Notes under the pieces: generated by a model
The model's input: only the letters and a program-made list of their open reading frames with translations
Databases searched by the model: none
What the model was told of the DNA's origin: nothing
Program-made: the position numbers and the translations under genes
Assembly: GCA_041484665.1 (NCBI GenBank)
Contig: JBGPIA010000001.1
Span: forward strand, 288,001 to 352,000
DNA: 64,000 nucleotides
Source: Candidatus Krumholzibacteriia bacterium
GTDB taxonomy: Bacteria > Krumholzibacteriota > Krumholzibacteriia > JAJRXK01
Direction of reading: 5' to 3'
Shown: positions 1 to 64,000 of the stretch, piece by piece
Layout: each line of letters starts with the position of its first letter
How positions within the stretch are numbered: position 1 is the first letter of the stretch

Positions 1-365
1 AGGGTGACAAGGTGTCGGTCGGCCCCTATACGCTGCAGGTCGAAGAAATCTCGGAGTTCCAGACCGCCAACTACTTTGCCGGCAAGGTCACCCTGGATGT
101 CTTCGAGAACGGCCGCAAGATCCGCACTCTGAATCCCGAGAAGCGCTTCTACTTCGCCAGCGAGCAACCCTCCACCGAGGTCGCCATCCGCAAGGGGCTG
201 CGCGACGACCTCTACGTCGTCTACCAGGGGATGAACGAGGACCAGACCAAGGCCATCGTGCAGGTCTACCTCAACCCCCTGGTCGCCTGGATCTGGATCG
301 GCGGATTGACCATCTTCCTGGGGACCTTCCTGTGCATGGTCCCGCCGCTGAAGCAGGCTTCCTGA
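1..365 (+). CDS. ccmF: Cytochrome c heme lyase CcmF, C-terminal part (5' truncated by window edge)
   Basis: CcmF_C-like motifs PEKRFY..SEQPSTEVAI, DLYVV and NPLVAWIWIGG; lies upstream of ccmABCD. Confidence 0.9.
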   Translation, partial: GDKVSVGPYTLQVEEISEFQTANYFAGKVTLDVFENGRKIRTLNPEKRFYFASEQPSTEVAIRKGLRDDLYVVYQGMNEDQTKAIVQVYLNPLVAWIWIGGLTIFLGTFLCMVPPLKQAS

Positions 366-859
366 TGCTCGAGCTGGTGCTGCTCGCCGTCATCGCCGTG
401 GCCATCGGCGGGTACACGCTGTGGCCGGTGCTCGCCGGCCACCGCATGCGCCCGCCCACCAGCCGCACGGACACGCCGCTGGGGCGCCAGGAGCTGCGCA
501 AGGACCTGATCCTCGGCAACATCGCCGACCTCGATTTCGAGTACGCCATGGGCAAGCTCTCCGACCCTGACTACCGGGAGCTGCGCGACGCGCTCAAGGC
601 GCAGGCGGCGGCGGTGATGGAGCAGATCGGCGTGCTGGAGGCCGATTCGGATCTGGGCGGCTCTGCTGCTCGGTCGGCAGCGGCGGGTGCCAGCGCCGCC
701 CTCGGCGCGACCGCCGTGGCGGGCGAGGTGGCGCGCCCGGGCGGCAACGGCCACGAGCCCCGGCGCGCGACCGCGCGGCGCTTCTGCATCGCCTGCGGCG
801 GCGGCCTGCCCCCCAGCGCGCGCTTCTGCCCTTCGTGCGGTGCGCAGGTGCAGGCATGA
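365..859 (+). CDS. Membrane-anchored zinc-ribbon protein, ccm-associated (CcmI-like N-terminus)
   Basis: ATG at 365 overlaps the ccmF TGA (TGATG). N-terminal TM helix, DLDFEYAMGKLSDPDY motif, C-terminal CIAC..CPSCG ribbon. Confidence 0.75.
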   Translation: MLELVLLAVIAVAIGGYTLWPVLAGHRMRPPTSRTDTPLGRQELRKDLILGNIADLDFEYAMGKLSDPDYRELRDALKAQAAAVMEQIGVLEADSDLGGSAARSAAAGASAALGATAVAGEVARPGGNGHEPRRATARRFCIACGGGLPPSARFCPSCGAQVQA

Positions 860-2082
860 TCCTCCGCGGGCGCCTCCTCGTTGCGCCGGCCGCGACGCTG
901 GCGGCGGCGGCTCTGTGGGCCGCGGGGGCCCAGGCGGCCAGCATCCGGGGGACCCTCACCAACAAGACGACCGGACGCCCGGGGGAAGCGACCCTCGTGC
1001 GCCTGCTGGACGTGGCCAAGGGGATGGACCAGATCGCCACGCTCACGAACGTGCACGGTGAGTTCGTCTTCCAGAACGTTCCGGCGGTGGCCATGCCACC
1101 GTACCTGATCCAGGTGCAGGCCGCGGGCGTGATCTACAGCGAGCGCGTGCCGGTCCCGGCCGACCAGGAGGTCCAGGTCGCCGTCGACGTGTACGACGCG
1201 ACCGACTCGATGCGCGACGTCAGCGTCGACATCTTCCACGTAGTGTTCCAGCGCTCCGGGGACCACGTCGAGGTCGCCGAGCTGATCGAGCTGCAGAACA
1301 ACAGCACTCCGCCCAAGGCGGTCTGGCGCGACCCCGGTCCGGTGCGGCTGACGGTGCCCGCCGACGTCCATGGCGAGCCCGAGGTCACCGCGGGCTCGGG
1401 CCCCATGCCGCTCAAGCTCGAGCTGGTGGAGACCGACAGCGCCGGCGTCTTCGCCATACCCTACGCAATCAAGCCGGGCCAGACCCGGCTGTTCGTGCGC
1501 TACCTCATGGGCTACAACGACGAGCGGCTCACGTGGTCCTCGTCGCTCGATCTTCCGGCGGCGGACGTCAACGTGATGGTCTCCCCGGCCGACATCGCCG
1601 TGACCGGGGCGGGCCTGGCGCCGGCGCAAGGCGCCGCTCCAATGCAGGGCTTCGCCATCTACAAGGGATCGGCGCTGGCGGCGGGCCAAGTCTTCGCGGT
1701 GAGCCTGGCGGGAGGCATGGCGGTCGCCGCGAGCGAGCAGTCTGGCAGCGCGGGTAGCATCCAGGTCCGACCCAACCGATTCAGCCAGGGCGCTGTGCCG
1801 GTCATGATCCTCGCCGGGCTGGCGGCGCTGATGCTGGTGGGGTTGGCCTACGGCCTGTCCCGCACCCCGGCCGTGGCCGCCGTCGACGGCGTGAGCTCCC
1901 GTGCCGCCGCCCTGGAGGCACTGGGCCGCCTGGAGGATCGCTACGTCAGCGGTGAGATCGACCGCTCCACCTTCGAGCACCAGCGCGAGCAGCTTCACGA
2001 GCGCCTCCTGCACCCCCACGCGGAGCCCGGCTCCCACGGGCGTCCCGCCCACGGCCGCTCCAAGGCAGCGCGCAAGGGTTGA
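856..2082 (+). CDS. Exported Ig/carboxypeptidase-regulatory-like domain protein with C-terminal TM and SHOCT-like helix, ccm-associated
   Basis: ATGA overlap at 856-859. Signal peptide ending AQA, beta-rich body, TM helix, then LEDRYVSGEIDRSTF. Confidence 0.7.
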   Translation: MILRGRLLVAPAATLAAAALWAAGAQAASIRGTLTNKTTGRPGEATLVRLLDVAKGMDQIATLTNVHGEFVFQNVPAVAMPPYLIQVQAAGVIYSERVPVPADQEVQVAVDVYDATDSMRDVSVDIFHVVFQRSGDHVEVAELIELQNNSTPPKAVWRDPGPVRLTVPADVHGEPEVTAGSGPMPLKLELVETDSAGVFAIPYAIKPGQTRLFVRYLMGYNDERLTWSSSLDLPAADVNVMVSPADIAVTGAGLAPAQGAAPMQGFAIYKGSALAAGQVFAVSLAGGMAVAASEQSGSAGSIQVRPNRFSQGAVPVMILAGLAALMLVGLAYGLSRTPAVAAVDGVSSRAAALEALGRLEDRYVSGEIDRSTFEHQREQLHERLLHPHAEPGSHGRPAHGRSKAARKG

Positions 2083-2083
2083 C

Positions 2084-2797
2084 GTGACCGCCGTCGTGGT
2101 CGCGCGCGCGCTGTCCCGCCGCTTCGGGCGCAGCTGGGCGCTCACCGATGTCGATCTGGAGGTCGCGGAGGGTGAGGCCGTGGCGCTGGTGGGCGCCAAC
2201 GGCGCGGGCAAGTCCACTCTGCTCTCGCTCTTGGCCACGATCCGGCGCCCGAGCCGAGGCGAGCTGAGGCTGTTCGAGCAGCCCGCACACAAGGCGCAGG
2301 AGAAGATCCGCGCGCGGCTGGGGTTCGTCGGCCATGCGACGTTTCTGGACGACGCCCTGACCGCCCGCGAGAACCTGCGCTTCCATGCGGCGCTGTTCTG
2401 TGTCGCCGACAGCGCGCGCAAGGTCGACGCGGCGCTCGCCGCGGCGGGCCTGGGCGGGCGGGCCCACGACCGGGTGGAGGGGTACTCCCGTGGGATGCGC
2501 CAACGCCTGAGCCTCGCCCGCGCGCTGCTGCACGACCCGCAGCTGTTGCTGCTGGATGAGCCCTTCAGCGGTCTGGATCCGCGCGCTTGCGTCTGGCTGG
2601 CGGAGCGGCTACGCGCGGAGAAGGCCAAGGGCCGCTCGCTGGTGGTGGCCACCCACCAGTTCGAGCACGTGTTGCCGTGGTGCGACCGGGTGGTCGTTCT
2701 CCACATGGGCGCAGTGGTGGAAGTGGCCGCTGCGCGCAGCCGCGACGCGGGCGGCTGGGCGTTGCGGTTGGCGGCGGTCGCGGAGGGACGGGCGTGA
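2084..2797 (+). CDS. ccmA: Heme export ABC ATPase CcmA
   Basis: Walker A GANGAGKST, signature YSRGMRQR, Walker B LLLLDEP. GTG start 1 nt after the upstream stop. Confidence 0.9.
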   Translation: MTAVVVARALSRRFGRSWALTDVDLEVAEGEAVALVGANGAGKSTLLSLLATIRRPSRGELRLFEQPAHKAQEKIRARLGFVGHATFLDDALTARENLRFHAALFCVADSARKVDAALAAAGLGGRAHDRVEGYSRGMRQRLSLARALLHDPQLLLLDEPFSGLDPRACVWLAERLRAEKAKGRSLVVATHQFEHVLPWCDRVVVLHMGAVVEVAAARSRDAGGWALRLAAVAEGRA

Positions 2798-3471
2798 GCT
2801 TCTGGCGCGTCGCGCACGCGGTGCTGCGCAAGGACCTCAGCGCTGAGTGGCGGCGCAAGGAGGTCCTCACCTCCATCGTGATGTTCGGCCTGCTGACGGT
2901 CGTGACGTTCGTCTTCGCGTTCGACCCGTCGCGCCACGCCCGGGAGGACGTGGTGCCTGGATGCCTGTGGACCGCATACCTGTTCGCGGGGATGCTCGGG
3001 CTGTCGCGGTCGGCGGCCAAGGACAGCCAGGACGGCGGTATGCAGGCCCTGTTGGTCAGCCCGGCTGACCGCGGGGCCATCTATCTGGGCAAGCTGCTCA
3101 GTCACGCGATCTTCATGGTCGTGGGCGAGGTGATCGTCCTGCTGTTCGCCGTCCTCTGGTTCGACCTGGGCAGCCGCCAGCTCACCCCGGCGTTCTTCGC
3201 CTTCATCGTGCTGGGCACGCTGGGGTTCGTGGCGGTGGGCACCGTGTTCGCGGCGGTGAGCCAGAAGACGCGCCTCAAGGAGGTCATGCTGCCGCTGCTG
3301 TTACTGCCGGTGCTGAGCCCAATCGTCATGGCGGCGGTGGAGGGGACGGCGCTGGTCATGTCACCCGAGGGGCCGCGCGGCATGAAGTCCTGGCTGCAGA
3401 TCCTGGTCGCCTTCGACATCGTCTTTACCACGCTGGGCTTCCTCGTCTACGGTTACGTCCTCGAGGAATGA
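2794..3471 (+). CDS. ccmB: Heme exporter membrane protein CcmB
   Basis: GTGA overlap with ccmA. KDLSAEWRRKE, IYLGK and LLLLPVLSP motifs; about six TM helices. Confidence 0.9.
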   Translation: MSFWRVAHAVLRKDLSAEWRRKEVLTSIVMFGLLTVVTFVFAFDPSRHAREDVVPGCLWTAYLFAGMLGLSRSAAKDSQDGGMQALLVSPADRGAIYLGKLLSHAIFMVVGEVIVLLFAVLWFDLGSRQLTPAFFAFIVLGTLGFVAVGTVFAAVSQKTRLKEVMLPLLLLPVLSPIVMAAVEGTALVMSPEGPRGMKSWLQILVAFDIVFTTLGFLVYGYVLEE

Positions 3472-3484
3472 CAGGAGGAGTGCA

Positions 3485-4180
3485 ATGACCAGCGTCGATC
3501 GCTTCCTGCTGGCGCTGAGCGCCGCCGGCATGGTTGCGCTGCTCTACCTCATCTTCATGGTGGTCCCCAACGAGAAGACGATGGGGTTCGTGCAGCGGAT
3601 CTTCTACTTCCACGTCCCGCTGGCTTGGGTGAGCTTCCTGGCGTTCGCGATCACGTGCTGGGAGGGGATCCGCTACCTGGCCACGCGCGATCATGACCAC
3701 GACCGCGTCGCCGCCGCCAGCGCCGAGGTGGGCCTGTTGTGCGTGAGCCTGGTGCTCATCACCGGCCCGATCTGGGCGCGGCCGGTGTGGGGCATCTGGT
3801 GGACGTGGGATCTGCGCCTGACCACGACGCTGGTGCTGTGGCTGATCTTCCTGGGCTACGCCATCCTGCGGCGCAGCATCCCGGAGGCGGACCGGCGCGC
3901 CGTCCTCTCCTCGGTGGTGGGGATCTGCGGCTTCGCGGCGGTCCCGCTCGTCTACCTGGCGAATCGGGTGAAGGCCACGCAGCATCCGGCGCCCGTCGTG
4001 GGCGGCGGGCAGGGGAGCGGCCTGGCCGGCATCATGCTCTTCACGCTGATGTTCGGGTTCGCAGTGTTCACGCTGCTGTTCGTCATGCTGCTGCGCGCTC
4101 GTACCGCCGTGGCGCGCCTGGAGGACGCGGTGGAGGAGATCACGATGCAGCCTTCGGGTCCGGAGGTCGGCCATGCCTAG
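3485..4180 (+). CDS. ccmC: Heme exporter CcmC
   Basis: RIFYFHVP and WWD motif WARPVWGIWWTWDLRLTT; AGGAGG SD upstream. Confidence 0.93.
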   Translation: MTSVDRFLLALSAAGMVALLYLIFMVVPNEKTMGFVQRIFYFHVPLAWVSFLAFAITCWEGIRYLATRDHDHDRVAAASAEVGLLCVSLVLITGPIWARPVWGIWWTWDLRLTTTLVLWLIFLGYAILRRSIPEADRRAVLSSVVGICGFAAVPLVYLANRVKATQHPAPVVGGGQGSGLAGIMLFTLMFGFAVFTLLFVMLLRARTAVARLEDAVEEITMQPSGPEVGHA

Positions 4181-4316
4181 CAAGTTCTGGTGGGTCTTCG
4201 CCGCCTACGTCATCGTCTGGCTGGGGATCTTCGGGTACCTGGGCAGCCTATTGGGCCGCGCGCGCACCCTCGAGCGCGAGGTCCAGCGTCTCAAGGACGA
4301 GACCGCCCGCCGCTAG
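4173..4316 (+). CDS. ccmD: CcmD family small membrane protein (47 aa), absent from the ORF track
   Basis: MPSKFWWVFAAYVIVWLGIFGYLGSLLGRARTLEREVQRLKDETARR: hydrophobic N-half with AY..VW...GY, basic tail. GGAGG SD; overlaps the ccmC stop. Confidence 0.85.
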   Translation: MPSKFWWVFAAYVIVWLGIFGYLGSLLGRARTLEREVQRLKDETARR

Positions 4317-4396
4317 ACCGGCCAAGGCGGTGCGGATCGCCACGCTGGCGCGCCGGCGCGGGGACGGCCGTGCGGGTGCGCCTGCGGCGGTGCGCT

Positions 4397-4684
4397 CTAC
4401 GGCTCCCAGCGGACGGCGAGGTTCTCGGCGCGCAGGATGATCTGGCATCCCAGTCGGGCGCAGGGGTCGGTCGCGCCGATCAGCCCGAGGGTGTCCTGCT
4501 CCACGAACCCCAGTGCGTCGAGGGACTCGTAGCCCTCCTCCACCGCCAGCACGCAGGTTCCGCACGTACCCGCACGGCAGCCAAAGGGCAGGCTGGCCTC
4601 CGCGGCGGTCGCGGCGCGCGACAGCGTCGTCCCGCACGGAGCGACGATGCTGGTTCCGTCATTGAGGAACGTGATGCGGGGCAT
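4397..4684 (-). CDS. 2Fe-2S ferredoxin
   Basis: GCRAGTCGTC and RLGCQ cluster motifs; GGAGG SD before ATG 4684. Confidence 0.88.
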   Translation of the reverse strand: MPRITFLNDGTSIVAPCGTTLSRAATAAEASLPFGCRAGTCGTCVLAVEEGYESLDALGFVEQDTLGLIGATDPCARLGCQIILRAENLAVRWEP

Positions 4685-4936
4685 GTTGCCTCCGGGCCGC
4701 CCGACCGCGCTGCTGACCGGTGCCGGCCCCGGCCCGCGACCGGCTGCCACGACCGGCCATCGCCGGGCGCGGCCAGCCGCAATCCGTCACCTTCGGCCAC
4801 CGCCGGCCACCTTTGGTCGTCGGGGAGAATCGCAAGATTTGCGCCGCGGGGCCAGGGCACACCTGCGAGCGCGCCTGCGCGTGGCGGCAGCCGGGTCCCT
4901 TGCCGCCGCGCGCGGCCGTCTGCTAGGGTGGCCACC

Positions 4937-5776
4937 ATGCGCAAACATCTGCTGCTGGGGCACAGCCCCGATCCCGACGACGCGTTCATGTTCTGGGCCC
5001 TGGCGACCGGCCGGGTCGGCAGCGGAGCCTACGAGTTCGAGCACGTCCTCCAGGACATCCAGACGCTGAACGAGCGAGCGACCCGTGGCGAGCTCCACAT
5101 CACTGCCGTGTCGATCCACGCCTACGCCCACGTCCTGGACCGCTACGCGCTCCTCTCGACGGGCAGCAGCATGGGCGACGGCTACGGACCGATGGTCGTG
5201 GCGCGCCACGGCAGCGGCCTGCGCACGGGCGACCTGCGCGGTGTGCGCATCGCCGTGCCGGGCACGATGACCACTGCGTTTCTGGCGCTGCGCCTGCTCC
5301 TGGGCGAGTTCGATCACGGCACCGAGCCCTTCGACACCATCGAGGCCCAGGTAGCCTGCGGGAACTACGACGCCGGGCTGCTCATCCACGAAGGGCAGCT
5401 CACCTACCACAACAAGGGGCTGGAGTTGATCGTCGATCTGGGCCAATGGTGGAAGGAGCTGACGGGATTGCCGCTGCCGTTGGGCGGAAACGTCATCCGC
5501 CGCGACATCGCCCGCGACGAGATGGAGCGCATCAACGTTATCCTGCGCCAGAGCATCGCCTACGGGCTGGCCCACCGCGCGGAGGCGGTCCGCCACGCGC
5601 TGCGCTGGGCGCGTGACATGCACGAGGACGAGGCCGATCGCTTCGTCGGCATGTACGTCAATCACTTCACGCTGGATTACGGCGAGGTGGGACGCCGGGC
5701 GGTGGCGGAGCTGCTGCGGCGCGGCAGCCAGGCGGGCTTGCTCCCGCCCGTGCGCGCCCTGGAATTCGTGGCCTGA
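4937..5776 (+). CDS. mqnD: 1,4-dihydroxy-6-naphthoate synthase (futalosine menaquinone pathway)
   Basis: GHSPDPDDAFMF, DIQTLN, LLIHEGQLTY, LPLPLGGN and MYVN motifs. Confidence 0.88.
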   Translation: MRKHLLLGHSPDPDDAFMFWALATGRVGSGAYEFEHVLQDIQTLNERATRGELHITAVSIHAYAHVLDRYALLSTGSSMGDGYGPMVVARHGSGLRTGDLRGVRIAVPGTMTTAFLALRLLLGEFDHGTEPFDTIEAQVACGNYDAGLLIHEGQLTYHNKGLELIVDLGQWWKELTGLPLPLGGNVIRRDIARDEMERINVILRQSIAYGLAHRAEAVRHALRWARDMHEDEADRFVGMYVNHFTLDYGEVGRRAVAELLRRGSQAGLLPPVRALEFVA

Positions 5777-5847
5777 TCGCAGCGCCACGCGCACGCGGGC
5801 GACCCCCTCGGAAAGACTGGCTCGTTCACTCGGGAAGACCAGCTCGT

Positions 5848-6435
5848 TCAGAAGTAATAGAACGCGGCGATCTGCGGTAGCGGGTAGATGTCGCCGGTGT
5901 CGCCCTTACGCGTGAAGCCCACGTCCGCCTTGAGCGCCATCCGCCGCGCGATCAGGTGCTCGAAGCCGACGCCCGCCGAGACATTCCAATTGCTCCCGCC
6001 GCCGTTGCCGTCGTGGTAGACGGCTAGCGCCGGGCCCACGAACAGACGCGTCCGCACGGCCTGGCGCAATACGAGATGCAGCTCTAGCCCGAGGTTCCAG
6101 TCCGATTTGCCGTTCTGCCGCCAGATCCCTCCGGCGAGCGTGGCCATCGTCTGCGGCAGCGCCGGCCACCGCATCGCCAATCCGGTCCCGCTGGTGAGGC
6201 CGGCTGCCAGCCCGACCGCCGCCACGTACGGATCGTGGTCCTGGTTCCAGTTGGGGGAGCGCTGGGCCGACGCGGCGGCGGGCGCCAGCAGCAGCGCCAC
6301 CGTGGCCAAGACGGCCGAGACAGCGCGGACCGCCGCGGTCGCGGCTGCGATCGCACTGGTTGCGGTGGCGAGTATGGCCGCGGCGCGCTGCGCCTCTTCC
6401 GACAGGATCGCGCACCGATGCGCAGGCGAGACCAT
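5848..6435 (-). CDS. Putative small outer-membrane beta-barrel protein
   Basis: Signal-like Ala-rich N-terminus ending ASA, alternating beta strands, C-terminal aromatic YYF. Start uncertain. Confidence 0.55.
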   Translation of the reverse strand: MVSPAHRCAILSEEAQRAAAILATATSAIAAATAAVRAVSAVLATVALLLAPAAASAQRSPNWNQDHDPYVAAVGLAAGLTSGTGLAMRWPALPQTMATLAGGIWRQNGKSDWNLGLELHLVLRQAVRTRLFVGPALAVYHDGNGGGSNWNVSAGVGFEHLIARRMALKADVGFTRKGDTGDIYPLPQIAAFYYF

Positions 6436-6485
6436 GGAGCACACCTCCCCCCTGCCGCGCAGCCTAGCGACGGTCGCTCGAGCGA

Positions 6486-7427
6486 TCAACCAGGGGCCTG
6501 GGTGGCGGCACCGCCGCCAGCCTCCTCCTCGTCAAGCAGCGCCATGCCGCGCAGCCGCGGAAGGTCCACCAGCCACGGCGTACGAGGCCGCGGCCCCTGC
6601 AGGGGCAGCCGCCACAGCTCCCCCGCGTGGGTGGCCAGTAGGAGATGGGTGCCGTCGAACTCCACACCGGCTGCCTCCTGCCACAGCGGTCCTGCAACGG
6701 CGCTCCCGGCGGCCGCCAGGGCCGCCGCGGGCAAGCCGCGCTGTCCGGTCCGCAGGGAGAGGACCGCCGCTGCAGCGGGCACCTGACGGCGCGCTGCCGG
6801 CCCGTCCGGGCTGGCAAGGTGGAAGGGACCCTCCCCGGTGGCGACCCAGAATCCGCCCTCCAGACCCGGATCCCGACCGACGGCCTGGACGTCCCGGGGC
6901 AGCCCTCCGGGCTCGCCGGCCGGTGCCACGCCTCGCCACTCATGGCCGTCCCATCGCCACAGCCCGCCTGGCGTCACAGCCGCCAGCAGGCCACCCTCCC
7001 CATCCTCGCAGAGAGAGCTCACGCGGCTCGCGCTCTCGCCGTCGAGTGCCGGCCCCGCGGCAGCCGCGGGCCCGGGGCCGAGCCGGCCGAGTTCGCCCCA
7101 CGCCTCGCCGGCGGCCAGCATCCACACCGCCGCTGGCCGTGTCCCCACCAAGACGCGGCCATCGGCCAGCGGCAGGACCGTGACCGGCTCTCGATCGGGC
7201 ACGGGCCAGCGTGCCGTCTCGCGCCACATCATGGCGCCGCCGTCCCAGATGAAAACTCGTCCAGCCTCGGCCAGCGCGCAGGCGAAGTTGCCCGCGGCGC
7301 CCAGCGCCGCGATGGACTCGCGGGGTGCGTCCACGGTCAGCGCGCTCATCGCGGCCTCGCCGGCCGGCGGCGGCCACGCGGTGCGCCAGATGCCCCGCGC
7401 GGTGGCCAGCACCAGATTCCCGTTCAT
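6486..7427 (-). CDS. Beta-propeller (WD40/BNR-like) hypothetical protein
   Basis: Repeated strand units VLVGTRPAAVW, GGLWRWDG, FWVATGEG, LLLATHAGELW. Confidence 0.6.
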   Translation of the reverse strand: MNGNLVLATARGIWRTAWPPPAGEAAMSALTVDAPRESIAALGAAGNFACALAEAGRVFIWDGGAMMWRETARWPVPDREPVTVLPLADGRVLVGTRPAAVWMLAAGEAWGELGRLGPGPAAAAGPALDGESASRVSSLCEDGEGGLLAAVTPGGLWRWDGHEWRGVAPAGEPGGLPRDVQAVGRDPGLEGGFWVATGEGPFHLASPDGPAARRQVPAAAAVLSLRTGQRGLPAAALAAAGSAVAGPLWQEAAGVEFDGTHLLLATHAGELWRLPLQGPRPRTPWLVDLPRLRGMALLDEEEAGGGAATQAPG

Positions 7428-7501
7428 CGAGCCCCTCCCCTGCCTCGCGGCCGCCGCACCCACGCACCTCGCCGGCCCCGCAGCGTATGCCCTGCCTCGC
7501 C

Positions 7502-8032
7502 CTAGGTGGACCGCTCCCCCTGCGGCGCGCCGCCCGCCTGCCGCGCCTGGACCACCAGATCGTCGAGATGGTCGAAGAGGCGCACATTGGCGTGGATGGC
7601 GAGGACGGCCCTGAGCGCGGTCACGTAATTGAGCACGCACGCGCCCAGGGCCAGGATCAGATGGATCCAGCCGGGGAGCTTCCCGGTGTCGACGCCTCCG
7701 CCGACGATGAACGTCACCATGGTCACGAGCAGCGCCATGGTGGCCCACGGGAAGACCCTGGCCTTGAAACGGCGCGTGGGCGTGATCAGGTCCTCCCGCA
7801 CCCGGTGCTCGGCCACCAGCTCTTTCATCCGGACACCGGTCCCGATGAAGTAGAACATGGTCATCGAATGGGCGAACAGGATCACGATCGCGCCCGACAG
7901 CGCCAGCACGACGTGGGTCCGCGGCGAGACGGCGACGGGGAGCAGAGCATGGGCTGCAACGAGCCCTGCGACGGACGCCACGACGATGGCCACCACCGAC
8001 AATCCCTCGAGGACGATCAGGGCCAGGGCCAT
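7502..8032 (-). CDS. Four-TM membrane protein with His residues in helices
   Basis: Four hydrophobic segments; THVVLA, AHSMTMFYFIGTG and WIHLILA. Confidence 0.7.
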   Translation of the reverse strand: MALALIVLEGLSVVAIVVASVAGLVAAHALLPVAVSPRTHVVLALSGAIVILFAHSMTMFYFIGTGVRMKELVAEHRVREDLITPTRRFKARVFPWATMALLVTMVTFIVGGGVDTGKLPGWIHLILALGACVLNYVTALRAVLAIHANVRLFDHLDDLVVQARQAGGAPQGERST

Positions 8033-8080
8033 GGCCGGACACTACGGCTGCGCGACCGGGTTGTCGAGCGGTCTGATGCG

Positions 8081-8485
8081 CTACTGCGAGCTCCCCGGCG
8101 CCGGTCCCGCCACCCCCAGCATGCCCAGCCCGAGCCGCCGGACATAGGTCAAGATCGAGTCGAGCTCGGCATCCGAGAGCCCAGGCACTCCCATCATCTT
8201 GCCCTTGCCGTGCACGACCACCTCGCGCAGCTGCGCATCACGGTTGAGCTGCTGGAAGATCGGATCGCGGAAGTCGATGCGCCGCTGCGCCTTCTCGCTG
8301 GCCGTACGGGAGCCGCCGTCGGCGTCGTGGCAGCGAGCGCACCGTACGAGGTAGATCCGTTCCGCGCTGGCCTTCGACAGATCCTCCCCATGACAGCCGT
8401 TGGTCAGAATACATCCACCGGCCAGGAGCGCGGCGAGGGCTCGCAGCGAAGCGAATGGGCGGCCGTTGCGTCGTCCCCCACTCAC
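8081..8485 (-). CDS. Monoheme c-type cytochrome, probably lipoprotein
   Basis: CARCH heme motif, distal Met in GKGKMM, LSDAELDSILTYVRRL terminal helix. Start (GTG 8485) uncertain. Confidence 0.8.
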   Translation of the reverse strand: MSGGRRNGRPFASLRALAALLAGGCILTNGCHGEDLSKASAERIYLVRCARCHDADGGSRTASEKAQRRIDFRDPIFQQLNRDAQLREVVVHGKGKMMGVPGLSDAELDSILTYVRRLGLGMLGVAGPAPGSSQ

Positions 8486-8507
8486 GAGCGCGCCCTCCGC
8501 GGGGCAC

Positions 8508-9947
8508 TCACGCCGCCGCTTCCAGGCGGCGCAGCTGCACCATGTTGGTCGCGCCGGCGAGCTGCATCGTGCCGCCCAACACCACCACCGTCTCGCCCGG
8601 CTGGGCCAGGCCACGCCGCAGCAGCTCGAGGTCGCCCAGCCGCAGCATGTCGTCGGTCGTCGGCGAGAAGCTCGTCTGGAACGGAATGACCCCGTGCAGC
8701 AGCGCCATGCGCCGGCACACCGCCGGGTCGGGGCACAACGCCACGATTGAGCAGCGCGGGTGGAGCTTGCTCATGATGCGCGCGGTGTTGCCGCTCAGCG
8801 TGTAGACCACGATGCGCCGCACTGCGGTCTGGGCCGCGACGCGCGCGGCCGCGGCGGCCATGGCGAACACGGCGGCATGATCCCCGCCGGGCTCGCGGTG
8901 GCGCGTGGGCAGGTAGAAGGGCGAGCCCTCCGCCTCGCGGGCGATCCGCGCCATCATCTCCACCGCCTTACGCGGGTACCTGCCCGAGGCCGTCTCGGCC
9001 GAGAGCATGACCGCGTCGGTCCCATCGAAGATGGCGTTGGCCACGTCGCTGGCCTCCGCGCGCGTGGGGCGCACGTTGTGCACCATCGACTCCAGCATCT
9101 GTGTGGCCGTGATCACCGGCAGGGCGCGCTCGCCCGCCTCGTGGATGAGGGCCTTCTGGACGCTGGGCACCCGCTCCGGGGGGATCTCCACACCCAGGTC
9201 GCCGCGCGCCACCATGATGCCGTCGGACTGCTCCAGGATCGCCGGCAGCGCGTCGAGCGCCTGCGGCTTCTCGATCTTGGCGATGATGGGCAGGTTGCCC
9301 CCCAGGCGGCGGATTTCACGCCGCAGCGCCGCCACGTCCTCGCCACTACGCACGAAGGAGAGCGCCACGTAATCCACTCCCAACCGCAGCCCGGCCGCTA
9401 GGTCGTCGAGATCCTTGGCGTCGTAGGCCGCCGCCGAGAGCGCGCGGCCCGGAACGTTGATACCCTTGCCGGGCAGGAGCGATCCGCCGGCCACGACGAC
9501 GCAGACGACCTCCCGTGTCGAAGGCACCGCGGTCACGCGCAGCTCCATCAGGCCGTCGTCCAGCAGCACCACGTCGCCTTGGAGCACGTCGCGCGGCAGG
9601 CCCTCGTAGGTGCAGGGGATGCGGCCGGCCACGCCCTCCACGTCGTCGGTGGTCAGGGTCAGCCGCTCGCCCTCACGCAGCACCAGCGGCCCACCACCCG
9701 CCAGGCGCCCGACGCGGATCTTGGGACCGCGCAAGTCCAAGAGCGTCGCCACCGACCGCCCGGCGGCCGCGCTCGCCGCGCGCACGCCGGCGATCGAGCG
9801 CTCGAAGAAGTCGTGATCGCCATGGCTGGCGTTGAGGCGTGCCACGTCCATGCCCGCCTCGACCAACGCGGCGATCTGGTCCGGGGTGGCACTCGCCGGC
9901 CCGAGCGTGGCAACGATCTTGGTGAAGCGCGGTGCGTCGGGTGTCAT
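8508..9947 (-). CDS. pyk: Pyruvate kinase
   Basis: TKIVATLGPAS, IIAKIEKPQA, MVARGDLGVE, TATQMLESM and DAVMLSAETA. Confidence 0.97.
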   Translation of the reverse strand: MTPDAPRFTKIVATLGPASATPDQIAALVEAGMDVARLNASHGDHDFFERSIAGVRAASAAAGRSVATLLDLRGPKIRVGRLAGGGPLVLREGERLTLTTDDVEGVAGRIPCTYEGLPRDVLQGDVVLLDDGLMELRVTAVPSTREVVCVVVAGGSLLPGKGINVPGRALSAAAYDAKDLDDLAAGLRLGVDYVALSFVRSGEDVAALRREIRRLGGNLPIIAKIEKPQALDALPAILEQSDGIMVARGDLGVEIPPERVPSVQKALIHEAGERALPVITATQMLESMVHNVRPTRAEASDVANAIFDGTDAVMLSAETASGRYPRKAVEMMARIAREAEGSPFYLPTRHREPGGDHAAVFAMAAAAARVAAQTAVRRIVVYTLSGNTARIMSKLHPRCSIVALCPDPAVCRRMALLHGVIPFQTSFSPTTDDMLRLGDLELLRRGLAQPGETVVVLGGTMQLAGATNMVQLRRLEAAA

Positions 9948-9963
9948 GGGGCGGCGGCAGGCC

Positions 9964-10293
9964 TCAGTAGCGGGGCACCGCGGGGTCGATCTCGGCGGAC
10001 CAGCGGTCGATCCCGCCGGCGAGATTGCGCGCTGCGGCGAACCCGGCGGCGCGCAGCAGTTCGACGGCGAAGGAGCTGCGGCCGCCCAGATGGCAGAGCA
10101 CGACGATCTCGCGCCCACGGTCGAGCTGCTGCAGCCGTGCCGGCAACAGATGGAGCGGGATGTGCACCGACCCGGGCAGCGAGGCGATGCGCAGCTCCCT
10201 GCTCGTACGCACGTCGAGCAGCAGCGGCGCGTTTTCACTTCGCAAGCGCCGGGCCAGCTCGACCGGGGTGATGTCGAAGGGCACGTCGGTCAT
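9964..10293 (-). CDS. Rhodanese-like sulfurtransferase
   Basis: LLDVR, CHLGGRS active loop, NLAGGIDRWS..IDP.VPRY. Confidence 0.9.
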   Translation of the reverse strand: MTDVPFDITPVELARRLRSENAPLLLDVRTSRELRIASLPGSVHIPLHLLPARLQQLDRGREIVVLCHLGGRSSFAVELLRAAGFAAARNLAGGIDRWSAEIDPAVPRY

Positions 10294-10310
10294 GGCGCGG
10301 CGACAGTATG

Positions 10311-10350
10311 CCAGAAGAAGGCTACGGGCGCCCCCGGCAAGGGCGCCCGT
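10311..10350 (-). terminator. Probable intrinsic terminator after nrdJ
   Basis: 10-bp perfect stem ACGGGCGCCC/GGGCGCCCGT (10324-10333/10341-10350) followed on the minus strand by a pyrimidine-rich tail (CCTTCTTCT). Confidence 0.5.
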
Positions 10351-10374
10351 CCACTTCGCAGACTCGCGTTGGCC

Positions 10375-13179
10375 TCAGCTGCAGCCGCTGGTCACGCCGC
10401 AGTTGAGGCAGCGGTAGCAGCTCCCGTTGCGCACCATCACCGACCCGCACTCGTGGCAGGGCGGCGCGTCGCTCTGGAGCTGGAAGACCATCTTCTCGCG
10501 GGCCTTCACATGGCCTGCCTCCTTGGCCTGCTGTGCCGCCCCGTTGCCGTTGCCGGGCTTGGGCGTCGCGGGGGGCGGAGCGCCCGCGGGCGAGCCCTCC
10601 AACGACCCCCCGGGCAGGTCCCCGAAGGCCGCCGACGCCGCGGGCGGGGCAACGCTGGCCGGGAACTTCATGGCCAGCCAGCGGAAGATGTAGTCCATGA
10701 TGCTCTTGGCGATGGGGATCTTCGAGTTGCTGGTATAGCCGCTGGGCTCGAAGCGCGAGTGGCTGAACTTGTGCACGAGCACGTCCAGCGGCACGCCGTA
10801 CTGCAGCATGATGGACACGGCCGTGGCGAAGCTGTCCATCAAGCCGGAGATCGTGGATCCCTCCTTCGCCATGCGCACGAACAGCTCTCCAGGGCTGCCG
10901 TCCTCGTAGAGGCCCACGGTGATGTAGCCCTCGTGGCCGGCAATGGAGAACTTGTGCGTGATCGCCCGGCGCTCGTCGGGGAGATGGCGCCTGTAGGGCG
11001 CGATCGGATCGTCGCCTGCACGCCCCTTGCGCACCGCGTCGTCGGTCTTGCTGCGACCGGTGTTGAGCGGCTGCGTCCGCTTGCTGCCGTCGCGGTAGAT
11101 GGCGATGGACTTCAGCCCCAGCTTCCACGCCTCGACGTAGATCTCCGTGATGTCCTCGACGCTGGCGCCCTCTGGGACGTTCACCGTCTTGCTGATGGCA
11201 CCGCACAGGAACGGCTGGCAGGCCGCCATCATGCGCACGTGGCCCATGTGCTGGATGCTGCGCTTGCCGCTGACCGGCTTGAACGCGCAGTCGAAGACAT
11301 CCAGGTGCTCGGGCCTAAGGTCGGGAGCGCCCTCGATCGTCTCGTGGTCGTTGATCCAGGCTTCGGTGCGCTCGGCCTGCTCGCGGGTGTAGCCCAGCCG
11401 GGCGAGCGCCTCGGGCACGGTCCGGTTGACGATCTTGAGCAGCCCGCCCCCCACCAGCTTCTTGTACTTGATCAGGGCGATGTCCGGTTCGATGCCGGTG
11501 GTGTCGCAGTCCATCATGAAGCCGATGGTCCCCGTCGGCGCCAGCACCGTGACCTGGCTGTTGCGGTAGCCGTAGTCGACGCCCAGCGTGTAGGCCTCCT
11601 TCCAGGCCTCGCGCGCCGCGGACAAAAGCCGCGCCGGGACGCGGTGCGGGTTGATCTTCTCCAGGGCGTTCTTGTGCTTGCCGATCACGCCCAGCATCGA
11701 GTCGCGATTCTCCGGGTAGGCGGCGAACGGTCCGCTGCGGCCGGCGATCGTCGCGCTCTGACGGTAGGCCTCACCGCACATGAGGGCGGTGATGGCCGCG
11801 GCATAGTCGCGCCCCTCGTCGGAGTCGTAGGGCAGCCCCCGGCTCATGAGCAAGGCCCCCAGGTTGGCGTAGCCAAGCCCCAGCGGGCGGAAGCGGTGGC
11901 TGTTGTCGGCAATCTTCTCCCGCGGGTAGCTGGCGTTGTCGACGATGATCTCCTGCGCCAGGATGGCAACCGAGACGGCGTGGCGGAAGCCCTCCGGGTC
12001 GAACTCCAACTCGGCATCGCGAAACTTCATCAGATTCAAAGACGCCAGGTTGCACGCCGTGTCGTTGAGGAACATGTACTCGCTGCACGGATTGCTGGCG
12101 TAGATGCGGTCGGTGGCCTTGCAGGTGTGCCAGTCGTTGATCGTGGTGTCGTACTGCATGCCGGGGTCGCCGCAGACGTGGGCGCTGTCGGCGATCATCC
12201 GCATCAGGTCGCGGGCGCGATAGGTATCCACCACCTTGCCGCTGGTGACGGCTCGCGTCTGCCACTCCTTGTCCTCGATCACGGCGCGCATGAACTCGTC
12301 GGTGACGCGCACCGAGTTGTTGCCGTTCTGGAAGAAGACCGAGTTGTAGGCCGTCCCCAGGAAGCTGCCGTCGTAGCCCGCCTCGATGAGCGTCCAGGCC
12401 TTGCGCTCCTCCTCGACCTTGCAGTTGATGAAATCGACGACGTCGGGATGGTCGATGTTGAGGATCACCATCTTCGCCGCGCGGCGGGTCTTGCCCCCGC
12501 TCTTGATCACGCCGGCAAAGGCGTCGTAGCCCTTCATGAAGCTCACCGGGCCGCTGGCGATGCCGCCGGTGGAGAGCATCTCGCGGCTGCTGCGGATGGG
12601 CGACAGGTTCGTGCCCGTGCCCGAGCCCCACTTGAACAGCAGACCCTCCGTCTTGGCCAGATCAATGATCGACTCCATGGTGTCGCTCACGGAGTTGATG
12701 AAGCAGGCCGAGCACTGGGGCCGCTGCTCGACGCCCACGTTGAACCAGACGGGGCTGTTGAAGCTGAGCTTCTGGTGCAACAGCAGGTGGGAGAGCTCGT
12801 CGCGGAAGGCATCGCGGTCCTCGGGCGCGGCGAAGTAGCCGCCCTGCTCGCCCCACAGCACGATCGTGTCGATGACACGGCCGATCAGCTGGCGCGCGCT
12901 GGTCTCGCGGCCTGGCCGGCCCAGCCCGCCGCGGAAGTACTTGCTCACGACCACATTGGTCGCCAGCTGGCTCCAGGTCGAAGGGACCTCCACGTCCTTC
13001 TGCTCGAAGAGCACCTCACCCTTCTCGTCAGCGATCGTCGCCGTCCGTAGCTCCCACTCGACCGTATCGAACGGAGGCACTCCCGGCCGGGTGAATCGCC
13101 GCGCCACCCGGATCCCCTTCCCGTAGACAGCCGTGCTCGCGGCCGGAGGCGCCGCCGAAGTCATCTCACGCTGGGTCAT
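10375..13179 (-). CDS. nrdJ: Vitamin B12-dependent (class II) ribonucleotide reductase with TSCPD domain and C-terminal Zn ribbon
   Basis: FNSPVWFNVG, QCSACFI, GGKTRRAAKM, SNPCSEY, VLAPTGTIG, YRDGSKRTQP, terminal CHEC..CLNCGVTSGCS. Confidence 0.96.
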   Translation of the reverse strand: MTQREMTSAAPPAASTAVYGKGIRVARRFTRPGVPPFDTVEWELRTATIADEKGEVLFEQKDVEVPSTWSQLATNVVVSKYFRGGLGRPGRETSARQLIGRVIDTIVLWGEQGGYFAAPEDRDAFRDELSHLLLHQKLSFNSPVWFNVGVEQRPQCSACFINSVSDTMESIIDLAKTEGLLFKWGSGTGTNLSPIRSSREMLSTGGIASGPVSFMKGYDAFAGVIKSGGKTRRAAKMVILNIDHPDVVDFINCKVEEERKAWTLIEAGYDGSFLGTAYNSVFFQNGNNSVRVTDEFMRAVIEDKEWQTRAVTSGKVVDTYRARDLMRMIADSAHVCGDPGMQYDTTINDWHTCKATDRIYASNPCSEYMFLNDTACNLASLNLMKFRDAELEFDPEGFRHAVSVAILAQEIIVDNASYPREKIADNSHRFRPLGLGYANLGALLMSRGLPYDSDEGRDYAAAITALMCGEAYRQSATIAGRSGPFAAYPENRDSMLGVIGKHKNALEKINPHRVPARLLSAAREAWKEAYTLGVDYGYRNSQVTVLAPTGTIGFMMDCDTTGIEPDIALIKYKKLVGGGLLKIVNRTVPEALARLGYTREQAERTEAWINDHETIEGAPDLRPEHLDVFDCAFKPVSGKRSIQHMGHVRMMAACQPFLCGAISKTVNVPEGASVEDITEIYVEAWKLGLKSIAIYRDGSKRTQPLNTGRSKTDDAVRKGRAGDDPIAPYRRHLPDERRAITHKFSIAGHEGYITVGLYEDGSPGELFVRMAKEGSTISGLMDSFATAVSIMLQYGVPLDVLVHKFSHSRFEPSGYTSNSKIPIAKSIMDYIFRWLAMKFPASVAPPAASAAFGDLPGGSLEGSPAGAPPPATPKPGNGNGAAQQAKEAGHVKAREKMVFQLQSDAPPCHECGSVMVRNGSCYRCLNCGVTSGCS

Positions 13180-13444
13180 CCTCGCTCCCCTTCCTCGTGC
13201 TCGGATCCCGGGCGTCCGCGCCCTGAGTGACTCGCGATGTCCTCCCCCGGAACCCGCCCTGGAACACGGGCGGCTGGCTGCCCCGGCGTGGGGCTCTGGC
13301 CCTTGCCTCTCCTGCGGTGCAGGCGCCCCCCTGGGGTGAGGCGCCTGCACGGCGGGAGGTTGCTGCGAGCCAGGGCTGTTGACCAGGAGGGCGAAGGCGC
13401 GGGCGAGCTGGGATCCTGGTGGGACAGCTTTTCGTTCCGAGGGC

Positions 13445-13497
13445 CCCAAGATCTTGGGCCTGGGCGCGCAACCTACCACAAGGGGTAGGGGCGTCAA
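13445..13497 (-). promoter_or_regulatory. nrdJ sigma70 promoter with tandem NrdR-like boxes
   Basis: -35 TTGACG (13497-13492), 16 nt, extended -10 TG-G-TAGGTT (13475-13470). Palindrome CCCAAGATCTTGGG (13445-13458) and degenerate copy CACAAGGGGTAGGG (13477-13490), 32 bp apart. Confidence 0.7.
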
Positions 13498-13598
13498 TCC
13501 GAAAAAGAGGAAGCCCAGCAAGTAGCGCAGGGGGAAGGAGATCCCGCGTTTCGGGTGGTTCGGGGGGCGGGCGCCGGCGCAATCGCGGGCGGCGCGCT

Positions 13599-14045
13599 CT
13601 AGCGCGACGGCGGCAGCGCGGCCAGTCGCGCGGCGCCGAAACGCTCGGCCAGGAACGCATCGACGCGCGCCATGATGTCGTCGCGCGTCATGGCGAAGAT
13701 CTCATCGAGCTCCTCGCTCCTGGCGCGCACGCCCACCGGATCGAGGATCGGCCAATGGAGGTGCTCCGCCGCCGGCGCGAAGGCCGCGCACGGCCTGCGG
13801 GCGCGATCGCTGAGGCTCACCACCACCTCGAACCCGGCCGGATCCAGTTCTGCCAGCGTCTTGCTCCACTGTCCCGTGATATCGACGCCGATGGCCGCCA
13901 TGGCCCTGACCGCGCGGGGATGGAGCCCCACCGCGATCAGGCCTGCGCTGTGCACGTCCACCCCGCGCGGTGCCCGTGCGCGGGCATAGCCCTCGGCCAT
14001 CTGGCTGCGGACGGCATTGGCGTAGCAGACGAACACGAGCTTCAT
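13599..14045 (-). CDS. Low-molecular-weight phosphatase / ArsC-family protein
   Basis: P-loop VCYANAVRSQMAEG, HSAG, HWPILDP. Confidence 0.85.
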   Translation of the reverse strand: MKLVFVCYANAVRSQMAEGYARARAPRGVDVHSAGLIAVGLHPRAVRAMAAIGVDITGQWSKTLAELDPAGFEVVVSLSDRARRPCAAFAPAAEHLHWPILDPVGVRARSEELDEIFAMTRDDIMARVDAFLAERFGAARLAALPPSR

Positions 14046-14878
14046 GCGCGCCCCTGAGCCTGCAGCTCGCTGAGATGCTCCCGGATGCGCGCCGCGTCGG
14101 GCGCGTCGGGCCAGCGGTCGAGGTAGTCGCGCAGGTCCGCGATGGCGGCTTCACGCCGCCCAGTGAGGCTGTAGAGCAGGCCCCGATCGCGCAGCTCGTC
14201 GGGCAGGTGCGGGTTGAGCAGCACGATGCGCTCAACGGCGGCGAGCGTGCGCTGGAAGTCGCCGCGGTGGTAGTACATCCCCTTCAGGTTGTGGAGCACG
14301 CGGGTCAGGATCGCCTTGTTGCCGACCGGCGCGATGTGCGCCGGCAGCAATTGCGCAGATGGGCCCTGCAGGCGCCGCAGGAGCTCCTCCAGATCGGAGC
14401 GCAGGAGCAGCTTGCCCTCGTGGAACGGATCGAGGAACACCGTGCCGAAGACGTCCTGGCAACGCACGAGGAAGTGGCCCGGGAAGCCCACGCCGCGCAC
14501 GCGCAGCGAGAGTCGTCGCGCGACCTCCATGTAGAGGATCGAGAGCGTGATGGGGATTCCCACGCGGCGCTGCAGCACCAGGTGCATCATGCAGTTGTCC
14601 GGATCATCGTAGTGCTCGCTGTCGCCGCGGAAGCCCAGCTCGTCGAACAGGATCCTGTTGATGGCGTAGACCGCGTTGTGGGAACCGCCGCCGGGCGTGA
14701 TGCGGCCGCGCAGGCGCGCCGCGATTGCGTCCACCGCGTGCACCCAATGCGCGACGGAGAGCGCCGGATGGTCCTCCTTGGCCAGGAGCAGGCAGGCGGC
14801 GAGCAGGTCGATGTCCTTGTCGGCCAGCTGCACCATCGCAGTGAAGCGGATCCGGGCGTCGTTGGTCGGCACGGTCAC
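14042..14878 (-). CDS. SirB1/transglutaminase-like protein with C-terminal TPR
   Basis: GFRGD..HYDDPDN, RRVGIPITLS, GVGFPGHFL, DELRDRGLLY. ATGA overlap with the next gene. Confidence 0.88.
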   Translation of the reverse strand: MTVPTNDARIRFTAMVQLADKDIDLLAACLLLAKEDHPALSVAHWVHAVDAIAARLRGRITPGGGSHNAVYAINRILFDELGFRGDSEHYDDPDNCMMHLVLQRRVGIPITLSILYMEVARRLSLRVRGVGFPGHFLVRCQDVFGTVFLDPFHEGKLLLRSDLEELLRRLQGPSAQLLPAHIAPVGNKAILTRVLHNLKGMYYHRGDFQRTLAAVERIVLLNPHLPDELRDRGLLYSLTGRREAAIADLRDYLDRWPDAPDAARIREHLSELQAQGRA

Positions 14879-14950
14879 GCGTCCCTTTGTCGCACTGTCG
14901 CAGCCGCCGCGCCGCTCGCGCGCCGGCGATCACCGCGAGCTAATCTTATT

Positions 14951-15895
14951 CTACCGCGCCGGCCGCCCTGCGTCTGCCGCCGCCTGTGCCGCGGAAGGAG
15001 CCGCCGGCGACGTCCGCCACAGCTCCACCAGCAGGATCGCCGCGAGGATGATCGCCGCGCCCAGCGTTTGCCTTGCCGTGAGCGTCTCGCGCAGGATGGC
15101 GAATGCGAACGCGGTGGCGAAGACAGGCTCCAGCGCGAAGATCAGCGCGGCCCGCTGGGGCGTGGTCTGCCCTTGGTAGCGGGTCTGCAACCAGAAGGTG
15201 CCCACCGTGGCCGGCACCGCGCACACCAGCACCGCGACCCACAGCGCCGCGCTCCAGCTCCCCGGGGGCCGCCAGTGGTCGCTGCGCCCTGTCAGCACCG
15301 GCGCCAGCGCGCACAGCCCAACGCCCAGCACCTGCAGGAACGCCAAGGCGTCGACATCGGGGCCGCGACGCAGCGTCCGTTGCAACAGGTGGATGTAGAC
15401 GGCGAACGTGACAGCGCAGGACAGGATCCAGAGGTCGCCCGTCTGCAGACGGCCTGCAGCGCCCGGCTGCTGGGGCTGCGTCAGCACGAACATCCCCACG
15501 GTGGCCAGGGCCGCCCCGGCGATGTCCAGGCGCGAGGGCCGCCCGGCGCGGAACAACGGCGCGAGTACGGGCACCAGGATCACGTTGAGGCCGGTGAGGA
15601 ACGCCGCCCGGCCGGCCGGGACCGTCTGCAGGCCGATGGTCTGGGCCAGATAGCACAGGTAGCTCAGAGCTCCCAGCCAAAGGCCGCTCCATAGGACCGC
15701 CCGCAGCGCGCGGCGGGCGCGGGCGCGCAGGAACACGATCGGCAGGAACGCCAGCGTGGCGGCGCAGAAGCGCGCGGCCACGAACTGCAGGGGCGCGACC
15801 TCCCGCAGGGCCAGGCGCAGCAGTGGAAACGTGAGCCCCCAGACCAGGGTCACCAGGACCAGCGCGAGGTCGGCGCGGCGTTGGCGGTCCGGCAG
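14951..15895 (-). CDS. EamA/DMT family transporter, probable CTG start
   Basis: Two EamA repeats (ADLALVLVTLVWG, AQTIGL, LEPVFA). The family N-terminal motif lies upstream of the GTG at 15853; CTG 15895 follows the SD AAGGAAGG. Confidence 0.82.
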   Translation of the reverse strand: MPDRQRRADLALVLVTLVWGLTFPLLRLALREVAPLQFVAARFCAATLAFLPIVFLRARARRALRAVLWSGLWLGALSYLCYLAQTIGLQTVPAGRAAFLTGLNVILVPVLAPLFRAGRPSRLDIAGAALATVGMFVLTQPQQPGAAGRLQTGDLWILSCAVTFAVYIHLLQRTLRRGPDVDALAFLQVLGVGLCALAPVLTGRSDHWRPPGSWSAALWVAVLVCAVPATVGTFWLQTRYQGQTTPQRAALIFALEPVFATAFAFAILRETLTARQTLGAAIILAAILLVELWRTSPAAPSAAQAAADAGRPAR

Positions 15896-16020
15896 GGCGT
15901 TTCCTTCCTTAGCGGGGCGCCCCCGGTGGTAGAGTCTCGCCCCGGCCGCGCAACTCTAGTCGCGAGCGGGCGGCGACGCCAGGCTCCGCGCGGGGCTTTC
16001 CAGCACGGGGGTGCCGGACC

Positions 16021-16419
16021 ATGGGCGCACGTCACTTCACGACGCACTTCACCCCGGAGGCCGCGGACCGGTGGGTTCCCCGGCTGCGCGAGCTTTTCGC
16101 TCGCATCCACGCCATCCTCGACTCCGTGGAGGACGAGATCTCCGTGATCCAGGAGCAGGCGCACCGGGTGGGTGGCAACGGCGGCGGGTTCGACTCCCGC
16201 CACTACTTCTCCAGCGACCGGGAGCTGGGGGACGCGCTGCGGGAGATCCAGAGCGCCGGGATCCTCATCCAGGACATCCGGCGGGGGCTGGTGGATTTTC
16301 CCCACGTGCGCGAGGGCCGCGAGGTGTTCCTGTGCTGGGAGCTGGCCGACGGGGACCGCATCCAGTGGTTCCACGAGCTCCAGGCCGGCTTCGCAGGCCG
16401 GGCGGCGCTGCCGCGCTGA
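16021..16419 (+). CDS. DUF2203 family protein
   Basis: FTPEAA, GILIQDIRRGLVDFP, VFLCWE, WFHELQAGFAGR. Confidence 0.8.
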   Translation: MGARHFTTHFTPEAADRWVPRLRELFARIHAILDSVEDEISVIQEQAHRVGGNGGGFDSRHYFSSDRELGDALREIQSAGILIQDIRRGLVDFPHVREGREVFLCWELADGDRIQWFHELQAGFAGRAALPR

Positions 16420-16525
16420 CGGGGGAGCCCCCGGCGGCCCACCGCGGCGCGCGCCGCTGATGCTTTGGCCGTCGACGCCGCTCACGGCGCCGTCGTCAGC
16501 GTTGCTGCCGATGCCATGGCCGCGC

Positions 16526-17812
16526 TCAGCGTCGCGCTGCTGCTCGCACGTCGTCGATCCGCTCCCGGACCCATCGCAACTCCGCCGCGAGTCCGGCGCA
16601 CAGCGCGGGCTCGTCGAGCTGCTCCTGAGGCAACACGCCCCACGTGTAGGTCTCGACTTCCAGATGGCGAGTGCGGTCGTGCGCGAGCACGTGCCGCAGG
16701 CAGCGCAGGAGCTCGGCCTGGGTGGTGCCCAGGCCCGAGACCGTGGCGCGGTGGATGGGCACGTGGAAGTGCACGCGCCAGCGGTCGGCTGCCAGCCATG
16801 CGGAGTCGGGTCTCGCGAGCAGTGTCTCCAGATCGGTCGCGATGACCGCGGCACCCGACGCCGTGGGCGCTGCGCGCGAACCGGACGATGCGTCTCTGGG
16901 CGGCCTTCCCACCTGATGCAGGTAGCGTGGCTCGGCAAACCGCGCCAGGGTCGCCAGCAACTCCGACGAGGCCCCGGGCCGCTCGATGTCGAGCGCGCTG
17001 CTTATCTGCAGCTTGGCGATGGTGATCCCAGCGCGGTCGATGTGGTCGAGCGACTCCTCCATCGCCTCGAATTCGACGGCCTGGTGGCAGGCGTCGAAGC
17101 ACAGCCCCAGGTGCCCGCGCACGACGTCTTCGGCGCGCGCGTAACCGACGCCGAAGGAGTGGAGCGTGCGCATCGCCGCGGCCGAGAGCAGGTAGCGCTG
17201 GAAGAAGTCGATCGCCTCGGCGGTGGTCTCCAGGGTGCACGCGGGCTCCGGCTCCAGCCCGAGCACCAGATGCCGCCCGGTCTGCCGCCAGAGGCGGTCC
17301 CATTCGGCAGCGAGCTCCAGAAGCTGCCTCGCGCACGCTTCTTTGAAATCAGGGGCCTCGCCCCACGGCTTGTAACCCAGCGGCAGCGTGCTGATGGAGC
17401 CGGTCTCGTCGCTGCCCACCCACGCGGCGAGCAGGCGCCCCAGCGCCAGCGTGTAGCGCAGCCGCTCCGGGTCGGCCCAGGTCGGGCGATAGACCTGCTC
17501 CTTCACGCGCGCCTGGTGGAAATCGCCGAAGGGGAACCCGTTGAGCGTGAACGGCTCCAGACCGCGCTGGGTGAGCGCCTCGCCGAATGCGCGCGCCCGG
17601 CCGCGGTCGCAGTCGAGCTCGAAGGCCGCGCTGGCCGGGATCCAAAGCCCCAGCCCGAACGGCGAGCCGGCCGCGTCGCCAAGGGTCTGCGCCCGCACGG
17701 CCGGCACGATGCGGTCGAGATTGCCCAGGATTGCCGCGACATCGGTGCCGGGCAGGACGTTCGTGCAGAAGGTCAGGCGCAGCTCGCGACCGCAGTGATC
17801 GATGCGGGGCAT
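16526..17812 (-). CDS. eboE: EboE-family TIM-barrel (xylose isomerase-like) protein
   Basis: LTFCTNVLPG, TLNGFPFGDFH..VKEQVYRPTW, LEPEPAC, DACHQAVEFE, HQV, WRVHFHVP, HLEVETYTW. Confidence 0.88.
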   Translation of the reverse strand: MPRIDHCGRELRLTFCTNVLPGTDVAAILGNLDRIVPAVRAQTLGDAAGSPFGLGLWIPASAAFELDCDRGRARAFGEALTQRGLEPFTLNGFPFGDFHQARVKEQVYRPTWADPERLRYTLALGRLLAAWVGSDETGSISTLPLGYKPWGEAPDFKEACARQLLELAAEWDRLWRQTGRHLVLGLEPEPACTLETTAEAIDFFQRYLLSAAAMRTLHSFGVGYARAEDVVRGHLGLCFDACHQAVEFEAMEESLDHIDRAGITIAKLQISSALDIERPGASSELLATLARFAEPRYLHQVGRPPRDASSGSRAAPTASGAAVIATDLETLLARPDSAWLAADRWRVHFHVPIHRATVSGLGTTQAELLRCLRHVLAHDRTRHLEVETYTWGVLPQEQLDEPALCAGLAAELRWVRERIDDVRAAARR

Positions 17813-17905
17813 CAGCACCTCGCCGTCCGCCGCGCGAGCGGCGCGCAACCTACGCTGCGCCCCGTGAGGCCGCGAGGCGACGGCCCCGGGCCGCACCTCG
17901 GGCGG

Positions 17906-18406
17906 CTAGGCCGCTCCCAGGGCCAGCGTCACCAGAGCAGCCTCGGGCCCGACCAGCTCTCCGGGCTTCACGTGGATCGACGCGACCGTCCCCGCCGCCG
18001 AGGCGGCCACGTCGACCTCCATCTTCATGGCCTCCATACGCACGACCGGCCGGCCGGCGCTCACCGGCTCATGGAGCTGCACGAGCACCGCCAGGATCTT
18101 GCCCGGCATGGGCGCCCGCACCACGGGACTGCCCGCCGCCGCCTCCTGGTCCTGCTCCTCCTGCTCGTCGACCAGGTGGAAGCGCGCGCCATGACCCTCC
18201 ACCTGGACGTGGAGATCGTGCCCGTCGAACGCGTACCGCGCGCGGCTGAGCCGGCCGTCGACGCGCAGCAAGAGCGTCGAGGCGTCCCGCGCGAGCAGCT
18301 CGACGCGCAGCGGCGACGCGCCGCTGCGCTCCAGCACCAGCCAGGACCCTTCGGTGCGCACCTCCAGCACGTGGCGGAGGTCGCCCTGCTGCAGCAGCAT
18401 CCGCAT
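17906..18406 (-). CDS. Biotin carboxyl carrier subunit (BT-like domain plus BCCP)
   Basis: RAPMPGKI and EAMKME biotinylation motif; TGATG coupling to the upstream biotin carboxylase. Confidence 0.88.
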   Translation of the reverse strand: MRMLLQQGDLRHVLEVRTEGSWLVLERSGASPLRVELLARDASTLLLRVDGRLSRARYAFDGHDLHVQVEGHGARFHLVDEQEEQDQEAAAGSPVVRAPMPGKILAVLVQLHEPVSAGRPVVRMEAMKMEVDVAASAAGTVASIHVKPGELVGPEAALVTLALGAA

Positions 18407-20121
18407 CAATGCGTCTCGCCCTCGCCCAGACGCAGCGGCCCGAGCGACGACCACGCGATCCCCGCCCTGTGGCCAGCATCCGCGGCAGCGTGCCCGGAGC
18501 CTGCGGAGCCGCCCGCACCACCCCCCGGCGCGAACGTGGAGCGCAGGAGCACGGCAGCGGTGGCCAGCAGCGCAACCGCGGGCAACGGCTCGCCCAGGGA
18601 GGCGGTGGCCGGAGCATCCCCAGCGCGCCCGCCGGGCAGGTGCTCGTCGAGAAAACCCGTATGCGTGCGGCCGCCGGCGAACGCGGGGTGCTCCAAGATC
18701 GCGATCAGGTACTGCAGGTTGCTGCGCGGACCGAGCAGCACGGTCTCGCGCAGCGCCGCAACCAGCCGCCGGCGCGCCGCGTCGCGGTCGTGCGCCCAGG
18801 CGCTGACCTTGGCAATCAGCGGGTCGTAGTGCAGCGTGACCTCCGCGCCGCTCACGATCCCCGTGTCGACGCGCACCCCCGGCCCCACCGGTGGCTCGAA
18901 GAGAAGCACCCTCCCCGTCTGCGGCAGGAAGCCCGCAGCTGGATCCTCGGCGTAGAGACGCGCCTCGATGGCATGCCCGCGCGCCGCCGGTGCGGCGCCC
19001 GCGGGGCGCTGGACGCCGCTGCGCGCCCGCTCGGGTGCCTCGGCCCCCGCCGGTGGCGTCAAGACCCAGCTCAGCGGCTCCCCCTGGGCGATGCGGATCT
19101 GCTCGGCCACCATGTCCACGCCGGTCACCCACTCGGTGACGGGGTGCTCCACCTGCAGGCGGGTGTTCATCTCCAGGAAATAGAACTCGCCCGAGGCGTC
19201 CAGCAGCAGCTCGACGGTGCCAGCGTTGACGTAGCCCACGGCCGCCGCCGCCCGCACGGCCGTGTCGCGGATGCTGGCGCTCAATGCGGGCGCCAGTCCC
19301 GCAGCCGGTGACTCCTCGATGATCTTCTGGTGGCGTCTCTGGATCGAGCACTCGCGCTCACCCAGGTGCGCGACGTTGCCGTGCAGGTCGCCGAATACCT
19401 GGACTTCGATGTGGCGCGGGTTGTGCAGCAGCCGCTCCAGGTAGACCGTCGGATCGCCGAAGGCGGACGCCGCCTCCCGGCGCGCCGCGCCGATGGCGGC
19501 CGGTAACTGCGCCTCATCGTCCACACGGCGCATGCCCTTGCCTCCGCCGCCCGCGGCGGCCTTGACCAGCAGGGGATAGCCGACCGCGCGGGCGGCGTGG
19601 CGCCAGGCGGCCTCGTCGTCGCCGTCGGGCAGCAGCCCGCCGGGCACCACCGGCACGCCCGCCTGGCGCATCCGCTCGCGCGCGGCGATCTTGCTGCCCA
19701 TGGCCTCGATGACCTCAGCCGGTGGGCCGATGAAGATCAACCCGGCGTCGCGCACGGCGCGGGCGAAGGTGGCGTTCTCGGCGAGGAATCCGTAGCCGGG
19801 ATGGATGGCGTCGCAGCCGGTGGCCCGCGCGGCGTCGAGGATGCGGTCGATGCACAGGTAGCTCTCCCGGGGCGGCGGCGGGCCGATCTCCACGACCGAG
19901 TCGGCGAGCTGCGCGTGCAGGGCGATGCGGTCGGCCTCGCTGGCCACGGCCACGGACCCGATCCCCAGCTCGCGGCACGCGCGCACGATCCGCACGGCAA
20001 TCTCGCCGCGGTTGGCGATCAGAATGCGGCGCAGCGGGCGCACCGTCGCCGCGCTGGCGCAGTGAGCGTGCGAAGCGGGGCGGCGGCCGGCGGCGCGGGC
20101 ACTGCGGGCGGGCTTGCTCAC
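18406..20121 (-). CDS. Biotin carboxylase subunit of an acyl-CoA (methylcrotonyl/geranyl-CoA-type) carboxylase
   Basis: ILIANRGEIA, HPGYGFLAENA, GGGGKGMR, ERECSIQRRHQK, EMNTRLQVEHPVTE. GTGA overlap at 20118-20121. Confidence 0.92.
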   Translation of the reverse strand: MSKPARSARAAGRRPASHAHCASAATVRPLRRILIANRGEIAVRIVRACRELGIGSVAVASEADRIALHAQLADSVVEIGPPPPRESYLCIDRILDAARATGCDAIHPGYGFLAENATFARAVRDAGLIFIGPPAEVIEAMGSKIAARERMRQAGVPVVPGGLLPDGDDEAAWRHAARAVGYPLLVKAAAGGGGKGMRRVDDEAQLPAAIGAARREAASAFGDPTVYLERLLHNPRHIEVQVFGDLHGNVAHLGERECSIQRRHQKIIEESPAAGLAPALSASIRDTAVRAAAAVGYVNAGTVELLLDASGEFYFLEMNTRLQVEHPVTEWVTGVDMVAEQIRIAQGEPLSWVLTPPAGAEAPERARSGVQRPAGAAPAARGHAIEARLYAEDPAAGFLPQTGRVLLFEPPVGPGVRVDTGIVSGAEVTLHYDPLIAKVSAWAHDRDAARRRLVAALRETVLLGPRSNLQYLIAILEHPAFAGGRTHTGFLDEHLPGGRAGDAPATASLGEPLPAVALLATAAVLLRSTFAPGGGAGGSAGSGHAAADAGHRAGIAWSSLGPLRLGEGETH

Positions 20122-20918
20122 GTCGGCGCGTCCTTGGGGGGATGTGCCCAGCGCGGCGGGCGCTTCTCGAAGAACGCGGCAAACCCCTCCCTGGCCTCTT
20201 CCGTTGCGCGCTGCGCGGCGATGAACGGCGGCGTGCGCTGCGCGGCTTCGCCCAGCGACAGCGGCCCGATCTCGTCCAGCAGTCGCTTGATGGCCGCCTG
20301 CGCGCCGGGGCCCCCCTGGCCCAGCGACGCCACGACTCGCGCGACGGCGGCATCGAGCTCGGCCGCCGGCACGACGATGTCGACGAGCCCCAACGCGAGG
20401 GCGCGGTGGGCGTCGAAGCGATCGCCGGTGAGGAACAACGGCCGCGCCGCGCCCGGGCCGATGCGGCGCACGACGAAGGGCGAGATCACGGCCGGCAGGA
20501 TCCCCAGGCGTACCTCGCTCAAGCCCAGCTTCGTGTCCTCCGCGGCGACGACGATGTCGCACGCGGCCAGCAGGCCGACCCCTCCGCCCAGGGCGACACC
20601 GTGCACCCTGGCCACGACCGGCCGGGGGCACTCCGCCAGCGCCAGGAACAGCTCGCCCAGTGTCCTGGCATCGGCGAGGTTCGCATCGCGATCGTAGGTG
20701 GAGAGGCGCTGCATGTAGCCGATGTCGGCACCGGCGCAGAAGCTCTTGCCCTCGCCGGAGAGCACGACGACGCGCACCGCGGGCTCGCCGGATAACGCGC
20801 GGATCGCCGCGGTCAGCGCGGCGATCAGCTCCTCATCGAGGGCGTTGTGCACGTCGGGGCGGTGGAGGCGAAGCTCGAGGAGCTCGTCGCGGCGCTGGAC
20901 TCGCAGGACCTCCGCCAT
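20118..20918 (-). CDS. Enoyl-CoA hydratase, methylglutaconyl-CoA hydratase (LiuC)-like
   Basis: FCAGADI, GGGVGLLAACD, SEVRLGILPAVISPFV, EAREGFAAFFEKRPPRW. Confidence 0.88.
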   Translation of the reverse strand: MAEVLRVQRRDELLELRLHRPDVHNALDEELIAALTAAIRALSGEPAVRVVVLSGEGKSFCAGADIGYMQRLSTYDRDANLADARTLGELFLALAECPRPVVARVHGVALGGGVGLLAACDIVVAAEDTKLGLSEVRLGILPAVISPFVVRRIGPGAARPLFLTGDRFDAHRALALGLVDIVVPAAELDAAVARVVASLGQGGPGAQAAIKRLLDEIGPLSLGEAAQRTPPFIAAQRATEEAREGFAAFFEKRPPRWAHPPKDAPT

Positions 20919-22750
20919 CAGTACCTGCCTCCGCCCGCCACTTCGTCGGTGGAGTCCGCCAGCTTCAGCCAGGCCTCGTCCACCTCCACCTCCATCGCCA
21001 AGAGCGCGTGGCTGAGCGTCTTGCCCTGTGGATCGATGCGCAAGGAGAGCGTCCCGCCGCCGCCCAGGCACCCGTGGAGCAGGAAGTTCAGCGCCGAGAG
21101 GTTGTGGACCTCGAAGCGCTCGACCTTGCCCTGGACGAGGCCCGTGAAACGGGCCTTCACCACGTCGGCGGTGAGCGCGTCACGCAGCCACAGGTAGAGC
21201 AGCGGGTGGCGCGCGATCACGCCGATGTTGCAGGTGTCACCTTTGTCGCCCGAGCGGCCATAGGCAAGGCGGCTCAACGGCACCGCAACGGTGTGCCCCG
21301 TGGGGCGCGGCGGGTGCTGCCCCGGTTGCATCAGCTCGTGCACGGACGGCCCCTCGACCGTCCCGCTGCCGGTCGGTCCTTCGAAGGCGACCAGCGCCTC
21401 CTCACGCCGCTCGCCGCACAGCACGACGACCGCTGCCTGGCAGCGCTCGCGCGGGATCAGCGCCGGCCAGTAGGCCACGACGTCCTGGATCTCGGGCCGC
21501 CCGCCCGTGACCGCCACTCCAGGCGGACCGGAGAGGATCAGCGCCGGCAGCGTCTTGCTGAACGCGCGTAGCTTCTCGCGGTCGTGGTCGCGTGCGCCGA
21601 AGCGCAGGTAGATCTCGTTGGCCTCCCGGCCCGGCGAGAGCGGGCCCCACGTGGCGTCGGCGCCCACGTACTCGGTCAGCTGCTCCTCGTAGTGGGGCAG
21701 GCGCTTCCAGAGGATCTCGGCGAACACCTCGCTCTTGGCGCGTGCCTGCGGTCCGCAGACGATCACGGCGCCGCTGGCCTTGTAGCCGTCGGCGTAGCTC
21801 ATGGACACCTTCAGGAAACGGGTCGGCGGCGCGCCGCGGATCCCCCAGACCCGCACGCGGTCGCGGCCGAGCGATTCCAAGCGCACGCTGCTGAAGTCGG
21901 CCACCACGTCGGGCGTGATGTAGGCACGGGGATCGCCCATCTCGTAGACGAGCTGCTCCTTGATCGTCTGCGCCGAGACCAGGCCACCCGAGCCCTTGTG
22001 TTTCGTGATGACGAACGAGCCGTCGGGGGAGACCTCCGCAATCGGATAGCCGATGTTGTGGAACGCGGGCACACGCTCCCAGTCGGTGAGGTTGCCGCCG
22101 GTGCTCTGCGCGCCGCACTCCAGGATGTGGCCGGCGATGATGCCCGCGGCTAGCTGGTCGTAGTCGGTGGGTTTCCAACCGAAGCGGTGGATCATGGGCG
22201 CGAGCGTGATGCCCGTGTCGGTCACGCGCCCGGTCACCACGAAACGCGCCCCCAACTGCAGCGCTTCCACCACCGGCGCGGCGCCGAAGTAGGCGTTGGC
22301 CGACGTCACCCGCCCGGCGATCGCGGCGAACGGCCGCCCGTCGTCCATGTTGTCCAGGCGAACGCCCTCCTTCGTCCACGCCTCGATGCGCCCCAGGATG
22401 TCATCGCCGGCCACTAGGCCAACCGACGCCTCCAGCTTGAGTTCCACGGCGAGCCGCACCAGTGCCTGCGCGCAGCCGTCGGGGTTGACGCCCCCGGCAT
22501 TGGTGATGATCGTGACGCCGCGAGCGACCGCCTCTCGCATCACCTCGCGCATCTGGTCGACGAAGTCGCGGGCGTACCCAGCCTGCGGATCGCGGGCGCG
22601 CTGTTTCTGCAGGATCGACATGGTGATCTCGGCCAGGAAGTCGAGGGTCACGACGTCGATGGGGCCGCCCTCGATCTGGCGGCGCAGCGCGGTCAGATCG
22701 TCGCCCCAGTAGCCGCCGGCGTTGCCGATGCGCAGGACGTCCCCCGCCAT
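20918..22750 (-). CDS. AtuA family (DUF1446) acyclic terpene utilization protein
   Basis: RIGNAGGYWGD, DFLAEITMSIL, AGHILECGAQSTGG, EQLVYEMGDP, RSGDKGD, DPQGK. Confidence 0.9.
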   Translation of the reverse strand: MAGDVLRIGNAGGYWGDDLTALRRQIEGGPIDVVTLDFLAEITMSILQKQRARDPQAGYARDFVDQMREVMREAVARGVTIITNAGGVNPDGCAQALVRLAVELKLEASVGLVAGDDILGRIEAWTKEGVRLDNMDDGRPFAAIAGRVTSANAYFGAAPVVEALQLGARFVVTGRVTDTGITLAPMIHRFGWKPTDYDQLAAGIIAGHILECGAQSTGGNLTDWERVPAFHNIGYPIAEVSPDGSFVITKHKGSGGLVSAQTIKEQLVYEMGDPRAYITPDVVADFSSVRLESLGRDRVRVWGIRGAPPTRFLKVSMSYADGYKASGAVIVCGPQARAKSEVFAEILWKRLPHYEEQLTEYVGADATWGPLSPGREANEIYLRFGARDHDREKLRAFSKTLPALILSGPPGVAVTGGRPEIQDVVAYWPALIPRERCQAAVVVLCGERREEALVAFEGPTGSGTVEGPSVHELMQPGQHPPRPTGHTVAVPLSRLAYGRSGDKGDTCNIGVIARHPLLYLWLRDALTADVVKARFTGLVQGKVERFEVHNLSALNFLLHGCLGGGGTLSLRIDPQGKTLSHALLAMEVEVDEAWLKLADSTDEVAGGGRY

Positions 22751-22858
22751 GAGCCCTTCCCTTCTGTGATCCCGGCTTCACGCCGGGCCCGTCCTTCGTC
22801 GGCGCACCCGGAGCGCCCCGAGCGCCGGCTGCTCGGCAAGCCGGCGATCGCGCCGCCG

Positions 22859-24208
22859 TCAGCCTTCCAGGTGCCCCGGAATCAGCGGCCGGGTAAGGTC
22901 CTCGCGGCCCGTCGGGGTGACGAGCACGTCGTCCTCCACACGGATGCCGCCCATGGGGAGAAGCGCGTCGATGAGCCGCCAGTCGAGGTCGCGGGCGTCG
23001 GGACCGTCGCGCAAGGGCGCGAGCAGCATCGGGATGAAGTAGAGACCGGGCTCGATGGTCACGACGTGCCCCGGCGCGAGCGCCCGTGTGGTCCTCAGGT
23101 AGGGATACTCGGCGGGAGGCGGCAGCGTGCCACCCGCGCGCGTGGCCTGGCGCCCGCCGATGTCGTGGACCTGCAGCCCCAGATGATGTCCCAGGCCGTG
23201 CGGGAGGAACGGGCGCGTGTGGCCCTTGGCAAGCGCCGTGTCCGCATCCACCTTCACGATCCCCAGCTCGCTGAGGATGCGGGCGGTACCACGGTGCGCC
23301 TGGACGTGCAGCTCGAGGTACGGCTTGCCGGCCGCCACGGCCGCCACCAGCTCGCGCTGCATCGCCTCGACGCGATCCAGCGCCGCACGGAAGACCGGAT
23401 GCACGCCGTTGCGAGCGTAGGTGCGCGTGACGTCGCTGGCGTAGCCGAAGCACATCGCGCCGGCGTCGATCAGGAACGCCGCGCCCGGCCGCGGTGGCGT
23501 CGTGCGCTTGCTCTGGTAGTGGAGGATGGCCGAGCGGTCGTCCCAGGCGATGATATTGCCGTAGGGGCTCTCCAGCTCGGTCATCCCGGCAGCCTCCAGA
23601 TACGCGGCGTGCAGCGCCCGCTCGCTTTCCCCCTGCGCCATCAGGCGGCGCACCGCAGCGTGTCCGCGAGCGGCGATGCGCGCCGCCTCGCGGATGCACT
23701 CCACCTCGTACGGCGTCTTCTGCCCGCGGCTCCAGTCCAGTGCCGCCACCAGCACCGCCGGCTGCACGGCGCCGGCGCCGATCCCCAGGCGCGCGGCCAG
23801 CGTGGGCGAGCTGCCAACGTACCCACAGTCGGCGACGTCGCCCGCGGCCTCGCACGCCTGCTCGGCGGACTCCACCGGGACGACGTCCATGCACGCTGCG
23901 TAGGGATGGTCCACATCGGCGGGGGGCTCGTACCAGTAGTCGCGCGGAACCACGCGGTAGAGCGTGAAGCGGTGCCCGGGACGCATCACGACCAGATGGT
24001 CGGGCCCCGGCACCGGCGCCAAGCGCGCGAAATGCGGGACGGTGTGGAAGGAGACGTCCTGATCGTCGGCGTGGTAGGCCACGGCGGATCCGGCATGGAA
24101 GACGATTCCGCCGAAGGGGGCTTTGTGCTGGGCGCTCAGCTCGAGCGCGCCCGCACACTCGCCGAGCAGGTGCTCGAGGTGATCGGCGAACAGGGTCTTG
24201 GAGATCAT
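22859..24208 (-). CDS. pepQ: Xaa-Pro dipeptidase (prolidase, M24B)
   Basis: PYGNII, ILHY, LIDAGA..GYASDVTRT, PHGLGHHLGLQVHD, TIEPGLYFI, GGIRVEDD. Confidence 0.9.
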   Translation of the reverse strand: MISKTLFADHLEHLLGECAGALELSAQHKAPFGGIVFHAGSAVAYHADDQDVSFHTVPHFARLAPVPGPDHLVVMRPGHRFTLYRVVPRDYWYEPPADVDHPYAACMDVVPVESAEQACEAAGDVADCGYVGSSPTLAARLGIGAGAVQPAVLVAALDWSRGQKTPYEVECIREAARIAARGHAAVRRLMAQGESERALHAAYLEAAGMTELESPYGNIIAWDDRSAILHYQSKRTTPPRPGAAFLIDAGAMCFGYASDVTRTYARNGVHPVFRAALDRVEAMQRELVAAVAAGKPYLELHVQAHRGTARILSELGIVKVDADTALAKGHTRPFLPHGLGHHLGLQVHDIGGRQATRAGGTLPPPAEYPYLRTTRALAPGHVVTIEPGLYFIPMLLAPLRDGPDARDLDWRLIDALLPMGGIRVEDDVLVTPTGREDLTRPLIPGHLEG

Positions 24209-24428
24209 CGGCTTGGACCTTCCGCTGTGGGGCCGATCGGGGGGCGCTGCTGGGCTGTCCCCAGCGGCGAGCGCTCAGTGTAGCCCGCCGCGCGCAGCCG
24301 CCTCAAGGCCGCTCGCGGGCGCGTGCCCCCTGCCCCCTCGTTTGCAGCGAGGCGCGGCGGCGGGCCAGGGGCGCCGGCGTGACCGCGCACGGCGTCGCAG
24401 GGCGGGCGGGGCGGGCCGCGCCGCGCGG

Positions 24429-25436
24429 TCACGCCGTGCGGCTCGCGCGCGAGCGCTGCTCGATGGAGCGCGCGAGGCTGCGGGCGATCTGCGAGAGCGG
24501 TACCACGGTGCAGGGGACCCCCATCTGGATCACCGTGCTGGGCATCGTCGGCGCGACGGCGGTCTCGGGATCCTGCACGATCACGACGCCGCCGGCGCCG
24601 GACACCTGCTCGGCCCCCAGCGCCCCATCGCGGCCCATGCCGGTGAGCACGACCGCCACCGCGCTGGACCCGAACGCCTTCGCCGCGCTGCGCAGCAGCA
24701 GGTCCCCTGAAGGACGCACGTAGTTCTCGGGCGGGGAGTCCACGAGGCGCAGCGTCAGCGTGCGCGGCTCGATCGTCAGGTGGTGTCCCCCCGGCGCGAT
24801 GTACAGCTCGCCGGCCACCGCGTTCAAGCCGTCCTGCGCGATGCGTACACGCATGGGGGTGTCGCGCTCCAGGGCGCGAGCGAACGTAGCCACCATCCAG
24901 TTGGGGCCATGGAGCACGACGAAGAAGGCGGCCGGGGAGTCGACGGTGAGCCCGCGCAGGATCTCGCTGATGGCGGTGGGCCCGCCGGTGCTGGCGACCA
25001 GGAAAACCCCCACGAACGGAGCGGGCGCCGCGGGCGGGGTGATCCGCGCGCCGGTGCTCGCCGGCGCCGGCTGCTCCCGGCGCGCCGACAGGGTATGGAG
25101 CCGCTCGACGCATTCCTGCGGGTCATAGGGCTTGGCTAGGTAGTCGTCGGCGCCCGCCTCCAGGGCGCGCGCCCGGGCCGTGGGAGAATCCAGCGCTGTG
25201 ATCATCATCAGGATGGGCGGCGGGTCGAATGCGGCGCGCACGCGGCGGATGAGCTCGATCCCGTCCATCGACGGCATCATCCAGTCGGTGAGCACGGCGT
25301 CGAAGCGCTCACGCGCAAGCGCGTCAAGGGCCTGCTGGCCGTCCGTAGCCCTCCGGACGTGGTGACCCTTGCGGGTGAGGATGCGTTCGAGCAGGAGCGC
25401 GCTGGCCGGATCGTCCTCGGCGACGAGGATGTTCAC
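24429..25436 (-). CDS. Receiver domain plus CheB-type methylesterase domain protein (orphan)
   Basis: REC motifs AEDD, TDWMMP, YLAKP; CheB triad motifs ASTGG, VLHG, LTGMGRDG; VQDPET..APTMP. Confidence 0.85.
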   Translation of the reverse strand: MNILVAEDDPASALLLERILTRKGHHVRRATDGQQALDALARERFDAVLTDWMMPSMDGIELIRRVRAAFDPPPILMMITALDSPTARARALEAGADDYLAKPYDPQECVERLHTLSARREQPAPASTGARITPPAAPAPFVGVFLVASTGGPTAISEILRGLTVDSPAAFFVVLHGPNWMVATFARALERDTPMRVRIAQDGLNAVAGELYIAPGGHHLTIEPRTLTLRLVDSPPENYVRPSGDLLLRSAAKAFGSSAVAVVLTGMGRDGALGAEQVSGAGGVVIVQDPETAVAPTMPSTVIQMGVPCTVVPLSQIARSLARSIEQRSRASRTA

Positions 25437-25808
25437 GGTCTCCCCCTGGTTGGCGAAGCCTCAGGTGTCCGGCAGTGTGGCCGCTGCGGGCGAGCCGGCA
25501 GGGGCGGCGTGCCGCGCGAGCGATCATGTCAGACTGGGGGCCTCCCGATTCGGCCGCCAGGGGACCGACGACCCCTACAGTAACCGCCAGTATCGGGCCA
25601 GCCTGCGACGCGGCGCAACGGCGTTCTGCGCCCTCCCATCGACACGCCGCCGCCGCCGTGGCAACGTCAGCCAGGTCGGGCGGCTCGGCGGATCTCCGTC
25701 GCACGCCCCATTGGGAGCGCCCCTCCACTCGCGCGCACGCGGCTGGCCGAGCGCCGATCAGCATCACGCTCCAAGGCGACGGCTGAGCCCGCTCGCCGAA
25801 AGGCCGCA

Positions 25809-27029
25809 ATGAAGGTCCGCTCGGTCACCTGTTTCATGGACGCCGACCCGGCCCGGCCCGGCGAGGCGGCCGCGCGGGCCGGGGTATCGCTGGCAGCAGC
25901 CCGCTCGGCACTCACCCGCGAGGGCTGGGAGGTCCAGACGACCCGGCTGGCGCTGCCCCCCTGTCCAACATTGCCCGGGATCGAGCCCGCCGGGCTGGCG
26001 CCGCTCGCGCGCCGGCTCGAGGAGGAGGCCGCTGCCCACAACATCGACTTCGTGACGCTGGGTCCGGTGCGCCTGGCCGATCCGCAAGCCTGGAGCGAGG
26101 CCATCCCCGACGTGCTGGCCGGGACCCGGTCGGTGTTCGCCGCCGCCGAGATCGCCACCGCGGCGGGCGGGCTGTCGCTGGGCGCTGTGCGGCGTGCCGC
26201 CCGGGTGATTCACCGCTGCGCACCGTTGGGTGGCGACGGCTTCGCCAATCTGCGCTTCGCCGCGCTGGCCAACGTCACGGCCGGCGTTCCGTTCCTGCCG
26301 GCTGCCTACCACGGCGGCGGACCGCCCTGCTTCGCGCTGGCGACGGAGGCCGCCGACCTGGCCGTGACGGCGTTTCTGGGCGCGGACTCGCTGGCTGCGG
26401 CGCGGGCCCGCTTGCTGCAACTGCTGGAGTCCCGCGCGCGCGACCTGCAGCGCATCTGCACCGCGGTAGCGCGCGACTGCGCCATTGCTTTCAGCGGGAT
26501 CGACCTGTCCCTGGCGCCCTACCCCGAGCAGGCGCGCTCGATCGGCGCCGCCCTGGAGAGTCTGGGCCTGCCGGCGCTGGGGCTGCACGGCAGCGCGGCC
26601 GCCGCGGCGTTTTTGACCGACACGCTGGACCGCGCGCGCTTCCAGCGCGTGGGCTTCTCGGGGCTCTTCCTGCCCGTCCTGGAGGATGACGTACTGGCAC
26701 GCCGCGCCGGCGAGGGGACGCTGACACTCTCGGAGCTGCTCTTGTACTCGGCGGTGTGCGGCACGGGCCTGGACACCGTCCCTTTGCCCGGCGATCTTCA
26801 CGCTGAGCAGATCGCCGCGGTGCTGCTCGATGTCGGCGCGCTCGCGCTGCGCCTGGGCAAGCCGCTGACGGCGCGCCTGATGCCGTTGCCCGGCAAGCGC
26901 GCGGGCGATCCCATCCGCTTCGACTTTCCCTACTTCGCGCCGGGACGCGTGCTGGACTGCAAGGCGCTCCCGCTGACAGGTCTGCTCGCGGGATCGGAAG
27001 CGGTGCCACTGGGCCGCTACGCCCGGTAG
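25809..27029 (+). CDS. DUF711 (UPF0210) family protein
   Basis: MKVRSVT, EVQTTR, PFLPAAYH, GIDLSLAP, GFSGLFLPVLED, YSAVCGTGLDTVPLPG, KPLTARLMP. Confidence 0.82.
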   Translation: MKVRSVTCFMDADPARPGEAAARAGVSLAAARSALTREGWEVQTTRLALPPCPTLPGIEPAGLAPLARRLEEEAAAHNIDFVTLGPVRLADPQAWSEAIPDVLAGTRSVFAAAEIATAAGGLSLGAVRRAARVIHRCAPLGGDGFANLRFAALANVTAGVPFLPAAYHGGGPPCFALATEAADLAVTAFLGADSLAAARARLLQLLESRARDLQRICTAVARDCAIAFSGIDLSLAPYPEQARSIGAALESLGLPALGLHGSAAAAAFLTDTLDRARFQRVGFSGLFLPVLEDDVLARRAGEGTLTLSELLLYSAVCGTGLDTVPLPGDLHAEQIAAVLLDVGALALRLGKPLTARLMPLPGKRAGDPIRFDFPYFAPGRVLDCKALPLTGLLAGSEAVPLGRYAR

Positions 27030-27079
27030 CGGCCGTACCGCCTGCGGTCGACGCACAGCTCCACGCGGCAGACGCCCGA

Positions 27080-28687
27080 CTACATACGATAGATGCCGTA
27101 CTCGCTGCGCGGAATGGGCGCGTTCAGCGACATCTCCAGCCCGAGGGCCAGCGCATCGCGGGTCTGCAGCGGGTCGAGCACGCCGTCGTCCCACAGCCGC
27201 GCCGAGGAATAGTATGGGCTGCCTTCCTGCTCGTACTTTTCGAGGATCGGCCGCTTGAACTCCGCCTCCTCCGACGCCGACAGCGCCTTGCCCTCGCGGG
27301 CGAGCTGCTCCTGCTTCACCGTCGCCAGCACGTTGGCCGCCTGCTCGCCGCCCATGACGCTGATGCGCGCGCCAGGCCACATGAGCAAGAGCCGCGGCTG
27401 ATAGGCCCGCCCACACATGCCGTAATTGCCCGCGCCGTGGCTGCCGCCAACGATCAGGGTGAACTTGGGCACCGCCACGTTGGCCACGGCGTTGACCATC
27501 TTGGCGCCGTCCTTGGCGATACCGCCCTGCTCGTACTGCTTGCCCACGATGAAGCCCGTAATGTTCTGCAGGAAGAGCAGCGGAATCCCCCGCGAGCCGC
27601 ACAGCTCGATGAAGTGGGTGGCCTTCAGCGCGCTCTCGCTGAACAGCACGCCGTTGTTGGCGACGATCCCCAGCTGGTAGCCGTACAGGTGTGCGAAGCC
27701 ACAGACCAGCGTGGTCCCGTAGCGCTCCTTGAACTCATGCAGACGCGAGCCGTCCACCAGCCGGGCGATCACCTCGCGCATGTCGAAGCCGCGCCGCGTG
27801 TCCTCGGGCAGGATGCCGTAGAGCTCGTGCGGGTCGTAGTAGGGCGGCTCGGGCGCGGCGGCGGGCGCCACGGCCTTGGTCTGAGGCGGCAGGTTCTCCA
27901 CGATGTTGCGCACCAGCTGCAGCGCCTGCTCGTCGTCTTTGGCCAGGTGGTCGGCCACTCCGCTCACGCGCGTGTGCACGTCGCCGCCGCCGAGCTCCTC
28001 GGCGGTGACTTCCTCGCCGGTGGCCGCCTTCACCAGCGGCGGCCCACCGAGGAAGATCGTCCCCTGCTCCTTGACGATCACGACCTCGTCACTCATGGCC
28101 GGGACGTAGGCGCCCCCCGCCGTGCAGCTGCCCAGCACCGCGCTGATCTGGGGGATGCGGGTCGCGCTCATGCGCGCCTGGTTGTAGAAGATGCGGCCGA
28201 AATGGTCGCGGTCGGGGAAGACTTCGGCCTGCAGCGGCAGGAACGCCCCACCGCTGTCCACCAGGTAGACGCATGGCAGGCGGTTTTCCAGAGCGATCTC
28301 CTGCGCGCGCAGGTGTTTCTTGACGGTCAGCGGGTGGTACGTTCCGCCTTTGACCGTGGCGTCGTTCGCGATGACCATCACCTGGCGGCCGTGGACGCTG
28401 CCGATGCCGGTGACGATCCCAGCGGCCGGCAGGGGGCCGTCGTAGACGCCGTGGGCCGCCAGCGGCGAGAGCTCCAGGAAGGGGCTGCCCGGATCGAGCA
28501 GGCGCTCGATGCGGTCGCGCGGGAGGAGTTTACCGCGCTCGGTGTGAAGCTTGCGCGCCTTCTCGCCCCCGCCCTGACGGATCTCCGCCAGCCGCGCGTG
28601 CAGCTGCGCCACGCGCTGGCGGTTCACCTCGGCGTTGCGCTGGAACTCCGCGGACTTGGGATCGATCGACGTTGGGAGCCTGCGCAC
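27080..28687 (-). CDS. Methylcrotonyl-CoA carboxylase beta (carboxyltransferase) subunit
   Basis: [61 protein letters not shown]. Confidence 0.93.
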
Positions 28688-28866
28688 CGCGAACCTCCCC
28701 TCCCTGCAATGCGTACTTGCTCACGAGGACGGGCCGAAGCGTAGCATGCGCTCGCATCCCCCTCAACGGAGGCGCCGGGCGCGGGCTCTGGGGCGGGGCA
28801 CGGCCAGCAGCCCACCTGAACCGGCGCTGCGCGCGGCCGGCGGGAATTGGCGCTGCGCGCGGGCGC

Positions 28867-30846
28867 ATGCTAGGCTGCCTGCGCCCGCTTGCCGCCGTGG
28901 AGGACGCCGCGTTGGCCTCCCAGGAAGACGATCTCCCGTTTGCCGGCGAATACGTCGACTTCGCCCAGCTCAGCAAGGACGAGCTGCAGGCGAAGATGTT
29001 CGAGTTGCTCACGCTGGTGGAGACCAGCCGTGAGCTGCTGCGCGCACGCGACCCCGAGGAGGTGGCGCGCAGCGTGCTCCTCTCGGTGATCGGAGTGCTG
29101 GGCGCGGGATCGGCATGCGTGCTGCGCTTCGATCCGTCCACCGAGCGCCTGGAGCTGCTGCAACAATTCGGTCTGGACGTCTCCGGGCCGGTCGAGGCGC
29201 ACCTCCCGGTGACGGTGGCGGAGGAGTTCGTCGAGGCGGAGGTGCCGCTGCCATTCCGCGCCGACGAGGATCTCGCGAGCGGTCCCGCGCGCACGTTCCT
29301 GCGGCGCTGCGGCGACGCGCTAGCGCCGCTGGGCGCGGAAGTGATCTGCCCGCTTCCCGGGCGCCGCGGGCTCTTCGGCTTCCTGGTGCTCGGCCATCGG
29401 CTGCTCGCCGCCGGCTACTCGGCGCGCGACCTCGAGATGTTCGCCAATCTGGCCGAGCTCTACGTACTGGCGCTGGAGCGCGCCGCCGTGCCGTTCGCCG
29501 CGCCCGAGGCCGCGCGGCCGGAGCCGCCCCAGGTCCAGATGGCCCTGGCCGAGCTGCGCGAGCGCTACCCACCGCTGCAGCAGATCCTGGGCGACTCCAA
29601 CGCCATCTACCAGCTCTTCCGCGACATGGTGGAGCTGGCCGACAGCCGCGCCACCGTCCTGATCCAGGGCGAGAGCGGTACGGGCAAGGAGCTCGTCGCG
29701 CGCGCGATCCACGCCTCGAGCCCCCGGCGCAACGGGCCCTTCGAGGTCGTGGATTGCTCGTCGATCCCCCGCGAGCTGATCGAGAGCGAGCTGTTCGGCC
29801 ACGTGCGCGGCGCCTTCACCGGGGCCGTGCGCGATCGTCGCGGGGCCTTCGACCTCGCCCATCACGGCACGATCTTCCTCGACGAGATCGGCGAGATGAC
29901 CCTCGCCAGCCAGACGCGACTGCTGCGCGTGCTGCAGGAGGGGAAGTTCCGGCCGGTGGGCGGCGAGACCGTGCACAGCGTGGACGTGCGCGTGATCGCC
30001 GCAACCAATGTGGACCTACGTGAGGCGGTGGCGCGCGGCGAGTTCCGCATCGACCTCTTCTATCGGATCTGCGTCTATCCGCTGCGCCTGCCGCCGCTGC
30101 GGGCGCGCGCGGGCGATATCCGGCTGCTCAGCGCTGCGTTCCTGAAGCGCTTCTACGCGGACTACGGCCTCCGGGAACCCGCCATCGACCCCCGTGTGAT
30201 CGAGGCGCTCGAGCTCCACCCGTTCCCAGGCAACGTGCGCGAGCTGCAGAACATCGTGGAGGCGCTGGCCATCCGCAGCCGAGGCCACCAGCGCGTCACG
30301 ATGAGTCAGCTCAACGAAGTGTTCCGCAGCCAGCGCATCCACGCCGAGCCGCTCAAGGCACCCCCCGAGGCCGGGCCCGGCCCCGGGCTCGAGGAGGTCC
30401 CTGCCGCCCCCGGCCGGGCCGGTGCGGGATCTCCCGCCACAGGTGGGGCTGCGCCGTCCGTCGGTGAGCGCCTGCTCGCCGCGTGGCGCAGCACACGCTT
30501 CAACCTGTTGGAGGCCAGCCGGCTGCTGAGTGCCGGCCGGAAGGAAGGCGAGGGTGTGGCTGTCGCGGACCGCGCGCAGCTGACCCACTATCTCGACGGC
30601 GAGATCCTGAAGGCGTTCGTGCACTCCGGCAGCTTGGAAGCGACCGTGGACGCGCTGGCGGCCGGAGCCAAACCCCGCGAGCGGGCGGAGCGCAAGGTCG
30701 CGCGGGTGGTCGGCCGGCTGCTGGCCACGCTGGAGTCGGCGGAGCCAGGCCAAGGGTTCCCGCGGCTGCCACGCGAGTACCGCGGCGCACTGGATGCGCT
30801 GGAGAACAAGGGGGCCGACTGGGTCCGCGCGTCGATGCGGCGCTGA
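28867..30846 (+). CDS. Sigma54-dependent enhancer-binding activator with N-terminal GAF-like domain
   Basis: [49 protein letters not shown]. Start could be ATG 28867 or GTG 28897. Confidence 0.92.
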
Positions 30847-30854
30847 GCCGTCCG

Positions 30855-30893
30855 GAAAAAATAGAGAAGGGGCGCCTCTCGCCAAGGCGCCCC
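30855..30893 (-). terminator. Intrinsic terminator of the candidate ncRNA
   Basis: Minus strand reads GGGGCGCC-TTGGCGAGA-GGCGCCCC-TTCTCTATTTTTT. Confidence 0.75.
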
Positions 30894-31259
30894 CATCAGT
30901 TCTGGCAACCGAAAGGTATTGGGGACCCTTCGATCAGCAAGCGGCCTCTCGCCAAAGCCGCTCGCCTTCGTTGCCAGAGAGGGTTCCTGCGCCCCTGGCG
31001 GGGCGCGTGCGAGAGCTCTCGCCAAACTCCCGGGAACCCAAGCCTTGTGAAGGACCGTCCCTGATCGCCTTTTGCACCGCGCCCGTGTGGGGCACTCTCC
31101 ACGGCCTCGAAGACGTCGCAGTGAGGCGACCGTGGGAGCGCGCGACCCAGAATGGCGCTCAGGTCCGATCTCTCTACCCGCCGGGCGGCCCCCGCTGGGT
31201 CCGGCCGGCTTCGCCGACGAGCGCCGCGACCTTGGATCGCGCTCTCGACAGCGTGGCAG
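30855..31259 (-). ncRNA. Candidate sigma54-dependent structured ncRNA with three UUGGCGAGAG hairpin motifs
   Basis: Perfect -24/-12 promoter upstream; three motif hairpins at 70-nt period; nested stems with G-U pairs on the minus strand; terminal hairpin plus U-rich tail; no credible ORF. Confidence 0.7.
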
Positions 31260-31270
31260 TCTTGGCCAAG

Positions 31271-31285
31271 GCAAGCATGGTGCCA
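31271..31285 (-). promoter_or_regulatory. Sigma54 (-24/-12) promoter
   Basis: Minus strand TGGCAC-CATGC-TTGC, an exact match to the TGGCAC-N5-TTGC consensus. Confidence 0.8.
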
Positions 31286-31310
31286 GCGGCGACGTCCGGG
31301 GGACGAATCG

Positions 31311-31435
31311 ATATAACATATTGAAAATAAAAGAGTTGATTGTTTCTCGACTGCGCCGCTCCCGTTGATTTTGTTGTCTGTCTTTGTTGTTATGACCACA
31401 CTATCTGACTCGAATATGCTGTATGACAACAATTA
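31311..31435. promoter_or_regulatory. AT-rich control region: IHF-like sites and candidate activator-binding repeats
   Basis: TAACATATTGAAA (31314-31326) and AAAAGAGTTGATT (31329-31341) each match WATCAANNNNTTR with one mismatch on the minus strand. TTGTTGTTAT-N29-ATGACAACAA inverted repeat (31384-31432) plus TTGTTGTC at 31371. Confidence 0.55.
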
Positions 31436-31529
31436 GTGTTGCTCGAGGGTGCACCCCACCGTTTCCAAGCAAATGCCGAGATCACCCGGTCATCGCCCGA
31501 ACTCTCGGTCCCTGGTAGACTCCCGCGCG

Positions 31530-32903
31530 ATGTCGGCGGTCCGCACGCTCTGGGTCGGTGCCGAGGCGCTCGTCACGATGGCGCCGGCGGGCACCGTGAT
31601 CCGCGGGGGTTACCTGCGGACCGAGGGGCACCGCGTCGTCGAAACCGGCCCGGGCACCCCGGCCCCCGCGCGCGACGAGGTCGTGCGCCGCCTCGATGGG
31701 TGCGTCGTGGTGCCGGGCCTCGTCAACACGCACCACCACCTCTGCCAGAACCTGACGCGCGCCTACGGGCCGGCCGCCAACGCGAAGCTGTTCGACTGGC
31801 TCGTCGCCCTGTACCCGGTGTGGGCCGGATTCGATCCGCAGAACCTCGCGCTGGCGGCACAGGTGGGCTTTGCGGAGCTGCTGCTGTCGGGCTGCACGAC
31901 GACCAGCGACCATCACTATCTCTTCCCCCGCGGCGCTCCCCCGGATCTGCTGGACGCCACCATCCACGCGGCGCGCGATCTGGGCATCCGTTTCCACGTT
32001 ACGCGCGGCTCGATGAGCGTGGGTGAATCGCAGGGAGGGTTGCCCCCCGACCGCTGCACGCAGGACGAGCAGGACGTCTTGCGCGACTGCCAGCGCGTCG
32101 TCGAGACCTGGCACGACCCGCAACCCTATGCGATGCTGCGCGTCGCACTCGCCCCCTGCAGCCCGTTCTCCGTGAGCGCCGACCTCATGCGCGAAACGGC
32201 GCTGCTCGCCCGCGCGCACGGCGTGCGCCTGCACACGCACCTAGCCGAAACCCTCGACGAGGAGCGCTACTGCCTGGAGCGTTTCGCCCGGCGCCCAGTC
32301 GACTTCCTGGAGGACGTGGGCTGGATGGGCGACGACGTGTGGCTCGCCCACGGGATCCACTTCAGCGACGCCGAGGTGGCGCGCCTGGGCAGACGCCGCA
32401 TCGGGATCGCCCACTGCCCCACCAGCAACATGCGCCTGGGCTCAGGGATCTGCCGCGTGGCCGATCTGCGCGCCGCCGGCAGCCCGGTGGGCCTGGGCGT
32501 CGACGGCAGCGCGAGCAACGACACCGGCCATGCGCTCCACGAGGTGCGCCAGGCGCTCTACCTGCGCCGGCTGGTGGGCGGCGCGTCGGCCATGACCGTG
32601 CTGGAGGCCCTGGAGCTGGCGACCCGCGGGGGCGCTGCGTGCCTGGGGCGCGACGACATCGGTTGGCTGGGGCCGGGCGCGGCGGCCGACTTCGCGGTGT
32701 TTGACCGGTTGGCCGACATCGCACTCAGCGGCGCCCACGACCCGGTCGCGGCGCTGCTGCTGTGCGGGCCGCTGCGGGCACGCACCGTCGTGGTCAACGG
32801 CCGCGTCGTGGTGGACGAGGGCGAGCTGCTCACCGTCGACCTGCCGACGTTGCTGCCGCGCCATCGCGAGGCGGCACAGAAGCTCGTGGAGGCAGCACGG
32901 TAG
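31530..32903 (+). CDS. 8-oxoguanine deaminase-like amidohydrolase
   Basis: PGLVNTHHHLCQNLTRA, SDHHYLFP, RGSMS, APCSPFSVS, HTHLAET, AHCPTSNMRLGSG, GVDGSASND. Confidence 0.88.
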   Translation: MSAVRTLWVGAEALVTMAPAGTVIRGGYLRTEGHRVVETGPGTPAPARDEVVRRLDGCVVVPGLVNTHHHLCQNLTRAYGPAANAKLFDWLVALYPVWAGFDPQNLALAAQVGFAELLLSGCTTTSDHHYLFPRGAPPDLLDATIHAARDLGIRFHVTRGSMSVGESQGGLPPDRCTQDEQDVLRDCQRVVETWHDPQPYAMLRVALAPCSPFSVSADLMRETALLARAHGVRLHTHLAETLDEERYCLERFARRPVDFLEDVGWMGDDVWLAHGIHFSDAEVARLGRRRIGIAHCPTSNMRLGSGICRVADLRAAGSPVGLGVDGSASNDTGHALHEVRQALYLRRLVGGASAMTVLEALELATRGGAACLGRDDIGWLGPGAAADFAVFDRLADIALSGAHDPVAALLLCGPLRARTVVVNGRVVVDEGELLTVDLPTLLPRHREAAQKLVEAAR

Positions 32904-32970
32904 AAGCGCGCCCACCGTCGCGGCAAGGCGCTCCGAGCCCTGCCCGTCCCACTTGGCGCCGCGGGGGATG

Positions 32971-33477
32971 TCAGTAGTCGAGCCCGTTGGGGCGCACGTG
33001 TACCGTCGGATCGCCCGAGCGCGCCTGCACCGCTCGCGTCACCTCGCCCAGCACGATGACGTGGTCGCCGGAGAGCATCGCGCGCAGCGTGACGCATTCC
33101 AGCCAGGCGAGGCAGCCGCGCACGACGGCCAACCCCCCCGGCGTGCGATCGACCGCAAGCGCATCGAGGGCGCCCGGATCGGCCCCGACCGGCTTGAAGA
33201 ATGGCCCCAGCTTCCTGCGCTCGTCGGCACCGATCACGCTGATCGCAAAGCGCGCGCCCGCCGGCTCCATGAAGGCCCGCGCCGGTCGCGTCTGCCCGAC
33301 GCCGACCGTGACCGCCGGCGGTGCGAAGCCCGCCTGCATGACCCACGAGGCGAGGAAGGAGGTCTCCTCCTCGCCGCGGCGCGCGGTCACGACGAAGAGC
33401 CCCGACGGGATGCGGCCCAGGGCCTTGGCCACTGCGTCGACCTTCGCTGGGTCGTTGCGGCCGGTCATCTCGCTCAC
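32971..33477 (-). CDS. Flavin reductase family protein
   Basis: ALGRIPSGLFVVT, ASWVMQAGFAPP, AWLEC, GDHVIVLGEV, VHVRPNGLDY. Confidence 0.87.
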   Translation of the reverse strand: MSEMTGRNDPAKVDAVAKALGRIPSGLFVVTARRGEEETSFLASWVMQAGFAPPAVTVGVGQTRPARAFMEPAGARFAISVIGADERRKLGPFFKPVGADPGALDALAVDRTPGGLAVVRGCLAWLECVTLRAMLSGDHVIVLGEVTRAVQARSGDPTVHVRPNGLDY

Positions 33478-33590
33478 GTCTGCAGTCCTTCCCCTGGGAG
33501 CGCGGTCCAAAGACTCACAGCCGGAGCATAGCGCAATCGGCGCTGGGCTTCCTAGGCTGAGCGGCGTGGCTTCCCGCGTGGATGCGGCGC

Positions 33591-34706
33591 CTACGGTCCC
33601 CGCTGCGGCGGCTGCAGCCCCGGATGCGAAAGCAACAGCTCCGCGGCCCGCGCGATCGTGAAGCGCTCGTCGACGCGGCGGCGTCCCGCCTCGCCCAGCG
33701 CCCGCGCGAGCGCCGGATCGTCGAGGGCCTGCGCCACGGCGCGCGCCAGGGCCACGACATCATCGACCGGGACCAACCAACCGGTGCGCCCGTGCTCGAC
33801 GGCCTCGGGCGTGCCGCCGGTCGCGGTGGCCACCACCGGCCGTCCCAGCGCCAGCGCCTCCAGCACCGTGTTCGGCAGCGCTTCCCAGCGGCTGGGTTGC
33901 ACCACGACGTCGGCGCGGGCCATCAGCGCCGGTACGTCGTCGCGGCGCCCCAGCAGCTCGCAGGCGATGCCGCGCTCCCGCGCGAGCGCACGCAGGCGTA
34001 CGTCGCGTGGCCCCGTGCCGGCGAGCCACACACGCAGATCGGGCCGCCGCAGATGCGCGGCCGCCTCGATCACCAACTCCTGTCCCTTGTTGTGGTCGAG
34101 GCGGCCCACGCTGAGCAGCACGCGCCCGCCGGGGGGGGTGGGCGGGACACTCGAGGTTGGGCCGCCCGCGGCGCGGGTGCGGAAGCCGTCGGCGTCGATG
34201 CCGTTGGGGACCACCGCGATGCGGCCGGCGGGCACGTGCAGATAGCTGCGCAAGTACTCGCCGACGAACGCCGACACCGGGAGCACCGCGTCAAAGCGGC
34301 GGTACGCCCATGCCGCGAGCAGGCGGTAGAGCGCGCGCCGCGGCCGTGACGGCACCTCGAGGCGGAAGATGTTGTGAACGCTGCTCGCGCGGCGAAACGG
34401 CGTGCGTGCGCCCAGCATGGCTACCGCCACGTCGGCGCGCAGCATGTGGCTATGGACGAGATCGGGCTGCCACTGCCGGGCGAAGGCCAGCAGCTCCGCT
34501 CGTGCCGCGCGCAGCGGCCCGCGCAGCGGCAGCCGCAGGGTCGTCACGCCGTGCGCGCGCAGGGCGTCGAACCGGTCGGTGTAGGGGCCTTCGGGGCTGG
34601 CCAGCGCCACGACGTGCCCGCGGCGCGCGAGCGCGGCGGCCAGGAGCGCCGTGTTCTCCTCGGCGCCGCCGACGGTCGCGGAATCGATGACCTCCAGGAT
34701 GCGCAC
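33591..34706 (-). CDS. Glycosyltransferase family 4
   Basis: GGAE, VHSH, VVPNGID, VGRLDHNKG, PSRWEALPNTVLEA. Confidence 0.9.
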   Translation of the reverse strand: MRILEVIDSATVGGAEENTALLAAALARRGHVVALASPEGPYTDRFDALRAHGVTTLRLPLRGPLRAARAELLAFARQWQPDLVHSHMLRADVAVAMLGARTPFRRASSVHNIFRLEVPSRPRRALYRLLAAWAYRRFDAVLPVSAFVGEYLRSYLHVPAGRIAVVPNGIDADGFRTRAAGGPTSSVPPTPPGGRVLLSVGRLDHNKGQELVIEAAAHLRRPDLRVWLAGTGPRDVRLRALARERGIACELLGRRDDVPALMARADVVVQPSRWEALPNTVLEALALGRPVVATATGGTPEAVEHGRTGWLVPVDDVVALARAVAQALDDPALARALGEAGRRRVDERFTIARAAELLLSHPGLQPPQRGP

Positions 34707-34712
34707 GGAGGC

Positions 34713-35531
34713 TCAGCTCTCGTTGCCGCGTCCGGATCCCGGCCCGGATGCCGGCGCGCCGGTGGAGGTCGAGGTCGTGCTCGCCGGACCCGTTGGCCGG
34801 GCGCCCGGCGCGCCCGCCGCCCCGCCCTCACCTAGCGCGCGCAGCAGGAACGCGGCCGCCTCGGGCGCCTTACTGGCGAGGCGGTAGTTGCGGTCGCTGA
34901 GCACCCAGTTGGTGGCCAGCTCGTCGAGCACGCCGAACACGAGCTTGGCGGCCTCCAGGGGCGGGAGGTCTGGCGCGAAGCGCTCGGCCCCCTGGCCGCG
35001 CGCGACGATGCCGGCGATGAGCTCCAGGTAGCCACGTAGCGTCCCGCGGCTCACCTCGCTGAGGAACTGCAGGCTGTGTCGCAGGTCGATCTGGAAGACC
35101 ACCGCGAGGTCGCGATCTTCCCCCAGCAGCTCCAGGTGCAGCTCGATCAGGCGCTGCAGCTGGTGCACCGGATCGTCGTCCTCCCACAGCCGCGCCTCGC
35201 CGCGCGCCGAGAATCGCTCCATCGCCGAGGCGAACACGGCGGCCAGCAGGTCGTTCTTGCTGTGGAAGTAGAGGTAGATCGTCCCGTCGGCGACCCCGGC
35301 GATGCGCGCCACGTCGCTCACCCGCGTGGCGTGGAAGCCCGCGGCGGCGAAGGCACGGATCGCGGCAGCCAGGATCCGCTCCCGTTTGTCCTGCCGCCGG
35401 GTGGCGCGGACGCGGCCGGTCACCGGGGGGCGGGCGCGCACCGCTGGAGCGGAGTGGGCGCCATCCGCCACCGTGCGGCGGGCCGGGCGAGCCCTCCCGC
35501 CGAAGGGACGGGCACGGGGCGTGCGAGGCAT
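34713..35531 (-). CDS. TetR-family regulator, Bacillus FadR(YsiA)-like
   Basis: ILAAAIRAFA..GFH, AGVADGTIYLYFHSKNDLL, VFQIDLRHS. Divergent from the fad operon; start uncertain. Confidence 0.87.
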   Translation of the reverse strand: MPRTPRARPFGGRARPARRTVADGAHSAPAVRARPPVTGRVRATRRQDKRERILAAAIRAFAAAGFHATRVSDVARIAGVADGTIYLYFHSKNDLLAAVFASAMERFSARGEARLWEDDDPVHQLQRLIELHLELLGEDRDLAVVFQIDLRHSLQFLSEVSRGTLRGYLELIAGIVARGQGAERFAPDLPPLEAAKLVFGVLDELATNWVLSDRNYRLASKAPEAAAFLLRALGEGGAAGAPGARPTGPASTTSTSTGAPASGPGSGRGNES

Positions 35532-35570
35532 TGTGGCCTCCGGGTGGAATCGTTGCGACCCACGTGGAAA

Positions 35571-35588
35571 TGAACGACCATTCATTCA
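35571..35588. promoter_or_regulatory. FadR(YsiA)-type operator
   Basis: TGAACGACCATTCATTCA, two mismatches from the TGAATGANTANTCATTCA box, between the divergent tetR and fadN. Confidence 0.7.
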
Positions 35589-35719
35589 TCCACGGCGGGC
35601 CGTCGGGACGCCACCGGCTGGAGATCGCGGCGCCTGAACCTTGCAACTTTGCCATCCTTAATGGTTTGCCACTACGGAGTCAAGGGCCAGCCGGCGGAGA
35701 CTGCCGCCGTATGCTCTGA

Positions 35720-38155
35720 ATGGGGACCCAGATGACCGACATCCGAGCGGACCGGGTCTTCCGGCGTGCCACGGTTCTGGGCGCCGGTGTCATGGGGCGA
35801 GCCATCGCCGCTCACCTGGTGAACGGCGGGCTGGACGTGCTGCTGCTCGACGTTGCCGCCACCGAGCCCATCCCCGCAGAAGCGCAGCGCGGCCTGACCG
35901 CGGGGGACCGAGCCGTCCGCGATCGCCTGGCGCGCGAGGCCATCGCCCAGCTCGCCCGGACGCGCCCCGCGCCGCTGTTCGCGCCCCGGCTGGCCGGCCG
36001 CATCGAGCCCGGCAACCTCGAGGACGACCTGCCGCGCATCGCCCAGTGCGATTGGGTGATCGAGGCGGTGGTCGAGCGACTCGACGTCAAGCGCGCGCTG
36101 TGGGCGCGCATCGACGCGCTCGCCGCGCCACGTCCCGTCTACTCTACGAATACCAGCGGCATCTCCATCGCCGCGCTGGCGGAGGGCCGCTCGCCGGAGT
36201 TCCAGCGTCGCTTCCTGGCGACCCACTTCTTCAATCCGCCGCGCTACATGCACCTGCTGGAGTTGGTCCCCTGCCCGCGCACGGATCTGGAGGTGCTGGA
36301 GGCGATCACCGCCTTCGCCGAGAGGCGCCTGGGCAAGGGCGTGATCCTGGCCAAGGACCGCCCCAACTTCATCGCCAATCGCATCGGCGCCTACGGCGTG
36401 ATGCGTGGCGTGCAGCTCATGCAGGAGCAGGGGCTCACCGTCGAGGCCGTCGACGCGCTGACCGGCCCGCTGATCGGACGTCCCAAGACGGCCACGTTCC
36501 GCACCTGCGACCTGGTCGGACTGGACATCGTCGTGCACGTGGCGCGCAACATCTGCGAGGCCGCGCCCAACGACCCCGAGATCGACGTCTTCGCCCCCGC
36601 TCCGGTACTCGAGCGCATGGTCGCCGAGCATAGGCTGGGCGACAAGACCAGCGCGGGTTTCTACCGCAAAATTGCGGGCCAAGGTGGCGAAAGCGTGATC
36701 GAGGCACTCGACCTGACGACCTTCACCTACCGGCCCAAGAAGAAAGAGCGCTTCCCGGAGATCGACGCGTTGCGCGCCAAGGACGACCTGGGAGAGCGCC
36801 TGAACGGTCTGTTCGACGCGAAGGGCGCAGGGGCCGCGTACGCGTGGGCAATCGTACGGGATTGCCTGCGCTACGCGGCCACTGTCGCCGCCGAGGTCGC
36901 AGACGACGTCGCGAGCATCGACCGCGCCATGCGCTGGGGCTACGGGTGGGACCTGGGTCCCTTCGAGCTGTGGGAGCGGCTCGGCCTCGCGCGGGTGGCT
37001 GCGCGCATGGAGCAGGAGGGCCGGCCCGCCCCGACGTGGGTGCTGGAGCACATCCGCAAGGGCGCGCCGTCGTTCTACCTGCGCGACGAGAGCGGCGCGC
37101 TGCGCACGCTGGCAGTGTCGGGCAGCGGCACCCACGCCCTCCCCGACCGGCCGGGAGTGCTCACGCTGCGTCCAGCCTCGACGGGCGTGCGCTGGATCGA
37201 AGGCAACAGCGGAGCCTCGCTGTGGGATCTCGGCCACGGTGCGCTGCTGCTGGAGTTCCACAGCAAGCTCAACACGCTGGGCGGCGATGCGGCGGCGATG
37301 GCCGGGCGGGCGGTGACCCGGGCCGAGGCGGAGTTCGCCGCGCTGGTGGTCGGCAACGAGGGCACCCACTTCTCGGCCGGCGCCAACCTCGCGCTGCTGA
37401 TGATGGCCGCCGTCGAGGGGGAGTTCGACGAGATCGACCTCATGGTGCGCCAGTTCCAGCAGATGACCATGGGCTTGCGCCGCTGCGCGCGGCCAGTGGT
37501 CGTCGCACCGTTCAGCCTGACCTTGGGCGGCGGCACCGAGGTCACGCTGCACGGCGACTCCGTCGTCGCCGCCGCCGAGCTGTACATGGGCCTGGTCGAG
37601 GTCGGCGTGGGGCTGATTCCCGCCGGCGGCGGCACCAAGGAACTCTACGTGCGCATGCTGGAGCGGCTGGGGCCGGGCGCTGATCCCAAGGAAGCCGCGC
37701 GGCTGGCCTTCGAGACGATCGGGATGGCGCGTGTCTCGGGCTGCGCGCAAGAGGCTCGCGAGCTGGGCCTGCTGCGCGAGGGCGATTCGATCGTGATGAG
37801 CCGCGATCAGCTGCTGGAGCGGGCGAAGACCGCGGCCCTGGAGTTGGCCGCGCGCGGTTACGTGCCACCGCCACCGCGCACGGCGATTCCCGTGGGTGGC
37901 GCGCAGACGTGGGCATTGCTGGAGATCGGCCTGCACAACCTGCTGGCGGCGCGGCGCATCACCGAGCACGACCGCACGATCGGCCGCAAGCTGGCGCGCA
38001 TCCTCAGTGGCGGCGACCTGCCTGGCGGCGAGACCGCCAGCGAGCAGCAGCTGCTCGATCTGGAGCGCGAGGCGTTCTTGTCGCTGTGCGGAGAGCGCAA
38101 GACGCTGGAGCGCGTCCAGCACATGCTCAAGACCGGCAAGCCGCTGCGGAACTGA
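35720..38155 (+). CDS. fadN: 3-hydroxyacyl-CoA dehydrogenase / enoyl-CoA hydratase family, FadN-type
   Basis: VLGAGVMG, EAVVERLDVK, STNTSG, HFFNPPRYM, NFIANRIG, FSAGANL, KTGKPLRN. Start may be ATG 35732. Confidence 0.9.
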   Translation: MGTQMTDIRADRVFRRATVLGAGVMGRAIAAHLVNGGLDVLLLDVAATEPIPAEAQRGLTAGDRAVRDRLAREAIAQLARTRPAPLFAPRLAGRIEPGNLEDDLPRIAQCDWVIEAVVERLDVKRALWARIDALAAPRPVYSTNTSGISIAALAEGRSPEFQRRFLATHFFNPPRYMHLLELVPCPRTDLEVLEAITAFAERRLGKGVILAKDRPNFIANRIGAYGVMRGVQLMQEQGLTVEAVDALTGPLIGRPKTATFRTCDLVGLDIVVHVARNICEAAPNDPEIDVFAPAPVLERMVAEHRLGDKTSAGFYRKIAGQGGESVIEALDLTTFTYRPKKKERFPEIDALRAKDDLGERLNGLFDAKGAGAAYAWAIVRDCLRYAATVAAEVADDVASIDRAMRWGYGWDLGPFELWERLGLARVAARMEQEGRPAPTWVLEHIRKGAPSFYLRDESGALRTLAVSGSGTHALPDRPGVLTLRPASTGVRWIEGNSGASLWDLGHGALLLEFHSKLNTLGGDAAAMAGRAVTRAEAEFAALVVGNEGTHFSAGANLALLMMAAVEGEFDEIDLMVRQFQQMTMGLRRCARPVVVAPFSLTLGGGTEVTLHGDSVVAAAELYMGLVEVGVGLIPAGGGTKELYVRMLERLGPGADPKEAARLAFETIGMARVSGCAQEARELGLLREGDSIVMSRDQLLERAKTAALELAARGYVPPPPRTAIPVGGAQTWALLEIGLHNLLAARRITEHDRTIGRKLARILSGGDLPGGETASEQQLLDLEREAFLSLCGERKTLERVQHMLKTGKPLRN

Positions 38156-38162
38156 GGCGAAC

Positions 38163-39308
38163 ATGGCCCATGCCTACATCCTCGATGCGATCCGCTCGCC
38201 GCTGGCGCGCGCGGGCAAAGGCAGCCTGGCCAACGTGCGGCCCGATGACTTCGCCTCCGCGGTGGTCGAGGCGTTGTTGAATCGCCATCAGTTCCTCGAT
38301 CGCGCGCGCATTGACGACGTGATCGCGGCCACGGCCATGCCCGAGGCCGAGCAGGGGATGAACCTCGGGCGGATCGTGGCGCAACGCGCGGGCCTGCCCG
38401 ACTCGGTGCCGGGGATGACGCTGAATCGCTTCTGCGCCTCGGGCCTGGAGGCCGTGGCGACCGCCTGCGCCAAGGTCCAGGCCGACATGGCGGATCTGAT
38501 CGTGGCCGTCGGCGTGGAGAGCATGAGCTGCATCCCCATGGGCGGCCATCGCTTCAGCCCCAACCCGCGGTTGGCCGAGACTCGGCCGGACAACTACCTG
38601 GGCATGGGACTGACGGCGGAGCTGCTCGCCGACCGCTACCAGATTTCGCGCGAGGAGCAGGACGCCTTCGCGCTGCAGAGCCACCGCCGCGCGGTGGATG
38701 CCGAGCTGCGTGGGTTGTGGGCCGATGAGCGTGTCGCCGTCGGCACGGGCAGCCCGGACGCGCGCTTCGTGCGCGACGAGCTGCCGCGCCCGGATACGTC
38801 CCTGGAAGCGCTGGCGCAGCTGAAGCCGGCGTTCCGCGAGGGCGGCACGGTCACCGCGGGCAACAGCAGCCCGCTGACCGACGGCGCGGCGGCCGTGCTG
38901 ATCGGCAGCGAGGCGCTGGTCAAGCAGCTGCAGTTGGAGCCGCTGGGGCGGCTGGTCAGCTACGCCGTCGCCGGCGTGGACCCGGCGCTGATGGGCATCG
39001 GGCCGGTGCAGGCCGTGCCCAAGGCGCTGGCCAAGGCGGGCTGGACTCTGGATGAGATCGAGCTGATCGAGCTCAACGAGGCCTTCGCCGCGCAGTCGCT
39101 GGCGGTGCTGCGCGAGCTGCGCCTGGATCCCGAGCGGGTCAACCCCCAGGGCGGCGCCATCGCGCTGGGGCACCCGCTGGGCTGCAGCGGCGCACGGCTG
39201 GCAGCGACGTTGCTCCATCGCCTGCGGCGAACGGGCGGCAAGCGCGGCATGGTGACGCTGTGCGTGGGCGGAGGCATGGGCGCGGCGGCGGCGTTCGAGA
39301 CCGCCTGA
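38163..39308 (+). CDS. fadA: Acetyl-CoA C-acyltransferase (thiolase)
   Basis: [44 protein letters not shown]. Confidence 0.93.
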
Positions 39309-39431
39309 GCCGCCGATCGTCCGGCGGTCCGTTCCGCGAACGATCCGCGGACGGTCGCCTGAACGGCTCCCATGCGGGCGAGGCGCGACGGCCGGCGCTG
39401 CCCGCCGGGCAACCAACGAGAGAGGCACGAC

Positions 39432-41213
39432 GTGACGATGACCCAGACGACACTGCGCGGGGGGAGCTTCCTCATCCAGCAGACCCAGCCTGCCGAGTGC
39501 TTCACGCCGGAGGACTTCAGCGAGGAGTCGCGCCTGCTGGCCCAGACCACGCGGGAGTTCATCGCGGGCGAGGTCGGCCCGATCATGGATCGCCTCGAGA
39601 CACAGGAGAAGGGCCTCATGCCCGCGCTCCTGCGCAAGGCCGGCGAGATCGGGCTGCTGATGGCCGATATCCCGCAGGCCTACGGCGGGTTGGAAGTCGA
39701 CAAAGCTACCTCGATGCTGATCGTCGAGAGCATGGGGCGCGGCGGGAGCTTCCCCGTGGCCCATGGGGCCCACACCGGCATCGGCACCTTGCCCATCGTC
39801 TACTTCGGCACGCCGCAGCAGAAGCAACAGTGGCTTCCGCGCCTGGCCTGCGGTGAAGTGCTCTCCTCCTACGCGCTCACCGAGACCGGCAGCGGCAGCG
39901 ACGCGCTGGCGGCCAAGGCTGTCGCGCGACTTGCCGGTGAAGAGTGGGTGCTCAACGGCGAGAAGCAGTTCATCACCAATGCTGGCTTCGCGGATCTGTT
40001 CATCGTGTTCGCCAAGATCGACGGAGAGCAGTTCACCGCGTTCCTGGTCCCGCGCGATAGCCCGGGCGTGAGCGTGGGCGCCGAGGAGAAGAAGATGGGG
40101 ATCAAGGGCAGCAGCACGCGCTCCTTGATCCTGCAGAACGCGCGCATCCCCAAGGACAACCTGCTGGGCGAGGCCGGCAAGGGGCACGTCATCGCGTTCA
40201 ACATCCTCAACGTCGGCCGCTTCAAGCTGGGCGCCGGCGCCGTGGGTGGCGCGAAGGTCGCCCTGGAGGATGCCACGCGCTACGCCAGCGAGCGCGTGCA
40301 GTTCGGCCGGCCCATCGCCCAGTTCCCGCTGATCCAGGGGAAGCTCGGCAGCATGGCCGCGCGCATCTACGGCGGTGAGAGTGCCGTCTATCGCACGGCC
40401 GGCTTGCTCGACCGCGCCATCGCGGCGATCCCGCAAGGCCCCCACCGCGACCGCGAAGTGATCCGCGCCATCGAGGAGTTCTCCATCGAGTGCTCGATCA
40501 TCAAGGTCTACGGAAGCGAGGTGCTCGATTTCGTCGCCGACGAGACGGTGCAGATCTACGGCGGCTACGGCTACGTCGCCGATTACCCCGCCGAGCGTTA
40601 CTACCGCGACGCGCGCATCAACCGCATCTACGAGGGGACCAACGAGATCAACCGCATGATCATTCCCGGGATGCTGTTGAAGCGCGCCATGAAGGGCGAC
40701 CTGCCATTGCTGGCGGCGGCGAAGCAGGTGCAGGAGGCGCTGCTTGCGATCCCCGATGTCCATGGTGGCAATGGCTCCGCCGCCGACTTCGGCACCGAAT
40801 CCGAGCAGATCGAGCAGGCCAAGAAGGCAATTCTGCTCGTGGCCGGCGTCGCGGCCCAGGCCTACGGCTCCAACCTGCAGGGCGAGCAGGAGGTGCTGGC
40901 CTGGGTGGCGGACATGGTCATGGAGACCTACGCGCTGGAGTCGGCCGTGCTGCGCGCGCGCAAGCTGGCGGCCGCCGGGCAGCCGACGACCGTCGTGCGC
41001 GACATGGTCGCAGTACTGGCGTACGAGTCCGTGGAGAACGTCGGCCGCGCCGGTCGCGAGGCGCTGGCACACATGAGCCACGGCGATGACCTGCGCATGC
41101 AGCTGGCGGGGCTCAAGCGGTTCAGCAAGCCAGCGGCCGTCGACACGGCGGGGGCACGGCGCAGGATCGCGCAGGCGGTGGTGGAGAACCGCGGGTACCG
41201 GGTGCCGGCGTAG
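39432..41213 (+). CDS. fadE: Acyl-CoA dehydrogenase, FadE (Bacillus type)
   Basis: [52 protein letters not shown]. Confidence 0.92.
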
Positions 41214-41221
41214 CCGCTGGG

Positions 41222-41526
41222 CGGGGACCCAGATGGGACCGAGGAGAGCCCGCGCCGTCCGCTATCGCCATCAAGCCTCCCGCCTCCCAGAAAGAGACCT
41301 GATGACGATAGCCCCCGACGGCGCGGGCCCTTTCCACGTTCTGGCCCGCGAGTAGGGCACGAAACGTTCCGCTCGCGCAGTCGCGCGCCCGCAGATCGCG
41401 AGGGGTCCTCAACTGCCATGCAGAACGCGAGTTCGCGCCGACTCAGTCGTGGCATGCGCGCGAGCAGGGCGCCACGCGTCGTTGACAGTGGTGTCCGAGC
41501 GTCCGGGCACGACGAGGCAGTCGCGA
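41222..41526 (-). ncRNA. Candidate structured RNA convergent with the end of fadE
   Basis: Long hairpin 41248-41328 (12-bp plus 13-bp stems, G-U on minus strand), further stems, and a sigma54-like TGGCAT-TGTCA-TCGC at 41552-41538. Confidence 0.4.
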
Positions 41527-41713
41527 GTGTAAGCCGCGCGATGACAATGCCATGCGGCTTTGTACGGGAAACAGGGCGGCGCAACGCGAGGCGAGCGCCG
41601 GTGCTGGGGCTGCCGTAGGTGCCGCTGCCGGCGCCAGTGCCCTAGCGCCGCTGCCTGCGGGTCGCCGGCCGCTCGCCGAGGCAACTGCCCCGCCCCAGCC
41701 GCCGGCGATTGCA

Positions 41714-42436
41714 CTACCCTTGGAGCAGGCGGGGCAGCTCCCCCAATTCCTGCAGCAGCACATCCGGGCCCGCGGCCGCGACGGCCTCGGGCGAGCACAG
41801 CCCACTGGTCAGCCCGATCGTGACACACCCGGCGGCGTTGCCCGCGCCAATGTCGTTGGGGCTGTCGCCGACGACCCAGGCCTGCCGCGGCTCCACGCCC
41901 ATCTCGCGCAGCGCCAGCACCACGAGGTCCGGCGCCGGCTTCACCGGTACTTGCGGTCGTGCGCCCACCACCACCGCGAAGTGCCGAGCCATCCCCAGGC
42001 CGCGCAGGATGGCATCACACATCTCTTGGGGCTTGTTGCTGACCACCGCCATCCGCAGGCCCGCGGGCCGCGCCCGCCCCGGCCGCCCTGCTCGCCCCGG
42101 CCACCCAGCCCAAGCGGCGAGGGCCACCAGCGCCTCGACCACGCCAGGATACGGCTGCGTGTGGTCCAACAGATGCTCCGCGTAGTGCGCGCGGAATAAA
42201 CGCAGCGCTTCGTCCACCCGCGGATCGTCATCCCCCAGCGTACGCTGGACGAGCTTGCGAGCGCCGTCGCCGATGTAGCTGCGCACCCGATCGGTGGACA
42301 GCGGCGCAAGGCCGTAGTGCGCACGCACGTGGTTGGCCGAAAGCGCGAGATCCTGGACCGAATCGATCAAGGTGCCGTCCAGATCGAAGAGGATGGCCTG
42401 CGGGGGTGGCAGCGGGCTCGGCCTGGACAACGACAT
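41714..42436 (-). CDS. HAD-IA hydrolase, phosphoglycolate phosphatase-like
   Basis: FDLDGTLIDS, SNKP, VKPAP, VGDSPNDI. Confidence 0.9.
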   Translation of the reverse strand: MSLSRPSPLPPPQAILFDLDGTLIDSVQDLALSANHVRAHYGLAPLSTDRVRSYIGDGARKLVQRTLGDDDPRVDEALRLFRAHYAEHLLDHTQPYPGVVEALVALAAWAGWPGRAGRPGRARPAGLRMAVVSNKPQEMCDAILRGLGMARHFAVVVGARPQVPVKPAPDLVVLALREMGVEPRQAWVVGDSPNDIGAGNAAGCVTIGLTSGLCSPEAVAAAGPDVLLQELGELPRLLQG

Positions 42437-42632
42437 GGGCGCACGCTAGCCCGCGCGGTGCCGGGGCGCAAGCCACGCCCAGCGGCGCAAGCTCCCGCGG
42501 GCGCCAGGTCGCATGCCACGACGCGGGCCGGCGCAGCGCTGCGCCGGCCCTCACCCGACTTCGCCCGGTTGCTGCCGTGCAGGCCCTGCCGTACCCTGAC
42601 GCAACGCCACGAGCGCCCAGGAGGTTGATTGC

Positions 42633-43736
42633 ATGCGCCCGGATCCCGCGCTGATCGCCCAACAAGCCTTCGACAGCCTGCCGCAGAGCCTGCGCTGCCG
42701 CGAGGGGCTGGCGCCGCTCACCCAGCAGGTCGCTCGAGAGGTGATGAACTTCGCCGAGGGGATCGTCCGCAGCCGTGACCATGACCAGCCCGACGCCGTC
42801 CTCAAGATGCTCTGCGAGGACCTCGAGGCGGCGGTGCTCTTGAGCGACCTGCTGGCGACCCAGCAGGAGGAAGAGGAGCCGCTCACCCCCGAGCAGCGCG
42901 CCGAGCAGATCCTCAAGAAGGCCGAGGAGGTCGTCACCAAGCTCAAGACGGGCGCATCGCTGCAGCAGCTGATCCGCGTCGAGCTGGCCGACACCGATTG
43001 TGGCGCATGCGACCACCCCACCTGCGACGAGTACGCCGTCGCGCTGGCGAAGGGGACCGACAAGGACAATACGAAGTGCGAGCCGGGTGGCCCCAAAGTG
43101 ACCGCCCAGGTCGAGCTGGTGATGGAGGTCTCCGCCGGCCAGACGATCGACCCCGGCAAGATCATCTCGATCGCCGACCAGGCGGCCGAAGTCATCGGCC
43201 ACGAGGGCGGCCTCAAGGTGCTCGAGATCGGCACGGGCCGCGGGTTCCCCGCGCTGCTGCTGTCGCGCATCTACCCCGACGTCGACTTCACGCTCATCGA
43301 GCAGGACGTCAAGCGCGGGTGGTTCTGCAAGCGCCTCGTCAACGTGCTCGGCGCCCGCAACTGCCACGTGCTCACCGGCAAGTGGTCGGACTTCGTCGAC
43401 GAGCTGGCGGCCAAATACGACGTCGTCCTGATGAAGCACCTCAACCTCATCGACGCGGTCACGCGTGGCGTGGCGTTCGCCCGCCCCGGTGGCACCATCG
43501 TGGATTGGCAGGAGCGCAACTGGAGCAGCGCGGCCGCGCAGTACCAGGCGGAGGGCCCCGGCTACCGCCTGCCGCTGATGGCGCCGCGCTATTTCGAGAG
43601 TGAGCCGGTCGCCCGCCAGGTGCTGCTTCTGGTGCGGCGCCCGGAGGAGGAGAAACCCAAGGCGGCTTCCGTCTCCGCGCCCGGGCCGGACGCGCCGGCG
43701 CACGCTCCCGACGACAAGGACGCGGTCACGGCCTGA
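42633..43736 (+). CDS. RsmG/GidB-like SAM methyltransferase with inserted 4-Cys Fe-S domain
   Basis: DCGACDHPTC..YAVALAKG...TKCEPGG (RnfB N-terminal FeS-type) followed by VLEIGTGRGFPALLL..P....TLIEQDVKR.WF. Confidence 0.75.
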   Translation: MRPDPALIAQQAFDSLPQSLRCREGLAPLTQQVAREVMNFAEGIVRSRDHDQPDAVLKMLCEDLEAAVLLSDLLATQQEEEEPLTPEQRAEQILKKAEEVVTKLKTGASLQQLIRVELADTDCGACDHPTCDEYAVALAKGTDKDNTKCEPGGPKVTAQVELVMEVSAGQTIDPGKIISIADQAAEVIGHEGGLKVLEIGTGRGFPALLLSRIYPDVDFTLIEQDVKRGWFCKRLVNVLGARNCHVLTGKWSDFVDELAAKYDVVLMKHLNLIDAVTRGVAFARPGGTIVDWQERNWSSAAAQYQAEGPGYRLPLMAPRYFESEPVARQVLLLVRRPEEEKPKAASVSAPGPDAPAHAPDDKDAVTA

Positions 43737-43860
43737 GGGGTCGTCCGACGGCGTGCCGGAACGCCATGCTGGCGGACGCCCCGAGGGCTGGCTGACCTGG
43801 GTTCGCCATACCTGCGGCCTGGCCCGTGGCGCGGTCCGTGCGGAACGGGAGGGCTCGGCT

Positions 43861-44229
43861 TTGCTGCGCAACATCACTCTCGGCGCCCTGCTCGGTGTGC
43901 TGCTCGGGGCGGGCGCGTCGATCTTGCCCGGCCTGCTAGCGGGCGTTGCGGCGACGCCGCTGCCCGGCCTGCGCTTGGGGATCGTATTCTGGACCGCGAC
44001 GATGGCGGCTATCGGTGGCTTCCTGGGCTGGATGGGCGGCTGGATCCTCTTGCAGAGCGGCGACGCTCCCAAGATGCGCGTCAGCCTTCCCCTCACCGGG
44101 CCGGTGCTGGCCACCTTCGCGTGCCTGCTGACGGGCGAGCGGTTCCTGCTTCCTGTGGTTTCGTCGCTGGTCCTGGGATGGACGGTTGGCCGGCTCGTCC
44201 GCCGTCCGGCCGCGACGCCCGCCGCTTGA
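43861..44229 (+). CDS. Small four-TM membrane protein
   Basis: TTG start after GGGAGGG; four hydrophobic segments. Confidence 0.6.
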   Translation: MLRNITLGALLGVLLGAGASILPGLLAGVAATPLPGLRLGIVFWTATMAAIGGFLGWMGGWILLQSGDAPKMRVSLPLTGPVLATFACLLTGERFLLPVVSSLVLGWTVGRLVRRPAATPAA

Positions 44230-44308
44230 CGGATCGGCCGCCAGCGCCTAAGCAAGGGGGGCCCCGCCGCCCGTCCGGCCGCACCTCCAACCGGGGAGCT
44301 TCCACGCC

Positions 44309-45064
44309 ATGACCGACCGTGAGGTGAAGAAGGGACGCCCCCTGCTGCTCTATGGAATCGCCGTGGTGATCATCGCCGCTGCCGCGCTCTATCTATTCTG
44401 GCCGCGCAGCAAGGAGCACACGCCCGGCGCTCTCACCTTCACTCCACAGGGCAGCGAGCCGTCCGCGGTCGCGGAGGGCTCCGCGGGTGCGACGCCCGCG
44501 GCTTCAGGGTCGGGGGGGCAGCGGCAAACGCGCACGGACCTGGGTGACGTACCACCGCCCAGCGAGTCCGAGCCGAGCCCGGGAGAGTTGCACCCGGCCG
44601 AACCCGCGGGGGCAGCCGCGCGGACCGGCGCCGCCGCGGCCAGGGGCACTGCAAGCGCGGAGCTGAGCACTGCCGAGACCGGAGAGATCGTGGCGGCCAA
44701 CCCGACGCGTCACGCGGCGGCCTCGACGCAACCCTTCGCGAAGCCTCCCCGTACCGGACCGACCGGCATCAGGACCGGGCCAGCCCAAGCCGAGATCGTT
44801 CCCACGCCCGGCACGACCGGCGCGTATCTGGTCTGGCTGGGCAGCTTCCAGAATCAGGAGAACGCTCGAAAGCGCGTGTCCCAGCTGGCGGAAGCTGGGT
44901 TCGACGGCGTGATCGTCCCGGTGGACATGCCCAACGCCGGACGTTTCTACCGTGTGCGCGTGGGGTTCTTCCGCGACGTGAAGGCCGCCCAGATGTTCGG
45001 CGACGCGATGGCCAAGCGGTTCGAGATCACCTACTGGGTGGACAGCCGCGAGCCTCAGCGCTGA
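44309..45064 (+). CDS. SPOR domain protein (N-terminal TM, linker, C-terminal SPOR)
   Basis: YLVWLGSFQNQENA and FYRVRVGFF SPOR motifs. Confidence 0.87.
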   Translation: MTDREVKKGRPLLLYGIAVVIIAAAALYLFWPRSKEHTPGALTFTPQGSEPSAVAEGSAGATPAASGSGGQRQTRTDLGDVPPPSESEPSPGELHPAEPAGAAARTGAAAARGTASAELSTAETGEIVAANPTRHAAASTQPFAKPPRTGPTGIRTGPAQAEIVPTPGTTGAYLVWLGSFQNQENARKRVSQLAEAGFDGVIVPVDMPNAGRFYRVRVGFFRDVKAAQMFGDAMAKRFEITYWVDSREPQR

Positions 45065-45265
45065 GTGCCGCGCCGGCGCCCGACGAACCGTGCCCTGCGC
45101 CGGCTGTCGACTCCTGATCGCCGGCATCGCGCCGAAAGCCGCAGCTTTCGGCTCCGCGCGGCGGCCGTTATACTCAGCAGCACGCGCCTCCCTGCTCGGT
45201 TAGCCGCGCTCCCCCGGCCAGCCGGCGCATCCCCGACCCCGCACGATCGGACGAGGACGACTCCC

Positions 45266-47389
45266 TTGAAGAACGGCAAGCGAGCCAATGCCCTGCAGAC
45301 CACGACAGACCCCAAAGGCGAGGATCTCCTGGCGGCCTATCGCAACATGGCGCTCTCGCGCTACGTCGATGACGAGGAGATCCGGCTCAAGCGGCTGAAC
45401 CAGTACTACTTCCAGATCTCGGGGGCCGGGCACGAAGCGATCCTCACCGCCGCCGGCACCGTCCTGCGGCCAGCCTACGACTGGTTCCTGCTTTACTACC
45501 GCGACCGGGCGCTGTGTCTGCGGCTGGGGATGACTCCACACGAGATGTTCCTGCAAGGCGTGGGCGCCGAGTCCGACCCCAATAGCGGCGGCCGCCAGAT
45601 GCCCGCCCATTGGGGCCACGAGCAGCTCCACATCATCAGCAAGAGCAGCTGCACGGGGATGCACGCGCTCCACGCCGTGGGCATCGCCGAGGCGGGCCGC
45701 TACCTGGAGCGGATCGAGGAAGCGCGGGCGAGGGCGTCGGCGTTCCATCGCGACGAGGTGGTCCTCCTCTCGATCGGCGACGGCGGCCTCAGCGAGGGGG
45801 AGTTCTGGGAGGCCCTCAATAGCGCCTGCAACATGAAGCTGCCGGTGCTGGTGCTGGTGGAGGACAACGGCTACGCCATCTCGGTGCCGCGCAGCGTGCA
45901 GGCTGCCGGCGTGCCGATCCACGAGCAGGTGGCGTCGTTCCCCAATTTGCGCACGTGGGACGTGGACGGCACCGATTTCCCGGCCAGCCTGCGCGTCATG
46001 AGCGAGGCCGTCGCCCATTGCCGCGACCGCCGCGGCGTGGCCCTGGTGCGCGCGACGTGCATCCGGCCCTACGCGCACAGCATGAGCGATGACGACAAGC
46101 TCTACCGCCCCAAGGCGGAGATGGAGGCGGACCTGCACCGCGATCCGCTGACGCGCATGCGCGGCTGGCTCATTGCCGAGGACGCTGCGACCGCCGAGAA
46201 GCTCGACGCGCTGGGAGCGCAGTGGCGGGCCGAGGTGCGCGAGGCCTCCGAGCGCGCGCTGATTGCGCCGCGCCACGACCCCGACAAAGCGGAGCTGTAT
46301 CTTTACAGCCCCGACGTCGATCCCTCCTCTGCGCAGTTCGAGGCGCAGCCGGCGGCGGACGGGGCGCCGGTCACCATGGTCGAGGCGGTCAACCGCGTCC
46401 TGCACGAGGAGATGCGCCGCGATGCGCGCGTGCTCGTGTTCGGCGAGGATGTGGCGGACGCCACCAACGTCGACGTGCTCCAGGAGTGCAAGGGCAAGGG
46501 CGGGGTCTTCAAGGCCACCCACGGTCTGACCAAGGAGTTCGGTGCGCAGCGCTGCTTCAACTCGCCGCTGGCCGAGGCCAATATCGTCGGTCGTGCCGTG
46601 GGGATGGCGCTGCGCGGGCTGAAACCAGTCGTGGAGATCCAGTTCTACGACTACATCTGGCCTGCCTACATGCAGATCAAGAACGAGCTGGCGCTGATGC
46701 GCTGGCGCAGCTTCAACCACTGGAAGGCGCCGGTGGTGATCCGCGTGGCGGCCGGCGGTTATCTGGGCGGCGGCGCCATCTACCACAGCCAGAGCGGCGT
46801 GCATCTCTTCGCATCGCTGCCGGGGCTGCGCGTGGTGATGCCCAGCAATGCCGCCGATGCGGCCGGACTCCTGCGCACAGCGATCCGCTGCGACGACCCG
46901 GTGTTGTTCCTGGAGCACAAGCACCTCTACCGGCAGCCCTACGCCAAAGCGCCCTACCCCGGGCCGGAGTACACGGTCCCCTTCGGCAAGGCCCGCGTGA
47001 CGATGGCCGGTGATGACATCACGGTCGTGACCTTCGGCGCGCTGGTGCGTCGCAGCGAGATGGCCGCCAAGCAGGTCGAGCGGGAGTTCGGCCTGTCCAT
47101 CGAAGTGATCGACCTGCGCTCGCTGGCGCCTTGGGACCACGACACCGTGGCGGCAAGCGTCCGCAAGACCGGACGCTGCCTGGTGGTCTACGAGGACAAC
47201 CGCACGCTCGGCTTCGGAGCCGAGGTGGCTGCCTGGGTCGCCGACGAGGTGTTCGAATGGCTGGACGCGCCCGTGCGCCGCGTGGCGGCCATGGACGTTC
47301 CGGTTGCCTACGCTCCGGCCACGGAGGATCGCATCCTCCCGCAGCAAGAGAACGTCTACGCGGCCCTGATGGAGTTGGCGGGGTACTGA
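45266..47389 (+). CDS. Fused alpha/beta 2-oxoacid (branched-chain type) dehydrogenase E1
   Basis: [22 protein letters not shown] motif GDG..SEG...NSA, HSMSDD, FGEDV, NSPLAEA, YHSQS. TTG start after GAGGA. Confidence 0.92.
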
Positions 47390-47508
47390 GACTCCCTGCC
47401 CACGCGATGGCGGACCGGGGCCAAGTCGCCTGGACCCGGCAGTGGACGGTCGGATCCTCTACGAGTCGGGCGCTATTCCGATTGCCGCTGCTGCGCGGTG
47501 CGCCCACA

Positions 47509-48081
47509 TCATCGCGTCGCCTTGGCCGGGACCATGAGGGGGATCAGGCTCTCCGTGAGCGCGTCGCGCGTGCGGAGGATCGTGGAGCCCACGTTGATCA
47601 GGTGAGACGGCTCGTCGTCCCAGCGGGATTGGCGGTCGTACAGGAGGTAGGTGTCCCACCAGACTCCCTCTCCAGCGCCGTAGTGGGAGTTCGCCGCGAA
47701 CCAGCTCCCCAGCAGTTTGTCCTTGTCCCAGAAGTGTGCCACGCGCGGATCGCGCATGAGTCTGGCGGACCAGGCTGCGCGCCGGTCCATGAACACCATG
47801 TTGAACCACACGGCGTAGACCTTGAGGTCGGATTCGGGATGCTTCTCGAGGATTTCCTGCTGCACCCACCGGGCGCCTGCGACGCAGGCGGGTCAGGTGG
47901 GGGACACCAGCAGGATGAGGCGCGGCGAACCGGCATCGGCGTTGAAAACCGCCTTGAACTCCTCGAGAGTTCCGACCGCTCGCAGGTCGGTTGAGCCGGG
48001 CGAGCCGCCACCGCACGCGACCGCCAAGCTGCACGAAAGAGCGAGGGCCAGCGCCGCGCGCCGGGAGTCTCTGCAACGCAT
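47509..48081 (-). CDS. Putative selenocysteine-containing thioredoxin-fold lipoprotein (UPAC motif)
   Basis: The ORFs ending at 47893 and starting at 47865 are in one frame separated only by TGA (47895-47893): LLVSPT-U-PACVAGARW. Lipobox LAVAC; hairpin spanning the UGA. Confidence 0.75.
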
Positions 48082-48361
48082 CCTCTGGACACCTCCGCGG
48101 GGGGCGCATCGTCGGACGTCACGGTCGGCTCTCAAAGCGGTGCAATCATGTATCAGCGCGACCGATTCCTCCAGCTCCAAGACCCCCGGCCGGCCTGCAT
48201 CAGGGACTTCGCAACGGATGTCCGGCTCCCTCCAAGCGATCGTCGCTTGTGGGTGGCGCCGTTTCGCCGCTAGAATCACCCTCGGCCAGGCCCCCTCCGC
48301 CCGCCACGCACGCTTTGGTCCTGCAGTTCGTTCGCTTGACCCGGAACTTCACCGCGGTTCC

Positions 48362-51226
48362 ATGCGCATCGCCCTGGTGCTCGCGTGCTTCTTCCTTTCG
48401 GGAGCCGCAGGCCTGATCTACGAGGTCTGCTGGATTCGTGCGGCCACGCTGCTGCTGGGCTCGACCTCGTACGCGTTGGGCGCGGTGCTCGCGGTGTACT
48501 TCCTCGGGCTGGCGGCGGGCAGCTACGTCCTGGGGCGCATCGCACAGCGCGTTCGAACACCCCTCCAGCTCTTCGCGCGCATCGAGCTCGTAGTGGGATT
48601 GCTGGCGGCGCTGAGTCTGCCGCTGCTGCACGCGCTGACGCCGCTGTACGGGGCCATCTATCGCGCGACGGGCGGGCAGCCGCAGGCGGCGTTCCTGGCG
48701 CGCCTGGCGGTGCTGTCGCTCGTACTGCTCCCCCCGACGTTTCTCATGGGCGGCGCGCTTCCGCTGCTGTGCCGGCAGTTCGTGACTGACGCGTCGCGCG
48801 TGGCGCGAGGCGTGGGCAGGCTCTACGCCTTGAACACCTTCGGAGCGGCGGTGGGATGCGCAGTGACCGGGCTCGTGCTGGTGCCGGCTCTCGGAATGCA
48901 GTCCACGGTGTTGATCGGCGTCGGCGTCAGCATGCTGTGCGGCCTCGCGGTGATGGGCGTTCGCTTGCCGGGGCCGACGCTCCCCGCAACAACCGCCGCG
49001 GGAGCGTGGCCGGCCACGACCGATCCGACTGGAGCCCGCCGGGCTCCCGTCGGGTTGCCGCGCGACTTTGAGCCGACGCTCGTAGCGCTGCTCTTCTTCG
49101 TGACGGGGCTGGTGGCACTGGGGCAGGAAGTGCTCTGGACACGGTATCTCGCTCTCTTGGTGCGCAGCACGTTCACGACGGCAACGCTGACGTTGACGGT
49201 GGTGCTGGCCGGCATCGTGCTGGGCAGCCTGCTGAGCGCGTGGGCCAACGACCGGACGGCCGCGCGCGCCCGCCGGTTCGGCCTGCTGCAGGCGCTCACG
49301 GGGCTCTCGCTGCTGACCCTGATGCTCCTTCCGCCGTCCGCGTGGCACGCGTTGGGCGGCCAGCTGCCGACCCTCTTCGTCTTGATGCTGCCGGTCGCCG
49401 CGCTCTCGGGTGCGCTGTATCCCCTCGCGGTGAGCATGGTGGTGTCGGATGCGCGGCTGGCCCCTGCCGGGGTCGGCCGCATGTCAGCCGTCAACACGCT
49501 GGGCGGGATCGTAGGCTCGCTCGCATTCGCATTCGTGATCCTGCCCGGCCTCGGACTGCGCTCGAGCGCGCTCTTGTCCTCGGGGTTGAGCGTCGCGTGT
49601 GGGGTCGCGGCCTGGTTGGCGATCGACCGCAGCGGGACCTGGCGCGATCGTGGGCTGCTGTGCGCAGCAGCGCTCGCGCTCTGGCTGCTGCTGCCTGCCG
49701 TGTTGCGCACGCGCCTGCCGGCCGACTTCCTGGCCAGCCGCGACGCGCTGGTGGACTATCGCGAGGGCCGTGAGTCGAACCTGGCCGTGGTCCGCCGGGA
49801 GGACGCGCAGGTGCTTGAGATCGACCACTGGTGGCAAGGGCAGGACCGGCCGACCCATCAGATCGTCGCCGCCCATCTGCCGATGCTCCTGCACCCGGAT
49901 CCACGCCGCGTGCTGGTCGTCGGTGTGGGCGCGGGCCAGACGCCGGACCGCTTCACCTACTACGGCCTGCAGCGCCTCGTCTGCGTCGACATCGAGCCCG
50001 CCGTGTTCGAGCTGATCCGCGAGCATTTCGACGCTGGCTGGATGTCCGATCCAAGGGTGATCCTGCTGCGGGAGGACGGCCGCAACTATCTGCAGCACGC
50101 CGCCGACCGCTACGACATCGTCTCCCTCGAGCTGGGTCAGGTCTTCCGGCCCGGCGTGGCGGCCTTCTACACCGTCGAGCTCTACCAGTCCGTGCGCAAT
50201 CGCCTGGAACCGGGTGGGGTTGCCTGCCAGTTCGTGCCGACGTCGTTCCTCACGCCCGAGGCGCTGTGCAGCGTGATCCGCACGTTCGCGAGCGTCTTCC
50301 CGCACTGCATGCTCTGGTACAATACCTCCGAGCTGCTGTTGCTGGGCGGCCGCGATGGGCTCCCGCGCGTAGACTTCACAGCGTTGGCGCAACGCCTGGC
50401 GCAGCCGCGCATCGCGCAGGACCTGCGTTACAGCCACTGGGGCGGCGCCGCGGAGCAGCTAGGGCGGCCCAGCGCGCTGCTCGGCAGCTACCTGTGCGGA
50501 CCGGCCGAGTTGGAGGCGATCGCGGCGGGAGCGCCACTCCTGCGCGACGACCGGCCCGTTCTCGAAGTCACGGCGCGGGCGGCGGACGAGCTGCAGGCGC
50601 GCGAGCTTCCAATCGTGGAGCTCCTGCGCGGCCATCTGGGGTCGTTCGAGCAGCTGACGCTCGACCCGCTCCCGCCCGATTCGATGGCAGTGGCCGCTTC
50701 GATCCGCGCGGCGAATCTGGGGGACATGGTGGCCAGCGCGCTGCTCCGCCGCGTGGAGAGCGTGCGCCAGTCGGGGAGCACACCCGAGCTGCGCGCGCTG
50801 CTGGCGCGGGCGCTGGAGGCCAATCCACGCAGCGTGCTCGGGCTGCGCCTGATGGGAGACGCGCTCACGCTCTCGCAGGAGTTCGCAGAAGCGCGCCACG
50901 ACTACGAGCGCGCGATCGCGCTGCGACCGGAGGACGCGCGCGCGCTGCGGGGCTTGGCGGTTCTGCTGCACCGCACTGGAGACCTGACGGGAGCCGTCGA
51001 ACGGTATCGCCATCTGCTGGCGCTGCGCCCCGCGGATGCGGAGTTGCACAACAACATCGGGGTCGCGCTCGCCCAGCAGGGCGATCTGCCCGCGGCCCGC
51101 CAGCACTTCGCCGAGGCGGTGCGGTTGCAACCGGGCTACGACGAGGCCGCCCGCAATCTGGCGAAGGCGCAAGCTGCGCTCGGTGGAGCGCAGACTCCAC
51201 GCCCGGGCGCTGCGCGCGGCGAGTAG
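48362..51226 (+). CDS. Fused MFS-like / spermidine synthase domain protein with C-terminal TPRs
   Basis: FFLSGAAGLIYEVCW, PTFLMGG, YALNTFG, LVVGVGAG, EDGRNYL, FYTVELY; terminal TPR repeats. Confidence 0.87.
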   Translation: MRIALVLACFFLSGAAGLIYEVCWIRAATLLLGSTSYALGAVLAVYFLGLAAGSYVLGRIAQRVRTPLQLFARIELVVGLLAALSLPLLHALTPLYGAIYRATGGQPQAAFLARLAVLSLVLLPPTFLMGGALPLLCRQFVTDASRVARGVGRLYALNTFGAAVGCAVTGLVLVPALGMQSTVLIGVGVSMLCGLAVMGVRLPGPTLPATTAAGAWPATTDPTGARRAPVGLPRDFEPTLVALLFFVTGLVALGQEVLWTRYLALLVRSTFTTATLTLTVVLAGIVLGSLLSAWANDRTAARARRFGLLQALTGLSLLTLMLLPPSAWHALGGQLPTLFVLMLPVAALSGALYPLAVSMVVSDARLAPAGVGRMSAVNTLGGIVGSLAFAFVILPGLGLRSSALLSSGLSVACGVAAWLAIDRSGTWRDRGLLCAAALALWLLLPAVLRTRLPADFLASRDALVDYREGRESNLAVVRREDAQVLEIDHWWQGQDRPTHQIVAAHLPMLLHPDPRRVLVVGVGAGQTPDRFTYYGLQRLVCVDIEPAVFELIREHFDAGWMSDPRVILLREDGRNYLQHAADRYDIVSLELGQVFRPGVAAFYTVELYQSVRNRLEPGGVACQFVPTSFLTPEALCSVIRTFASVFPHCMLWYNTSELLLLGGRDGLPRVDFTALAQRLAQPRIAQDLRYSHWGGAAEQLGRPSALLGSYLCGPAELEAIAAGAPLLRDDRPVLEVTARAADELQARELPIVELLRGHLGSFEQLTLDPLPPDSMAVAASIRAANLGDMVASALLRRVESVRQSGSTPELRALLARALEANPRSVLGLRLMGDALTLSQEFAEARHDYERAIALRPEDARALRGLAVLLHRTGDLTGAVERYRHLLALRPADAELHNNIGVALAQQGDLPAARQHFAEAVRLQPGYDEAARNLAKAQAALGGAQTPRPGAARGE

Positions 51227-51256
51227 GGACAGTGTCCTCGGGGATCGGGTAGAATC

Positions 51257-51879
51257 ATGGGCGCAGGCCTACGAGAATCTCCCAGCTGCGTTCCCGATTC
51301 TGCACTCTGGTCGTGCTGGGTACAGCGCTCCTTCGTGCGCCCCGCCCAGCCAGCGCGGGGCTCGCCGCTGTGCCGCAGGCGCCGGGCCCCGCCCGCGAGA
51401 CAGTCGAGGGGCCGACCTCGCGGTCGGCCCCGCAGCCGGCGGCGGCGCCCTCAGTCTCGGTGGACGCGGTCAAGGAGCTCATCCGCAACGGTCGCTACGC
51501 CGAGGCGGAGGCGGAAGCCAGGGGCCTGCTCGCGGCGATCGAGACCCGTCAGGGGAACGAGTCGCTCGACGCCGCCACTGCCCTGGACCTGCTGTGCGAA
51601 TCCCTCTGGAGAGGGGGCAAGTCCGCCGCGCCGGAGTCGAGTACGCTCGCGCAGCGCGCCATCACGCTTCACGAGCAGCTCCAGGGGCCCGCGCACGCCG
51701 ACCTGGCGCGCAGCCTCAACAACCTGGCCAACATGTACCGCCTGACGGCGCAGTATCCGCGCGCGAAGTCGCTGTTCGAGCGGGCTCTGGCCATCCGGGA
51801 GAAGGCCCTGGGCCCCGAGCACATCCACACAGCCGGCGTCATGAACAACCCGACCCGCGGACCCGGATCGACAGCGTAG
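51257..51879 (+). pseudogene. Truncated TPR protein (N-terminal remnant)
   Basis: TPR repeats LARSLNNLANMY..FERALAIREKALGPEH break off mid-repeat (NNPTRG..stop). The ATG at 51257 is out of frame with the signal-peptide-like segment. Confidence 0.6.
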
Positions 51880-51880
51880 C

Positions 51881-52408
51881 TCAGTCGGACCACAACAACA
51901 GCCGCGCGCCGTCGGCGCGCCGCTCATCGAAGACGAGGCCGGGCCCGCGCCGCTGCAGCTCTGCAGGTGACACCTTCAAGACCAGGTGCCTCCAATCGCG
52001 TGCCAGCGCGGCGCTGAGCGTCCCCAGATTGAGCGTCTCGGACATCTTCATGCGCACAAACCAGAAGGGGAACGCCACCCGCAGCAGCTTTCCGCTCGCG
52101 GGCTCCCAGGCCAGCATGTGCAGCGAGTGGAGGGAGACCGGCTGGGACCGCTCCAGCTCGCGGCGCGCGCGCAGGCTCCCGCCCGCGGAGACCTCCAGGT
52201 ATGCGGGACCCCCCCCGGAGCAGGAGATGGCTTCAGAGAATGCGCGCTCCGCGTCCTGCGACGTCGTGCTGGTCAGACTGCTCCAGCGGGAAAGCAGGAA
52301 GGCGCCAAGGCCGCCCAGCACGGCCGCGAACGCCGCCACGGCCAACATCAGGTAGGCCGGCGAGCGCCTCTTGCCTTGCGCGGGTTTGAACCCTGCCGAT
52401 CCTTCCAT
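51881..52408 (-). CDS. Hypothetical membrane-anchored protein
   Basis: N-terminal TM helix; LLRVAFPFWF and LQRRGPGLV segments; plausible composition. Confidence 0.6.
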   Translation of the reverse strand: MEGSAGFKPAQGKRRSPAYLMLAVAAFAAVLGGLGAFLLSRWSSLTSTTSQDAERAFSEAISCSGGGPAYLEVSAGGSLRARRELERSQPVSLHSLHMLAWEPASGKLLRVAFPFWFVRMKMSETLNLGTLSAALARDWRHLVLKVSPAELQRRGPGLVFDERRADGARLLLWSD

Positions 52409-52727
52409 CCGTACCCTTCGCGACGTTTGTTTCCTTCGCCGCTTCCGTTCACCCGGCTCCTCTGCGGCGATCCCATGCGCCCGGCGGCTCGGGGCGAGCG
52501 CCGGGGCGCTTGAGAGGGCGCCTGCCGGGGCGCCTGGCCCCGGTCATGGCGGCCCGCGTGTCGATGCGCAGGAGATTCCTCCGTGGCCGGGAGGCCGGCA
52601 AGCGTTTGGTATGGGCGCCCGCTGTTCTCCTCCTGCTTTGCCGCGGTGGAAGCGCTTCGTACACTCGGCCCATCGGCGTCGCCTCCCCAGTTGTGACGCT
52701 TGGCTTTGACCAGAGGAGAGTTGCACG

Positions 52728-53951
52728 ATGCACCGTTTCCGCCTCCCCGCCACACTGCCCGCGCCCCACGCCACCGCGTGGATCTCCCCCACTGCCACAC
52801 TGCTCGCCGTGGGCCTTTGGCTCATCGCAACGGCTACCGCGGTTTCTGGTGAGGAGCATAGCGCGGCGCAGCAGCAGCCTGCGGCACTCCAGCAGCCCCC
52901 AGCGCAGCAGCCTGCCACTCCCGCGCAGTCGACACCTCCAACGCAACCCGCCAGGCACCCGCCGGCGGTCGCTCCGTTGACGATCGACCGCTGGCTGGAG
53001 CTGGGGCCGGGCGACCTGCCGCTCCCAGCGTTGGCCGAAGACGACGACAAGCACAAGGTGGGCGAGGGCGAGCTGCTCGCGAATCCACCGCTCGACACCA
53101 AGGACCTCTGGCCACGCGCGATGCAAAGGGTGGTGTAGCCGGGCGGGGGAATGGGCAGTGGAGGGGGCGCGATGCCGTGTGCGGGTGCCGGCGCAGGCGC
53201 TCCCGCGGGTGCCCTCGCGTGGGCAGAGGTTGCTGCGCCTGCGGGGCAGCTGACACTGGCAGAGCCCGTGGCGGGACGACCACAGGCGGCGCTGCTGGCC
53301 GCCTACCTGTCGGCGGCGAAGTTCACGAAGGCAAAGCTTGCCATCGGCACGACGCATCCGTTCACGGCGTATCTGGACGGCAAGCGGATCACCGACCGCG
53401 CCAAACCGGATTCATCGGCCGCCGACGTATCCACCGACCTCAAGCTCACCCAGGGCAAGCACGTGCTGCTGCTGGTCGCGCTGTCCGACCCTAGGGGCTC
53501 CAAAGCGTGGACGGTGACGGCGAGACTGACCGCGGCCGATGAGGCAGCCCGCGCCGCGCTGCTGGCGGACGCCGACCCGCAGCGCGCCATCCGGGTGCTC
53601 GACTACCTGAACGCCGATGCCGTCTCGAACGTCGAGCTGTCGGCGTCAGTCGCAGCCCTGGAGTACGCTACGGGCCGCGCGCCCGTGATGCTCGGTAAGC
53701 CGGCACCGGAGTTCTACCGGTCGGCGCTGGCGCTGCTGCGGATCGACGAGAGCGAAGCGGCGTAGGTCGTGATGATCGGCGATGACATCCTTGTGGACGT
53801 CGCCACGGCGCAGCGCGCGGGGATGCGCGGGGTCCTCGTGCGCACCGGGAAGTTCCACCCCGACGATGTGCAGCGCGGTGTGGAGCCCGCCGCGGTACTG
53901 GACTCGGTTGCCGAGCTACCCCAGTGGTGTCAAGGGGAGGCCGCGCGCTGA
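52728..53951 (+). pseudogene. Chimeric remnant: secreted (S9 peptidase-like) N-terminus joined to a HAD-IIA phosphatase C-terminus, with two in-frame TAG
   Basis: One frame with TAG at 53136-53138 and 53763-53765. AGGAG SD and signal peptide; abrupt switch to ALEYATG..VMLGKP, then MIGDD..DV..AQRAGMRGVLVRTGKF. Confidence 0.65.
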
Positions 53952-54210
53952 TGCGGTCCGCCGCCGGGCGCTGAGCCTGGACGCCTTGGCGTCGGGCGCA
54001 ACCGCAGCGTCTCCGCCTGGTCCGCTGCCAGCGTGCACCTTCACTCGCCGTAATCCGCCCATGGCTTGACGGTCGCCCCGGTGGACGGCCCACCCCGCCG
54101 GGTGTGCCGGCCGGGCTCCACGCCCTTACCACGACGCGCTCTCCGTAGAGCTGCGCGCGCGCCGGAGAGATCGGCGCGCGCCTCGGGGTCACAGGCTGTG
54201 ATTGCAGCGG

Positions 54211-54780
54211 TCAGTGGGAGTGCGAGCCGCCTTCATCTGCGCCGCGTTCGACCTGCACCTTGGGCACCACCGGGTTCTTGAAGTGATCGATGACTGACTC
54301 CAGGGCCGCCACCGCGTCGGTCTTGCCCGCTGCAAGCGCGTACTTCAGCTGGATCTCCAGGACGCCCAGTTGCGCCTGCTGCTTGGCAGCTTGCACCTGA
54401 CGCTGCAGGGCCATCGCCTCGTCGGCGCTGGGGCCTGCGGCCAGCTTGGCTTCCAGCGCGGCGACGGCCTGATGCTCCTGCTCCAGGAGCTGTCGGATCT
54501 CCTCGTGCATGGGGGCCGCCACGACCGCAGCGGGCGGCGCCTGCCCATCGATCTGCACCGTTTGTATCGCCGCTGAGGCGTTGTCAGTCGCAGCCGTCGC
54601 GCCGGCACCAGCGGGTGCAGGCACCGCGGTCTGGGGATCCTGCGCCGGGGCACTTGCTGGGGCAGGAGCGGCCTTGCGCGCCGCCCAGGCGCCTGGCGAG
54701 GCGGATAGCGCAAGCAGCGCCAGGAGCGCGATCGCGCCGAGGAATGGAAGGGCGTTCGAGCTGCGATTTCGCCGGAACAT
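54211..54780 (-). CDS. Exported helical hypothetical protein
   Basis: GGAGG SD, signal peptide ending AWA, Ala/Pro linker, coiled-coil C-terminus. Directly downstream of the large FlgD-Ig protein. Confidence 0.7.
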   Translation of the reverse strand: MFRRNRSSNALPFLGAIALLALLALSASPGAWAARKAAPAPASAPAQDPQTAVPAPAGAGATAATDNASAAIQTVQIDGQAPPAAVVAAPMHEEIRQLLEQEHQAVAALEAKLAAGPSADEAMALQRQVQAAKQQAQLGVLEIQLKYALAAGKTDAVAALESVIDHFKNPVVPKVQVERGADEGGSHSH

Positions 54781-54875
54781 GGATGGTACCTCCAGGATGA
54801 GAAGAGCCTTCAGAGGAGAGGGTTTGGTCATTGTGACGCTGGATTCGAGGTCAGTACTGGAACGCATGGCGTGCC

Positions 54876-57800
54876 TCACTTCACAAGCATCAGCTTGCGC
54901 CGGTCGAGCGCGCCGGCGCTCTGCAGCTGCACGAGGTACACGCCGCTGGCCACGGAGAGGCCGGTGTCGTCGATGCCGTCCCACACCACCGAGTAGTGGC
55001 CGGCCTCGCGCACGCCGCTCTCCAGGGTCCGCACCAACTGCCCGCGCAGGTTGTAGATCGCCACCAGGATGCTGCCGCTGTGCGCCAGGTCGAACTCGAC
55101 GGTCGTGCGCGGATTGAACGGGTTGGGGTGGGCATCGCGCAGGGCCGTAACCTCGGGAGGCGTGCGCGGCCCCGGCTGGTCGCCCGAGACATCGGTGGCC
55201 CCGGCGTCGAACACCAGCCGGAACTGCCCCGAGCTGGCGAGGTCCACCGCTCCCGCCTTCCACACGCTCAGGCAGTAGTTTCCGGTCACGGGGATCTGCA
55301 CGGTGAGGTACTCGTTCTGTCCGGGCCCGTTCACATTGGCGAACCAGCCGGGCTGGGGGGCAGACTTGCTGCCGAACGAAACCAACGCGTCGTGCAGCGT
55401 GATGCCCCAGTCCACCGATCCCGTAACGTTTTCCAGGCGGATGTTGTAGAAACCGGCGCTGAGCCCGACCTCGAATAGCTGGAGGATGTGCCCGCTTCCC
55501 AGCGTGTACGGCCCGTGAGCTGCCTTGGCGGTGCCGAGCGAGGTCGAGGCGACCACCTCCGCCGTGTAACCCTGGGTGCCCGTCCAGCGCATGACCCCGG
55601 CGTCGAACGCGCGGAAGGGCATGACGTGGAAGTTGGCCAGCACGTAGTCCGACTGCGCCGTACCCCACGCCGAGCTCGTCTGCCCGAGATCGAAGCCAGA
55701 CTTCGCTCCGCTGGAGGTCTCGAAGAGCGCGAGGTCGACATCGCTCGCTGCGCCAGGCATGAGGGCAACGGCGGCGAAGTAGCCGTCGGCGCCGCTGGGG
55801 GCAAACACGGGAGTGCGCAGCCCGTCGCAGTTGTAGTACAGCGGGTCGAGCGTGGTGATGTCCACCCAGCCACCGTTGAGCACCGGAGGCGCGCCGCGCG
55901 TCACCGGCGTGTTGAGCGCCAGCTGCAGCGGCGTCCACACCCACGGCTCCCCGTACAAGTTGTTGGTCTCGTAGATCTCCTCGACCAGATTGGATGGATC
56001 CAAGCGCATGGAGAGGACGTGGCGCCCGCCGGACACTACCAGTTGCGGCGTGTTGTTCACGAACGCCGTGCCGAGGCCCGGATCCACCGGCAGCGTGGGG
56101 CTGGCGATCGCCTGCCCGTCCAGCAGCACGTCCGCCGCGAACGACGGCACGAAGGTGGGGCTGGCGTTGGTCGCCATCAGGTTGAGGTACGTCGTACCGC
56201 CGCCCGGCAGCGTCAGCGGAGCCGGCGCATTGAACTCGTTGCCGTCGGCGGTGACCCGTGGCACCAGCGGGGCGTACCAGCCGAAGAACGTCAACGGCTC
56301 GAAGTCCGGCGGGGTCTTCTCGACCTTCATCGTGACCGAGATGGGCGGGTTGCTGATCTTGCCGGCGCCGCCGGTGGGGTTGCGGTACAGCACCAGACAG
56401 TAATAGCCGGCGGCGCTCACGTTCAGGTCCAGGCGCACCCGACCGGTCTGCGGGTCGCTTCCCGCGGACGCCGACGCGTTGCTCTGTCCGGCCACCGTGG
56501 TCGAGCGATCGAACCAGGCCAGGTGCACGGGCCCCTGCGAAGGGCTGCCCAGATCGGCCACGACGCTCACCGGACCCACGTCCGCCCCGAACACCCAAAC
56601 CTCCCAGAGCTTAAGCATCTCGTCCTGGGCGAAGCTCACGGCGAGCGACTGAGCCGCGCTGGGAGACAACGCGCTGCTGCCGCTGACACCGAGGTGGTAG
56701 TTGCCGGTGAGCACGTCGGTGTAGTCGAGGATCCCGGCATCCCAGTTCTGCGCCGGTTGCAGGTTGTTGTTCACCAGGACGAAGTCCAAGGCCCCGCGGC
56801 CGTAGGCCGAACCGGCCACGGCGTTGACGAACCCGTTGGTCAGCCAGCTCGTGGGTTGGTAGAGGTACAGATCGTAGTCGGCCGCGTTGTCCAGACTGTG
56901 CATCCAGCACGCCGTCCACCAATGCCCGTCGGAAAGGGGGTTGGTCGCTAGGCGCATCCCGTCGAGGTTCTGGTGGATCGGCGGGGAGGGAATGGTCGAC
57001 GTGCCGCCGTAGGGCGACGGCGGGCTGGCGCGCTCGACCATGGCGCCGCTGGCGACGGTGGACGGCGTCCAGGCCCACTGGTGGCCATAGGAGTTGTCGG
57101 TCTCGTCGCTCTCGAGCACGGCGTTCGTGGCGTCCACGACGCCCGACAGCGTGTGCAGCCCGCCGGTGGCATACACCACAGTGATGTATCGCGTGTTGAT
57201 CGCGCCGGCCTCCAGGGGAAGGATGCCGTACTGGTTTCCGAAGATCCCATCCACGTACAGATTGGTATAGGTGACCACCCCCGTGCTCACCTCACCCGTG
57301 TTCCACACCAGATTGTTGGCGTAGCTGTAGGCATCGCCCGTCACGGCGGACGGAACGCCGTCGGCGGCCGCGCGCGGCACCAGCGGGGCCTCCCAGGTCC
57401 AGCCGAACGGCAGCGCCTGGACGAGGTTGGCCGGGATCGCGGCGCGGATGCCGATGGCTCCGAGCTTGGTCCAGTTGGTGCTCACCCGCCCCGCGCGGTC
57501 GATGGCGCGGATGGAGAACCACCAGTTGCCCGGCGCCAACGTCCCGGTCGTGTAGCTGGTGACGTCCCCGATGTCAATGGTGCCGTCGGGCCCGAACGCC
57601 GGGTCGTATTGCGTCATCATGACGCTGTACCCGCCGACCCCGGAGCAATCGTCCGAGGCGCGCGTCCAGGCGTAGGTGATCTTGGGATTGGTGCTGTCGA
57701 AGATCCCCACCGTGTGCGTTGTCGAGACAAGGTTCGTTACCACGCCGGGCTCGAACTGGTCCAGTTCGTAGCCGCAGTTCTTCGCCGTCGCCCACAGCCC

Positions 57801-59522
57801 CTCCGCGTACTGCGGATAGCGCGCCTTGAAGGCGTTGAGGAACCCCATGGGCGTGAACGTCTTGTCGACGGTAACCGTCGTCAGGATCGGCGCATCCCCA
57901 AGCGCGAGCTCATCCGCTCCCCCCGGGTAGACGCCGTGGACGTCCTGGGTGCCGTCCTCGATGTCGCGCATGACCGCTCCCAGGAACCCCTCGGTCCGAG
58001 TGGGGTCGTCGTACGGGCCACTGCACGTGGCGAGACCCTCCATGTTGAGGGTGGTCAGCGGCTTGATGCCGTAGTCTCCTTGCAGAGACCGCGTGATGAT
58101 GTCACCCACCCAGTCCGCGAACCCTTCCTCGTAGGCGTCGTGATCGGTCTCGCGGCACCACATGCAGTGGCCGCAGCCCTGGCTACCACTGTCGCAGATG
58201 CCGTTGCAGTAGTCCGAGCCCACGCTCTTCCCGAAGCAATTGATGAAGTGGTGTCCGTACTCGTGCAAGTGCACGGCTTCGAGCCAGGCGTGACTATTCG
58301 AGACCGTATCCAGGATGAAGATCGCCTTGCCGTAGGAGATCCAGTCTACGGTGAACGACCAGCTCGCGTCGGGGAACCGTCCGGCGACGGTCTGGCAGTC
58401 ATAGCCGTGGTTGAAGAACCACCGCCACCCCCGCACGAAATCGGTGTGGATGTGGACGGCCTTGCGATCGCGGTCCGACGGGGGTGCCACCGTGCCGTAG
58501 TCGAGATCGCTGCCGGGGTAATCGTAGGTGACCGACGTCTGCCAGGAGTACGTCGACGAAAGCAGATCGGTCCCCTTCACGTGCACCTTGGAGTTGTTCA
58601 GCTCGAAGATCAGGTACAGATCCGGGTTCTCCGAGTTGGAGTTCCAGAAAAAGGTGACGTCGAAATAGCCGAAGGCGTCGGTGGCGACCGCGAACAGCTG
58701 GGAGTCCCCCCAGTCCTTCTTGTGATAGCCGCGCACCGCGACCGCGTCGCCGCCCACGAAGAGATTGTCCGAGCGGACGTACCCGAAGCGGCCGTGCACC
58801 CGGATCGAGCGCGCCTGTGTGGCGGTGGCCGGGCCTGACGCGTTGCTCGTGATGGCTCCGGTGGACGTGACGGTGGCCTGCAGCATCTCTGCCGGGAGCG
58901 GCGGCACGGGCATGGGCTTCGCTCGCAGTGCGGCCGGGGGTGGGGGCGCGCTCGCGTCGGGGATCTTCTCCAGGGGCCCCGGCCCCAGAGTGTGCTGGTA
59001 GGCCTCCGCCGAGAGGTCGATCGTGAGGTGCCCCACCATCGTTCCCATGTGGAACGACACCAGCAGCGGGTACGGCCCCTCCGCGGGCGTCCCCTGGAAG
59101 GGGACCCGCACCGGAACTCCCGGGGTCATGGAGAACTCCGAGGGGCCGCTGTAGGAGACGGCGGTCCACGAGTCGCCCTCAATCGTGAGCCCCATCAGCA
59201 CGTCGTTGACGCCGGAGGTCACGATGAGGGTGTCGCGGAACACCTGCCCGATCTGGGCGGGGCGTGGCCGGCCGGCCAGCTGGACGAAGACCGGAGGCCC
59301 AGTATCGGCGCTGGCGACACCGGACAGGCCCGCGACCACGGCGACAAGCAGCAGTGGCACCGCCCAGAGCGGTCGGACCAAACGCCGGCGCGCGAACCGT
59401 GAAGTGCCGGGGCGGTCAGAGAGCGGCCCGCGCGCGGCCGGGTGATCGGGCCACAAGCCCAGCCGCAGGGGGCTTGCGGCGCAATGGGAGCCAGATGTCG
59501 GGGCGTCGTTCGCGATGCGCAT
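54876..59522 (-). CDS. Large secreted multidomain protein: HEXXH metallopeptidase-like region, FnIII/CARDB-like repeats, C-terminal FlgD-Ig domain
   Basis: Signal-like segment, LHEYGHH, ESDETDN and EIYETNN CARDB-like ends, terminal PNPFNPRT..IYNLRGQLVRTL..WDG.D..G..VASGVY..KLMLVK. Confidence 0.85.
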   Translation of the reverse strand: MRIANDAPTSGSHCAASPLRLGLWPDHPAARGPLSDRPGTSRFARRRLVRPLWAVPLLLVAVVAGLSGVASADTGPPVFVQLAGRPRPAQIGQVFRDTLIVTSGVNDVLMGLTIEGDSWTAVSYSGPSEFSMTPGVPVRVPFQGTPAEGPYPLLVSFHMGTMVGHLTIDLSAEAYQHTLGPGPLEKIPDASAPPPPAALRAKPMPVPPLPAEMLQATVTSTGAITSNASGPATATQARSIRVHGRFGYVRSDNLFVGGDAVAVRGYHKKDWGDSQLFAVATDAFGYFDVTFFWNSNSENPDLYLIFELNNSKVHVKGTDLLSSTYSWQTSVTYDYPGSDLDYGTVAPPSDRDRKAVHIHTDFVRGWRWFFNHGYDCQTVAGRFPDASWSFTVDWISYGKAIFILDTVSNSHAWLEAVHLHEYGHHFINCFGKSVGSDYCNGICDSGSQGCGHCMWCRETDHDAYEEGFADWVGDIITRSLQGDYGIKPLTTLNMEGLATCSGPYDDPTRTEGFLGAVMRDIEDGTQDVHGVYPGGADELALGDAPILTTVTVDKTFTPMGFLNAFKARYPQYAEGLWATAKNCGYELDQFEPGVVTNLVSTTHTVGIFDSTNPKITYAWTRASDDCSGVGGYSVMMTQYDPAFGPDGTIDIGDVTSYTTGTLAPGNWWFSIRAIDRAGRVSTNWTKLGAIGIRAAIPANLVQALPFGWTWEAPLVPRAAADGVPSAVTGDAYSYANNLVWNTGEVSTGVVTYTNLYVDGIFGNQYGILPLEAGAINTRYITVVYATGGLHTLSGVVDATNAVLESDETDNSYGHQWAWTPSTVASGAMVERASPPSPYGGTSTIPSPPIHQNLDGMRLATNPLSDGHWWTACWMHSLDNAADYDLYLYQPTSWLTNGFVNAVAGSAYGRGALDFVLVNNNLQPAQNWDAGILDYTDVLTGNYHLGVSGSSALSPSAAQSLAVSFAQDEMLKLWEVWVFGADVGPVSVVADLGSPSQGPVHLAWFDRSTTVAGQSNASASAGSDPQTGRVRLDLNVSAAGYYCLVLYRNPTGGAGKISNPPISVTMKVEKTPPDFEPLTFFGWYAPLVPRVTADGNEFNAPAPLTLPGGGTTYLNLMATNASPTFVPSFAADVLLDGQAIASPTLPVDPGLGTAFVNNTPQLVVSGGRHVLSMRLDPSNLVEEIYETNNLYGEPWVWTPLQLALNTPVTRGAPPVLNGGWVDITTLDPLYYNCDGLRTPVFAPSGADGYFAAVALMPGAASDVDLALFETSSGAKSGFDLGQTSSAWGTAQSDYVLANFHVMPFRAFDAGVMRWTGTQGYTAEVVASTSLGTAKAAHGPYTLGSGHILQLFEVGLSAGFYNIRLENVTGSVDWGITLHDALVSFGSKSAPQPGWFANVNGPGQNEYLTVQIPVTGNYCLSVWKAGAVDLASSGQFRLVFDAGATDVSGDQPGPRTPPEVTALRDAHPNPFNPRTTVEFDLAHSGSILVAIYNLRGQLVRTLESGVREAGHYSVVWDGIDDTGLSVASGVYLVQLQSAGALDRRKLMLVK

Positions 59523-60020
59523 GTCAGGATCCTTCTTCACGGAAGTTGCGCCGGGCCGTACAGCAGCGGTTCGGCAGGGAGGCTGGCCGGGCGGCGCGGC
59601 CTCCGGTTGCTGACAAGGTCGTGGGGCTTCTGAATGTGTGACGCATGCTGCGGCAACAGGCGTGCTGCCACATGGGTCCACGTCAAGCGTAGCACTTCCG
59701 AGACGGCTCCTGGCGGGCGTCCACTGGCCTCCGTGGCCGTGGCGGGCAATTCGGCCCTTCCGAATCCAGCGTCGCAGCAACGATGCGCGCTCGCACGATC
59801 CTCGGAACCTCGGTCGCTCGTCGAACTTTCTCCTTTGTTTCGCCATCCCTCCGAGTGCGACCCCGATCGCTGGGGGAACGGCGCGGTTCGCTTCCGACGT
59901 GGGCGAAGCGGCTTCCGCCGCCCGCCCGGTGCTGGGGGTCCCACGTCGGTAGCGCAACGGGTCGCGGTCTGAGAGCACCACCCGCAGCTCGCGCGCACGT
60001 CTCTGTTCCGGGGACCGCCG

Positions 60021-60265
60021 TGGCGCTGCGTGGGCCCGATGGTCCAGGGCGGGCGCGTGGTGGAGGTCGAGCCCGTCCCAGGTAGGCCCGTCCAGCCTCT
60101 GCGTGCCCTACGCTACGGGCAGGCTCTGGCGCACCGACAACGATGGGGCGACGTTCACACCGCTCTTCGATGCGGAGCCCTTGGTCATCATCGGCGACGT
60201 CGCCGTCGACCTCAGCGATCCGAGGGTCGTGTAGGTCGGCACGGGCGAGAACAACTCCTCCAGAG
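60021..60265 (+). pseudogene. Fragment of a VPS10/BNR-repeat glycosyl hydrolase-like gene
   Basis: WRCVGPMVQGGRVVEV, frameshift near 60087, then LWRTDNDGATFTPLFD..IGDVAVD..V*VGTGENNSSR with TAG at 60232-60234. Confidence 0.7.
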
Positions 60266-60957
60266 TTCATTGCGAGAGCCTGGAGCGCGCGCCAGTCATC
60301 GGCCACCTCGGAGGCTGCGCCATCACGAACCAATTGGCGCGCCGGCATTGTCCATTCCGGAGATGCGATCTCGGCACGTGTCGACACTGCCGGCGGACCG
60401 GGGAGCTTCACAATGCGGATGCGATCCCCAGCATCGCCCGGCTCCGAACGAAGTGCCTCGAAATCACGGATCGGAAGACGCCCACAGCGAGGTCTCCGAC
60501 GGCCGCTGCGCGTTCCATCAAGTTCGGCGCACGTCTCGTTCGCGGCCCCACCCACACGCGGACCGCTCCCACGCCCAAGTCGAGCCTCCGCCGGCTCGCC
60601 CGGACCCTGGCGCCGCCCGCGCCCGGACTTCCATGGAGGGCACGATGACGGCTGCGGGCTCCCGCGCGTGACCCGTCTGGCATCCCGTCGCCGCAAGACG
60701 GACTGCGACGGGCAACGGCGGTCGCTTCTTCCCATCCGTGGCGCGAAGTGGAGTCGCCACGTGCCAACGACTGTGCCGGTCGCGCGTCCGCTGCGTCCTC
60801 GCGGCTCGTGTGACGCGCGCCGACGTCCTTGCGCGCTGCTGCGAAGTCGGTGCGTGGTACAATTGGATATCGACAACGCTGCCCAGACAACTCGGGCTGG
60901 TGGGATGTCGTCGCAACATCAGGTCATGCAACCCACCTCGCAATCAGGGAGGGCAGG

Positions 60958-61728
60958 ATGAACCGCACGGCTACAGGACTTGCGTCACTCGCTGTGGGAA
61001 TATTCGGGATGACTGCGCCGATGGCGCACGCCTCGTTCACCGTGATCTGGGGCACGTCGTGGGATGGCGCGTCGTTGCAGGATGTGCTGGACGCCGAGTA
61101 CGGCGTCGGCGCGATCGACGCTGCGACCGACTACGAGGGGTTCAAGCCGGAAGACATGGACCCCCCATACTGGCGCGACGATGCGCTGAACAGCTGGATC
61201 GTGCGCGAGATCGCCGGCTTCCGCGACACCAACATCATGGGCTGGTACAAGGAGACCTGCCGCAAGCCATGTCTGGACGACCTGCGCAACCAGGTGATTT
61301 TCACGGGACCGATGGCCGAGGGCGCCACGGTGCAGGTGACGTTTCCCTGCGGAACCACCAAGTTCGGATTCTATCTCAATCCCAACGGGACGAACGACTC
61401 GGCCAACGCCCCCGAGCCGGAGCTGTTCTTCACGAACCGCTGCTACAATGACGATGGACCCAGGGGGCATGGAACGGTTCATGAGCCGACTGGCGGGGAT
61501 CCCCAGTGCCTGATCTACAATGTCACGCGGCTGCGCGGCGGCGTTCCGTCCTTCGTGCTCGCCTGGGAGGATCTGGATTCGGGCGGCGAGATCGCGCCGA
61601 GCTATGCACCCGGGAAGACCGACAACGACTTCCAGGATCTCGTCGTGGAGATCTCAGCGGCCTCCCCCATGCCGATTGAGCAGTCGAGCTGGGGGCGCGT
61701 GAAGACTCTCTTCGGGGGCGGCCAGTAG
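60958..61728 (+). CDS. Secreted DUF4114-like protein with C-terminal SWGRVK tail
   Basis: Signal peptide ending AHA, FGFYL, LAWEDL..DNDFQDLVVEI, tail PIEQSSWGRVKTLF. GGGAGGG SD; TG-G-TACAAT -10 at 60858-60863. Confidence 0.8.
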   Translation: MNRTATGLASLAVGIFGMTAPMAHASFTVIWGTSWDGASLQDVLDAEYGVGAIDAATDYEGFKPEDMDPPYWRDDALNSWIVREIAGFRDTNIMGWYKETCRKPCLDDLRNQVIFTGPMAEGATVQVTFPCGTTKFGFYLNPNGTNDSANAPEPELFFTNRCYNDDGPRGHGTVHEPTGGDPQCLIYNVTRLRGGVPSFVLAWEDLDSGGEIAPSYAPGKTDNDFQDLVVEISAASPMPIEQSSWGRVKTLFGGGQ

Positions 61729-62165
61729 GGAAGAGAGGCGCGCGGGAAGCCGTGGGGCTGGCGATGCGTTGCGAATCTGTGCTCACTGCTCGTCGCGCCC
61801 GTTGCCCGCCCCACGCTCGTCATTCTGGTGTGGCTCAGCCATCAGTTCCTGGCCCCTCGGTGGACACGGCCTCTTCCGCCCCCCAGAGCGGCCTGGGGCC
61901 CACTAGGATTCCATCGGCGCCTGGTGAAGTCTGCGCCGCTTCAGAGAAGGGCGTTCGACCCGCGCCCCGGTCGCCGACTCGGGCTCGCGACGCGAAGCTG
62001 CGCGGATTGCCGAAAGCAGGCCAGCTGGAGCTCGAACCCCACCCCGTCGAACGATCGAGGCCACGTTTCGATTTCGTGATGCCGTTCGATGGCCGTGCCT
62101 ACCAAGCACCCTATCCGCCCGGCCAGTGCTACACTTCCGCGCCCTCCAACCCACGGGCCTTCACG

Positions 62166-63182
62166 ATGCCCACCCTGATTCCACGCTCCCTGCTGGCCGG
62201 TCTGCAGGCCCGGCGATCCCTGGTCCTCGAGAATCTCGCCCTCCGCCACCTGGTCCAGGTCCTCCAGCGAGGCGGCAAGCGTCCCCGGCTGAACAACCGC
62301 GACCGTGGCCTTTGGGTGATCCTGCCACAGGTCTGGAGCGATCGGTGACGCCCGCTCCTGATGGTAGGCCCCGACACGGTCGTCCGCTGGCACCGTGCCG
62401 GCTACCGACTCTACTGGCGTTTGAAAAGCCAGAGGCGTCGGTGTGGCCGGCCGCGCCTCACACCTGAAGAGCGCGAACTCATCCGCCGCATGGCCCGCGA
62501 GAACCCCCTGTGGGGCGCGCCACGGATGCATGGCGAGCTGCTGAAGCTCGGCGTCGAGATGAGCCAGGCCACGGTGGCCAAGTACATGAAAGGCCGTCGG
62601 CCGCCATCCCAGGGCTGGAAGACCTTCCGGGTCAACCACCCCCACGAGATCGCGTCGGTCGACTTCTTCGAGGTCCCGACCGCGACGATGCGCAGCTTGT
62701 ACGTCTTCCTGGTGCTCGCCTACGATCGCCGGCGGGTGCTGGGATTCGAGGTAACCGATCCGAAGTCCGGGAAATGGGCAGCCGAGCAGGTCATCGAGAC
62801 CCCAGACTTCGACGGCGCGCCGAGGTTCGTCGTGCGCGACGGCGATCACAAGTACGGCGACGTGTTTGGAGCGCCCGCCGGCCGGGCCCGCCTCGAGCAG
62901 ATCGTGTCGGCGCGGCACTCGCCCTGGCAGAACGGGTACGTCGAGAGGCTCATCGGGACTATCCGCCGGGAGTGCCTGGATCACGTCATCGTGTTCGGAG
63001 CGGGCCACCTGCGGCTCGTGCTCGGCGAGTACCTCGACGACTACCACCGGTCACGGACGCACCTTAGCCTGGAGAAGGACTGCACGGTGCCGAGGGGCGT
63101 GGAGCCGCGAGAGGCCGGGTGGACCGTGAGCCTCGAGGTGCTCGGCGGGCTTCACGACCGGTACGTACGACGGACTGCCTGA
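62166..63182 (+). mobile_element. Integrase-core (rve, DDE) transposase pseudogene with in-frame TGA
   Basis: LVLENLALRH, PDTVVRWHR, MARENPLWGAPRMHGELLKLG, SVDFF, RDGD, PWQNGYVERLIGTIRRECLDH. TGA at 62346-62348 lies in frame; no terminal repeats recognised. Confidence 0.85.
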
Positions 63183-63452
63183 TCCCTCTCGGACATCGAC
63201 ATCGATGATGCCTGCCGCGGCCAAGCTACGTCCGCGATCAGCGGTCTGTCCCGGTCAGCGACGCCCGGGCAATCGCGGCTGCTCTGGACGTGGTAACCGC
63301 GGCGCTCGATCGCGGTGGCGAGGTCCTTCTTCGTGCTATCCCGGGAGCCGGAGGAATCGGTGATAGCGACAATGGCGTGAGCGCGAGGAGATAAAACCCT
63401 TCTCGAAGCGGGTGCCGGAAAACGAATCTGCCTCCGGGGGGGAGTAGGGCGG

Positions 63453-63485
63453 CGACCCGTCGGCTAGTTGCGGGCCGACGGGTCG
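63453..63485. repeat. Perfect 12-bp inverted repeat (hairpin)
   Basis: CGACCCGTCGGC-N9-GCCGACGGGTCG between the convergent transposase and the terminal ORF. Confidence 0.5.
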
Positions 63486-63593
63486 ATCGGTGGAGGTCGT
63501 GCACCCAGCCCCGCGCGTGCTCCGATGGGCTTGGCCGCTCAGCGCGGAAGTAGCTCCCCAGAGCAAACGCGGGTGCTCGGCGACGGGCGCGCG

Positions 63594-64000
63594 CTAGTGC
63601 GCGCGCGTCGTGAACTGCTGGATGGCGGTGTCCGCCTCGAGGACGCCGATCTGCCGCTCGATGAGCTGGCTGTCCTTCTTGGCGACCTCTTCGGCCGTCT
63701 CGGAGCGGTCCTTCATGGCCTGTAGCACGCGGAGCTCGTCGCTGCGGATGTCGACCTGGAGCGACACGATGTCCTGGGCCGACGCCCCCGGCACCCATGG
63801 CTGGGTCAGGCTGTCCCAACGTGTTCGCTTCTTGCCCATCTCGAGCTCCGACTCGAGCGCGAGCATACTCGCGTCTGCGAGCTTTCTGCGCGCCCGCGCT
63901 AGTTCGACCTGACACTCTCGAACCGCGACGAGACGCTCCAGGAGCTTGATGCCGAGCTCCTCCTCCTGCCGCTGTCGGTCCAGCGTCGCGAGCTCCGACT
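63594..64000 (-). CDS. Coiled-coil hypothetical protein, 5' truncated by window edge
   Basis: The frame of ORF 63594..63866 stays open to position 64000 (SELATLDRQRQEEELGIKLLERL...). Confidence 0.6.
   Translation of the reverse strand, partial: SELATLDRQRQEEELGIKLLERLVAVRECQVELARARRKLADASMLALESELEMGKKRTRWDSLTQPWVPGASAQDIVSLQVDIRSDELRVLQAMKDRSETAEEVAKKDSQLIERQIGVLEADTAIQQFTTRAH

Follow-up and report, generated by a model that had tools for sequence, protein, structure and literature searches.

What is encoded in the gap between a sigma54-activator gene and an 8-oxoguanine deaminase gene, and on what would its product act? A first-pass annotation of the window (the whole 64,000-nt stretch of DNA analysed) had placed a sigma54-driven RNA in this gap, with one sequence repeated in the loops of three hairpins, and had offered a protein sponge or a multi-seed small RNA as its function. 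Here, we report that the probable product is a regulatory RNA, new and conserved, of an uncultured bacterial group, and we describe its promoter, structure, distribution, and candidate target.

Sequences and scope

The window is part of a 5.45-Mb genome (G000); f1 is the Krumholzibacteriota family that includes G000, and f2 and f3 are sister families. RNA loci were compared as a set of 14, made up of 10 f1-type activator loci from genomes plus metagenome loci L051, L053, L054, and L057; duplicates and near-duplicates (L052, L055, L056, and L040 to L047) were omitted. Target sites were compared in nine f1 genomes, representing four related genera. Gene-wide statistics in G000 used script-made gene calls (4,000 genes). 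The IHF-like site and the sigma54 start were placed by the general consensus sequence and spacing.

Promoter and locus

The minus strand carries a perfect sigma54 -24/-12 promoter at 31271..31285 (TGGCAC-N5-TTGC, read from 31285 to 31271), as had been noted at first pass; it is one of 12 such sites in the genome, and its TGGCA-N7-TGC core is invariant in 14/14 loci. From the consensus spacing, the RNA presumably starts near 31259. Upstream lies a palindromic activator site of the TGTTGT-N3-ACAACA type (31417..31431), which 8 of the 14 loci carry, with no more than two mismatches, at -143 to -146 relative to the -24 box. Between the two is a conserved AT-rich block (31328..31341, minus strand), an IHF-like site that has one mismatch to the IHF consensus. 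A survey of 100 palindrome-like sites in G000 gave no further perfect-type sigma54 promoter with a palindrome at the same distance. The locus thus has the layout of a sigma54-dependent small RNA: the promoter (14/14), the fixed-distance palindrome (8/14), and an adjoining gene for a sigma54 activator (bEBP).

The bEBP gene (28867..30846, plus strand) is convergent with the RNA and encodes GAF and sigma54-activator domains (Sigma54_activat, E value of 4.6e-66), with GAFTGA in the translation and GAF_2/GAF_3 detected on orthologs. Orthologs were found in 8/9 f1 relatives, and at every f1-type locus examined, the RNA and its convergent promoter adjoin the activator; an activator paralog (L039) and a partial match (L060) were without the RNA. 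The conserved promoter layout and this linkage make the gene the probable activator of its neighbor: the GAF-bEBP would bind the upstream palindrome, IHF would bend the intervening DNA, and the sigma54 promoter would then be opened.

The activator ends in a helical, family-specific C-terminal domain of 130 aa (30454-30843, plus strand; model pLDDT of 92), which is present in 15 of 208 genomes of the phylum (G000, 8/9 f1 relatives, 5/7 f3 genomes, and one weak match). Its confident six-helix model matched no solved structure at a Z score of ≥5, and the Atlas leads, HTH_8 among them, were all below 0.9. Helices two and three of this domain differ between f1 and f3, as does the upstream repeat.

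On the promoter side, the divergent neighbor is the 8-oxoguanine deaminase gene (31530..32903, plus strand; NF006055 above the cut-off). Flanking genes on that side vary among relatives, and since other genes take the place of the deaminase gene there, it lies outside the unit. No obvious RNA-binding gene was seen among the locus neighbors, as judged from translations only. At L039 (G000:C26), the stretch 3' of the activator paralog holds a convergent gene with a tandem "LAPKQIAS" peptide repeat at its end and short DNA repeats beyond it.

Structure of the RNA

The predicted non-coding RNA is about 404 nt long (30856..31259, minus strand) and is supported by its fold, strand preference, and covariation. 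A 413-nt minus-strand segment folded at -223 kcal/mol (z score of -5.1; equaled by 0/100 shuffles), and among 13 loci tested, 12 folded better on the promoter strand than on the complementary one.

All three copies of TTGGCGAGAG are where they had been placed, at 30876, 30946, and 31016 of the minus strand. Exact copies in the 5.45-Mb genome number 6, against 8.9 expected (Markov-5), with three of the six inside these 150 nt, and the count across the window is unremarkable (3 matches at ≤1 mismatch versus 5.5 expected). What stands out is the clustering of this sequence in hairpin loops, not its window count. The 70-nt period first described for it is exact in the window and is not kept in the homologs, where the loops of the 3' modules are 62 to 72 nt apart, a spacing set by module size. 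The proposal of one loop sequence on changing stems holds for the word GGCGA(G), which is kept on variable stems; the 10-mer is specific to G000. GGCGA is found in both junction hairpins in 14/14 loci and in the terminator loop in 11/14. Fifty loops were scored on this word, 44 of which had G as the next base, and an automatic test counted one to five GGCGA loops per RNA.

Two three-way junctions lie in the 3' half. Module 1 (30981..31039, minus strand) consists of an outer stem (31033-39/30981-87), a seed hairpin with a GGCGA loop (31010-31032), and a second hairpin (30989-31006); in its helices (1 to 3), 92 to 94% of cells were paired, and both sides had changed in 12/18 pairs. Module 2 (30901..30978, minus strand) has an outer stem (30970-78/30901-09), a seed hairpin with a GGCGA loop (30937-30965), and a variable hairpin (30911-30931), with 89 to 90% of cells paired in helices 4 and 5 and both sides changed in 12/17 pairs. 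The RNA ends in a terminator hairpin and U-tract (30856..30894, minus strand), the loop of which is the third GGCGA seed (helix 6, 97% paired). The U-tract follows the last hairpin where the first reading had it, with a terminator-like site at 30894-30868. Both outer stems and the three hairpins, proposed at first pass, recur in the minimum-energy structure. The folding proposed for the 5' half was recovered in part: CCACGG/CCGUGG is in the minimum-energy structure, and the long-range pairing GCGCGAUCCA/UGGGUCGCGC is absent from the predicted one.

The central domain forms a rod with a conserved bulge of the GGCAAGG type, seen in 12/14 RNAs (absent from G000 and L051), and a C-rich loop. Alignment, folds, and a motif scan place this C-rich element at 31119..31131 (minus strand), with ACCCCAC in most homologs and GCCUCAC in the window.

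In the first alignment of the 3' half, 85.7% of cells were paired. After realignment, which leans towards the model, the value was 92.3%, with 29/46 pairs changed on both sides, compared with 42 to 53% for slid controls. Sequences of kin can outscore a shuffle control without any structure; the helices are backed instead by the slid controls and by how many types of pair occur. The helices of the 3' half are, by this alignment, supported by covariation, and the RNA is predicted to combine a central rod with a pair of three-way junctions, on which several GGCGAG loops would be displayed. No conserved internal open reading frame (ORF) with a Shine-Dalgarno sequence (SD) was common to the homologs.

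Distribution and novelty

The same layout of promoter and RNA is found in 14 distinct loci of one family, with a covarying 3' half, and the comparison with these loci, together with the invariant promoter, supports the first-pass call of a non-coding RNA driven by sigma54 from the minus strand. When 151 genomes were searched with a model, the RNA was detected in G000 and 7/8 f1 relatives and, apart from one false match, in 0/142 others; four loci outside the first model scored 36 to 83 bits. The false match, a weak one in G071, is a degP end with a terminator. Weak R2 model matches in G004, G025, G040, G035, and G030 were likewise set aside; six of the seven loci were inspected, and all six were coding sequence or gene ends with terminators. 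A viral contig (L154:582-732) gave a weak 21-bit R2 match, the sole match among the 80 of 119 pattern loci that were scanned.

In G009, the entire gene block, RNA included, occurs twice (C8 and C9; L200 and L201); this genome is listed at 7% contamination. In its close relative G004, the RNA, the activator, and both queried flanking genes were not found, and both target sites (see below) are kept; because the flanking genes are also missing, the absence of the RNA there may be an assembly gap.

Rfam returned only three chance miRNA matches for positions 29500-32500 of the window, all within the activator gene, in line with the novelty supposed at first pass, and Rfam 15 gave no match at an E value of ≤1 for nine related loci. 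No description of the RNA was found in the open-access literature (supplements aside) or Rfam 15; large motif screens could contain it. Open-access papers also yielded no RNA-motif literature on the phylum Krumholzibacteriota.

Family f3 has an RNA of its own between the activator stop codon and a sigma54 site 250 to 280 nt away (L032, L033, L034, L035, and L036). It has a distinct upstream repeat, of the TGATGAATCATC type, and no Rfam match in the two loci scanned.

That the region is a real RNA gene we regard as close to certain. The opposite view, in which the gap is coding sequence, an array of terminators, or repetitive DNA, might appeal to the long ORFs that cross it on both strands, which are expected at 70% GC, and is given almost no credence in the face of one copy per genome, an invariant promoter, covarying stems, strand preference, and no conserved ORF.

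A sigma factor leader as the candidate target

Fourteen strong CUCGCC/UUCGCC hairpin loops lie upstream of genes in G000, one of them in front of a sigma-70 gene that follows degP and is located outside the window (G000:C3:240106-240978, minus strand). This gene was chosen as the target post hoc out of these 14 candidates. It encodes a 290-aa RpoS-like protein, for which RpoS is the best NCBIfam match, below the cut-off. RpoD (584 aa) is encoded separately, which makes the 290-aa protein an alternative, group-2-like factor; its orthologs form a family clade.

The leader loop of this gene, CUCGCCAA, is complementary to UUGGCGAG of the RNA. In 9/9 f1 orthologs examined, CUCGCC stands in or at a hairpin loop 115 to 135 nt before the sigma start, on differing stems (the G007 leader is cut by a contig end). 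The background for such a loop at that position in G000 is 18/3,971 genes (0.45%), and the sigma leader site ranks 3/3,972 genes for accessible pairing. When RNA and leader were scanned without bias, the loop-loop contact came first in eight of the nine pairs, at -7.2 to -12.6 kcal/mol, and second in the ninth. As controls, 0/17 paralogous sigma leaders had the loop near the start, and among 16 leaders homologous to four other candidates, one had it, at another position. The RNA has what trans-pairing calls for: its seed is accessible and matches, as a complement, a site that is conserved in the mRNA of an unlinked gene (9/9 leaders). Of the two functions suggested at first pass, the multi-seed small RNA is the one that gains comparative support from the leader loop (9/9), its rank (3/3,972), and the controls.

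A second contact joins the central bulge, GGCAAGG, to CCUUGCC just before the AUG, with 7 to 8 bp in 4/8 pairs (G001, G005, G008, and G009). In G009, GACAAGG/CCUUGUC replaces GGCAAGG/CCUUGCC, a change from G-C to A-U that amounts to one compensatory pair, and in G000 CCTTGYC precedes only 3/3,971 starts. The second site is absent from G000, G002, and G003 and degenerate in G006; the bulge is still present in 12/14 RNAs. CCUUG can also close a local hairpin within the sigma leader.

From complementarity and conservation, both directly observed, we consider it fairly likely that the GGCGA loops pair with the sigma leader, with repression of the sigma gene as the most likely effect. Any one of the redundant GGCGAG loops would kiss the CUCGCC loop some 115 to 135 nt upstream of the start codon; in several relatives, the GGCAAGG bulge may then pair with CCUUGCC directly before the AUG. 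Pairing so near the AUG would block ribosome loading, which makes repression the likely outcome. In G000, where the second site is missing, the effect would come only through the kissing contact, by decay or by blocking of a standby site. The loops look like pairing seeds rather than protein sites, and the comparison suggests that one sigma factor (sigma54) may control another (a stress-type factor) via RNA pairing.

Several observations temper this reading. The seed is only 6 to 10 bp and far from the ribosome site. Own-species pairs of RNA and leader scored no better than cross-species pairs (permutation P values of 0.57 and 0.64), so the loop flanks show no co-evolution. In G001, G005, and G008, the leader's own downstream stem has GGCGAG, and the loop might pair inside the leader. 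A similar loop also occurs in some f2 leaders, and no GGCGAG RNA was found in the five genomes of that family searched (described below).

Alternative readings

Across G000, CCCCA and CCCAC are about twofold enriched and strand biased at -30 to -21 from start codons, just before the SD. This opens a two-mode reading, in which the GGCGAG loops kiss the sigma mRNA and the CCCCAC loop acts as a decoy, drawing off an undescribed protein by which a CCCCA element is read across the genome; we rate it as rather unlikely. The fuller form, in which that element is read upstream of the SD and the decoy is ancestral, seems unlikely as well, at a shade less. Both draw on the CCCCA counts (45 versus ~19 per bin; 310 versus 129 for the complement), on the resemblance of CCCCA to the central C-rich loop, and on its presence before the SD of the sigma gene in 9/9 f1 and 27/30 f2 leaders (counted by eye). 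In all five f3 genomes, moreover, the same activator is convergent with a sigma54 RNA of ~230 to 250 nt that is C-rich and essentially without GGCGA loops, and f3 sigma leaders carry several CCCCA copies. Against this, the CCCCAC-reading protein is itself putative, the C-rich bias before the SD may merely prevent that site from pairing, the RNA of the window has a degenerate form of the motif, and an anti-SD seed is another possible role for the C-rich loop. For this loop and a G-rich patch of the leader, pairing showed no species match (P value of 0.60). The f3 RNA and f3 sigma leaders showed no shared site in two pairs. Were the two-mode reading true, an uncultured phylum would have CsrA-like global translation control based on a new motif, and the shorter C-rich f3 RNA would be the ancestral form.

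A protein sponge of the CsrB/RsmZ/CrcZ kind, with the GGCGA loops as repeated sites for some RNA-binding protein, appears improbable. It would fit the varying number of loops (one to five per RNA) and the freely replaced stems, and G000 has csrA and five RRM genes. A CsrA-type sponge would, however, predict the same hairpins in mRNA leaders. GGCGA was in a hairpin loop in 3.3% of intergenic cases, compared with 2.6 to 3.8% for 23 control words; GGCGA loops had no peak near start codons; and none of five RRM leaders had a GGCGA hairpin. In genus g2, csrA was found in 0/5 genomes (88 to 98% complete), 4/5 of which have the RNA. The sponge also leaves the complementary leader loop unexplained. 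The idea of titration through the loops, raised at first pass, is accordingly unsupported by loop enrichment in intergenic DNA or leaders or by csrA in g2, and neither RRM proteins nor CsrA gained support as partners. Four of the five RRM-protein genes (G000:C1:1023958(+), C23:26537(+), C12:108448(-), and C18:2531(+); L061-L064) share a conserved leader of ~110 nt, with a UUCUGCC able to pair with GGCAGAA across the SD, a candidate cis-regulatory RNA motif.

The complementarity might also be turned around, so that a CUCGCC hairpin in a processed RNA from the degP 3' region regulates other messages and is titrated by the window RNA. Many identical G-rich seeds fit titration, and the CUCGCC loop lies just past the degP stop, far from the sigma start; yet nine leaders had no terminator-like U-tract after the hairpin, and the AUG-proximal second site favors the sigma message itself. 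We hold this to be very improbable.

Comparison with known RNAs

Several sigma54-dependent small RNAs are linked to bEBPs, namely, Vibrio Qrr (LuxO), Pseudomonas CrcZ (CbrB), and enterobacterial GlmY (GlrR). The Qrr RNAs, which are short and Hfq dependent, pair with master-regulator mRNAs, and CrcZ and GlmY are protein decoys; the window RNA has no Rfam match to Qrr, CrcZ, or GlmY. CsrB and RsmZ display one repeated loop word (GGA) on many hairpins. The window RNA differs from them in its word, GGCGA, in the lack of matching leader sites, and in its occurrence in g2, where csrA was not found. DsrA, RprA, ArcZ, and OxyS act with Hfq on the rpoS leader, opening or blocking a known inhibitory stem. 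Like them, the window RNA is predicted to act on a group-2-like sigma leader; unlike them, it would be a sigma54 RNA with repeated kissing seeds.

The closest parallel in design is RNAIII of Staphylococcus aureus, which PMC4152353 describes as a long, multi-hairpin RNA under a signal-responsive activator, with redundant loops that initiate loop-loop contacts; translation is blocked by a second contact at another place on the regulator mRNA (rot, coa). By the same account, the loops that RNAIII directs at the ribosome site are C-rich, and the RNA is driven by AgrA and encodes delta-haemolysin (PMC4152353). The window RNA instead has G-rich GGCGAG loops in three-way junctions, a sigma54-type promoter, and a predicted target loop ~120 nt upstream, and with no Rfam match, C-rich seeds, or conserved ORF, it shows no membership in the RNAIII family. 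By analogy, it would work like RNAIII but belong to a new family, so that redundant kissing loops would be a design shared with a distant lineage, whose seed chemistry is the opposite, G-rich one.

Pxr of Myxococcus is a sigma54-type small RNA beside a sigma54 activator gene, nla19; it is 108 nt long with three stem-loops and, going by the construct description in PMC5568312, lies downstream of and co-oriented with nla19. The window RNA is convergent with its activator, has repeated seeds, which the PMC5568312 passages do not report for Pxr, and gave no Rfam match to the Pxr family. FopS/RbpB, to the extent set out in the part of PMC11697453 used here, bears no resemblance to it. The window RNA is a member of none of RNAIII, Pxr, Qrr, CrcZ, GlmY, and FopS/RbpB.

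Sequence by itself yields a full, testable circuit at this locus, running from activator, enhancer, and promoter to the structured RNA, its seed, and a target, and both seed and target are short and defined. It would be a case of cross-talk from sigma54 to an RpoS-type factor via RNA, and it illustrates that repeated hairpin loops need not imply a protein sponge.

Sigma leaders in other families and further leader features

A CUCGCCC(C)-type loop is present in 9/30 f2 sigma leaders, comprising 7/7 in genus g15 and two in g68 (a tenth flagged loop fell within the degP coding region), and a similar loop was seen in 2/21 non-family leaders in a first sample. The f2 loops are at L220 and L288-L293 (g15) and at L315 and L316. 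Narrow pattern queries found no GGCGAG RNA in five g15 genomes or in other f2 genomes, nor did the model find one in two of those five.

Two further features recur in the sigma leaders L206-L214. Between about -45 and -25 relative to the sigma start lies a covarying 7-bp hairpin topped by a near-invariant CCGGU. Near -65, there is a strong AGGAGG-like patch without a properly spaced start codon. G000 also has near-identical paralogous genes (C2:220816-221673(-) and C13:49066-49923(+)) for another sigma-70 factor, of 285 aa, which is highly conserved across f1.
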